Assembly: GCA_048938005.1 (NCBI GenBank) | Contig: JBHLMQ010000040.1 | Location: 1 to 27,623, forward strand | From: Promethearchaeota archaeon | Lineage (GTDB): Archaea > Asgardarchaeota > Lokiarchaeia > Sigyniarchaeales > SOKP01 | Direction of reading: 5' to 3' | Length of the DNA: 27,623 nucleotides | Shown: positions 1-27,623 of the stretch, one piece after another | How the letters are laid out: every line of letters begins with the position of its first letter | How positions within the stretch are numbered: the stretch's first letter is position 1 | Notes under the pieces: generated by a model | Told to the model about the DNA's origin: nothing | What the model saw: the letters and a program-made list of their open reading frames with translations, nothing else | The model's database searches: none | Made by a program: the position numbers and the translations under genes

Positions 1-204
1 ACTTCTTGGGTATTAATAGGCAAGCATCTTTTTCCGAGAGTTATTTTTGCCGCAATTTTTTTCACATTTCTTTTTTTTGGTTATTTGATCTTCATTTATT
101 CTTATTGGAATAAAGATAGTATATTTGTTATTTTGCTTGGAGTAGCAATTTTGATTTATGTTTGGCTAGACGTGATTTCACAATTCAAACATAAACCAAT
201 ATAG
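1..204 (+). CDS. 3' end of a membrane protein, truncated by the window start
   Basis: Frame +1 is open from base 1 to TAG at 202-204: TSWVLIGKHLFPRVIFAAIFFTFLFFGYLIFIYSYWNKDSIFVILLGVAILIYVWLDVISQFKHKPI*, with two hydrophobic segments. Confidence 0.65.
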   Translation, partial: TSWVLIGKHLFPRVIFAAIFFTFLFFGYLIFIYSYWNKDSIFVILLGVAILIYVWLDVISQFKHKPI

Positions 205-271
205 TCTATCACCTTATTCTTATGATTATTTCTTTGTTTGTTCTACAAAATCGTGCAGTGTTCTAAACTTT

Positions 272-311
272 AGTATAATATGTTTAAGTATAATATGTTT
301 AAGTATAATAT
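272..311. repeat. 15-bp tandem repeat (AGTATAATATGTTTA x2.7) upstream of the A2M gene
   Basis: Exact copies at 272-286 and 287-301, partial copy at 302-311. Confidence 0.85.
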
Positions 312-349
312 TATGATATAAAGAATGATTTTGAAATAGGTTTACGAAG

Positions 350-3300
350 ATGAGGAGACGAATAAAAGCATGTATTTTTTTATTAGTAATTTGCATTCAG
401 TTTGTTTTATTAGGTTGTAGTGTAGGTGGCACCAACTTCTTTATTAATAACAAACCAGAAGTACCTGACATGAAAATGCACCAAAAAGAGGGGGCATCTT
501 ATTCATCTCCTTATTATTTTCCTGTTAATAAATCCACTCCCTTAATGACGGAAGAGCTTTCCGAGGTGGAAACTGATCAGAGTCCTAAGCTGGTTTCTAA
601 TTATTATTATTATTATAATGATTATGCTCTAACACTTAATCTTGATAAATATGTTCTTATTGTTGGTGAAATCCTTACTATTAATTTAGGATTAACTTGT
701 AATTTAACTGCCTCGGCAGGAAAAATAATTTCTGTAGAAGTTTATCAAGGATTTTATCGAGATTATTATTTCTATTACCCAAATTATTATGAGACTGCAA
801 CACCAATTTTTACAATAAATTTAACTACTAATGCGAATGGTCTTGTTTCAATACCTTTTACCATGACTTCTACTGAAGGAATTTATACCGTTTATGCTTA
901 TACTGAGAATTGTCGAGCTTATAAGGAATTTACTATAGGCGAAGTTGGAATTTTTTATAAAGGTCCAAGATACTACAAGCAAAATCAGTTATATACCGCA
1001 GCGGTCCATATTGTTAACCTGACTGATTTTTCAGGTATCCCATTAGCTGGTTTTAATTATTCTGTTTCTTATTATGATTATTCAAGTACTAGCTGGATTT
1101 TTTTAACAACAAATGAAGGTCAAACTGATGATTCAGGTTATGCTATTTTTACTACAGATATTCCTTTAGATATAGATGATTATTATATACTTAGATTAAC
1201 AATACAAACTATTGATGGAAAAGCTGAATATCAGACCTTTTTGTATGAATCCTGGGACTATTATTATTATTGTATGTGGGGAGGGCAACAAAAAACAATC
1301 CAAGAGCGATTTCAGTATGTGGTAACAACTGATAAGACAATTTACAGTCCGGGCGATACTATTTTTTTAAGAGTTTTAGTTTTAGAATATTCATTCATGA
1401 ATGAAACTAAAAAAGCAATGCAAAATACTCCCGTTTCTTTGACCATCTATAATCCTAATGAATTTGCTGTTTTTTGGTCAACTATTACAACTGATGATTA
1501 TGGTATCTTAACCTTTACTTTTCCATTAGATGAAGATTGTGAATTAGGATATTATGGATTTGAATTTAGTCAATCAAATAAAAAATATAGATACAATATT
1601 AAGGTTGAATATTATGTTAAACCAGTTTTTAGGGTAGATATTGATACAAACGGAAAGGAATTCTATCCTACTTACAAAAATTTATTCGAAGGTTTTATTG
1701 AAGCAACATATTACTTTGGTCAGCCGGTGGTGGGAGCATCTGTTGAGCTCACTATCCAAAATTATTGGGGAGAACTCAAATTTAAGTTGGAGGGAATTAC
1801 AAACAGTGAAGGAAGGTTATATTTCTCGATTAATTTACAATATATTCCTGATATAGATTATACTTTTAGCGTACTAACAAATGTAATAGATATTTATGGT
1901 AGGAGTGCATCTATAGAAAAAATATATACTCGCATTGAGCAGTTATTTGCTTATGGTTATTTAACAAATTGGGCACCTAACCCTACTGAAACCTTAGAAT
2001 ATTATTTTTATGTATTTCAATACATTATGTCCGGGGATGAGTATTATTATTGGCATTGGATGTATAATCCATTAGCTAATCTCACAGCTAATATTGAAAT
2101 CTTTGGAATAGTAGGATATCCAATGTATACTTCATTAATTTCTGATAAGAAATTACTTGCAACTTACTCTGAATCTACAAATAAATTTGGAGCAGGTAAA
2201 TTGGAATTTAAATTACCTTTAGGACAAATAATACCTTATGATCTTTTTGAAATTAGGCTTTCAGTTACCCTTAAGGATGGTAGATCTACAACATCATCTT
2301 ACTATTTCCGTTATAAGAAATATAGTTTAGACATTAACATTATCGATTCAAACTTAGATTTAGGTGAGACTCTTGAATTTGAAGTAACCTTTAAAAACGT
2401 TCTGACAGGTTCTCCTTCAACCGGAGAAGGTAGGATTTATATTTATGATGCAAAGTGTCAACTGATAGGTCGAGTTAGTGATATGATTTCTGGGAGCAAA
2501 ACGTATAATTTTTATATTCCAAGTTTTTATCCTGAAGGAAAATATTATATATATTCGTATGTATATTCTCGCTCAAATGAATATTATGGTGGATTTAGTT
2601 ATCACTCTGCGCATGATTTTTTTGTAGTAGGTAGTTTTTATTCAGTATCATTTGTTACTAATTATACAAATACAGGAACTTATTATGACCAAATAGAAGT
2701 TCAAATTAATGATGTTATTGAGATTAATGGCATTTCAAATGTATCATCAAATATTCCACTTTATATCGAAGTATACAAACGTGGTTTGCTTTTTTCAGTC
2801 CCATTAGAGGTAATCGATGATAAATTCTCTTATAACCTCTCTGTTAAAGCAGATTTCGCACCTGATTTTACGATTATAATTTATACTATTTCCGATTTAG
2901 GAAAACTTTATGAAAGTATTCTTGCTGTTCACATCGATTTTTCTTATACCCTTAGTCTTTCAACAGATAAAGAAATTTATGAGCCTGGTGATTTAATAAC
3001 ATTGACTATTACACCATCAGACAATATAACTTCAGTTTTATCACTTTCTTTTATAGACAGTGCTGTACTTGATGTAGAACCAGAAGATGATTCGGAATTG
3101 GCTTATTTTACAATGAATACTTATTCGACTTATATTAGGTCAGGAAGTTCGTGGGGTTCTGGATTTATGTTTGATAGCTATTGGTGGTGCGGTTATGGGA
3201 TCCCCGCAGGTGGTGTTTATTATAGAGAGAATGAAGAACCAGTACCTTTATTAGATGATTTTTATGCGTTTCCTTATGGAGAAAATGGACACTTTAAACG

Positions 3301-6300
3301 TGATACCCCTTCTTTTGATGATTTACTCTCAACTTTAGACACAGAAATACGAAAAAATATTTCAGAATCAGCTAATTGGATGCCAAAATTGATCATTTCG
3401 GAACAAACTAACATTACCTTTAAATTAACCGATAATATAGGTGAATGGACTATTAGAACTGTAGGGAATAGCATGATTGGAGATTTTAATGATCTAGTGT
3501 TATGGGGAGATGTTGAAACCATACAAATTAAATCATTTTTACCGTTTTTCATAGAGTTTGACATACCACAACCAGTAGGTCAAGATGATATCTTAGATGT
3601 AAAAGGGTATATTTACAATTATATAGGGACTGATGTATATGCATTAGTTGCCATCAATGCCCCTGAACTTGCCATATTAAATAAGGATACACAAGAATTA
3701 TTTATTCCAAATGGTTTTATTTCAGAGGTTGAGTTTTCTGTTTATTGTATCGAGCCTTATTTCCAAAACATTACACTCTTGGCAGTTACTGAAGTTTCTG
3801 GAATACAATATTCAGATGCAAAACAAATAACGACTTATATAAAACCAAATGGGATTGAAGTCATAAATAGAACTATAGGATTTTTAAATGCTACTGATGG
3901 GTCTTTGCTCTTAAACTATACTGTGGATCCACTCGCAATTTACCATAAAGAAACATTAGCATTGTATACTGATCTAATGGATATTTCGATTGAAAGCTGG
4001 CAATCATTAATTGGTTATCCTTATGGGTGTATAGAACAAACAATATCTAGAACGCTCCCAACAGCTCTCATATTTAACTATTTAAAACAAACGGGGCAAC
4101 TTACTACTAATCTTGAGCAAGAGTTAACTTCAATGATCTTAGAAGGACTTAATCGGATTTATAATTTTCAACATAGTGATGGTGGTTGGGGCTGGTGGAG
4201 AGATGATACGTCTAAAATCCTGATGACTTCTATTGTTGTATCTGCATTGATCCAAATTGAGGAAGTTGGTTTCCAAATTAATTCAATTACATTAAAAAGA
4301 GGTATTGAATATCTAATTAATCATCAATATCCTAATGGTCTTTGGGATTTTCAAGAATATTCTTCAAACACTTTAGAAGCCACAGCTTTTATTCTTAAGG
4401 CAATAATGAATTTTAATAATAAAACTTCTCAGATGGACACAGCTATTAGTAAAGCTGTTAATGAGTTTAGAAGCTTATGGAATACTGAAGAAATGCAGAG
4501 TGCCTATGCGGCTTCTCTTTTTTATATCGCAACACGTGATAATATTTATGAAAATACCACATTTAATGATATATTAATTCAATTTATCAAAGATAATAAA
4601 AAAATCGAAGAGAATACAATATTTTGGGACAGTGATGTAAATAACATTTGGTACTGGCGAAAGTTAGGAAATATTGTTGAAATTACATCTTATGCTGTAT
4701 GGGCTCTTGCACTTGATGATTATGTAAATAACTATGCTTTAATCAAAAAAGCAGTCCGATATTTATTGAATCAACATAATCGTTGGGGGTGGGGATCAAC
4801 TGCAGATACCGCAGCAGCGATTACTGCTTTGACAGCAATTAAGGGAATTATTCTTACTGGAGGATTCATAGACTTCAATGGAACAGTTTCTGTTATGATT
4901 AATAACCATAAACCTCCTCAATATGTTTTAAATTTCACAGAATCTAACAATAACCCAGATGAAATTCTATTAAATCTGCGTGAATATATAACGGAAAATA
5001 CTAATACAATCAATATCTCCTTGAATGGTTCTGGTCAAATATGCTATATTTTTGAAAGTGTACAGATTTTACGTTCAAATCCAAAAATAGAGATTCCAGC
5101 TATGATAGAAGTTTCGAAAAATGAACAATTCTATGTGGGAGTAAGATTCTCTAAAATTGATGATAGAATGCCAATATTTGATGCTACATCATCATTACTT
5201 CATATTCCTCAAAATTTTCAAGATCCTGAAGCGAACTATACGATTTTTACTCCAATCCTTATTAATGGGAGTGAGATTTTCTTTTCTTTAATTGCACCAA
5301 ATATAGAAGGTGATTACATTTTAGAGGGTGTCTCATTTTTAGGATTTATTCAATTTAATGATACATCAAATAATTCTTCAAGTTATCAAATTTTTCAGCG
5401 CACAGTCGGACCTATAATTATTAGAGTAGGAACCCAACCACCATCATCATATCCTTTAATTGAAACAATTCATAGTTCAGCAGCGGAGGATTCTGAATTG
5501 TTAACTCTTACAAAGCAAGTTTCCAAACAAGAATTCCTTGTTCCTGGAGAAATTATAACTATTACGATAAAAATCTCAAATAATGGAGACCCACGCCAAT
5601 TTTACGTTCTTGAAGATAAACAACCTACAGGAACAATATTTTTATCCGATTCTGTTAAAATATTAGGAGATTATAATAATTCAGAAATTACGCATGGATT
5701 ATTTTTGTCAGGAATTCATTTCTTCTTTCCTATGTTAGCGATTGGAATTACTGAAATTACTTATCAACTTCAAGTTGATAATATAAAAAATTCTTACTCA
5801 GGAGAATGTAAACTTTGGGGTATGTACGATGATTTTTGTATCTCTGCTTACTCAATAGTATTAGAGAATATTCCCCGAAAACATAGTCCTGATAACTCAA
5901 TTTATCAAGATTTATTATTACCATATATTTTAAATATTAGTTTCAGCCAAAAGTTTAAAGAACCTAAAATACAGCTTCAAATTAATCTCCAAGCAACAGA
6001 TAATAATGGTATTAATAGAATTCGTGTAGTCTTTTCACAAAATTCTGGATGGAGGGTTCAAACTCTGTATTCAATGAAAAATCAAGAAGACTTTTTAATA
6101 ATTATTACAGACATTAAAAATATTAATTCTATAGTGAAAATGTATCTTGAAGTTTCTGACATCTACGGAAATATTGCCACTACAAATTTAATCCCCGTAA
6201 AAATCTTTGCTTATGAGATTATTCCTTATCTCATCATTGGAGTGATTTTGGGGCTTTCAATTGGATTAGCAAGCATATCTTCAATACTTTATAAAAAGTA

Positions 6301-6406
6301 TGAAGAAAAGAAACAACGTGAGCAAGATCGGATAATCAATAAAACAAAACATGAAATAAGTAAAGTTTCATTTTTAGATGAATCTGAAGAAGAAATGAAA
6401 AAGTGA
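350..6406 (+). CDS. Alpha-2-macroglobulin family thioester-containing protein, secreted and membrane-anchored
   Basis: MG-domain motifs TDKTIYSPGD and TDKEIYEPGD; IRKNISESANWMP (the IRxxFxETxxW-type motif after the bait region); thioester motif YPYGCIEQT (Cys codon 4028-4030); QHSDGGWGWW and WGSTADTAAAITAL in the thioester domain; N-terminal signal ending LLGC; C-terminal TM helix followed by a charged tail. Confidence 0.92.
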   Translation: MRRRIKACIFLLVICIQFVLLGCSVGGTNFFINNKPEVPDMKMHQKEGASYSSPYYFPVNKSTPLMTEELSEVETDQSPKLVSNYYYYYNDYALTLNLDKYVLIVGEILTINLGLTCNLTASAGKIISVEVYQGFYRDYYFYYPNYYETATPIFTINLTTNANGLVSIPFTMTSTEGIYTVYAYTENCRAYKEFTIGEVGIFYKGPRYYKQNQLYTAAVHIVNLTDFSGIPLAGFNYSVSYYDYSSTSWIFLTTNEGQTDDSGYAIFTTDIPLDIDDYYILRLTIQTIDGKAEYQTFLYESWDYYYYCMWGGQQKTIQERFQYVVTTDKTIYSPGDTIFLRVLVLEYSFMNETKKAMQNTPVSLTIYNPNEFAVFWSTITTDDYGILTFTFPLDEDCELGYYGFEFSQSNKKYRYNIKVEYYVKPVFRVDIDTNGKEFYPTYKNLFEGFIEATYYFGQPVVGASVELTIQNYWGELKFKLEGITNSEGRLYFSINLQYIPDIDYTFSVLTNVIDIYGRSASIEKIYTRIEQLFAYGYLTNWAPNPTETLEYYFYVFQYIMSGDEYYYWHWMYNPLANLTANIEIFGIVGYPMYTSLISDKKLLATYSESTNKFGAGKLEFKLPLGQIIPYDLFEIRLSVTLKDGRSTTSSYYFRYKKYSLDINIIDSNLDLGETLEFEVTFKNVLTGSPSTGEGRIYIYDAKCQLIGRVSDMISGSKTYNFYIPSFYPEGKYYIYSYVYSRSNEYYGGFSYHSAHDFFVVGSFYSVSFVTNYTNTGTYYDQIEVQINDVIEINGISNVSSNIPLYIEVYKRGLLFSVPLEVIDDKFSYNLSVKADFAPDFTIIIYTISDLGKLYESILAVHIDFSYTLSLSTDKEIYEPGDLITLTITPSDNITSVLSLSFIDSAVLDVEPEDDSELAYFTMNTYSTYIRSGSSWGSGFMFDSYWWCGYGIPAGGVYYRENEEPVPLLDDFYAFPYGENGHFKRDTPSFDDLLSTLDTEIRKNISESANWMPKLIISEQTNITFKLTDNIGEWTIRTVGNSMIGDFNDLVLWGDVETIQIKSFLPFFIEFDIPQPVGQDDILDVKGYIYNYIGTDVYALVAINAPELAILNKDTQELFIPNGFISEVEFSVYCIEPYFQNITLLAVTEVSGIQYSDAKQITTYIKPNGIEVINRTIGFLNATDGSLLLNYTVDPLAIYHKETLALYTDLMDISIESWQSLIGYPYGCIEQTISRTLPTALIFNYLKQTGQLTTNLEQELTSMILEGLNRIYNFQHSDGGWGWWRDDTSKILMTSIVVSALIQIEEVGFQINSITLKRGIEYLINHQYPNGLWDFQEYSSNTLEATAFILKAIMNFNNKTSQMDTAISKAVNEFRSLWNTEEMQSAYAASLFYIATRDNIYENTTFNDILIQFIKDNKKIEENTIFWDSDVNNIWYWRKLGNIVEITSYAVWALALDDYVNNYALIKKAVRYLLNQHNRWGWGSTADTAAAITALTAIKGIILTGGFIDFNGTVSVMINNHKPPQYVLNFTESNNNPDEILLNLREYITENTNTINISLNGSGQICYIFESVQILRSNPKIEIPAMIEVSKNEQFYVGVRFSKIDDRMPIFDATSSLLHIPQNFQDPEANYTIFTPILINGSEIFFSLIAPNIEGDYILEGVSFLGFIQFNDTSNNSSSYQIFQRTVGPIIIRVGTQPPSSYPLIETIHSSAAEDSELLTLTKQVSKQEFLVPGEIITITIKISNNGDPRQFYVLEDKQPTGTIFLSDSVKILGDYNNSEITHGLFLSGIHFFFPMLAIGITEITYQLQVDNIKNSYSGECKLWGMYDDFCISAYSIVLENIPRKHSPDNSIYQDLLLPYILNISFSQKFKEPKIQLQINLQATDNNGINRIRVVFSQNSGWRVQTLYSMKNQEDFLIIITDIKNINSIVKMYLEVSDIYGNIATTNLIPVKIFAYEIIPYLIIGVILGLSIGLASISSILYKKYEEKKQREQDRIINKTKHEISKVSFLDESEEEMKK

Positions 6407-6628
6407 ATTTTGGTCAAAATTCCTATTTTTTTTTTGTAATTTCTTAATGAAAGAAAGAATGGAGGTATATATGGATATATATATCACAATCTTAAAAATA
6501 ATAATTTTATATAAATGAAGAATAAACGGATTATAATCAGAACCTTTAAATATATACTTTTATATATTAGGTTGGGGTTAATTGTAAAGTAAAGTTTAAT
6601 TAAATTAAGAGGCGAAAAATACAAAAAA

Positions 6629-6733
6629 ATGGAGATAAAACAGATTTATGAAATACTAATGGCAATTATTGGATTTTCTGGTTTAATTGCTCTGTGTGTT
6701 GTTTTATTGGTAATTACTGGTATATTCGTTTAG
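6629..6733 (+). CDS. Small single-pass membrane protein (34 aa)
   Basis: ATG 6629 to TAG 6733: MEIKQIYEILMAIIGFSGLIALCVVLLVITGIFV; TATA-like TTTAAATA about 80 nt upstream; too short for the ORF track. Confidence 0.5.
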   Translation: MEIKQIYEILMAIIGFSGLIALCVVLLVITGIFV

Positions 6734-6772
6734 TTTTTTCTGCTTAAATTGAACAATTCTAATAATTAATCC

Positions 6773-6910
6773 TTGTATTATTTAACCACAAAATGGTTTG
6801 TCTCTTATTGGAACATTTTCTATTCACTACTAATTAGTATTATATTAATTGTTTTATACTTTTTAATGAGAAGATGGCACCATAAAAAAATTAAATATTA
6901 TGTTTATTAG
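6773..6910 (+). CDS. Possible small membrane protein (45 aa, TTG start)
   Basis: (M)YYLTTKWFVSYWNIFYSLLISIILIVLYFLMRRWHHKKIKYYVY*: hydrophobic helix followed by a basic cluster; could be a chance ORF in AT-rich DNA. Confidence 0.3.
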   Translation: MYYLTTKWFVSYWNIFYSLLISIILIVLYFLMRRWHHKKIKYYVY

Positions 6911-7040
6911 TATTTAAAAACTAAAATCAGAAAAACTAATTTTTTATAGTTTATTCAATAAATCTTATTCTATCAAAATTGAAATAAGAATTAATATAAA
7001 GATTTTTAAAATTTCAATAATTTTCACTTAAAAACTCTTT

Positions 7041-7418
7041 ATGATTGAAATGATTTTCGTGACATTTGAACAAGTTATGTGGTTTTTGGTATTTTACCTT
7101 ATAGTTCTGTTAATAATGGCAATTTTCTTGAAATTGGCTTTAGGTTTTTTTAGTAAAGCGAGAAACACAAATTTCGGTCGTGTTTTTTTAACAGCGTTCT
7201 TAATAACTGTAACATTTGCTTTAGTTTTTCTGTTTTTAGGAGGATGGCTAGCATGGTTGTTATCATTAGTTTTAACATGGGTAATTATTAGCGTTAGCCA
7301 TAATGTCGGATTTTTAAGTGCAATTGTTATAACTGTTTTAGCCTTCCTATTATACGTTCTCGTTGTTATCTTACTTAGTGCCTTATTACATGTAACAATC
7401 GATATATTACCATTCTAA
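7041..7418 (+). CDS. Hypothetical membrane protein (about 4 TM helices)
   Basis: 125-aa very hydrophobic ORF; exact start uncertain. Confidence 0.8.
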   Translation: MIEMIFVTFEQVMWFLVFYLIVLLIMAIFLKLALGFFSKARNTNFGRVFLTAFLITVTFALVFLFLGGWLAWLLSLVLTWVIISVSHNVGFLSAIVITVLAFLLYVLVVILLSALLHVTIDILPF

Positions 7419-7531
7419 TTTTTTTTATCTCTTATTTTTCTTGTTAGATATTGATTAGATTATTCCGACGTAAAAAATTTCTAACCTCTTTTCCTCGACA
7501 AAAAAGTTATAGTAATGCCTTAATAGTTGCA

Positions 7532-7539
7532 TTTAAATA
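7532..7539 (+). promoter_or_regulatory. Putative archaeal TATA box of the structured RNA
   Basis: TTTAAATA centred about 26 nt upstream of G7562, the first base of the first hairpin; this is canonical archaeal spacing. Confidence 0.5.
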
Positions 7540-7561
7540 TGAATTTATCAAAGTATAAATT

Positions 7562-7920
7562 GTTCATACCTAACGGTGTGAACGTCGAGAAGAGGTATTG
7601 TTACCTCAATGCATTGGTACCGCAAGGTAATCATTAGCGATATGAAGAGAAATTGTGTGTAAAAGCACAATTTGAACTAAAGTATAAATCGTGAGGTTTA
7701 TATTTGATGTTCAATCTGGCTGATTCGAAAGAATTAGTGAGGTTATCAAACGATAACACCATTCAAAGAATAAGAAATTATTCTCAGTATGGTATGTCTT
7801 TTCACTACGCAAACTGATTCAATGTTTTGAAAAATTTTTCCACGTAAGTGAAAAAAGACAATACCGTTTGCATTTGAAAGCCTTTAGGTAATCATTTGCA
7901 GCTTCTCGTCCCTTCTTTTT
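7562..7920 (+). ncRNA. Large structured non-coding RNA of unknown class
   Basis: About 10 helices, five closed by GNRA loops (GCAA 7622-25, GTGA 7691-94, GAAA 7727-30, GAAA 7774-77, GTAA 7844-47); G-U wobbles that work on the + strand; long-range pairings 7586-7592/7902-7908 and 7637-7650/7797-7810; no long ORF; upstream TATA box and downstream T-tract. Confidence 0.8.
7911..7920 (+). terminator. Pyrimidine/oligo-T archaeal terminator candidate
   Basis: CCTTCTTTTT immediately after the closing helix of the structured RNA. Confidence 0.45.
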
Positions 7921-7939
7921 AATTAATCCTGTTATGATC

Positions 7940-8107
7940 TTAAAATACAATATTTTTACTTTTCCATAATTTTACGAATCTTTTGAATTCATCAACAGAA
8001 ATTCCTAAATTATTATTAATTTTCTTTTTATTCTTTAATTCTTTCTTTTGAGCAGATTTAGATTTTAAACTCAATTGCCAATCATAATAAGATTTTTTTC
8101 TTGTCAC
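7940..8107 (-). CDS. Small basic Lys-rich protein (55 aa)
   Basis: GTG start: MTRKKSYYDWQLSLKSKSAQKKELKNKKKINNNLGISVDEFKRFVKLWKSKNIVF*; 14 Lys + 2 Arg versus 4 acidic residues; purine-rich GAGAGAGA upstream. Confidence 0.5.
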   Translation of the reverse strand: MTRKKSYYDWQLSLKSKSAQKKELKNKKKINNNLGISVDEFKRFVKLWKSKNIVF

Positions 8108-8206
8108 AAGAATAAGATTTAATCTCTCTCAAATAAGTTAAAAGAGTCCGACAAATTACAGAAAAATTACTATTACTGAATAAAAAAGCTGAAGATAGAG
8201 ATTTAT

Positions 8207-8677
8207 TTATTCTATCTCAGTTCCACAAATGGGGCAAATTTTCTCAGCTTCTTCGAGTTTATTTCCGCAATAGGAGCAATATTTTACTTTAAGGCCTTGT
8301 ACCATTATAGGTTCTTCTTTCTTTGAGACTTCCCCAAAAGTATTCAGTAGTGAAAATAAATGAGAGAAAAGGCCATTATACCAAGATTGTTTTAATTTTT
8401 CAACTCTAAATATATTTCGAGCGAGTGGTATCGCTTCAACTCTAATTAGTGTTTGGTTTCCTTCTAAATTATAAAAATTAATTCGAATTCTCTTTTTCCA
8501 ATTTGGATCATGACCAGTACTAGTCATCATAGTTCCTTGTTTCGCTTCGATATAGGTGGGAGGGGTTGATGTTTTAATTTTAGCTTTATGTTGGGTAGTT
8601 AGCCATTGCATTGTAATATCAAATGCTTTTTGGATATTTATTCGAAGTTTTTCCTCATAATTCACATTTATTCTCAT
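8207..8677 (-). CDS. Zinc-ribbon domain protein
   Basis: C-terminal CSYCG...CPICG; ATG at 8677 (MRINVNY) is more likely than the upstream TTG at 8695. Confidence 0.8.
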   Translation of the reverse strand: MRINVNYEEKLRINIQKAFDITMQWLTTQHKAKIKTSTPPTYIEAKQGTMMTSTGHDPNWKKRIRINFYNLEGNQTLIRVEAIPLARNIFRVEKLKQSWYNGLFSHLFSLLNTFGEVSKKEEPIMVQGLKVKYCSYCGNKLEEAEKICPICGTEIE

Positions 8678-8720
8678 AATTAATTTGTAAAACAAATATT
8701 AAATTAAGTTAACTATTTTC

Positions 8721-9554
8721 TTGTTTAATATAATTGATACACATTATTATGATTTGAGGTCATTACCTTATAGGATTTTTAAATCTAAGTTTGATAAAAT
8801 ATTAAAAAGAATACCTGCACTTGGTAAACTTCTATCTAGCTTGTTTGGTATTTTTGAATTATATATTCTTGAGCTTTTTAGAAGAATTGATAAGAAGTTA
8901 AATATCTATACCATGGGTATAGTTAATAAATATTTTTTAAAAGGCAGATGGGGAGGAAGAGTTGTTCCTCTGAATAAAAATTTAGATATTGATTCAAAAT
9001 TCATCTCTTCTCAAGAAGTCTTAGAAATACTCAGTCGTTCGAATGTTGCGGGGATTAGTTGGTGTTATTGTCGATCTGTTCAAAGAAAATATGAAAAACC
9101 AAATTGTGATCATCCATTATTTTCCTGTATCCATTTAAGCTCTGGTAAATCCTTATATGAAATCCCCCATAAATCCTATAATCTAAAAAAAGTACCCAAA
9201 AAAGAAATTATAGAATTGTTAGAAGAATGTGATAAAAGAGGATTAGTTCATCAGTTAATATATTTTCCCAATCCACAATTTTATTATTTAATATGTAATT
9301 GTTGTCCTTGTTGCTGTGTGGTTTTGAATAAGTTTCTTAAGTTTGGTTCTCCACAGATGATAAAAAGTGACTTTATTGCTAAAACAGATTTAAATAAATG
9401 TATCAATTGCGGGAACTGCGAAACTTGGTGCTATTTTGGAGGAAGACGTATTATTAATAATAAATTACAATTTAGCCCAGCAAGATGTTTCGGATGTGGA
9501 ATTTGTGTATCTAAATGTCTTAATAATGCAATCTCATTAATTCCTAAAAATTAA
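8721..9554 (+). CDS. 4Fe-4S dicluster protein with a Cys-rich CNCCPCCC domain
   Basis: CYCR, C..C and CNCCPCCC motifs, then CINCGNCETWC and CFGCGICVSKC ferredoxin motifs; start (TTG) uncertain. Confidence 0.85.
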   Translation: MFNIIDTHYYDLRSLPYRIFKSKFDKILKRIPALGKLLSSLFGIFELYILELFRRIDKKLNIYTMGIVNKYFLKGRWGGRVVPLNKNLDIDSKFISSQEVLEILSRSNVAGISWCYCRSVQRKYEKPNCDHPLFSCIHLSSGKSLYEIPHKSYNLKKVPKKEIIELLEECDKRGLVHQLIYFPNPQFYYLICNCCPCCCVVLNKFLKFGSPQMIKSDFIAKTDLNKCINCGNCETWCYFGGRRIINNKLQFSPARCFGCGICVSKCLNNAISLIPKN

Positions 9555-9603
9555 ATGAATTAAATAGAACGATAACAATGTGAAATAAAAAAAAGATATC
9601 CAA

Positions 9604-10815
9604 TTATTTGCGTTTAGGTGGTTTTATCAAATATGCTAATATAGCTGCTCCTACGGACATAACTCCCATTACAATAAATAGTATTAAATAACTCCCAAAT
9701 GCTAAAACTAATAGATTAACGCCTACAGCACCAATAAAACCAGCAATTCCATACGCCGTAAACACCATTCCATAATTAGGACCCAGATTTTTTGTACCGA
9801 ATAAGTCAGCAGTTGCTGTGGGGAATAAGCTGAAATTCCCTCCAAAGCAGAAATAGATTGCACATGTCATTATTAAAAAGTAAATCTCATTAACATTTGT
9901 TGTAAAGTAGATAACTAAAAGGATTGCTTGGGTAGAAAACATTAATAGCATTGCCTTTTTGTAAGATATTAAATCAGATAACTTTCCCCATACTATTCTT
10001 CCTAAACCATTGAATAATGCTGCCAAACTTCCAATTAATACAAAATCAACAATTATATATGTTTTTATGAAGGCTGCGTAAGATCCTATCACCATTAATC
10101 CTGATATTGCACTTAAAACAAAAGCCGCCCAAAGCATCCAAAATTGTGGTAATTTCAATGTTTGTTTCCGTTCAAACTCAAGTCCAGAAATTCCACTTTT
10201 TTCAGAAGGAGCAGGAGGGTCCCAACCTTTAGGCTTCCAACCTTCTGGGGGATTACTTAGTGTCATTGCACCTCCAATAATGAGAAATAGGTAAATTTCT
10301 CCTAAAACAATGAACATTATTGGAATATTAAAGGAAATAACGAGTGCTCTTATCACATAATTGAATACAAATGAACCAGCACCAAATCCAGCAACAGCAA
10401 TACCGTTAATAAATCCTTTTTTATCTGGAAACCATTTACTTGCGGAAGCTATAGGGCATACATACCCAAATCCTATTCCCATTCCAAAAATAATACCATA
10501 AGTGATTAGTAATCCAATAAAAGTAGTCATAAATGAGGATAAAATAACACCTCCACCCATTAACACTCCTCCCAGAATGGCAATATTTCTTGGGCCATAT
10601 TTTTGCTGTAATTGCCCCGCAAAAATCATTGTTATTGCAAAAGATAATAATCCAACCCCAAACACAAATACAGTTAATTCCTCGATTTCATGCACATAAG
10701 GGCTTACAAAAATAGTAAGTGTCCCCCATGAATATATTGTTCCTAATGCTAGTTGAATTAATATAGCTCCGATGACAACAATCCAACGGTTTCTAACTTT
10801 TTGTTCCTCAGACAC
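9604..10815 (-). CDS. MFS transporter, OFA (oxalate/formate antiporter, monocarboxylate) family
   Basis: NRW...ALGTIYSW, KWFPDKKG...GFGAG, FNGLGRIVWGKLSD and FGTKNLGPNYG motifs; about 12 TM helices. Confidence 0.9.
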   Translation of the reverse strand: MSEEQKVRNRWIVVIGAILIQLALGTIYSWGTLTIFVSPYVHEIEELTVFVFGVGLLSFAITMIFAGQLQQKYGPRNIAILGGVLMGGGVILSSFMTTFIGLLITYGIIFGMGIGFGYVCPIASASKWFPDKKGFINGIAVAGFGAGSFVFNYVIRALVISFNIPIMFIVLGEIYLFLIIGGAMTLSNPPEGWKPKGWDPPAPSEKSGISGLEFERKQTLKLPQFWMLWAAFVLSAISGLMVIGSYAAFIKTYIIVDFVLIGSLAALFNGLGRIVWGKLSDLISYKKAMLLMFSTQAILLVIYFTTNVNEIYFLIMTCAIYFCFGGNFSLFPTATADLFGTKNLGPNYGMVFTAYGIAGFIGAVGVNLLVLAFGSYLILFIVMGVMSVGAAILAYLIKPPKRK

Positions 10816-11021
10816 TTTTCATTTCACTATAATATTTTTATATTGTTAACAATTAATTGATGGATAAAAACATTCTTTTAATATTTTAAAAATAGTTAAC
10901 CAATGTATCTTATTCAATTTATACAAAAACGTGAATTCTCTAAGGTTTCCATAAAAAAATTAAATAAAATATGTTATATTTTAAAGTTTTATATAAAACA
11001 GTTCAGTTAGAATATTAGATT

Positions 11022-12026
11022 ATGAGGTTTATTTCAGGTTTAAAAAGTCTATCAAAAAAGACAATTTTACTAATTATCATTATCCTTTTTGTCGTTTCTT
11101 GGTTTTTTTTCGTATTTGGGTTTGATGTATTTTCAAATATCACATTCAGTAGATATTTTTTATATTTTCTTGCTATTTTAGCGGGATTTACATTTATGTT
11201 ATTTATAATTTCATTTTTTAGACCTTTGGAAAAAATGGGTATAGTTCTTATAGTTACAGCAGCAGTTTTAACATTACCTATTATGTGGGTTTTTAGTTTG
11301 ATAATTGGTTTTAGTATCTTTTTTTCATTCTCTATTTTAGCAAATGCTATAATAACAGCATTTTTTGCTTTTAAATTTTGTATGGATACATCTATAAAAG
11401 TTGATGATTTCTTTTATAAAAAGGAGAGTTCTAGAATATTCACAAGAATAATAGAATTTGTTACTTTTTTTCTACTTAGCTTGTTGTTTACATTATTATT
11501 AATAAGATTTTTTGGATTTAAAAATATTTCAAATGCCTTCTTTAATCTGTTTTTAATAGGATTAATATTAATCGGAATTGTGTTAATAAGGATAATTTTT
11601 ACAAAAAAATTAGCTGCCTATATTACTCTTTTTAACTTAATGACTTCATTTTATCTTCTTTATCTTGTTATAGATCTCTTATCAGAATTTATTTTCTTTG
11701 ATGATTCAGGTTATGATATTTTTGCATTTTGTATTGATTTAGCCTTGTTTGTATATATCATTGGCTCAATTTATGATAGAGTTGACTATATACAGGAGAA
11801 GCTTAAAATATTTAGAGTTGATACAATAGCCTTATTTGTTATTTTAATGAAATTATTGGTTCAGATTATGGGGATTTTCCAAGAATTATATATACCTTAT
11901 TTCCCCTTAGCAGTATTGCAGCGAATAATAATTGAGGTACAGATTTTATGGTTTTTCTTTGTAATTTTTACACTTATAGTTGGAATTTATACTATTTTTA
12001 AACATAAAGAAGGGAAGAGCTCTTGA
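11022..12026 (+). CDS. Hypothetical polytopic membrane protein
   Basis: 334-aa ORF with about 10 hydrophobic helices; no recognised motif. Confidence 0.8.
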   Translation: MRFISGLKSLSKKTILLIIIILFVVSWFFFVFGFDVFSNITFSRYFLYFLAILAGFTFMLFIISFFRPLEKMGIVLIVTAAVLTLPIMWVFSLIIGFSIFFSFSILANAIITAFFAFKFCMDTSIKVDDFFYKKESSRIFTRIIEFVTFFLLSLLFTLLLIRFFGFKNISNAFFNLFLIGLILIGIVLIRIIFTKKLAAYITLFNLMTSFYLLYLVIDLLSEFIFFDDSGYDIFAFCIDLALFVYIIGSIYDRVDYIQEKLKIFRVDTIALFVILMKLLVQIMGIFQELYIPYFPLAVLQRIIIEVQILWFFFVIFTLIVGIYTIFKHKEGKSS

Positions 12027-12140
12027 AATCATATATATAGAATATTATGAATATTTTTAAAAATAATTAAAAAGTTTATTTCTGATTTTATCGTTACTTT
12101 ATATTAATCAAAATAAATATCATTAAGGAAAAAGAGAAAT

Positions 12141-12278
12141 ATGAATGAAACTGAATTAAGAAAACGAAATATAAAAGGATTAATCATAATTTTCTCTGTA
12201 GTGGCATTGATTGTAGCGATAACTATTATTAGTGTAGTATTTTTTGGTCCTACTGGAGGTACAGGATGAGGTGGTTAA
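12141..12278 (+). CDS. Small single-pass membrane protein, candidate selenoprotein (45 aa with Sec43; 42 aa if TGA is the stop)
   Basis: MNETELRKRNIKGLIIIFSVVALIVAITIISVVFFGPTGGTG-[TGA 12267-69]-GG-TAA; SECIS-like hairpin downstream. Confidence 0.6.
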
Positions 12279-12360
12279 ACTCCGATAAAAGCCAATATGT
12301 CAGTTGTTTTTAGGAAAATATCTCGAAATTGAATAAATATAAGATAATATAAATACTGAA

Positions 12361-12403
12361 TGGAATGATTCTTGCGAAAAAATTTTAGTGGCAGGAGGAC
12401 CGA
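12361..12403 (+). promoter_or_regulatory. Putative eukaryote-like (Lokiarchaeal type) SECIS element
   Basis: ATGA (12365-68) T TCTTGC - GAAAAAA-led loop - GCAGGA G GA (12398-99): AUGA/GA core, 6-7 bp upper stem and apical adenosines, in the 3' UTR of an ORF with an in-frame TGA. Confidence 0.55.
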
Positions 12404-12542
12404 CCTTGCAATGGTTTCGGTATAGAAAAGTATAATATTAAGAAAATCCCATTAATTATTTATTTTTTATTTTTTGAAATTAAATTAGTATTTTCTAATT
12501 ATAATAAAAAATTTTAAAAAAATTAGCAAGTTTAGGATTAAT

Positions 12543-12695
12543 ATGTCAGATGTGAAACTAATAGTAAATGAAAAAAAAATCCCTTTAAAAGATTTTATGC
12601 AGGAAATGCTAACAAATATAATTCTAGGTTATCTAAAATCTACAAAGGGGATACCGGAAACAATTGAAAACATTAGAATTGAAATTAATCTGTAA
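12543..12695 (+). CDS. Small protein (50 aa) resembling the stand-alone C-terminal domain of archaeal MobB
   Basis: MSDVKLIVNEKKIPLKDFMQEMLTNIILGYLKSTKGIPETIENIRIEINL; fits the recalled V.L.VN...IPL..F......I.G....LKG.....I.I.I pattern. Confidence 0.7.
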   Translation: MSDVKLIVNEKKIPLKDFMQEMLTNIILGYLKSTKGIPETIENIRIEINL

Positions 12696-12762
12696 CTTCT
12701 TTATTTTTATTTTTTATCTTAATTTTAAACCTTAAAAATAGAAAAAAGAAAAAAATAGATAA

Positions 12763-14073
12763 TTAAAGTTCTTGTATTGCTTTTTCTTTAGCAATCCGTT
12801 CTTCTTCGGTTAATTCTACCTCGCCTCTTCTGACTAAGTACATAAATACCAAAGCAGCGAGGAAGAAAAAATAGCTAACTAAAAATAAGGTGTAATTACC
12901 GAGTAAGTCTGTTAATGAACCAACCATAAATGGTCCTAATATTGCTGCCATAAAGCTGAAGAAATAGTATACTCCTGTATAAGTTCCGATTTTTTTGCTT
13001 GTAGGAGCCATTTGCCATACTATTACTATCGAATTGATGTTAATAAATGCCCAACCAACACCTGCAATAAATAGAATTATAGAAATCACCATAACTGTTT
13101 GGATTAAAAAACCAATAATTAGGGCACTCATGAAAATCAATAATCCAATTTTTATTGTTAATCTCCTACCTAGTTTTGAGCCTAAAATCCCTGCTGGAAG
13201 TGCTGAGATAAGAAAAGCAATTGCTACATACGTTAACATGAAGCCGGCATCCCCTCGTTCTAACCCTAAAACATCCGTCCCATAAACTGTATAAAGCGCT
13301 TCTAATGCTTGATATCCTACGAACCATGAAAAAATTGCTAATAACATATATAATGTGGATTTGTCTTTTTCTGATAGAATATCCTTAAAACTTTCAATTA
13401 AATTAGGTCTATCCTTTTTATCCTTAACTTTTTGCCCTTCTACTTCCTCCTTTTCTAAAATTAGTTTATAACTGTAAGATTCTTTCTCTTTTATTGTCAA
13501 TAGTAATACAACTAGAGACAAAACCATAATTATTGCAACTGCTAAAAATGCAAGGAATAAACTAATCGGCACAAGGTACCTATTGAATATATAAGCGATT
13601 AAGGCCCCAACTCCACCCATGAAGTTAATAACGGCATTTCCTTTACTTCTATTTACTGGTTTTACAAAATCTGGCATAAGTGCTACTGCTTGTGATCTAT
13701 AAGATGCCATACTCACATTAAAAAAGAACATCCATAGAAGTAATAACCACAAAGGATCTGAAGATGGATTTATTGTAGAGATCATAACAAAAAATATAGC
13801 TGCTAGAGGGATCCCGGCAACTAGATAGGGCATGCGTCGACCAAGTCTTGTTCGAGTATTATCTGATACAGTACCCATAATGGGTTGGATACAAACCCCA
13901 ATAACGTTATCCATTGCCATCCATGCTCCTACAAGTGCATAAGAACCCAGATACTCAAATAATGTGATATTAACTTGAGTATTGAACATTGACCAAGCAA
14001 TACCTGTTGTAAAGAATGCCAATCCAATTAAAGTAGTTTGCTTTATATTAAATTTATCTGTAGTTTCTGACAT
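12763..14073 (-). CDS. MFS transporter, GPH/SLC45-like sugar:cation symporter
   Basis: QPIMGTVSDNTRTRLGRRMPY, ALMPD...RSKGNAVINFMG and GTYTGVYYFFS; about 12 TM helices. Confidence 0.9.
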   Translation of the reverse strand: MSETTDKFNIKQTTLIGLAFFTTGIAWSMFNTQVNITLFEYLGSYALVGAWMAMDNVIGVCIQPIMGTVSDNTRTRLGRRMPYLVAGIPLAAIFFVMISTINPSSDPLWLLLLWMFFFNVSMASYRSQAVALMPDFVKPVNRSKGNAVINFMGGVGALIAYIFNRYLVPISLFLAFLAVAIIMVLSLVVLLLTIKEKESYSYKLILEKEEVEGQKVKDKKDRPNLIESFKDILSEKDKSTLYMLLAIFSWFVGYQALEALYTVYGTDVLGLERGDAGFMLTYVAIAFLISALPAGILGSKLGRRLTIKIGLLIFMSALIIGFLIQTVMVISIILFIAGVGWAFININSIVIVWQMAPTSKKIGTYTGVYYFFSFMAAILGPFMVGSLTDLLGNYTLFLVSYFFFLAALVFMYLVRRGEVELTEEERIAKEKAIQEL

Positions 14074-14187
14074 ATTGTTTAACCAAATTTTAGTAAATAA
14101 TTGATTATTTATTAAATCTTAAACTATTTAAAAGATCTATCTAGCATTTTTCTTTTTAAAAAGTAATTTACATAATATTGAAAATTT

Positions 14188-15072
14188 ATGAAACTAGAGC
14201 CAGAATGTATTGGATGTCTTTTTAATCAAGTGTTAAAAGCATTTGAATTACTACGACCGAATATATCTCGTGAAATTGTAATAATTGCTCAAAAAAGACT
14301 TATGAAATTCCTAATAAATTTTGATATAAATGAAAATGCACCTCCAACTCTAGGAAAAGTTACATACAATATTATCGCAGAACTTCTGGAGGATGAAGAT
14401 CCTTATCATGATCTTAAAATTGAATATAACAGTCTTGTAATGAAATATTCTAATGAAATTATGAAAATAATTGAAGAAGCAGAAGATCCTTTATTTAAGG
14501 CAATATTAGCTTCAGCACTTGGAAATACGATTGATTTTGCTACCCAACATGATATTGACATTGGAACTGACCTTAAAAATTTTTCAATTGAAAAATTGGC
14601 TATTAATGATTATAAAGAATTCAAAAAATCACTTGATAATACCCACCACTTGTTAATAATAGGTGATAATGCCGGAGAGATAGTTTTTGATAAAATGCTA
14701 GTCATGATTATCAAAAAGTATTACCCCAATTTAGAAATTTTTTATTCTGTAAGATCTGCTCCTATCATCAATGATGCCACTATTGAAGATGCTAAGTTTA
14801 TTAGTTTAACGGATTTGGTTCCGGTTATTGAGTCAAATCCAGCTCCAGGAATAATTATTTCTGATGCATCAGAAGTATTTAGAGAACATTTTTTTAAGAG
14901 GAAAGGGGTGATTTTATCTAAAGGACAGGGTAACTTTGAAAGTCTTTATCATATGAAAATCCCCGAAAAAGACGTTTATTATTTACTAAAAGTAAAATGT
15001 AATTTGATGGAACGAATATTTGGAGTTAAAATTGGAGATTTAATTTTTAAAAAAGAGAGTCACGAATTTTAA
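14188..15072 (+). CDS. DUF89/ARMT1-like damage-control phosphatase
   Basis: ECIGC, DPY..LK...N, GNTIDF, DNAGEIVFD, PIINDAT, KGQGNFESL and KC motifs. Confidence 0.92.
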   Translation: MKLEPECIGCLFNQVLKAFELLRPNISREIVIIAQKRLMKFLINFDINENAPPTLGKVTYNIIAELLEDEDPYHDLKIEYNSLVMKYSNEIMKIIEEAEDPLFKAILASALGNTIDFATQHDIDIGTDLKNFSIEKLAINDYKEFKKSLDNTHHLLIIGDNAGEIVFDKMLVMIIKKYYPNLEIFYSVRSAPIINDATIEDAKFISLTDLVPVIESNPAPGIIISDASEVFREHFFKRKGVILSKGQGNFESLYHMKIPEKDVYYLLKVKCNLMERIFGVKIGDLIFKKESHEF

Positions 15073-15549
15073 TTATGTTCCATTAGTCCTTAATTTTTTA
15101 ATAGCTTCAGTGAAGAAACCAAAGTCTCTCTCAGTTTCCTTTTGCGAATCTTTAATACGATTAAAGTATTCTTCGATTTGTCTAAATAAAACCTTTTTAA
15201 ATGAGGTAAATTGGCTAACTTCATTACAATTATCATCAATTTCAGTACGATATAATGAGTAAAACATATCTAAAGATTTTTCGGCTTCTTCCCTTATATT
15301 ATGTTTTATAAATTCTTTATCAAGAATAGCAACGAAGATCAGGTTGTATTTATAAACTACTATCATTTGTACGTCAAGACCTTTTATGTTAATTTCTTCA
15401 ATGCGCCCTAGATTTTCACCGAATAATCCTAATGCCCCAACAAAAGAAGATAACAAAACGGGATTAATCTTCGTATCTAATATAAGATCAAGTAAGTATT
15501 CGCCTGACTCCTTGCAGATAACTATACCTTTGAGCAGATTAGTATCCAT
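15073..15549 (-). CDS. Longin/roadblock-like domain protein (Asgard type)
   Basis: Beta-hairpin IVICKESGEYL, helix NPVLLSSFVGALGLFG, strands IEEINI/MIVV/LIFVAILD and helix ..MFYSLY...F..F; pattern typical of Lokiarchaeal longins. Confidence 0.7.
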   Translation of the reverse strand: MDTNLLKGIVICKESGEYLLDLILDTKINPVLLSSFVGALGLFGENLGRIEEINIKGLDVQMIVVYKYNLIFVAILDKEFIKHNIREEAEKSLDMFYSLYRTEIDDNCNEVSQFTSFKKVLFRQIEEYFNRIKDSQKETERDFGFFTEAIKKLRTNGT

Positions 15550-15805
15550 AATGTCAATCTTCCCTGTTATTATTCTAATTAATACCTATATAACTAAAAA
15601 CTATATTGTTTAATAAAATCATCTAATTTATTGTTTTAATAATAGGATATATTATCTGGAAAATAGGTATAGAATCCGGGTACCAAGTTTATAATACTTT
15701 ATAAATTCGTGATGGTGATACATACAATAAATAATTTTATTGCTCAGAGAAAAAATTAAAATTTGAGTTAATTAATAATTTTTTTAAAAAGAAAAATATA
15801 ACTTT

Positions 15806-16657
15806 TTATTTTTCTAATATTTCCCTTATTTTTTTGACAGTCTCTTTAAATGCTTTAGCAGATTTACTCTCAGGGTATTTTAAAATAAAGGGTAATCCTT
15901 CATCTCCTTGTTGACTAACTTCAGTTTCAAAAGGGATTTTCCCTAAAAGTTGAATATTAAAGTCCAGAGAGGCTTTTTCTGCGCCACCTGGAGGGTATAA
16001 ATCAACATATTCGCCACAATGCGGACAATTGAAACCAGACATATTTTCAATAATACCAAGGATTTTTCTCTCCATTACTATAGCCATTTTTATTGTCTTT
16101 CTAGCATCCATTAAAGCCACTTCTTGAGGGGTAGTAACCACAATTACATTTTCATCCGGAATTAACTGTAATATATCTAAAATTTCATCTGAAGTTCCAG
16201 GAGGCAAATCACATATTAGATAATCAAGTTCACCCCAAACAGCATCTCCCAAAAATTGTCTAACAGCACTCATTTTCATAGGACCCCTCCAAATTACCGG
16301 ATCATCAGGTGTGAGAGTTAAAAACGCCATACTCATAACTTTAAGTTTTAAAGGTCCATCAATGGGAAAAAATTTCTTAGCTTCAACATCTACTCTTGGT
16401 TTTAGCTCTGGATTAATCCCCAGCATTTTTATAACATTTGGTCCTGTAATATCTACATCAAGAATTCCAACCCGCAATCCTACACTAGCTAAACTCATAG
16501 CAAGGTTAATAGCAACAGTAGTTTTACCAACACCACCTTTCCCTGAAATAATGACGAGTTTATGTTTTATCTTTTCCATATTCGTTTTAATGTTTTTAGT
16601 TCGTTCATCTAGCATCATTTCTCTTAAATTTATATCTGGAATCTCTTCTTCTGACAT
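15806..16657 (-). CDS. mrp: Mrp/NBP35 family Fe-S cluster carrier ATPase
   Basis: SGKGGVGKTT, DVDITGP, VIWRGPM, WGELDYLICDLPPGTSD, VTTPQ and ENMSGFNCPHC. Confidence 0.95.
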   Translation of the reverse strand: MSEEEIPDINLREMMLDERTKNIKTNMEKIKHKLVIISGKGGVGKTTVAINLAMSLASVGLRVGILDVDITGPNVIKMLGINPELKPRVDVEAKKFFPIDGPLKLKVMSMAFLTLTPDDPVIWRGPMKMSAVRQFLGDAVWGELDYLICDLPPGTSDEILDILQLIPDENVIVVTTPQEVALMDARKTIKMAIVMERKILGIIENMSGFNCPHCGEYVDLYPPGGAEKASLDFNIQLLGKIPFETEVSQQGDEGLPFILKYPESKSAKAFKETVKKIREILEK

Positions 16658-16915
16658 ATTATTTACTCACTATTTTTAAATAATTTGGTCTTAAACTCTT
16701 TTCTATTAATTATTTGAAACAATAGAGGTGCTTTATTTCTTTCGTTAATAATTTATGAATCTTTCTATAATTTCAATTATAATTATAATTCCCATTATGA
16801 GTAATTTATAATAAATAAACTAAAGAAATTAATAAATCTCAAAATATTATTCATTACTCGAAAGCGTAGAAAATTTAAAAATTAAAGGTGTTGTTGAATT
16901 CCAGTTAGTAATTTC

Positions 16916-17383
16916 ATGGAGCTCTATAAATTTTTACCTAAGACTAACTGTAAAAAGTGTGGGAAACCTACTTGTATGGCTTTTGCCTTAGATTTATTAA
17001 AAGGAAAGGTAAAAATTGATGATTGTACTCCGTTATTAGAGGCTAAATATAAGAAGAATTATGATACATTAAAAGATTTAATTGGTGCTGAAGAGGGAAA
17101 AGAAAAAGAGCTTAAAATAGATGTGGACAATGAATTATGTGATGGATGTGGGATCTGTGTAAGTGTGTGCCCAGTTAATGCAAGATATTGTCCTCCAACA
17201 TTAAGTGGTAAAGCTCCCGATTATCCACCTGAAAAGCATCAATTATTTCAAGTTAAGGGTGGAAAATGTGAATTATTAGCGATAGAACATTGTCGAAGGA
17301 TTGAAGCAGAAGGAAGAGAAAGAGAATGTCGCGTCTGTGAGACTTATTGTCCACGAGAAGCTATTAAAATTGATTATGTGTGA
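16916..17383 (+). CDS. Fe-S protein, FwdH-like (LPKTNC FeS domain plus 2x4Fe-4S ferredoxin)
   Basis: LPKTNCKKCGKPTCMAFA...C N-domain, then CDGCGICVSVCP and CRVCETYCP; first gene of the fwd cluster. Confidence 0.75.
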   Translation: MELYKFLPKTNCKKCGKPTCMAFALDLLKGKVKIDDCTPLLEAKYKKNYDTLKDLIGAEEGKEKELKIDVDNELCDGCGICVSVCPVNARYCPPTLSGKAPDYPPEKHQLFQVKGGKCELLAIEHCRRIEAEGRERECRVCETYCPREAIKIDYV

Positions 17384-17427
17384 TTAATGATTAGTTTTTT
17401 AATTTGAATTAATAAGTGTTATGAATT

Positions 17428-18732
17428 ATGGTTAGTGACCGGGTTACATGTTCAGGTTGTTCACTTCTATGTGATGATATTATCATTAGAAGTGATGGAT
17501 TGTATATTGATGAGGTTATAGGGGCATGCCTGAAAGGAAAAGAAAGATTTGACCAGGTAACAGCAAAAAACAGAATCTTAAGCTCTATTATTCGAAAAAA
17601 TGGTGAATCAAAGAAGGTATCGTTTGATAAAGCATTACAAGAAGCCATTAATATCATTAAAAATTCCACAAAACCCCTCTTATATGGTTTTTCAACAGTA
17701 AGTTGCGAAGCTCAATTGAAAGGACTCGAGCTTGCAAGAATGATTAATGGTTTTATAGATTCCAATTCTACAATTTGTCAAGGGAAAGTTTTGAGTACCT
17801 CAAGGGAAACAGGTATAACGTTAACAACTATTGCAGAAATTATTAATAAAGCGGATCTATTAATGTTATGGGGCGCAAATGCAGCAGAATCAATACCTCG
17901 TCTTTTGAATAAAATTCTTTTCTCACGTGGTAAGTTCCGAATGACTGGGAGAGAAATAAAAACACTAATTGTTATAGATCCGGTCAAAACGGCGTCTTTT
18001 GGAGTAATGGGGGTACGAGATGTTGCACTTCAAATCGAACCAGGAAAAGATATTGATTTAATTCGTGTATTAAAAGAAGAATGTTGCGTTGCAGATAGTA
18101 TTCCAAGAACCGGTGTTGCAGGTATAGATAAAGATGATTTAAAAAGATTATTACTTCATTTAACTGGTGCTGAAAATGGAGTAATTTTTATTGGCCAAGG
18201 GATTCTAAGACCTCAAAATGGTGCAAATGTTATTAAGGAATTACTTGAATTAGTGCAATTAATAAATGTAAAACAACAAAAGGGGCGTATTTCTCTTGTC
18301 ATGTTATGCGGTCATTATAATATGGCAGGTTTTGACCATGTTGCTTTATCAATATATGGAAAAAACCATAGTTTACAATTTTCAAATAATCAATTAATCG
18401 AAACATCAGAAACAATAGTATCAAAAATTTATAATGAAGATTTTGATTGTTCTATAATCGTAGGAACTGATCCAATCTCTCATTTCCCTATTCAATTGAG
18501 TAGAAAATTAATAGGAAAACCTTTAATCCTTATAGATAATAAGCAATCTGCAACATCACACATAGCAGATGTAGTAATACCATCCACTTTAACTGGAATT
18601 GAAAGTGAAGGACTAGCTTATCGTATAGATCACGTCCCAATTGAATTAAAAAAAATCATAAAAGCACCAGCGAATATTATTACTGATGAGGAAATTTTAA
18701 TGAAATTAATTGAAGGATTAAATGGGGCGTGA
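17428..18732 (+). CDS. fwdB: Formylmethanofuran dehydrogenase subunit B, divergent
   Basis: CSGCSLLCDDI...C 4Fe-4S motif, KPLLYG, GHYN, GIESEGLAYRIDHVPI and TDEEIL. Confidence 0.9.
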   Translation: MVSDRVTCSGCSLLCDDIIIRSDGLYIDEVIGACLKGKERFDQVTAKNRILSSIIRKNGESKKVSFDKALQEAINIIKNSTKPLLYGFSTVSCEAQLKGLELARMINGFIDSNSTICQGKVLSTSRETGITLTTIAEIINKADLLMLWGANAAESIPRLLNKILFSRGKFRMTGREIKTLIVIDPVKTASFGVMGVRDVALQIEPGKDIDLIRVLKEECCVADSIPRTGVAGIDKDDLKRLLLHLTGAENGVIFIGQGILRPQNGANVIKELLELVQLINVKQQKGRISLVMLCGHYNMAGFDHVALSIYGKNHSLQFSNNQLIETSETIVSKIYNEDFDCSIIVGTDPISHFPIQLSRKLIGKPLILIDNKQSATSHIADVVIPSTLTGIESEGLAYRIDHVPIELKKIIKAPANIITDEEILMKLIEGLNGA

Positions 18733-18736
18733 GACT

Positions 18737-19108
18737 ATGGAGATGCTATTAAATACAGTAAGAATGATAGATTTTGATCAAGTAAGGGAGCATACTTTCG
18801 GAGATAATAATTCTCTTAAAGAAAAATTAGCAATTGGATTAATTAATCCAGAAGATTTTAATAAACTCAATCTTAAATCAAGCCTTAACCTAAAATTAAA
18901 AAATGATTTTGGTAGTGTTATTATAAAGCCACAGCAAGATAAAAATGTTCCATTAGGTACTGTAATTATGCCTGTTTCAATTTGGGCTAACCAAATTACT
19001 GGAATCGAAAGTAATGAACTAATTTACAAGAACATAATAGTAAACGTAGAAGCTACTAGCGAGTCTGTACTCGATTTTAAAGATTTATTAAATATCATTA
19101 GAGAATAA
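18737..19108 (+). CDS. fwdD: Formylmethanofuran dehydrogenase subunit D-like molybdopterin dinucleotide-binding domain
   Basis: INPEDFNKL, FGSV, GTVIMPVSIWANQI and YKNIIVNVE; ATG 18737 preferred over 18722, which overlaps fwdB. Confidence 0.85.
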   Translation: MEMLLNTVRMIDFDQVREHTFGDNNSLKEKLAIGLINPEDFNKLNLKSSLNLKLKNDFGSVIIKPQQDKNVPLGTVIMPVSIWANQITGIESNELIYKNIIVNVEATSESVLDFKDLLNIIRE

Positions 19109-19129
19109 AAAATATTGGAGTCTATCAAA

Positions 19130-20806
19130 ATGGATAAACTTATTATCAAAAACGGTTTAGTATTCGATCCTATCAACAATATTGAAGGTGAAATAAAAGA
19201 TATTTTAATTGAATCTGGTAGAATAATAGAAAAATTTACTAACGAAAAAAATGTTAAAGAAATCAACGCAAAAGGAAAAACTGTTATTCCTTCAGCTATA
19301 GATATACATACGCATGTAGCATCTCAGCAGGTTAATTGGGCACGATTATTAGGTACAAGTAATAGTAAATTTAAAGAGAATTGGCATGGACTAACTTTAC
19401 AGAACATTGCTAGAGATTATATTTCTAACGGTTATACTTTTATTCTAGAGGCAAATGTTTTTCCATCTTTAGCGAAACAAACTATCTTTAACTTTAAACA
19501 ATTGCCAGTACTAGATAAAGCGATGTTATTAAATATCAGTAATCTTTGGCCTTTGGAACTAGAATTTCAGAGAGGAAAAATTGATGAGATGGCAATATTT
19601 CTATCAGACTTATTATCAAAAACTTATGGATTTGGATTCAAAATTTATAATCCTTTTGAAAACGAATCGTGGAATTTAAGAGTATTAAGAGATAATATTT
19701 CTCACACAGGAAGATTATATAACTTCTCTGCTTTAGATGTATATGAAAATATTGTAAAATGCGTCGAAATTCTTGGATTACCTCACTCAACTCATGCACA
19801 TATTGAAGGTTATGAAAAGCAAATAGGAAAAGAGAATCTTATAAGTGTTTTAGAAAAGATAAAATCATTAAATTTAGAAGCCAGTCAAAAAACTGATTCA
19901 TATGTAAAAAGAGATCAGATTTTTCATATTGCTCATGCAAATTCTTACAACTATGATAATGATAATGAAAACCTAATCAATTTTTTAACTGAAAATCAAA
20001 ATTTTGACATTGATCTCGCTTTTATAGGGTTCAATAAGATAAATCCTCTAATAACTTCAGATAGACGACTAATAAATTCTATGTTAACAAACAACATTCT
20101 TGAAAATCCTCATAAATTAATATGTTCTGCTGTAGAATTTGAAGGTGATTCATTTGTATCTATGAGAAGTTTTGAAAAAAGCAATTATAAGGATTGTATT
20201 TTGTGGGCTAATGCTCTCGATTTAGCTTTAAATATTAAGAATAAGCTTCAAGTTAGTTTAACTCTGAATTTCCCGAATTATGCGAATGTCACTGATATTC
20301 CTGAGATTGTAACTTGGTTGATAAGCAAAGAAGCTCGAGATAATTTTATGAAAGATATGAATAATGATTTTATAAAAAAAAATTCTTTTAAAGATAATGA
20401 AAAAGTTTTAGGATTCTCTGAATTCGTTACTATAACAAGAGTAAGCCCCGCAAAATCTCTCGGATTAGGGAGTATTAAAGGAAATCTAGAGGAGGGGGCT
20501 GATGGAGACATTAATATATTAGATCTTGATATTGATGAAATTGATATCTCGAAGAATCATCAAAATTTAAAGGATGCTTTATCAAATATAGAATACGTTA
20601 TTAAATCAGGTAATATTGTTAAAAAGGAAGAAGATATCGATTTAAATCATCCCGGTTCGATTTTTTGGTCTAGGGGTGAAATTGAAGTCGAAGGAAAAGA
20701 GTTTATATTAGCAAAAAAGAAAGAATTTTATCAAAAATATTCATCAATGTTTTACAATTCTTACAAAATATTTATTGATGAGAGATTTTTAAGAAAAATT
20801 GAATAA
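19130..20806 (+). CDS. fwdA: Formylmethanofuran dehydrogenase subunit A (amidohydrolase fold), divergent
   Basis: LIIKNGLVFDPINNIEGE, IDIHTHVA, KIYNP, LGLPHSTHAH and ITRVSPAKSLGL...GADGDI; ATG 19130 with upstream GGAG preferred over TTG 19115. Confidence 0.9.
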   Translation: MDKLIIKNGLVFDPINNIEGEIKDILIESGRIIEKFTNEKNVKEINAKGKTVIPSAIDIHTHVASQQVNWARLLGTSNSKFKENWHGLTLQNIARDYISNGYTFILEANVFPSLAKQTIFNFKQLPVLDKAMLLNISNLWPLELEFQRGKIDEMAIFLSDLLSKTYGFGFKIYNPFENESWNLRVLRDNISHTGRLYNFSALDVYENIVKCVEILGLPHSTHAHIEGYEKQIGKENLISVLEKIKSLNLEASQKTDSYVKRDQIFHIAHANSYNYDNDNENLINFLTENQNFDIDLAFIGFNKINPLITSDRRLINSMLTNNILENPHKLICSAVEFEGDSFVSMRSFEKSNYKDCILWANALDLALNIKNKLQVSLTLNFPNYANVTDIPEIVTWLISKEARDNFMKDMNNDFIKKNSFKDNEKVLGFSEFVTITRVSPAKSLGLGSIKGNLEEGADGDINILDLDIDEIDISKNHQNLKDALSNIEYVIKSGNIVKKEEDIDLNHPGSIFWSRGEIEVEGKEFILAKKKEFYQKYSSMFYNSYKIFIDERFLRKIE

Positions 20807-20918
20807 ATTTTTACTTAGCCGTAAATCAATAAAAACAAAAAAAATTTAAAATCATTTAACTAATTATTTCATAATTTCGTAAAAAATAAAAAAAAATTAG
20901 TAATCCAATTTGATAATT

Positions 20919-21581
20919 ATGAGCGCACAAAAAAAATGTCCCCAATGTGGTAAGATAAATCTCCCTGATAATAAATTCTGCAAAGAATGTGGTACTGAAC
21001 TTGTAGAATATAGTGCTGAAGATTTTGTAATTATAGAACATCTAAAAGGTTCTTTATATGGTAGTATAGCTTGTTTAGTCATATTTATAGGATTTATGAT
21101 ATTAGTCTCGTATGCTGTAATTTCTGAAATAGGTGCTACTGCAATAATAGCCCTTTTAATCATATGGCCAATAGTTTTGCTTTTCATGGCATGGGCAGTA
21201 CTATATTTACGAGGACTTTCTAAAATTAGAAAATTCATTATTACAGAGGAATTTATTGAAATTATTGTTCCACATAAACCATATTTTAAAGTTAATTGGT
21301 CTGATTTTGATTCTATCGAAATTACAAAAAGAGAATCAATGACAGCAATTCCTACAACAGATAGAATAATATTAGGTCCTAGGTTTGTATATTTCACACT
21401 GATTTTTAGGGGAACTAGTTATGAACAGAATTATGAATTCGAATCAGGTAAAGATTTCAAATCAAGAACGAGAAAAAAAATTTTAATTGCTTTAGAAGAA
21501 TATGCTACAAGAAAAGGTAAGAATTTTACAGGATGGAGATGGAAGGATAAAAGAAGGGCAAAAAAGGCTTTAAAAGATTAA
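20919..21581 (+). CDS. Zinc-ribbon membrane protein (2 TM helices plus a soluble domain)
   Basis: KKCPQCG...FCKECGTEL then two hydrophobic helices; ATG at 20919. Confidence 0.8.
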   Translation: MSAQKKCPQCGKINLPDNKFCKECGTELVEYSAEDFVIIEHLKGSLYGSIACLVIFIGFMILVSYAVISEIGATAIIALLIIWPIVLLFMAWAVLYLRGLSKIRKFIITEEFIEIIVPHKPYFKVNWSDFDSIEITKRESMTAIPTTDRIILGPRFVYFTLIFRGTSYEQNYEFESGKDFKSRTRKKILIALEEYATRKGKNFTGWRWKDKRRAKKALKD

Positions 21582-21680
21582 TTAGTAGATCATAAAAATA
21601 TCTAAATTATTAAGGAAAAGAAATAAAATTTTTTTATAATATTAATAGCTAAATTCGTTTTAACAATTTATGTTGAATAA

Positions 21681-23186
21681 TTATTTCGCCGCAGGGATTA
21701 AAAGGATAAAGTTACTTCCTTTAGAAAAATCACCTTTCACTCTATCTTCAACCCAAATCTCACCTTTATAACTTTCTATGATTTTTTTCACAATGGTTAA
21801 CCCAAATCCCAATCCCTTAGAGTCTTTATCTTTACTAAATCTTTCTTGAAAAATCTGATTTTTCTTCTCGTCCTCTATACCAATTCCATTATCTATGAAT
21901 TCAAATTTAATATAATTTTTATTATTTTTGACCTTTTTTGAAATTTTTATGACAATCTCTACTTTGGGATTATCGTTATAATTTACAGCGTTAATCAATA
22001 AATTATCAAACACATCAATTAAGAGTTCATTAACGTAAACATAAACTTCCTTTTCAAATGAATCTAAATTTATATTAATATCTCTTATTTGTAAATTATT
22101 GCGCATAAATTTTATAGCATCTTTTAATATTTTGATAGCACCAACAGGTTTTAAAGGTTTTTCTAAATTATCGAGATGCGATAATTTATGGACATTAGAT
22201 ACTAACTTTGCACCTCTTACGAATTGCTTTCTAATTATTTCATAAAGATTTTTAATTTCACTTGCTTTATCTGGCTCATTAAGATATACCTCACTAAGAT
22301 CAATTGAGAGTTTTATATTGGAAAGTATATTATTAATGTCGTGATAGAATAAATCTTTATAGAGCTCAGCTCGATTGTATGCTTCTCGATATTTCTCCTC
22401 AGATTGCTTTAATTTCTTTTCTGCTTCTTTTTTCTCAGTAATGTCTCGAGTAAATCCATAAAAACCAACCTTTCTTCCATTAATATCATGTTTTAAATAA
22501 AATGTTCCTTCAAAAATGCGTTTTTTTCCATCATTTCTTATAACTTGACTTTCAAATGTTCCTTTTGGAAGATTATTTCTGTACACATTATTGAAGATTT
22601 CAAATACTTCTGTTATTGTTTCTTTATCTAAAATAGAAGTATAACTCTTTCCTATTAATTTTTCTTTCGAAATCCCTAAATATTTGCAAATATAATTATT
22701 TACATAAACATAGTTTCCATTTAAATCTACTTCAAAATATCCATCTTTAATATTTTCAATAATCTCTCTATATCTTTTATCGGATTCCTTTAATTTTTCT
22801 TCTGCTTCTTTCTTTTCTGATATATCGCTTAAAAGTGCCACAATTTTATCTTGATGGTTATGCTTTACCACTCGACCTCTTGCAGAAATTGGTATATAAT
22901 GTCCCTTTTTATGCCGGATTTTTAGTTCTGCTGAAATAACTTCGTTTGTTTTAAATGTTCTCTTAATTGCATTTAGTGTTCTTGTCATATCATCAGGATG
23001 AACAAAATCGATAGATAGTTTTCCTATTATTTCTTCAGGAGTGTAACCAAATAGATCATAAACTTGAGGATTAACATATTTAATTTTAAAGTCAAAATCT
23101 AATTCTAATATAACATCTAAGATGCTATTAATAAGATGGAAATATTTTATTTCAGTTTTATTTAATCCAATATTAGAGTTCTCCAT
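21681..23186 (-). CDS. Cytoplasmic PAS-PAS sensor histidine kinase
   Basis: Two PAS/PAC repeats (YVNPQ...FGYTPEE...VHPDD; RDITEKK), H-box HDINNIL, N-box FDNLLINAVNY, DNGIGI and GLGFGL. Confidence 0.93.
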   Translation of the reverse strand: MENSNIGLNKTEIKYFHLINSILDVILELDFDFKIKYVNPQVYDLFGYTPEEIIGKLSIDFVHPDDMTRTLNAIKRTFKTNEVISAELKIRHKKGHYIPISARGRVVKHNHQDKIVALLSDISEKKEAEEKLKESDKRYREIIENIKDGYFEVDLNGNYVYVNNYICKYLGISKEKLIGKSYTSILDKETITEVFEIFNNVYRNNLPKGTFESQVIRNDGKKRIFEGTFYLKHDINGRKVGFYGFTRDITEKKEAEKKLKQSEEKYREAYNRAELYKDLFYHDINNILSNIKLSIDLSEVYLNEPDKASEIKNLYEIIRKQFVRGAKLVSNVHKLSHLDNLEKPLKPVGAIKILKDAIKFMRNNLQIRDININLDSFEKEVYVYVNELLIDVFDNLLINAVNYNDNPKVEIVIKISKKVKNNKNYIKFEFIDNGIGIEDEKKNQIFQERFSKDKDSKGLGFGLTIVKKIIESYKGEIWVEDRVKGDFSKGSNFILLIPAAK

Positions 23187-23347
23187 GACTATAATCCCTA
23201 TAAATGCTTTTTTTATAAAATAATAATAGTAGAAAAAGATTTATACAAATCCTAATAATACATAAAATTATCGAATAATTAAAATGAATTTGAAATTTGA
23301 TATACATAATTGCAAAAGAATTTTAGGAATATAACTATATTTTATAC

Positions 23348-23406
23348 AATCCTATTTATGTACCTATAGGTCGAACAAAAGGTTGATATGTAAAATAAAT
23401 AGGATT
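23348..23406. repeat. Intergenic inverted repeat / long hairpin
   Basis: AATCCTATTTAT (23348-59) and ATAAATAGGATT (23395-406) are perfect 12-bp inverted arms enclosing the palindrome ACCTATAGGT. Confidence 0.7.
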
Positions 23407-23442
23407 TCAGGTAATTTTTTGTCCCTTAAAATTATTGAAAAA

Positions 23443-24867
23443 TTAGTAATTTAATCCTTTTAACAATTGAACTGTTGTATATATATTTTTACCACCTTTT
23501 CTAAGATAGTTCATTGCTTCCTCAATTCCTTCAACAGTTAGATCAAACATAGGAATAATGCTTGATATGATTTTTCGAGTCCATGGTGCCCACTCTGGTC
23601 TTATTAGTTCTGGGTTTAACCAAACTACACCGTTTTTAAAATGATTTGCTAGCTCTTTAATGTAATAAATTCCAGGCAATTCGTTTCGGTGATAATAGTA
23701 TATCGAACCATATTTTTCTGTAAGTTCCCAACTCGCCATTGCGGCGTCCCCAACAACTACTACTTTGTATTTATTATCATATTTTTTCAAAAAATCGTTA
23801 AATTCCATAGCTTCATCCGGATTCCTTCGAGCATTGAGATATAGGGATTCATAAATACAATTATGGAAATAATAATATTTAAATTCGCGCCAGTGTGACA
23901 TATTATTAGCTGCAGAGAAGAGAAGATTAACTAAATGAGCATAAGGAGTCATACTACCTCCAACATCCATTAAAAGTATTAATCTAACATTGTTTTTTCT
24001 TTTTTTATCAAAAACAATTTCAATATCTCCACAATTTTTTGCTGTTTTATCAATAGTCTTATCCAAGTCTAATTCATCTTTTTTTCCAATCTCTTCAAGT
24101 TTTTTAAGTCGTTTTAAAGCTACTTTAATTTGTCTGGTATCTAAAACGATATCTTTTCTATAATCTTTAAATATTCTTTTTTGCGCGATTTGAACGGCCA
24201 TCCGCGCACCAGATGACCCCCCAATTCTCATACCCATTGGATTTTGGCCCCCATGACCGAAAGGTGACGCTCCTTGAGTACCAATCCAATGATCCCCTCC
24301 ATGGTGTTCTTCATCCTGCTTTTGCATTAATTCTTCGAATCGTTTTTGCATTTCTTCAAGGTCAAAAAATTGACTTAACATCTCTTGAAAATTTCCATCT
24401 AATTCTGAGAGATCGAGATTTTTTTCTAACCATTTCCAGATTTCATCTTTTATCTCATCTGGAGCGCTTATAATCAGATTATCACTATATTCCGGCCCGT
24501 ATTTTTTCAGAAGTTCTTCAAGAAACTGTTCTAGATTCTCGATATTAATATATTGCTTATATTCTCTTAATATTAGTTGTAAACCTTCTATAAGTTCCGG
24601 CAACGTGATATCTTTATTAAGCCAGTCCCAAATTTCTTGTTTTATATCTTCCGGGAATTTTATCATTGCATCTTTGAAAAAATTCGCGAAAGCAATATCG
24701 TAGATGTCGAAGTGGTGTTCATTTTTACACAGAATTGAGCGTGAAACGTAATAGAACTCCACCATGTTATGAATAAGCCCTTGATTAAGAGCTTCCATTA
24801 GGGTCATGTATTCCGTAATGCTAACTGGTAAACGTTCTTTTAGATAATAAAAATATTCAACAAACAT
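23443..24867 (-). CDS. VWA-domain CoxE-like protein
   Basis: HHGGDHWIGTQGASPFGHGG, ELDLDKTIDKTAKN, MIDAS-like LLMDVGGSM, YYYFHNCIY, VVGDAAMA and VWLNP. Confidence 0.9.
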   Translation of the reverse strand: MFVEYFYYLKERLPVSITEYMTLMEALNQGLIHNMVEFYYVSRSILCKNEHHFDIYDIAFANFFKDAMIKFPEDIKQEIWDWLNKDITLPELIEGLQLILREYKQYINIENLEQFLEELLKKYGPEYSDNLIISAPDEIKDEIWKWLEKNLDLSELDGNFQEMLSQFFDLEEMQKRFEELMQKQDEEHHGGDHWIGTQGASPFGHGGQNPMGMRIGGSSGARMAVQIAQKRIFKDYRKDIVLDTRQIKVALKRLKKLEEIGKKDELDLDKTIDKTAKNCGDIEIVFDKKRKNNVRLILLMDVGGSMTPYAHLVNLLFSAANNMSHWREFKYYYFHNCIYESLYLNARRNPDEAMEFNDFLKKYDNKYKVVVVGDAAMASWELTEKYGSIYYYHRNELPGIYYIKELANHFKNGVVWLNPELIRPEWAPWTRKIISSIIPMFDLTVEGIEEAMNYLRKGGKNIYTTVQLLKGLNY

Positions 24868-25011
24868 TAATTAGAATTTTCAAAAAATTTTTCTATTATT
24901 TATATAGAATTAATCATCTAATATAGATTTACATTATATTTTAGAAAAATTTGATCGATAAAACGCAATTAAAGCTGGTATAAGAAATATGATTATATGG
25001 AATCTTTGATT

Positions 25012-25662
25012 TTACTTTGCTAATAAAACATTTTTAGTTCTTTTTCGCTCTAAAGTTAATCTTATTATTTCATCTATTAAATCGTCTGTCATTTTAGCAG
25101 GTATACCACATAGCAATTCACAATCACTAAAAATTCCATTTCCTCGAGAATTAAAGCATAAAAATGAAAAATTTACCTCATTTCGTTTAATTACATAAGC
25201 CGTAACTTCACTACATACTCCATTTATTGCACCACACGTTATTTTTAATGGTTTTTGATATAGTCTAACATATGCTTCGATTAATTTCATGCAATCATGA
25301 GGATTTAGAATTAATATTATACTATCATAATCTTCAGGCTGGAATTTATTGATAGGGAAAAGTAAAATATACTTAAGTCCTTTTACTTCCAATTTCATTG
25401 TTAATTCTATATTATCTGATTCTTTAAAACCTAGCATAACGTCTGCAGTATGACAAGAGAAATCACCTTTCTTTATTTTCAGGAATTCTCCTTGTGAAGC
25501 TCTTTTTACAAATTCACAATATCTTTCTTTTTGATTTGCTTCTTTAAATTTAGGATTTATAATTATTCTTTTATTATGTTCATAAATGAGTTTCACTCCT
25601 ATTAGATCTGAATTCAAGTTTAACACTTGTTTTAATTTTTCAAATTTATTTAATTTCATCAA
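25012..25662 (-). CDS. DUF169 domain protein
   Basis: IGVKL, YCEFVKRASQG, C.....LG, GVCSE, SFLC..SR and ELLCGIP pattern. Confidence 0.8.
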   Translation of the reverse strand: MMKLNKFEKLKQVLNLNSDLIGVKLIYEHNKRIIINPKFKEANQKERYCEFVKRASQGEFLKIKKGDFSCHTADVMLGFKESDNIELTMKLEVKGLKYILLFPINKFQPEDYDSIILILNPHDCMKLIEAYVRLYQKPLKITCGAINGVCSEVTAYVIKRNEVNFSFLCFNSRGNGIFSDCELLCGIPAKMTDDLIDEIIRLTLERKRTKNVLLAK

Positions 25663-25748
25663 ACTTCTCTTTTCTCAATTAACTTAGAATATAAAAAGTT
25701 GAATCCAGTGATATTAAGGAGGTTCTTAAAAATTTAAAAAATCAAATT

Positions 25749-26114
25749 CTAAAACCACTGTGTGGCATCTGCTTCTAAAACTAAATCGTTCAGTGTTGCT
25801 GCACCAACAATCTTGACTCCTGGAATTAAATCTACTTTATCCCATCCTAACATCCTCTTTGATGCCTCACATACAAGAATTTCGATACCCATTTCTAATG
25901 TTTTATCAATCATTTCCCTTACACTTGGAAAAGAACCAAGTTTTATTTTTTCAGCTTCCCCTGGTTTTAAAATCCTTAATCCTGTACCTAAATAATAAAC
26001 TGTAGCTTTGAGATCCATAGCTTTGGCTGTTTGAGCTAACACTAATGGTGAATATTGACGTTCTGGATCATGACTGGTTTGTACATATAGAATATGTTTC
26101 TCTTTTTCACTTAT
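25749..26114 (-). CDS. DsrE/DsrF-like family protein (peroxiredoxin/sulfur-relay-like), about 121 aa
   Basis: The reading frame extends upstream of the tracked GTG (26042) as SEKEKHILYVQTSHDPERQYSPLVLAQTAKAMD..., up to ATA at 26114 preceded by SD AGGTGAT; family motifs ILVCEAS and VGAATL. Confidence 0.85.
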   Translation of the reverse strand: MSEKEKHILYVQTSHDPERQYSPLVLAQTAKAMDLKATVYYLGTGLRILKPGEAEKIKLGSFPSVREMIDKTLEMGIEILVCEASKRMLGWDKVDLIPGVKIVGAATLNDLVLEADATQWF

Positions 26115-26657
26115 GATACATCACCTTCCAATTTTTTAATATTAATAAATTAAACATATTTTTTTTAAATTATAGCTATACTCAAAGAGCATCAGAATTT
26201 ATTAAATCTCACGTTTATATTTCAGAAATAAAAACTGTAATTTATTATTAAAAATTGGTTCCTTTTATCCATGATTTATAAATTATCAATCGTAGCCATA
26301 GTAAAAAAAATTATATGAATTTGTGTAAATGGTAAAGAATTATAGAGATAAAATTTCTCATAAGTATAGATAAAATCTTTAAAGCTACTGGAATCACTAT
26401 AAATTTCAATTTAATTTTGTTATTTTAGATAATTTGCACAATATTCATAGTTTTAATAAAGAACTTTACTATTTTTAACAAGGATATTATTATTATGATT
26501 AATTATTATATGCTTTTATTGCAATGTTGTGATCGGTTGTATACACTTTAACTTAATTTTAGATCATTGGATGTATGTTTTGATATATTTGATATGTTTC
26601 TTTTCGATAGATTTATATATGATAAGTGACATTATATTATTGGAAAGGTCAATTTAT

Positions 26658-26709
26658 TTCCGAGTTTCAACAGTCCTAATTTCAACTATAGAAAAATTCC
26701 GAGTTTCAA
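26658..26709. repeat. 13-bp direct repeat TTCCGAGTTTCAA x2
   Basis: Exact copies at 26658-26670 and 26697-26709, with a partial TTTCAA at 26680-85. Confidence 0.7.
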
Positions 26710-26805
26710 TTTCGTAAAATTTCATTGAATGATAACTTGTTTAAAAAAATATTTGATTCGAATTGATCTTTTCGATGGTATATAAATTAAAAAACAAAAA
26801 AAGGG

Positions 26806-27423
26806 TTGATAATGAACAGTATAATGTTTGAATCTTTAACAGAAGATAAAAATTTTTCTGTATATTTAATAAAAAATTTGGAATCAGAAGTTAAAGAAGA
26901 AAATGTTGAAAGTATAGTTGAAGAAATTAAGAATATCCCCGTTAATTTTGCTACAATCGATTTAGGTTATATGAATTTAAGAGAATTCAATAAAACTCAT
27001 TTAGCAAAAGTCTTAAATAAATTTAAAATCCCTTACTTTACGATAGAATTACCACATTATGTAAAAGGACATTATTCAAGCCAAATTAGTGAAATTCAAA
27101 ACAAATATTATGAATTAAAGTCTACTTATGATTTGTTAAGAGATAAAAATACTCCAGGTGCTCAAGAGCTAAGCTATTTGGTTAATTATTATTCAAATGA
27201 ACTTAGGGAACTAAACTACCATATAAATCAGGAAGTACGAACTGATGCAATTACTAAAAGAATTTTACAAGTTATAAAAGATCGAGATGAGGAGGATTTA
27301 ACTTTTGTACATTTCGGTGCGGAAAATACATTCGTTGAAATAATGAAACAACTAAAAGAACGAAATGTAAAATCTAATATATTATTCATCCAAAAATCAA
27401 AATTTTCACATTTTATTCATTAA
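26806..27423 (+). CDS. Hypothetical soluble protein
   Basis: 205-aa ORF with protein-like composition; start uncertain (TTG 26806, or ATG 26812/26824). Confidence 0.75.
   Translation: MIMNSIMFESLTEDKNFSVYLIKNLESEVKEENVESIVEEIKNIPVNFATIDLGYMNLREFNKTHLAKVLNKFKIPYFTIELPHYVKGHYSSQISEIQNKYYELKSTYDLLRDKNTPGAQELSYLVNYYSNELRELNYHINQEVRTDAITKRILQVIKDRDEEDLTFVHFGAENTFVEIMKQLKERNVKSNILFIQKSKFSHFIH

Positions 27424-27623
<200 letters not shown>

Follow-up and report, generated by a model that had tools for sequence, protein, structure and literature searches.

Large structured RNAs in which many helices are conserved are, to our knowledge, rare, and almost every such class that we know of so far is a ribozyme, the core of an RNP or a self-assembling particle. 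We know of no recently described 'ornate' class from Archaea, and our full-text literature search found neither an 'ornate' large RNA from Asgard archaea nor any description of the RNA reported here. Among the nearest described systems is the OLE RNA of the Bacillota, a large, multi-helix and lineage-restricted ncRNA whose gene is paired with oapA. OLE works in an RNP, which one report describes as membrane-associated (PMC10898510). The bacterial ROOL, GOLLD and raiA-motif RNAs are likewise large, ornate, tetraloop-rich and patchily distributed, with functions that were initially obscure. ROOL and GOLLD self-assemble into multimeric cages, and the raiA motif is presented as a structured ncRNA in a further report (PMC11706538). 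Two archaeal RNAs are of comparable length, namely the RNase P RNA (RF00373; ~300-350 nt), which has a terminal closing helix, multi-way junctions, GNRA loops and its own promoter, and the SRP (7S) RNA (RF01857), an RNP RNA that serves as a comparison case for abundant stable RNA. The Csr/Rsm RNAs, finally, vary in their numbers of stem-loops and occur as paralogues and in tandem genes.

We analyzed a stretch of 27,623 nucleotides (the window) from an Asgard archaeon, an assignment with which the eukaryote-like actin of the host (442 bits) agrees. Positions 7562 to ~7915 of the + strand contain an ncRNA gene of ~355 nt that is strongly folded. In descriptive terms that do not imply homology, it is a large ornate structured ncRNA: it is longer than 200 nt, intergenic and non-coding, it has many covarying helices, and it has its own promoter and terminator. 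It shares the general build of the systems mentioned above, but differs from each of them. Unlike OLE, to which it has no sequence or structure match, it has an archaeal host and promoter and belongs to a family of ~240-745 nt with an exchangeable head. Unlike ROOL, GOLLD and raiA, it has no Rfam match and no match in viral contigs, and within the genomes searched it is confined to a single archaeal family. It differs from RNase P RNA in lacking both an RF00373 match and the CR-I motif and in being dispensable in close relatives, and from SRP RNA in being branched instead of rod-like and in lacking an RF01857 match. With the Csr/Rsm sponges it shares variable hairpin modules, paralogues and tandem genes, but it is archaeal, has conserved long-range helices and junctions and shows no repeated single-stranded binding motif. 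The initial annotation had proposed a new class of large archaeal ncRNA, a proposal supported by the lack of an Rfam match, the strong covariation, the RNA-library contigs over the element and the Asgard host. We are highly confident that this is a genuine, new and expressed structured-RNA family.

The comparison with known RNAs was made with the 4227 covariance models of Rfam 15. No match was obtained in the window at the gathering score, only four junk matches of 16-25 bits, none of them over the core of the element, appeared at E<=10 on positions 7400-8100, and six variant loci gave no match at E<=1. There was thus no match to the models of OLE, ROOL, GOLLD, raiA, HEARO, group I and II introns or small self-cleaving ribozymes, all of which are presumably represented in Rfam 15. 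The genome has its RNase P RNA elsewhere (G000:C62:17914-18237, RF00373, 119.4 bits against a cut-off of 84), and likewise an SRP RNA (G000:C15:1951-2229, RF01857, full model length, 63 bits, E 1.3e-13, cut-off 96.5 bits). The CR-I motif of RNase P (GAGGAAAGUCC, P4 helix), searched with at most two mismatches, matched three times in the window, which is at chance level, and not within 7556-7925; ARAGORN found no tRNA or tmRNA gene in the whole window. A group II intron, retron or other RT-linked RNA was rejected because RVT_1 had no match in the 95%-complete genome (control genomes were positive) and no reverse transcriptase is encoded among the neighbours. We also rejected a Y RNA (no TROVE (Ro60) match in the genome, with positive controls in 2 genomes) and an omega RNA, tracrRNA or bridge RNA (no adjoining IscB, TnpB, Cas or recombinase gene). 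A search for Vault repeats, as a link to vault RNA, was silent in this genome and in the control genomes alike.

The minimum free energy (MFE) of the element on the + strand is -121.7 kcal/mol, compared to a mean of -72.3 (sd 5.4) for 100 shuffled sequences (z -9.19), none of which folded as well. On the minus strand the MFE amounts to only -89.1 kcal/mol. Moreover, many pairs alternate between A-U and G-U or between C-G and U-G (for example pairs 131-148, 135-144 and 136-143), and on the minus strand such alternations would read as A-C mismatches. From both observations we take the + strand as the RNA strand, as had been suggested from the G-U pairs. To define a comparative consensus, 20 type-A homologues with 73-92% identity were aligned (alignment A1); covariance model R1 later detected 29 type-A genes, of which these are 20. 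The consensus comprises 101 pairs, 32 of which show compensatory changes. In this consensus, 96.0% of 2005 cells are paired, as opposed to 34.0-44.4% when the partners are slid by 1-3 columns, and the 32 pairs with double changes compare with 5-16 in the slid controls. For four of five measures the observed value was reached by none of 500 shuffles, and for the fifth by 35 of 500. A second alignment of 16 hand-picked type-B and short sequences (A4), none of which is in A1 and which do not include every known B and short copy (L065 and L191, for example, are absent), gave 64 pairs, 27 of them compensatory, and recovered P1, P3, P12 and P13 again. A further alignment (A3) covered 37 of the 38 distinct 3' domains together with L082; L060, which has no P12, was dropped. 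Inside the element no + strand ORF of at least 40 aa is present, and the homologues in A1 differ by indels of 1-2 nt. The GC content of the element is ~31-33%, barely above the genomic background, which is unusual for a classical stable RNA; the RNase P RNA of the same genome looks far more GC-rich by reading.

The molecule begins with a hairpin, H0 (GTTCATACC-TAAC-GGTGTGAAC, 7562-7583; 8 pairs, 2 compensatory, 97% of cells paired), and the transcript is predicted to start at or near 7562. Next to it, the closing helix P1 pairs G.CGAGAAG (7584-7592) with CTTCTCG.C (7902-7910) through 8 pairs, with 98.8% of cells paired. Closure by 7586-7592/7902-7908 had been noticed at the outset; covariation supports this helix and extends it by G7584-C7910. 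The outer G-C pair of P1 is changed to A-U in 2 sequences and a C-G to U-A in the member from genus g23; the sequence of the inner GAGAAG/CUUCU(C/U) never varies. P2 (7594-7602 with 7857-7865) has 9 pairs, is 96.7% paired and shows 2 compensatory pairs, with G-C changed to A-U at two positions. P3 (7607-7616 with 7820-7829) encloses the head and has 10 pairs, 4 of them compensatory. Both long-range helices, P2 and P3, were missing from the list of the initial annotation. That list instead held a helix GCAAAC/GTTTGC (7809-7814/7866-7871), which is complementary in this copy but absent from the consensus: in the homologues, changes in its 5' strand are uncompensated and its 3' strand is partly deleted in 11 of 20. 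This helix is therefore not conserved, and P2 and P3 take its place. Two side hairpins, P12 (TTTTTCCAC-GTAA-GTGAAAAA, 7835-7855) and P13 (7868-7899), branch off the closing helices P1-P3, forming two stacked three-way junctions, which we refer to as the stalk. P12 shows compensatory changes, two of its pairs being changed from U-A to C-G in 9 and 5 of the 20 sequences. P13 adjoins the 3' strand of P1 and has 5 consensus pairs with 2 compensatory (6 and 3 in the B/short set), and its GCAAUGA...UCAUUGC-type sequence is conserved across types. A complementarity between the loops of H0 and P13 (pair I6) is not kept in the homologues L004 and L005 of A1 and was taken as chance.

Within P3 lies a small hairpin, P3a (TACC-GCAA-GGTA, 7618-7629), which is present in the fold. 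By reading of A1, its loop is of the GNRA type in 16 of 20 homologues, whereas 3 of the remaining 4 have a CAACC-ATC-GGTTG-type hairpin instead; RNAalifold left P3a uncalled because of an alignment shift. A stem of three helices then carries a five-way junction: P4 (7630-7632 with 7816-7818), P5 (7637-7639 with 7808-7810) and P6 (7643-7650 with 7797-7804) together comprise 13 pairs, 4 of them compensatory. The earlier claim of a helix 7637-7650/7797-7810 around a five-arm junction is thus supported by covariation. The head itself (7651-7793) consists of the arms P7 (7651-7672), P8 (7673-7713), P9 (7719-7738, GNRA loop), P10 (7742-7757, AAAC loop) and P11 (7758-7793, GNRA loop); in helices 8-14, 15 of 45 pairs are compensatory. 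All eight local hairpins that had been folded by hand are present at the positions given for them, and they recur in the MFE fold and in the 20-homologue consensus. The five GNRA loops are likewise all found in this copy, but by reading of A1 only those of P3a, P9 and P11 are of the GNRA type in most homologues.

Upstream of the gene we observed a family-specific promoter composed of two CGAC/A-run boxes, a TTAATAG element and a TATA box. The TATA box (TTTAAATA, 7532-7539) is located ~25 nt before 7562, which is the usual archaeal distance between TATA box and start. Its presence had been noted before, and it is conserved in the 20 aligned homologues (two of which read TTTATATA) and in the other types. 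The TTAATAG element (7520-7526), just upstream of it, is conserved in the alignment and in most members, and the exact combination TTAATAG-N5-TTTAAATA is unique to this gene in the genome. The idea that the promoter is shared with other genes was rejected, since TTAATAG-TATA with one mismatch occurs 18 times compared to 25 for the reversed control. The proximal box (CGACAAAAAA, 7496-7505, about -66 to -57), which also combines CGAC with an A-run, recurs at its position in most family members and probably functions in the promoter. The distal box (CCGACGTAAAAA, 7465-7476, about -97 to -86) is found at the same position in most of the upstream regions compared, covering types A, B, C, short and composite in three genera, and is a likely binding site; its pattern occurs twice in the 3.7-Mb genome, the second time (CCGACNTAAAAA) inside an apparent coding frame. 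At the 3' end, CC and a T-tract (CCTTCTTTTT, 7911-7920) form the presumed terminator, and sequence conservation ends here. The T-tract at 7913-7920, which had been noted before, follows the 3' helix and is conserved, and U-tracts are described as a termination signal in Archaea (PMC8716108).

The RNA in the window, designated type A, is one form of a modular family with sizes of ~240-745 nt. All members have the promoter, H0, the closing helices P1-P3, the two side hairpins and the 3' domain in common, while the inner head inside P3 can be exchanged, combined or triplicated. The head of some relatives consists of four hairpins, others combine both heads in one molecule or string three units together, and minimal forms of ~240-280 nt also occur. 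In the composite form (~665 nt, z -10.3), which belongs to another genus, a type-A head module stands beside a different head. The three-unit form (z -8.15) contains three 3'-domain matches ~245 nt apart; its units are separated by H0-like hairpins without internal promoters, and in its MFE fold a single outer P1 closes the whole. H0 is duplicated in type B, and the loops across types are GNRA, UUCG and UAAC/AAAC tetraloops. The unity of the family is illustrated by model R3, which was built from type-B and short sequences only and nonetheless found the whole length of the RNA in the window (7558-7920, 103.7 bits, E 9e-25), along with the other type-A genes. Some genomes contain two types or tandem copies (G025), and one locus (L083) contains a truncated 5' fragment.

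In a sample of 151 genomes of the class, the family was present in 54 of 126 genomes of the same taxonomic family (three genera: g1 33/49, g20 20/40 and g23 1/6) and in none of 24 from six other families; model R2 placed it in 37 of 54 genomes of the genus. The modular build, variable size and patchy distribution of the family speak for an accessory role and against a universal housekeeping function. The genes around it are ordinary chromosomal ones, encoding an A2M-like giant protein, a membrane protein, a Zn-ribbon protein, a ferredoxin and MFS transporters. The type-A position is syntenic in 17 genomes, in which the RNA gene lies ~140 nt downstream of a small membrane-protein gene, orf125, on the same strand. 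The type-B position, which follows a PolB gene, is syntenic in 8 genomes, and the type-A and type-B loci have no gene in common. The orf125 protein (125 aa) is very hydrophobic by reading and has no Pfam family, the atlas giving only unnamed archaeal clusters. This arrangement recalls the ole-oapA pairing of OLE, but orf125 is also kept in genomes that lack the RNA, and types B, C and short do not have it as a neighbour. In a hand tally of 54 genomes, 27 had both the RNA and orf125, 10 only the RNA, 5 only orf125 and 12 neither; nothing was drawn from these counts because related genomes are not independent. A lysine-rich ORF of 55 aa downstream is likewise retained where the RNA is absent. 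In three close relatives with 82-84% identical orf125 proteins (two genomes 100% and one 97% complete), the same two flanking genes lie ~75-95 nt apart and the cassette, that is promoter plus RNA (~450 bp), is absent.

Four of six RNA runs were compared with the element (X17 and X18 were left out). In all four libraries, which stem from four studies, we found contigs matching 7561-7937, 82 in total, with 80-99+% likeness (four contigs with at least 99%). The summed word depths reached 26,459 for X15, 1,979 for X19, 487 for X20 and 95 for X16; as assembled contigs, these matches carry no information on ends, strand or level, and DNA carry-over is formally possible. One contig match starts at 7562, and contigs reach 7900-7914. 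Several contigs begin at 7579-7587, but instead of a processed 5' end this may be the effect of a branching assembly graph at the conserved P1. None of the four libraries covered the flanks (7300-7560 and 7938-8150), from which nothing was concluded, as the flanks of relatives may be too unlike to match. One contig joins the 3' end (7914) to 7584 via 30 other letters, which suggests a unit-to-unit arrangement in an environmental relative.

As to the function of this RNA, we prefer the view that the invariant stalk would be the working part, providing a specific platform to which a protein partner docks or through which the RNA associates with itself, with the head of tetraloop-capped hairpins as a rigid, expandable body; the whole would then act as an accessory RNP scaffold or a self-organising architectural RNA, like the bacterial 'ornate large' RNAs. 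We find this more plausible than a role as guide, cis-regulator or known ribozyme. The scaffold or architectural mechanism by itself is tentative, in our estimate falling a little short of an even chance, and the complete picture of a stand-alone, stable ~355-nt ncRNA, type A of a new modular Asgard family, that combines stalk docking with such a mechanism, could be right or wrong with equal probability. Neither a conserved neighbour gene across types nor a candidate protein partner was found, which speaks against a scaffold, and by eye we saw neither a K-turn nor another known motif for protein binding. The invariant P1 and the tandem or concatenated units could equally mean processing or catalysis, and the patchy presence and changing copy number fit a selfish or conflict element equally well. 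A rather unlikely reading is an Asgard-specific functional RNA machine, which would be a new large ribozyme or an RNA architecture that assembles itself without protein. Its core for catalysis or oligomerisation would be formed by H0, P1 (GAGAAG/CUUCUC), P12 and P13, with the exchangeable heads as modules that tune it. The stalk and its junctions could also be the core of a ribozyme that cuts three-unit transcripts at the H0-like spacers, or another substrate. Large ribozymes typically have this size, such multi-helix junctions and a similar density of tetraloops, which fits this idea, as do a P1 that is invariant in sequence despite being a helix, the three-unit transcripts with hairpin spacers and without internal promoters, and the contig linking 7914 to 7584. 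Nevertheless, we consider it improbable: no Rfam ribozyme family was matched, the majority of genes have a single unit and need no unit processing, the three-unit MFE fold is closed as one molecule, and types freely exchange the head, in which much of a catalytic core would have to reside. A decoy that titrates an RNA-binding protein, comparable to CsrB/RsmZ, or the polymerase as 6S RNA does, its capacity being set by the number of hairpins or units, could account for the modular gain of hairpins and units, the paralogues and tandem copies, and the large summed depths in the RNA libraries. It is even less probable, given that common stable tetraloops cap the hairpins in place of a single recurring binding motif, and that a string of binding sites has no need of covarying long-range helices and junctions.

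Another possibility is a selfish or conflict cassette that spreads, duplicates or is quickly lost because it serves a mobile element, a virus, defence or counter-defence instead of core physiology. Such a cassette would explain why ~450 bp are cleanly present or absent at one locus between close relatives, why presence is patchy within genera, why types A and B occupy different loci and can both occur in one genome, and why tandem copies, a truncated fragment and internal duplications of units exist. However, the borders of the cassette show no terminal inverted or direct repeats and no target duplications, no integrase, transposase or reverse transcriptase gene is located near the locus (nor RVT_1 anywhere in the genome), and 2.9 million viral contigs, scanned with two motifs, contained no match. 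The synteny of types A and B fits vertical descent with losses, and we regard a selfish origin as quite unlikely. Lastly, the element could be a very divergent universal RNA (RNase P/MRP-like, SRP or an rRNA fragment), an mRNA leader, a 3' UTR or a small-protein gene. Its size and closing helix do resemble those of RNase P and MRP RNAs, and its position 3' of orf125 on the same strand would suit a UTR. Against this, the RNase P and SRP RNA genes lie elsewhere, neither a relevant Rfam match at E<=10 nor CR-I was found, the promoter is its own and conserved, the RNA and its neighbour gene each occur without the other, and the + strand has no ORF while substitutions are compensatory. These readings are largely refuted and hardly deserve credence.

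The family is readily testable, as nature provides minimal, expanded, composite and triplicated forms, an invariant stalk and knock-outs in sister species, and as the RNA seems to be abundant in RNA libraries from sediment, wetland, soil and mangrove. The family also matters for annotation: in Asgard metatranscriptomes, its reads would otherwise pass for intergenic noise. With our covariance models, three genera of a single family can be marked. In the sister family, R2 gave matches with E 0.05 and 0.092 (2 of 14 genomes at E<=0.1, none of 14 at E<=0.01), which were treated as noise, and one of these marginal matches lies inside a ferredoxin-like coding region.

The window RNA, a non-coding RNA of ~355 nt at 7562-~7915 on the + strand, folds with a minimum free energy of −121.7 kcal/mol. 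One hundred dinucleotide-preserving shuffles gave a mean of −72.3 (sd 5.4), which corresponds to a z-score of −9.19, and none of them (0/100) was as stable, as the initial annotation had anticipated. For the − strand the values are −89.1 kcal/mol and z −5.25. The RNA contains no + strand ORF of at least 40 aa, and it is present once in the source genome (3.72 Mb, 95% complete). Its GC content is only ~31-33%, yet the fold reaches a z-score of about −9; by eye, the RNase P RNA encoded in the same AT-rich genome has a far higher GC content. All hairpins listed in the initial annotation were found on reading positions 7556-7925. The stalk comprises, on the + strand, the hairpin H0 (7562-7583), P1 (7584-7592/7902-7910; a G, a U.U mismatch and then CGAGAAG/CUUCUCG), P2 (7594-7602/7857-7865) and P3 (7607-7616/7820-7829). 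Two side hairpins, P12 (7835-7855) between P3 and P2 and P13 (7868-7899) between P2 and P1, turn the lower part of the molecule into two stacked three-way junctions. The head, which is the exchangeable part inside P3, contains the hairpin P3a (7618-7629), P4, P5 and P6 (7630-7650/7797-7818), and a five-way junction with P7 (7651-7672), P8 (7673-7713), P9 (7719-7738), P10 (7742-7757) and P11 (7758-7793). A tail of CC and a T-tract (7911-7920) forms the 3' end. A 14-nt direct repeat (13/14 identical) is shared by the 3' sides of P3a (7625-7638) and P13 (7886-7899), which hints that the RNA may have grown by internal duplication, part of the head being derived from the 3' domain.

BLAST of 61 genomes recovered all or nearly all of the window RNA in 19 further genomes of the source genus, at 73-92% identity. 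Together with its flanks, conservation extends from ~100 nt upstream of 7562 to just past CTTCTCGTCCCTTCTTT. The resulting type-A alignment (20 sequences, 376 columns, mean identity 82%) has an RNAalifold consensus of 101 pairs, and in 32 of these double-sided changes preserve pairing, so that the expected covariation among homologues was indeed observed. Of the long-range helices proposed beforehand, P1 and the P5/P6 helix are present in this consensus, while P2 and P3 had been overlooked. The proposed helix GCAAAC/GTTTGC (7809-7814/7866-7871) had to be abandoned because its 5' strand varies without compensation and its 3' strand is partly deleted in 11 of the 20 sequences. Standard pairs fill 96.0% of the 2005 cells, versus 34.0-44.4% in slid controls (3' partners displaced by 1-3 columns), and the 32 double-change pairs compare with 5-16 in these controls, a comparison biased toward the consensus because the fold came from the same alignment. 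None of 500 column shuffles matched the alignment in the percentage paired, the double-change pairs, the double-change cells or the covariation score; on a fifth measure, further pair types, 35/500 reached its value. As the slid control favours a structure derived from the same sequences, we also analyzed a second, non-overlapping set of 16 type-B and short sequences (see below). Its 64 consensus pairs, 27 of them compensatory, again include P1, P3, P12 and P13. The many A-U/G-U and C-G/U-G alternations among homologues place the RNA on the + strand, in line with the orientation assigned earlier.

An extended upstream architecture is common to all types and genera of the family, with local variation. 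On the + strand of the window it consists of a distal box (C)CGAC-N-TAAAAA (7465-7476), a proximal box CGACAAAAA (7496-7505), a TAATAA-C-rich stretch between the proximal box and TTAATAG (7520-7526), and a TATA box TTTAAATA (7532-7539), with H0 ~25 nt downstream. The distal box pattern has just two occurrences in the source genome, the one upstream of the window RNA and one inside an apparent coding frame, and the exact TTAATAG-N5-TATA combination is confined to the window RNA gene. The upstream boxes therefore belong to the cassette, and we infer a candidate dedicated factor that would bind them. A further + strand motif resembling the CGAC boxes, GTCCGACAAATT, is located at 8143-8155, between a 55-aa ORF and a Zn-ribbon gene, and is retained in a relative without the RNA.

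The window RNA represents type A of a modular family. Searched with a covariance model built on the type-A core, 29/54 genomes of the source genus have one copy each. Type B was first seen in two genomes negative for this model, where BLAST found just the promoter and the 5' end. This type (~310 nt) has the promoter, H0, P1, P2, P3, P12, P13 and tail in common with type A, but its H0 is duplicated and its head consists of four hairpins. It is present in 8 genomes, in one as a tandem duplicate (G025:C76; two genes 512 nt apart, each with its own promoter) and in another alongside type A. A second model, built from 38 sequences of the 3' domain common to the types, raises the count to 37/54 genomes of the genus and also finds members in two more genera of the same family. 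Among the members in these two genera are short forms of ~240-280 nt (fold z −8.0). A composite form of ~665 nt unites, within one P3, a B-type head with the five-way-junction head of type A (z −10.3), and forms of ~735-745 nt consist of three concatenated units with H0-like hairpins between them and a single outer P1 (z −8.15), the first unit existing as a single-unit version in another genome. A model made from the 16 B/short sequences matches the window RNA over its entire length (7558-7920; 103.7 bits, E 9e-25), and the other type-A genes are recovered too. All types therefore belong to one family, with the stalk as the common bond. One gene copy (locus L083 on G069:C123, ~1490-1560 of the locus, − strand) is reduced to H0, P1 and P2 plus the 5' strand of P3, lacks a consensus TATA box and continues into unrelated sequence; it is probably a decayed fragment. 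In another genome, a weak second match to the 3' domain (G013:C21:18983-19085) and the main copy are 2.7 kb apart.

Among 151 genomes sampled across the class, the B/short model detected the family in 55, namely the source genome and 54 of 126 others of the same taxonomic family (33/49 in the source genus, 20/40 and 1/6 in the genera g20 and g23, and 0/31 in nine other genera). It found none in 24 genomes of six other families, and the 3'-domain model agrees (50/126 and 0/24). In the sister family, scanned in full with the latter model, 0/14 genomes matched at E≤0.01, closed genomes of 4.4 and 6.0 Mb included. Absence here means not found in the genomes searched, by sampling and model-limited searches. 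The 3' motif, searched for as an exact match in 185,579 prokaryote species (one genome per species), was found at 14 loci, every one of them in a record labelled as an Asgard MAG (Promethearchaeota/Promethearchaeia, Hermodarchaeota or Hodarchaeota). This agrees with the Asgard host assumed previously, as does the best of four actin-family matches in the source genome (442 bits), which we read as an actin of the eukaryote type known from Asgard archaea. A 5'-motif scan of metagenome contigs gave 26 loci; 16 also have the 3' domain, at spacings that fit short, type-A or three-unit forms. Two motif scans of viral contigs found no locus.

The window gave no match at gathering score with cmscan against Rfam 15 (4227 families), as had been predicted. 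At E≤10, region 7400-8100 gave four weak matches (16-25 bits versus cut-offs of 50-70) that left the core of the RNA uncovered, and six variant loci of relatives had none at E≤1. The initial annotation had also noted that the signatures of RNase P RNA and of tmRNA/tRNA ends are absent; indeed, the RNase P CR-I motif is missing from the window RNA even at two mismatches, and ARAGORN finds neither tRNA nor tmRNA in the window. The source genome has its archaeal RNase P RNA at G000:C62:17914-18237 (119.4 bits, cut-off 84) and its SRP RNA at G000:C15:1951-2229 (full model length, 63 bits, E 1.3e-13, gathering score 96.5). The latter, scoring below its cut-off, would escape standard annotation. Largely excluded are the readings as a known RNA in divergent form, as a leader and as a small-protein gene. 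As no Rfam family matches and full-text searches of the literature outside subscription journals and supplements turned up no account of such a large structured ncRNA in Asgard archaea, we rate the family as a new RNA class.

Of 20 public runs containing part of the stretch, six are RNA libraries, and we examined four from four studies (wetland, soil, mangrove, sediment). In all four, 7561-7937 is covered by contigs of 80 to more than 99% likeness. The libraries contributed 51, 3, 23 and 5 contigs (4/82 at ≥99% likeness), with summed word depths, in the same order, of up to 26,459, 95, 1,979 and 487; such assembled contigs attest presence in RNA libraries, ends, strand and level not being readable from them. 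In some contigs 116-146 nt of the head are missing, as other head types would lead one to expect. In one contig of run X19, the 3' end (7914) is joined via 30 unrelated letters to the start of P1 (7584), which could reflect a tandem, concatenated or permuted arrangement carried by an environmental relative.

Type A is flanked in 17 genomes by orf125 (7041-7418), a gene for a small hydrophobic protein, and by a 55-aa ORF in convergent orientation. The same two genes are only ~75-95 nt apart in three close relatives (orf125 82-84% identical; listed completeness 100% for two and 97% for one), where the promoter-plus-RNA cassette of ~450 nt is cleanly missing. No inverted or direct repeats were found at the cassette borders. 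Type B lies downstream of a family-B DNA polymerase gene, and no gene is common to type-A and type-B loci. The lysine-rich 55-aa ORF (7940-8107, − strand) belongs to no Pfam family, is conserved in 8 genomes and persists where the cassette is missing.

We read the family as a putative accessory architectural RNA, either an RNP scaffold or a self-organising RNA. This is suggested by the invariant stalk, with a P1 helix frozen in sequence, and by heads that can be exchanged, combined and multiplied and whose hairpins end in stable tetraloops (GNRA, UUCG and UAAC/AAAC, the last of which fold like GNRA). The dedicated promoter, the large RNA-library depths and the dispensability of the cassette point in the same direction. 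In this reading, the stalk would provide a specific site for docking or association, and the head would be a rigid, expandable body. Such an RNA would be akin to the bacterial OLE, ROOL, GOLLD and raiA RNAs in kind, not in descent. The RNA may instead be a ribozyme, perhaps tied to processing of the units, or a protein sponge, and the cassette may be a selfish or conflict-related one.

The other genes of the window are ordinary, encoding an A2M-like giant protein, a Zn-ribbon protein, a ferredoxin, MFS transporters, Fwd-like proteins and a histidine kinase. The + strand ORF at 350-6406 (2018 aa) has alpha-2-macroglobulin domains (TED, 1e-33; MG2, bait region, A2M and MG4) and, judged by these domain matches, encodes an Asgard A2M-like protein of giant size. 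At 16916-20806 (+ strand), genes for a 4Fe-4S protein, a molybdopterin oxidoreductase (434 aa), a molydopterin-binding protein (128 aa, with an 11-nt overlap) and an amidohydrolase (563 aa) follow in a row that presumably resembles formylmethanofuran dehydrogenase subunits (Fwd B, D and A).

Follow-up and report, generated by a model that had tools for sequence, protein, structure and literature searches.

The question raised by this locus is whether an in-frame TGA near the end of a very short archaeal gene stops translation or is read as selenocysteine (Sec). The window, that is, the whole stretch of DNA analysed here (27,623 nucleotides, approximately 30% G+C), comes from a metagenome-assembled genome of 3.72 Mb with an estimated contamination of 7.23%. 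The gene starts with ATG at 12141 and runs to GGA at 12264-12266, TGA at 12267-12269, GGT GGT at 12270-12275 and TAA at 12276-12278. Under genetic code table 11 the ORF list ends this frame at 12269, giving 42 aa; with TGA translated as Sec, the product of 12141-12278 has 45 residues and carries Sec at the third position from the C-terminus. An earlier note on this DNA had placed the TGA between Gly codons, followed by GGT GGT TAA, with Sec third from the end upon readthrough, and both statements are exact. We consider it very likely that 12141-12278 encodes a 45-residue single-pass membrane micro-selenoprotein whose UGA is recoded through a SECIS of the Lokiarchaeota type (lokiSECIS) in the 3' UTR. 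The features of the gene and its flanks are as follows.

12141..12278, + strand: selenoprotein gene, 45 codons and a TAA stop, TGA at codon 43 read as Sec (very likely)
12141..12176, + strand: N-terminal segment, residues 1-12, with 4 K/R and 2 D/E, predicted to be cytoplasmic
12177..12245, + strand: single transmembrane helix, residues 13-35 (23 aa), from hydropathy parsing
12246..12266, + strand: Gly-rich linker of 7 residues, 4 of them Gly, uncharged, predicted to lie outside the membrane
12267..12269, + strand: in-frame TGA read as selenocysteine, TGA in 67/67 family loci
12270..12278, + strand: Gly-Gly tail and true TAA terminator, by sequence reading
12098..12105, + strand: TATA-box-like octamer, 36-43 nt 5' of the ATG, by sequence reading
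12455..12478, + strand: T-rich tract 3' of the SECIS, by sequence reading

The octamer may be an archaeal promoter belonging to the selenoprotein gene itself, and the T-rich tract possibly acts as an archaeal oligo-T terminator. Of the 67 family loci, only 22 contain a crude TATA pattern at -50..-28, a count which is not discriminating since the DNA is about 30% G+C; a run of at least five T within 110 nt after the SECIS, found in 33 of 63 loci, is not discriminating either. A sigma-70 scan of the upstream DNA was without relevance to archaea. Contigs from two other studies span the TGA and show no difference there (run X7 record 8, covering 12050-12451, and run X10 record 2, covering 12200-12349); the same TGA in two independent assemblies indicates that it is not an assembly slip. 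DNA of this locus occurs in sediment and mangrove metagenomes, and no RNA run was listed among the datasets containing it.

If the TGA were an ordinary stop, the product would be a 42-residue membrane peptide, and the hairpin found downstream would be an RNA element of another kind, for example one acting in termination or RNA stability, or the relic of a decayed SECIS. Gene callers using table 11 yield precisely this 42-aa 'hypothetical protein', and in the source genome TGA ends 304 of the 2344 open frames of at least 200 codons, the stops being mostly TAA (TAA 1719, TAG 321). An ordinary stop would drift to TAA in relatives, as the stop of the neighbouring gene did: in 22 orthologous loci the adjacent 334-aa gene, which served as internal control, ends with TAA in 19, TGA in two and TAG in one. 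The selenoprotein codon behaved differently. The first 16 homologues, obtained by a translated search of 60 relatives, all had TGA at the corresponding position and were next terminated by TAA. Seventy-one loci were then parsed, comprising 67 of Sec type, two non-Sec look-alikes with poly-Gly tails and two that were unparseable; TGA was kept in all 67, never replaced by TAA or TAG, and the Sec column was the sole invariant column of their alignment (A6, 67 sequences). The next in-frame stop after this codon was TAA in 55 loci, TAG in five and TGA in seven. The earlier note had regarded TAA or TAG at this codon in homologues as evidence against recoding, and neither was found.

The peptide is under coding constraint. 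Before the TGA, pN/pS was 0.56 and 0.54 in frame in two groups compared with 0.76-0.96 out of frame (for the group of the present gene, 0.56 compared with 0.76 and 0.96), and the second codon position was the least variable; the alignments were guided by the protein in frame 0, with a possible bias toward that frame. After the TGA, paralogue group B gave 0.47 in frame compared with 0.64 and 1.30, and group A was ambiguous (0.78 compared with 0.74 and 1.04). At least 15 open codons follow the TGA in frame 0 in 52 of the 67 loci and in frame +2 in 38, so openness of the frame is not decisive, frame +2 being also often open. In gene 12141-12278 readthrough adds just three residues. Conservation behind the codon, which the earlier note had also proposed to look for, was found as a Cys within -3..+5 of Sec in 58/67 loci and as a SECIS 3' of the codon in 63/67. 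For an untranslated sequence, neither the in-frame constraint after the TGA in group B nor a Cys two residues past the 'stop', as found in 39 of the 67 loci, would make sense.

The lokiSECIS is described in PMC4989117 as AUGA, a 9-bp stem, an 11-nt loop and GA, with the first five bases of the loop mostly A and the last base G, usually preceded by A. Here the core of the element lies 98 nt downstream of the UGA, a distance that ranges from 37 to 125 nt in the family with a median of 98. The following parts were found.

12365..12399, + strand: lokiSECIS core, by pattern match, covariance model R1 and covariation
12365-12368, + strand: AUGA of the lokiSECIS, fitting the published anatomy
12369-12377 with 12389-12397, + strand: 9-bp stem, 8 of 9 pairs formed
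12378-12388, + strand: 11-nt apical loop, starting with AAAAA and ending with AG, fitting the published anatomy
12398-12399, + strand: GA of the lokiSECIS, fitting the published anatomy
12353..12423, + strand: extended SECIS with a three-way junction, MFE -15.8 kcal/mol
12353-12359 with 12417-12423, + strand: lower stem of the extended SECIS, from the fold
12402-12416, + strand: second small hairpin of the extended SECIS, from the fold

A first strict pattern was matched by 10 of the first 16 homologues, and a SECIS by pattern was present in 63 of the 67 family loci. In the 3.72-Mb genome the strict lokiSECIS pattern occurs at only 11 sites on both strands. Four follow HdrA or HdrA-VhuD genes that contain in-frame TGAs, another is 12365-12399 itself, and two more come after a small, paralogous membrane ORF on contig C80 and after a frame of 167 codons in which two TGAs stand side by side (the 'UU' ORF on C17). 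Four were without a credible TGA-containing ORF.

Covariance model R1 was built from three HdrA/VhuD SECIS of the same genome alone; the SECIS on C21 was misaligned by MAFFT, was left out of training and was kept as a held-out test. R1 recognised 12365-12399 with 37.8 bits (E 1.3e-4 genome-wide). Only seven sites in the 3.72-Mb genome reached E<0.001, all behind TGA-containing ORFs: the training sites scored 58-59 bits, the C80 paralogue 45.1, an untrained fourth HdrA-VhuD site on C49 44.5 and the 'UU' ORF on C17 37.1, and the next-best match in the genome had 25.1 bits (E 0.13). Of 30 family sources, 29 gave an R1 match in the expected position, with E of just 0.02-0.07 for two of these, and L027 was missed; of 38 further Sec-type loci 31 were matched, the seven missed being distant. 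R1 matched neither of the two non-Sec look-alikes and none of eight weak-match loci without TGA at the site. The negative controls were 30 loci from a PF02662 search in 31 genomes, mainly around Cys-type MvhD, and one of these was matched (L085, 59.3 bits). The model is narrow: it missed the held-out HdrA-VhuD SECIS on C21 as well as the elements of family f6 and genus g18, which are divergent.

Compensatory changes were revealed in 8 of the 9 stem pairs (34 aligned matches), with 89.9% of cells paired compared with 38-62% when the partner was slid, and none of 500 shuffles reached the score, in an alignment that was fitted to the model and favours the structure accordingly. Family members and the HdrA-VhuD SECIS on C12, C18 and C49 also show the three-way-junction shape and co-varying lower stems, as judged by eye and from constrained folds. 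An Rfam scan of the 27,623-nt window at E<=10 found no SECIS family and only a sub-threshold snoRNA-like match, which is to be expected because the SECIS models existing at the time of PMC4989117 miss the lokiSECIS according to that paper. The folding energy was not better than that of shuffles (z +1.13 for 12270-12460 and z -1.22 for 12350-12428), a point which would suit the hairpin of an ordinary stop; against this, its design is indistinguishable from that of the HdrA/VhuD SECIS, and it was found by a model trained on those alone. The hairpin at 12365-12399 is a bona fide SECIS of the kind serving HdrA/VhuD in the same genome, and the eukaryote-like 3'-UTR element of Lokiarchaeota on which the earlier note had counted is therefore present.

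The genome also contains the machinery that the earlier note had proposed to look for. A tRNA-Sec with anticodon tca was found with 61.7 bits, above the Rfam cut-off; SepSecS (382 bits) adjoins it, and an EFsec-like gene (231.9 bits) is located about 4 kb away. A PSTK-like gene is full-length (146 bits). The EFsec-like and PSTK-like matches fall below the bacterial or equivalog cut-offs, but they are full-length or clustered with tRNA-Sec. Two tandem SelD genes contain one TGA each and would themselves encode Sec-containing proteins. No SepSecS match was found in four family-bearing genomes that are 79-95% complete (G107, G133, G135 and G140). SepSecS occurs in 153 of the 161 genomes of the class, and therefore its co-occurrence with the family is uninformative.

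Matches to the family profile were found in 79 of 161 genomes of the class (E<=0.01), and a profile of 67 sequences matched 141 of 400 genomes of the phylum (E<=0.001). The family is present in 101 of 134 genomes of the taxonomic family of the source organism; by genus, the counts are 46 of 53 for that of the source organism, 39 of 42 for g28 and 5 of 5 for g18. All three genomes of a second family of the class, f6, had a match; sister family f2 gave 0 of 14 genomes in one search and one weak match in 14 in another. Matches outside the class were weak and were rejected as members: at six places examined there was no TGA at the site, and the matches were to unrelated membrane proteins or to proteins having one helix and a Cys-rich tail.

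Over the 67 members, the N-terminus has a mean of 4.5 K/R, the helix a median of 23 residues, the linker a median of nine residues with means of 3.3 Gly, 1.2 D/E and 0.15 K/R, and the extension after Sec a median of 26 residues. The Cys near Sec in 58 of the 67 is arranged as U-x-C in 39, U-x(2-4)-C in ten, C-x-U in seven, C-U in one and U-C in one; the 12141-12278 protein and eight others have none. The commoner form of the family has GGGG-U-x-C followed by about 25-33 further residues. The clade of the present gene is short and Cys-free and ends 1-2 residues after Sec, and tails of 1-2 residues after Sec are also found in L041, L042, L052, L053, L126 and L129. The GGTG-U-GG ending to which the earlier note had drawn attention is real, but it is a derived short form and not typical of the family. 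Short-form lineages share 38-49% identity with the 12141-12278 protein (84% in L041) and keep both SECIS and TGA, which argues that Sec insertion itself is selected.

The search for homologues found the conserved TGA that the earlier note had suggested and not the Cys versions it had named beside it: among the matches in 161 genomes of the class and 400 of the phylum there was no Cys-for-Sec homologue, which is a further point in favour of an ordinary stop. Twenty-nine database proteins were retrieved. In the ten inspected there was no Cys at the site; seven near-full-length ones have W there, and three short ones stop just before the TGA site. The remaining 19 have 39-54 aa. One of the database proteins, P0003, equals the product of L054 except for W in place of U, and we read the W as TGA called as Trp by public annotation. 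In public databases the family thus appears either as 'hypothetical proteins' of 39-54 residues that end at the TGA or as full-length proteins with W, and no Pfam or NCBIfam family exists for the 12141-12278 protein; because public gene calls truncate at the TGA or translate it as Trp, the family is invisible in protein databases. Cys-for-Sec homologues are a customary, not a defining, criterion in the validation of new selenoproteins.

Taking the points on both sides together, we regard an ordinary stop as highly improbable. The TGA conservation, the SECIS and the machinery support the view of the earlier note that an archaeal membrane selenopeptide had been overlooked here.

By the positive-inside rule (4.5 K/R before the helix compared with 0.15 in the linker), the topology is predicted as N-in/C-out, with the Gly-rich tail outside. 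The earlier note had given the same orientation, opposite to that of SelK/SelS, as a caveat, and the K/R counts over 67 members agree with it. An AlphaFold2 model of a long-form relative has a helix at 14-42 with pLDDT 77-87 and a Gly linker with pLDDT below 50, from which the linker is taken to be flexible; a second helix starting at Sec was modelled with low confidence (pLDDT about 55).

The upstream and downstream neighbours are as follows.

11022..12026, + strand: upstream neighbour, 334-aa polytopic membrane protein, function unassigned, syntenic within the genus
12543..12695, + strand: downstream neighbour, conserved 50-aa protein, 3' of both paralogous selenoprotein genes in the genus

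The gene order in the genus is MFS transporter (-), 334-aa protein (+), selenoprotein gene (+), SECIS, 50-aa gene (+) and MFS transporter (-). With tblastn the 334-aa protein gave 22 near-full-length and two partial matches in 30 loci (L026-L055, including the source locus L044), and it has a weak DUF3087 match of 19.7 bits, below the cut-off. The loci of the paralogue group are without a linked 334-aa gene. Sharing of the SECIS with the 334-aa gene was considered and rejected: 19 of 22 orthologues of that gene end with TAA, and at the paralogue loci the SECIS is present without it.

The 50-aa gene was found in 25 of 30 loci and in 12 of 41 loci, the latter including paralogue locus L091, and it also lies 3' of the C80 paralogue and of the paralogue group in other species. 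Against NF011062 the 50-aa protein scores far below the cut-off, with a weak similarity to the C-terminal part (E 7e-6). This linkage might suggest that Sec recoding is real and that the ORF is mainly a selenium-sensing leader, in which termination or readthrough at the UGA would set expression of the 50-aa gene and the peptide itself would not be the functional product. In favour of a leader, the 50-aa gene stands 3' of both paralogous copies in the genome and in many relatives, and in the short form the two translation outcomes would differ by only three residues. However, about 140 nt with a T-rich tract separate the SECIS from the next ATG, and the 50-aa gene has its own A/T-rich upstream region. 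Forty loci were fetched with the 50-aa protein; 21 have a TM-Sec ORF and a SECIS upstream, and in 17 the pattern finds no SECIS. Genus g28 has a different gene downstream, an HTH regulator as far as its sequence can be judged by eye, and thus the linkage is not family-wide. The peptide is constrained at the amino-acid level and keeps its architecture across genera, which speaks against a leader. A leader is in our view very unlikely.

It could also be imagined that the ORF encodes a precursor that is cut at the Gly-Gly run, in a double-glycine or lipobox-like manner, and releases or lipid-anchors a peptide beginning with Sec. A Gly run does immediately precede Sec in most members, and cleavage of the long forms would yield some 30 residues starting with U-x-C; from the short forms, however, just 2-3 residues would be freed. 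The hydrophobic stretch, with its median of 23 residues, has the length of a membrane span and not of a signal-peptide core, and the conserved neighbours of the selenoprotein gene include no peptidase, transporter or maturation gene. We judge processing of this kind to be extremely improbable.

For the favoured reading, a membrane selenoprotein, we propose the following mechanism. The UGA at codon 43 is very probably recoded to Sec by Sec-tRNA(Sec) and an EFsec of archaeal/eukaryote type, directed by the Lokiarchaeia-type SECIS in the 3' UTR, 98 nt downstream; of the whole mechanism, this step is well supported. The basic N-terminus would stay in the cytoplasm, and the selenol would be exposed on the outer side of the membrane, carried by a flexible tether. 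The Cys close to Sec in most relatives points to a selenenylsulfide redox couple, and the U-x-C or C-x-U pair may form it. The clade of the present gene has lost both this Cys and the extension of about 30 residues; with the Cys lost, Sec in the short clade would need an external partner, either a second copy or another thiol. The role would be that of an outward-facing thiol/selenol oxidoreductase-like protein, or of a scavenger of oxidants or chalcogens. We favour such an outward-facing redox or scavenging role; no conserved enzyme neighbour backing a redox role was found beside the gene.

SELENOK and SELENOS span the membrane with one helix, and their disordered, Gly-rich tail carries Sec 2-3 residues before the C-terminus; the Sec-bearing tail of SelK is on the cytosolic side. 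The 12141-12278 protein resembles them in its single helix, its Gly-rich tail and its Sec near the C-terminus. Unlike them, it has basic residues before the helix and a tail predicted to be outside, and most members of its family carry U-x-C and an extension of about 30 residues. Neither the 12141-12278 protein nor one long form matched SelK/SelG (PF10961) or Selenoprotein S (PF06936) at E<=0.1, and of the 95 families matched by the 67 members (E<=1), the 25 most frequent did not include either. With no profile match and the opposite predicted topology, the likeness to SelK/SelS is an analogy and not membership; the resemblance noticed earlier holds for the architecture and does not extend to kinship by profile or to orientation.

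Animal thioredoxin reductase has a C-terminal Gly-Cys-Sec-Gly tail on a flavoprotein. The Gly-flanked Sec/Cys pair at the end of a flexible chain is similar and could shuttle redox equivalents in the same manner, but there is no flavoprotein body here and the tail sits on a bare membrane anchor. The FeoB-associated Cys-rich membrane proteins (PF12669) are likewise small, with a single helix and a Gly/Cys-rich tail. Unlike them, the 12141-12278 protein has Sec instead of a Cys cluster, and there is no feoB beside the gene in the 27,623-nt window; membership was rejected, since PF12669 was matched below threshold in 3 of the 67 members, with a best E of 0.11 and far below the gathering score. 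VhuU is the split-off C-terminus of the large subunit of the NiFeSe hydrogenase and is soluble. It is an archaeal selenoprotein of about 50 aa (PMC4989117, PMC11291895), and the 12141-12278 protein is similarly a very small archaeal selenoprotein with one Sec. Identity with VhuU was rejected: the protein has a hydrophobic helix of 23 residues, and the Pfam families listed as matches included no hydrogenase.

The genes served by the lokiSECIS in Lokiarchaeota (HdrA, VhuD, VhuU and PrxL; Mariotti et al. 2016, PMC4989117) use the same device of a UGA and a 3'-UTR hairpin, but the 12141-12278 protein is a 45-residue membrane peptide without Cys homologues and not a subunit of a soluble redox enzyme. 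The Asgard selenoproteome in PMC11227280 was obtained via homology to known selenoproteins and comprises seven families as that article gives them, and the protein is unrelated to any of these. The seven-family list is repeated in a 2026 review (PMC13188914). The SECIS-first scan of 2016 gave, according to PMC4989117, no further candidate in its Loki assembly, and a 2021 recoding paper and a 2024 wetland paper name only known families in the parts available. In the full-text literature, the supplementary tables of PMC4989117 and PMC11227280 aside, we found no published description of the family. We conclude with high confidence that the selenoprotein gene is real and represents a new family; its recoding mechanism is known, while for Archaea both the class of the protein and where it is likely to be located are new. 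With moderate confidence we go further and regard it as the founding example of Sec-obligate single-pass membrane micro-selenoproteins of Asgard archaea, which have no Cys versions and would display a selenol or selenenylsulfide outside the cell. It is much less likely that archaeal relatives of eukaryotes already had tail-Sec membrane proteins built like SelK/SelS, or at any rate the design of such proteins.

The family differs in kind from the seven published ones, being very small, membrane-anchored, probably outward-facing, without Cys homologues and widespread. If the proposed reading is true, this would be the first selenoprotein described in Archaea that is both membrane-anchored and extracytoplasmic, and together with the second unreported selenoprotein of the same genome, the 'U-U' one, it would mean that SECIS-first searches can substantially enlarge the Asgard selenoproteome. 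If confirmed, such scans of Asgard genomes still give new selenoproteins, and the gene would offer a compact natural reporter (45 codons and a 70-nt SECIS) for the eukaryote-like lokiSECIS working without SBP2. The family would then represent a new functional class in archaeal selenium biology.

The lokiSECIS hairpin of the micro-selenoprotein gene sits in a larger RNA fold, which was also found at the known SECIS elements on three other contigs of the same genome (C12, C18 and C49).

Window 12353-12423: three-way junction around the lokiSECIS hairpin.

Within this conserved junction, the lokiSECIS hairpin is accompanied by a lower stem that co-varies and by a second hairpin (ACC..GCAA..GGU). 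Under constrained folds, g28, another genus of the same class, retained the second hairpin, and the lower stem was often absent.

The genome contained a paralogue of the selenoprotein gene on contig C80 (locus L091), and a small downstream gene was found beside both copies.

C80 640-816, minus strand: paralogue of the selenoprotein gene.
C80 522-562, minus strand: its SECIS element.
C80 241-390, minus strand: copy of the 50-aa gene.
Window 12543-12695, plus strand: conserved 50-aa protein.

The paralogue is a 78-residue form with U-PSTC and has its own SECIS (45.1 bits), and the accompanying 50-aa gene is 80% identical to that of the window. Across 40 loci the 50-aa protein showed 56-86% identity. 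No match to it was found in Pfam, or in PDB by sequence. NCBIfam NF011062, a MobB/FeS-domain fusion model, matched it weakly over the model's last ~46 residues, far under the cut-off (E 7e-6).

Among public predictions of family members, P0003-P0007, P0009 and P0012 carry Trp at the Sec position. P0003 is the product of the family locus L054, with the Sec-site residue as the sole difference; evidently, the contigs behind these entries were gene-called with a code reading TGA as Trp.

Contig C86 carries two SelD genes in tandem, and each of them contains a single in-frame TGA.

C86 1934-2749, minus strand: SelD gene.
C86 3231-4019, minus strand: SelD gene.

The pair agrees with PMC11227280, which reports two or more selD genes in some Lokiarchaeia.

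Two further groups of single-helix proteins were noted.

C97 39444-39611, plus strand, with loci L102 and L124: small proteins with a single helix, then a long poly-Gly tail, and no TGA.
L145-L147, L149 and L150, from Asgard genomes that belong to other families: single-helix proteins whose N-terminus is basic and whose repetitive Cys/Ser-rich tail starts G-C-C.

The first group looks like the selenoprotein family but lacks Sec, and R1, a covariance model trained on three HdrA/VhuD SECIS elements of the genome, gave no match in L102 and L124, the two fetched poly-Gly loci. Three members of the second group have Cys aligned to the Sec column of the profile, and the group could represent distant Cys-rich analogues.

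Two other features were recorded in the window.

Window 350-6406, plus strand: largest open reading frame (2018 aa).
Window 15706-15769, plus strand: C/D-box snoRNA-like match to RF00344 (E 6.7; 21.6 bits, where the gathering score is 43), probably due to chance or to an archaeal C/D sRNA of a generic kind.

A further candidate selenoprotein was found on contig C17, with loci L090 and L195.

C17 134470-134973: ORF of ~165 codons in which two in-frame TGAs stand side by side (U-U).
C17 134979-135019: lokiSECIS (R1, 37.1 bits); the frame ends 11 nt ahead of it.

Both TGAs were kept in all 27 of the matches listed, which came from 24 of the genus's 26 genomes, and an R1 match lay immediately 3' of the ORF in 7/7 fetched loci. 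Searches of Pfam and NCBIfam matched no family. The ORF possibly represents a second selenoprotein family not reported before, one that has a Sec-Sec dipeptide.

Follow-up and report, generated by a model that had tools for sequence, protein, structure and literature searches.

A Lokiarchaeota-type SECIS element downstream of a 45-codon frame with an in-frame UGA in a Promethearchaeota archaeon

A 45-codon open reading frame (ORF) of a Promethearchaeota archaeon carries an in-frame UGA two codons before its TAA stop and is followed by a compact RNA hairpin. The question raised by this locus is whether the hairpin is a SECIS element and, with it, whether the UGA is read as selenocysteine (Sec) or as a stop. 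The window, that is, the whole stretch of DNA that was analysed (27,623 nucleotides), is an entire contig of 27.6 kb with 29% G+C, from a genome of 3.7 Mb; the database names of homologous proteins assign it to the Promethearchaeota, the Loki-type Asgard archaea. The best explanation, for which the probability is put at about 0.85, is that positions 12353–12428 form a working SECIS of the Lokiarchaeota type (eukaryote-like, type I) in the 3′ UTR of the frame at 12141–12278, directing the UGA at 12267–12269 to be decoded as Sec. The features of the locus are the following.

11022–12026, + strand: conserved polytopic membrane protein of 334 aa, directly 5′ of the small ORF; orthologue in the same position at 22 of 31 loci.
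12141–12278, + strand: small ORF of 45 codons (MNETELRKRNIKG, a 22-residue hydrophobic helix and GPTGGTG-U-GG); stop TAA at 12276–12278.
12267–12269, + strand: in-frame UGA, predicted Sec residue 43; invariant column of the family alignment A5, and TGA in 66 of the 69 matches listed.
12356–12360, + strand: SECIS lower helix, 5′ strand (CUGAA), pairing with 12416–12420; double-sided changes at 5 of 5 pairs and 88.7% of cells paired among 49 distinct relatives.
12365–12368, + strand: SECIS core AUGA, 5′ side of the presumed kink-turn; invariant in the 20 training elements, and A/GUGA in nearly all of 50 relatives.
12369–12377, + strand: upper helix, 5′ strand (UUCUUGCGA); 8 of 9 positions pair with 12389–12397, with double-sided changes at 7 of 9 pairs.
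12378–12388, + strand: apical loop of 11 nt (AAAAAUUUUAG); bases 1–5 are all A and the final two are AG, matching lokiSECIS.
12389–12397, + strand: upper helix, 3′ strand (UGGCAGGAG), from the pattern fit, the R1 alignment and covariation.
12398–12399, + strand: SECIS core GA, 3′ side, from the pattern fit and the R1 alignment.
12403–12415, + strand: third arm, a small 3′-side hairpin (ACC-UUGCAAU-GGU); CC/GG pairs in 95.9% of cells, with a conserved YGCA loop.
12416–12420, + strand: SECIS lower helix, 3′ strand (UUCGG), pairing with 12356–12360 according to the R1 alignment and covariation.
12463–12475, + strand: two T6 runs about 45 nt 3′ of the SECIS, read from the sequence as a possible archaeal transcription stop.

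The hairpin at 12361–12420, first noticed in a preliminary description of the window, is real. The GC-richer island reported there within the AT-rich spacer is present (39% G+C for the element versus 29% for the window), and so is the stem, in which UUCUUGC (12369–12375) pairs with GCAGGAG (12391–12397) between AUGA at 12365–12368 and GA at 12398–12399. The distance from the candidate Sec codon to AUGA, given as about 95 nt, is 95 nt. Two details of the fold have changed. The upper helix had been described as 6–7 bp closed by a 15-nt loop, while the register of the relatives gives nine positions and an 11-nt loop. Read in the lokiSECIS register, the element is AUGA / UUCUUGCGA / AAAAAUUUUAG / UGGCAGGAG / GA, an exact 9+11+9 arrangement in which eight of the nine helix positions are paired in the window copy, two of them as G·U, with a G·G mismatch at position 8. 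A second hairpin, CCGACC-UUGCAAU and its complement, had also been proposed; its 3′ strand pairs instead with 12356–12360 as the lower helix of the element.

The stability of the hairpin, taken alone, is not above chance. Positions 12340–12440 have a minimum free energy of −16.3 kcal/mol, a stability also reached by 32 of 200 shuffles (z = −0.90). At the gathering threshold, Rfam returned no SECIS match in the whole window, and at E ≤ 10 over 12100–12560 the eukaryotic SECIS model (RF00031) was absent, with chance-level matches to SpF36, a CRISPR repeat and a snoRNA as the only output. What marks the element out is comparison: in a DNA search of 40 relatives, the SECIS part is 72–93% identical in many congeners and its flanks are not conserved. 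The small-ORF part was matched in few of these relatives, and similarity in the stretch between ORF and SECIS was restricted to a near-identical copy (G019) and one 67%-identical match across the full span (G006), the other matches covering either the 5′ portion of the ORF or the SECIS.

A strict scan of the whole genome for the lokiSECIS geometry gave 52 matches, seven of which have an A-rich loop ending in AG. Four of the seven lie behind multi-Sec HdrA or HdrA-VhuD genes and one behind an ORF with a UU dipeptide. Each of the remaining two, the window element and one on contig C80, comes after a small membrane ORF that contains a UGA in frame.

The element was then compared with the SECIS elements of known selenoprotein genes by means of a covariance model, R1. 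This model was trained on 20 SECIS elements located behind recognisable HdrA/VhuD genes in the source genome and 14 congeners (alignment A4), and elements associated with small ORFs were absent from the training set. The divergent elements C21 and C17 and a copy with a 10-nt loop (L022) were also left out and used as held-out controls; MAFFT applied to the 85-nt SECIS stretches misaligned C21 and C17. RNAalifold recovered eight upper-helix pairs from A4 and nothing else. The structure of R1, comprising the lower helix, the upper helix and a two-pair side hairpin, was supplied by hand because the lower helix is out of register between two SECIS subtypes in A4. In that alignment 90% of cells are paired, and the covariation score was reached by none of 500 shuffles.

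With the filters off, R1 matches the window at 12353–12428 on the + strand with 73.2 bits (E = 1.8e-15), and the next-best match in the window scores 13.3 bits. A comparison with known Lokiarchaeal selenoprotein SECIS elements had been put forward in the preliminary description as the way to check the hairpin, and the score obtained falls among those of the known elements, far from background level. Training copies score 61.8–90.1 bits, and two held-out VhuD copies score 78.1 bits (C49) and 67.9 bits (that with the 10-nt loop). A search of the whole genome with R1 yields seven matches at E ≤ 1, with the window element in third place.

C12: 90.1 bits, behind HdrA-VhuD, training copy.
C49: 78.1 bits, behind VhuD, outside training.
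C73: 73.2 bits, the window element.
C80: 72.3 bits, behind a second small membrane ORF.
C18: 72.0 bits, behind HdrA-VhuD, training copy.
C78: 61.8 bits, behind HdrA, training copy.
C17: 37.1 bits, behind the UU-containing ORF, held out.

The other two held-out controls, also with the filters off, scored 42.8 bits (C17) and 11.1 bits (C21, behind VhuD), the latter being the one held-out type I element of four that R1 missed. On the two SelD genes of the genome R1 gave no match. Since C21 and the SelD elements are missed, R1 captures one SECIS subtype only, and it is to this subtype that the window element clearly belongs. The same genome holds a second small membrane ORF (C80) and a UU-containing ORF (C17), each followed by an R1 match.

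The fold was also examined in the relatives of the element. In an alignment of 49 distinct relatives (A6), 90.1% of cells are paired, double changes occur in 12 of 16 pairs and none of 500 shuffles reaches the score, with slid controls pairing 37–50% of cells. The pairing originally suggested for the second hairpin, 12399–12403 with 12417–12421, is formed in 55.7% of cells, against 88.7% for 12356–12360 with 12416–12420, a figure that A6 favours, being fitted to R1, and that is accompanied by changes on both sides in all five pairs. Examples of the lower helix that are independent of this fit are CCGAA/UUCGG, CUGAA/UUCAG and CCAAA/UUUGG. As 12416–12420 pairs with 12356–12360 and leaves a small side hairpin, the RNA is three-armed. 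The YGCA motif of the side loop is common to the relatives and to known VhuD SECIS elements. The two upper-helix positions adjoining the core are unpaired in 26 and 16 of the 49 relatives, which fits a non-canonical core region. By analogy with the SECIS literature, in particular the text of PMC4989117, the core is presumed to form a kink-turn. The counts of covariation, and those of ORFs and SECIS elements that follow, come from related genomes and therefore overstate independence.

The frame upstream of the element belongs to a family. Its translation is MNETELRKRNIKGLIIIFSVVALIVAITIISVVFFGPTGGTG-UGA-GG-TAA. The related elements, too, are each preceded by a small ORF of this plan, in which the start Met opens a short and basic N-terminus, some 22 hydrophobic residues follow, and a Gly-rich stretch leads to the TGA. 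An alignment of 16 members (A5) with identities of 27–84% has just two columns without variation, those of the start Met and of Sec. As a search profile, A5 detected the family in the genus (47 of 54 genomes, E ≤ 0.01) and across the class (63 of 161 genomes, E ≤ 1e-4), where the 63 genomes all belong to a single taxonomic family. These are distributed over this genus (43 of 53 genomes), a second genus (16 of 42) and three further genera with one each; in six other taxonomic families, the profile matched in none of 26 genomes. The link to the window ORF family reaches E = 7.6e-5 at a locus in another genus (L098).

The UGA codon and the SECIS element travel together in this family. TGA occupies the Sec position in 66 of the 69 matches listed from the class search, the three exceptions among them being one match to the helix only and two poly-Gly homologues ending in TAA. 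Of 53 loci examined, 50 have a SECIS that R1 detects at E ≤ 0.01. This association is drawn from 50 of 51 TGA-bearing loci with the element and neither of the two loci without TGA, where R1 detected no SECIS. The single TGA-bearing exception, which ends GGGG-U-C-stop, has a weak R1 match of 18.1 bits. The recurrence of the ORF and SECIS pair across one taxonomic family, as read from the genomes compared, supports Sec decoding independently of the window copy. The initial suggestion that the element speaks for Sec decoding of the upstream ORF is thus borne out, both by the 73.2 bits on R1 and by a pair that recurs with a near-invariant TGA.

Gene prediction has treated this codon differently. 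In the public annotation, the window ORF is a hypothetical protein of 42 aa ending at the TGA, and elsewhere in public protein sets the family appears as hypothetical proteins of 39–52 aa cut at the UGA, or as longer proteins with Trp at that site. Among 14 of 41 public matches, nine are long and have W at the site, the TGA having been translated as Trp, and five are short and end before it. The small protein belongs to no Pfam or NCBIfam family, hmmscan against Pfam-A at E ≤ 1 giving sub-threshold matches to membrane helices only. The classical Sec/Cys support is missing, because no Cys form was found at the Sec position in the genus and class profile searches or among the 14 of 41 public matches; the two TGA-less homologues have no Cys there either. 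Without a Cys form or known relatives, the family is invisible to homology searches.

TGA is not the usual stop in this setting: it ends 13% of the long frames of the genome, and the gene directly upstream ends in it at one of 22 loci, while the small ORF retains it despite divergence to 27–84% identity. Further evidence on how the UGA is read comes from what lies behind it in the relatives. Of 48 relative ORFs picked automatically, 35 have at least 20 codons after the UGA, and the chance of at least 20 open codons is about 0.23 for each (stop-triplet frequency 0.071). In the genus, the frame after the UGA usually ends 12 nt 5′ of AUGA, and the distance from UGA to AUGA is 42–119 nt in 48 relatives. 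A U-x-C arrangement is common after the UGA (UGC, UPC and UAC, with longer forms such as UTSC and UPSTC). Over 20 pairs of relatives, which are not independent of one another, the differences after the UGA number 122, 63 and 134 at codon positions 1, 2 and 3, with position 2 changing least, a pattern that resembles that of a coding sequence.

The window copy is short-tailed (U-G-G-stop) and has no Cys. Since two codons alone follow its UGA, the open frame in this copy says nothing. This tail is also one reason for considering that the element is a real SECIS homologue but a decaying relic, the UGA mostly or always terminating a short-tailed product that ends ...GGTG. The G·G mismatch in the upper helix points the same way, as does the T5 run at 12307–12311 between ORF and SECIS; in the DNA search of 40 relatives, the 86 nt that separate the stop from the SECIS did not resemble the coding tails found in longer members of the family. 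Against a relic stands the score of 73.2 bits, as high as that of the copies of working genes. Moreover, four other genomes have copies with similarly short tails (UG*, UG*, UPG* and CTUG*), each of which retains its TGA as well as a SECIS, the latter at 26.5–71.4 bits. In none of the short-tailed copies observed has TGA been replaced by TAA, even though 74% of the long frames of the genome end in TAA and 13% in TGA. Decay of the element is therefore unlikely; the small share of probability that it retains is owed to the short tail, the dissimilar 86-nt stretch and the T5 run.

AUGA/GA cores are generic features of kink-turns. On this ground the element could be a kink-turn RNA that does something else, for instance bind L7Ae in the service of mRNA stability or regulation, the UGA then being an ordinary stop. 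Such a role is very unlikely, given that the same loop and side hairpin are found behind HdrA/VhuD genes whose UGAs align to catalytic Cys/Sec positions, that the element accompanies TGA in 50 of 51 loci and is found in neither of the two TGA-less ones, and that the frames of the relatives continue beyond the UGA.

A SECIS in this position might also serve the gene upstream rather than the small ORF. The window copy of the gene for the 334-aa membrane protein stops at TGA (12024–12026), and its frame stays open for 27 more codons, with one further UGA. Among the stops of this neighbour at 22 loci, 19 are TAA, two TAG and one TGA, so that orthologues end in TAA or TAG at 21 of the 22. The extension is not conserved, and about 340 nt, including a different gene, separate this stop from the SECIS, which makes the assignment scarcely credible. 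Finally, a hairpin arisen by chance in the AT-rich spacer, which would agree with a folding energy no better than that of shuffles and with the lack of an Rfam match, is refuted by the E-value of 1.8e-15 from R1, in whose training the element had no part, and by covariation that backs the fold, along with 72–93% identity in congeners between unconserved flanks.

Around the element, signals of transcription were also inspected. A promoter and terminator scan with bacterial models, which is uninformative for an archaeon, gave seven promoter-like sites against 6.7 expected and no terminators. In several relatives, a T run lies directly 3′ of the SECIS lower helix.

Apart from the SECIS, decoding of UGA as Sec calls on a set of factors that are present in this genome. 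The tRNA-Sec scores 61.7 bits and was called by ARAGORN too; the gene for SepSecS (382 bits) adjoins it. There are two tandem SelD genes with a TGA in each, and an EFsec-like factor (231.9 bits, slightly short of the cut-off of 242 for bacterial SelB) is encoded on the same contig.

On the reading preferred here, that of a working SECIS, the mRNA would fold into a lower helix (12356–12360 with 12416–12420), the AUGA/GA core, the upper helix of nine positions with its 11-nt loop, and the side hairpin. Together with tRNA-Sec, SepSecS, SelD and the EFsec-like factor, this structure would allow the ribosome to read the UGA at 12267–12269 as selenocysteine. The predicted product is a protein of 45 residues with one membrane helix and a Gly-rich tail ending in -G-U-G-G, a tail that may present a selenol at the membrane surface. 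Following the positive-inside rule, the basic N-terminus is probably cytoplasmic, and the Sec tail would lie on the outer side of the membrane. As Sec is the only invariant residue besides the start Met, the selenol would be the working part of the protein. With regard to function, layout and synteny allow a guess: a membrane-anchored selenol engaged in redox reactions or in the handling of chalcogens or metals, perhaps as a subunit of the upstream protein.

The upstream 334-aa protein is a possible partner, to judge from layout and synteny. It has 55 invariant columns among 20 orthologues, and one Cys is kept in 90% of them. No family scored above its curated cut-off in Pfam or NCBIfam, the best Pfam match being sub-threshold (DUF3087, 19.7 bits versus a cut-off of 23.4). 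An Atlas search with this protein gave nothing above 0.9, and the structure comparison gave TM ≤ 0.35.

The plan of the small protein recalls that of two eukaryote-type selenoproteins. SelK and SelS have a single membrane helix at the N-terminus, contain a Gly-rich segment and carry Sec among their last three residues, the C-terminal motifs being GGUGR in SelK and GGUG in SelS; they comprise roughly 90–190 residues and contain a Pro-rich linker. The window protein shares the single N-terminal helix, the Gly-rich tail and Sec within the last three residues (GUGG), and differs from them in its 45 residues and in having no Pro-rich linker. Most of its relatives are also unlike SelK/SelS in carrying 7–45 residues after Sec, together with U-x-C. 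The Pfam models of SelK/SelS gave no match to the small protein (hmmscan Pfam-A, E ≤ 1), and the resemblance is in layout only. It is improbable, and a matter of analogy, that the family is an archaeal counterpart of SelK/SelS, a single-pass protein with a selenol on a flexible Gly-rich tail as its sole functional group, acting as a subunit of the upstream polytopic membrane protein. Were it so, membrane-anchored tail selenoproteins, and not the SECIS alone, would predate eukaryotes. That would contradict Huang et al. 2024 (PMC11227280), whose text states that Asgard archaea are devoid of eukaryote-type selenoprotein families.

Compared with the published selenoproteomes, the gene served by the window SECIS stands apart. 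Asgard selenoproteins have been assigned to seven families, all by homology to known selenoproteins, in the texts of PMC11227280 and PMC13188914, and this gene falls outside the seven listed. The SECIS-first search of Mariotti et al. 2016 gave HdrA, VhuD, VhuU and PrxL only, as the text of PMC4989117 reports. The protein family is absent from the lists in the text passages of these papers covered here, and no earlier description of it was found in the literature searched. The present case illustrates that SECIS-first searching recovers genes that gene callers cut at the UGA, and it would add a widespread membrane micro-protein, predicted from its sequence, to the Lokiarchaeial selenoproteome.

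The RNA, by contrast with the gene it serves, has close published relatives. According to the text of PMC4989117, lokiSECIS consists of AUGA, a 9-bp stem, an 11-nt loop and GA (or AA) after the stem, the first five bases of the loop being mostly A and the last base G, usually after A. The window element corresponds to this class, the Asgard type I eSECIS-like elements of HdrA-VhuD, VhuU and PrxL genes (PMC4989117, PMC11227280), in its AUGA, nine-position stem, 11-nt loop (AAAAA...AG), GA and location in the 3′ UTR. With the VhuD SECIS of the same genus it shares sequence, lower helix and the ACC-YGCA-GGU side hairpin. It differs from lokiSECIS by one G·G mismatch in the window copy, and it lies 86 nt after the stop, against 1–20 nt in the known selenoprotein genes of the genome. 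The third arm is present in the window element and is not mentioned in the text passages on lokiSECIS covered here, in which a stem-loop with a core is described. SBP2 is not known in Lokiarchaeota according to the text of PMC4989117, and a three-armed SECIS with a YGCA side loop, common to VhuD genes, offers an RNA target for finding the archaeal SECIS-binding factor. The features shared with the eukaryotic SECIS (RF00031), as the latter is characterised in the text of PMC4989117, are the AUGA/GA core, the unpaired apical A's, the two-helix layout and the position in the 3′ UTR; the upper helix of the window element is shorter than the eukaryotic one, and RF00031 does not match it at E ≤ 10. 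In every defining feature that could be tested, the RNA is a member of the known lokiSECIS, or type I eSECIS-like, class.

The gene of the window is not the only one of its kind in this genome, which encodes a second small membrane ORF with an in-frame UGA:

G000:C80:577-816, (-) strand: second small membrane ORF of the same genome (locus L076/L030), 78 codons with an in-frame UGA

The sequence around the UGA of this ORF reads ...SYEAEPT-U-PSTC..., and its SECIS (positions 497-571; 72.3 bits) lies 20 nt 3' of the ORF stop. Profile comparison (E 3.8e-16) identifies it as a paralogue of the window's gene. Homologues from two genomes of a sister genus (L100 and L101) combine one membrane helix with a ten-residue stretch in which nine positions are Gly (GGLGGGGGGG), and their frames close with ...TIFG-TAA. 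They lack a TGA, a Cys and a SECIS, and therefore represent a selenium-free branch of the small-membrane-protein family.

Around the window's locus, the following neighbours were annotated:

12543-12695, (+) strand: 50-codon ORF downstream of the SECIS
9604-10815 (-), 12763-14073 (-), 14188-15072 (+): flanking genes, encoding two transporters of the MFS type and one ARMT1-like damage-control phosphatase

Only in the window does the upstream membrane-protein gene have TGA (12024-12026) as its stop codon; its 21 orthologues stop at TAA or TAG. An MFS gene is found downstream, on either strand, in 14 of the 31 small-ORF loci compared. The 50-codon ORF shows similarity to the last 45 residues of MobB/FeS-domain proteins (NF011062 of NCBIfam; E 7e-6, with a score far under the cut-off).

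Other ORFs with in-frame UGA or TGA codons were detected in this genome and its congeners:

G000:C17:134470-134973, (+) strand: ORF carrying a pair of neighbouring in-frame UGA codons (locus L054 1001-1501), ...VVHAD-U-U-ADV...
L040 550-849 (+) and L047 177-467 (-): membrane ORFs of a third kind, with one helix, from two congeners
G000:C86:1934-4019, (-) strand: two tandem SelD genes, one in-frame TGA apiece

The UU-containing ORF, for which no Pfam family was found at E <= 1, is followed by a lokiSECIS, the Asgard type I eSECIS-like element, at 134970-135036 (37.1-42.8 bits), beginning 8 nt past the ORF stop; this ORF may be a further unlisted selenoprotein or else the published PrxL. The two congener ORFs, in which an Asp/Gly-rich linker precedes ...GDCDLPI-U..., extend into a SECIS of 56 bits, and the AUGA of this element itself provides an in-frame UGA.

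Ten congener VhuD genes (L031-L039, L043) also reach into their SECIS, with a stop-to-SECIS distance of -13: the frame ends in ...E-UGA at the UGA inside the AUGA, and the SECIS core therefore also acts as the stop codon in these genes. In the genome of the window, the SECIS of one HdrA-VhuD pair (G000:C21:9832, locus L028) has the loop AAAAAAAUGAG, lacks the side hairpin (the third arm, on the 3' side) and reaches only 11.1 bits on R1, the covariance model trained on 20 SECIS elements behind HdrA/VhuD genes. In addition to the SelD type, a single genome thus harbours two or more subtypes of the type I element.
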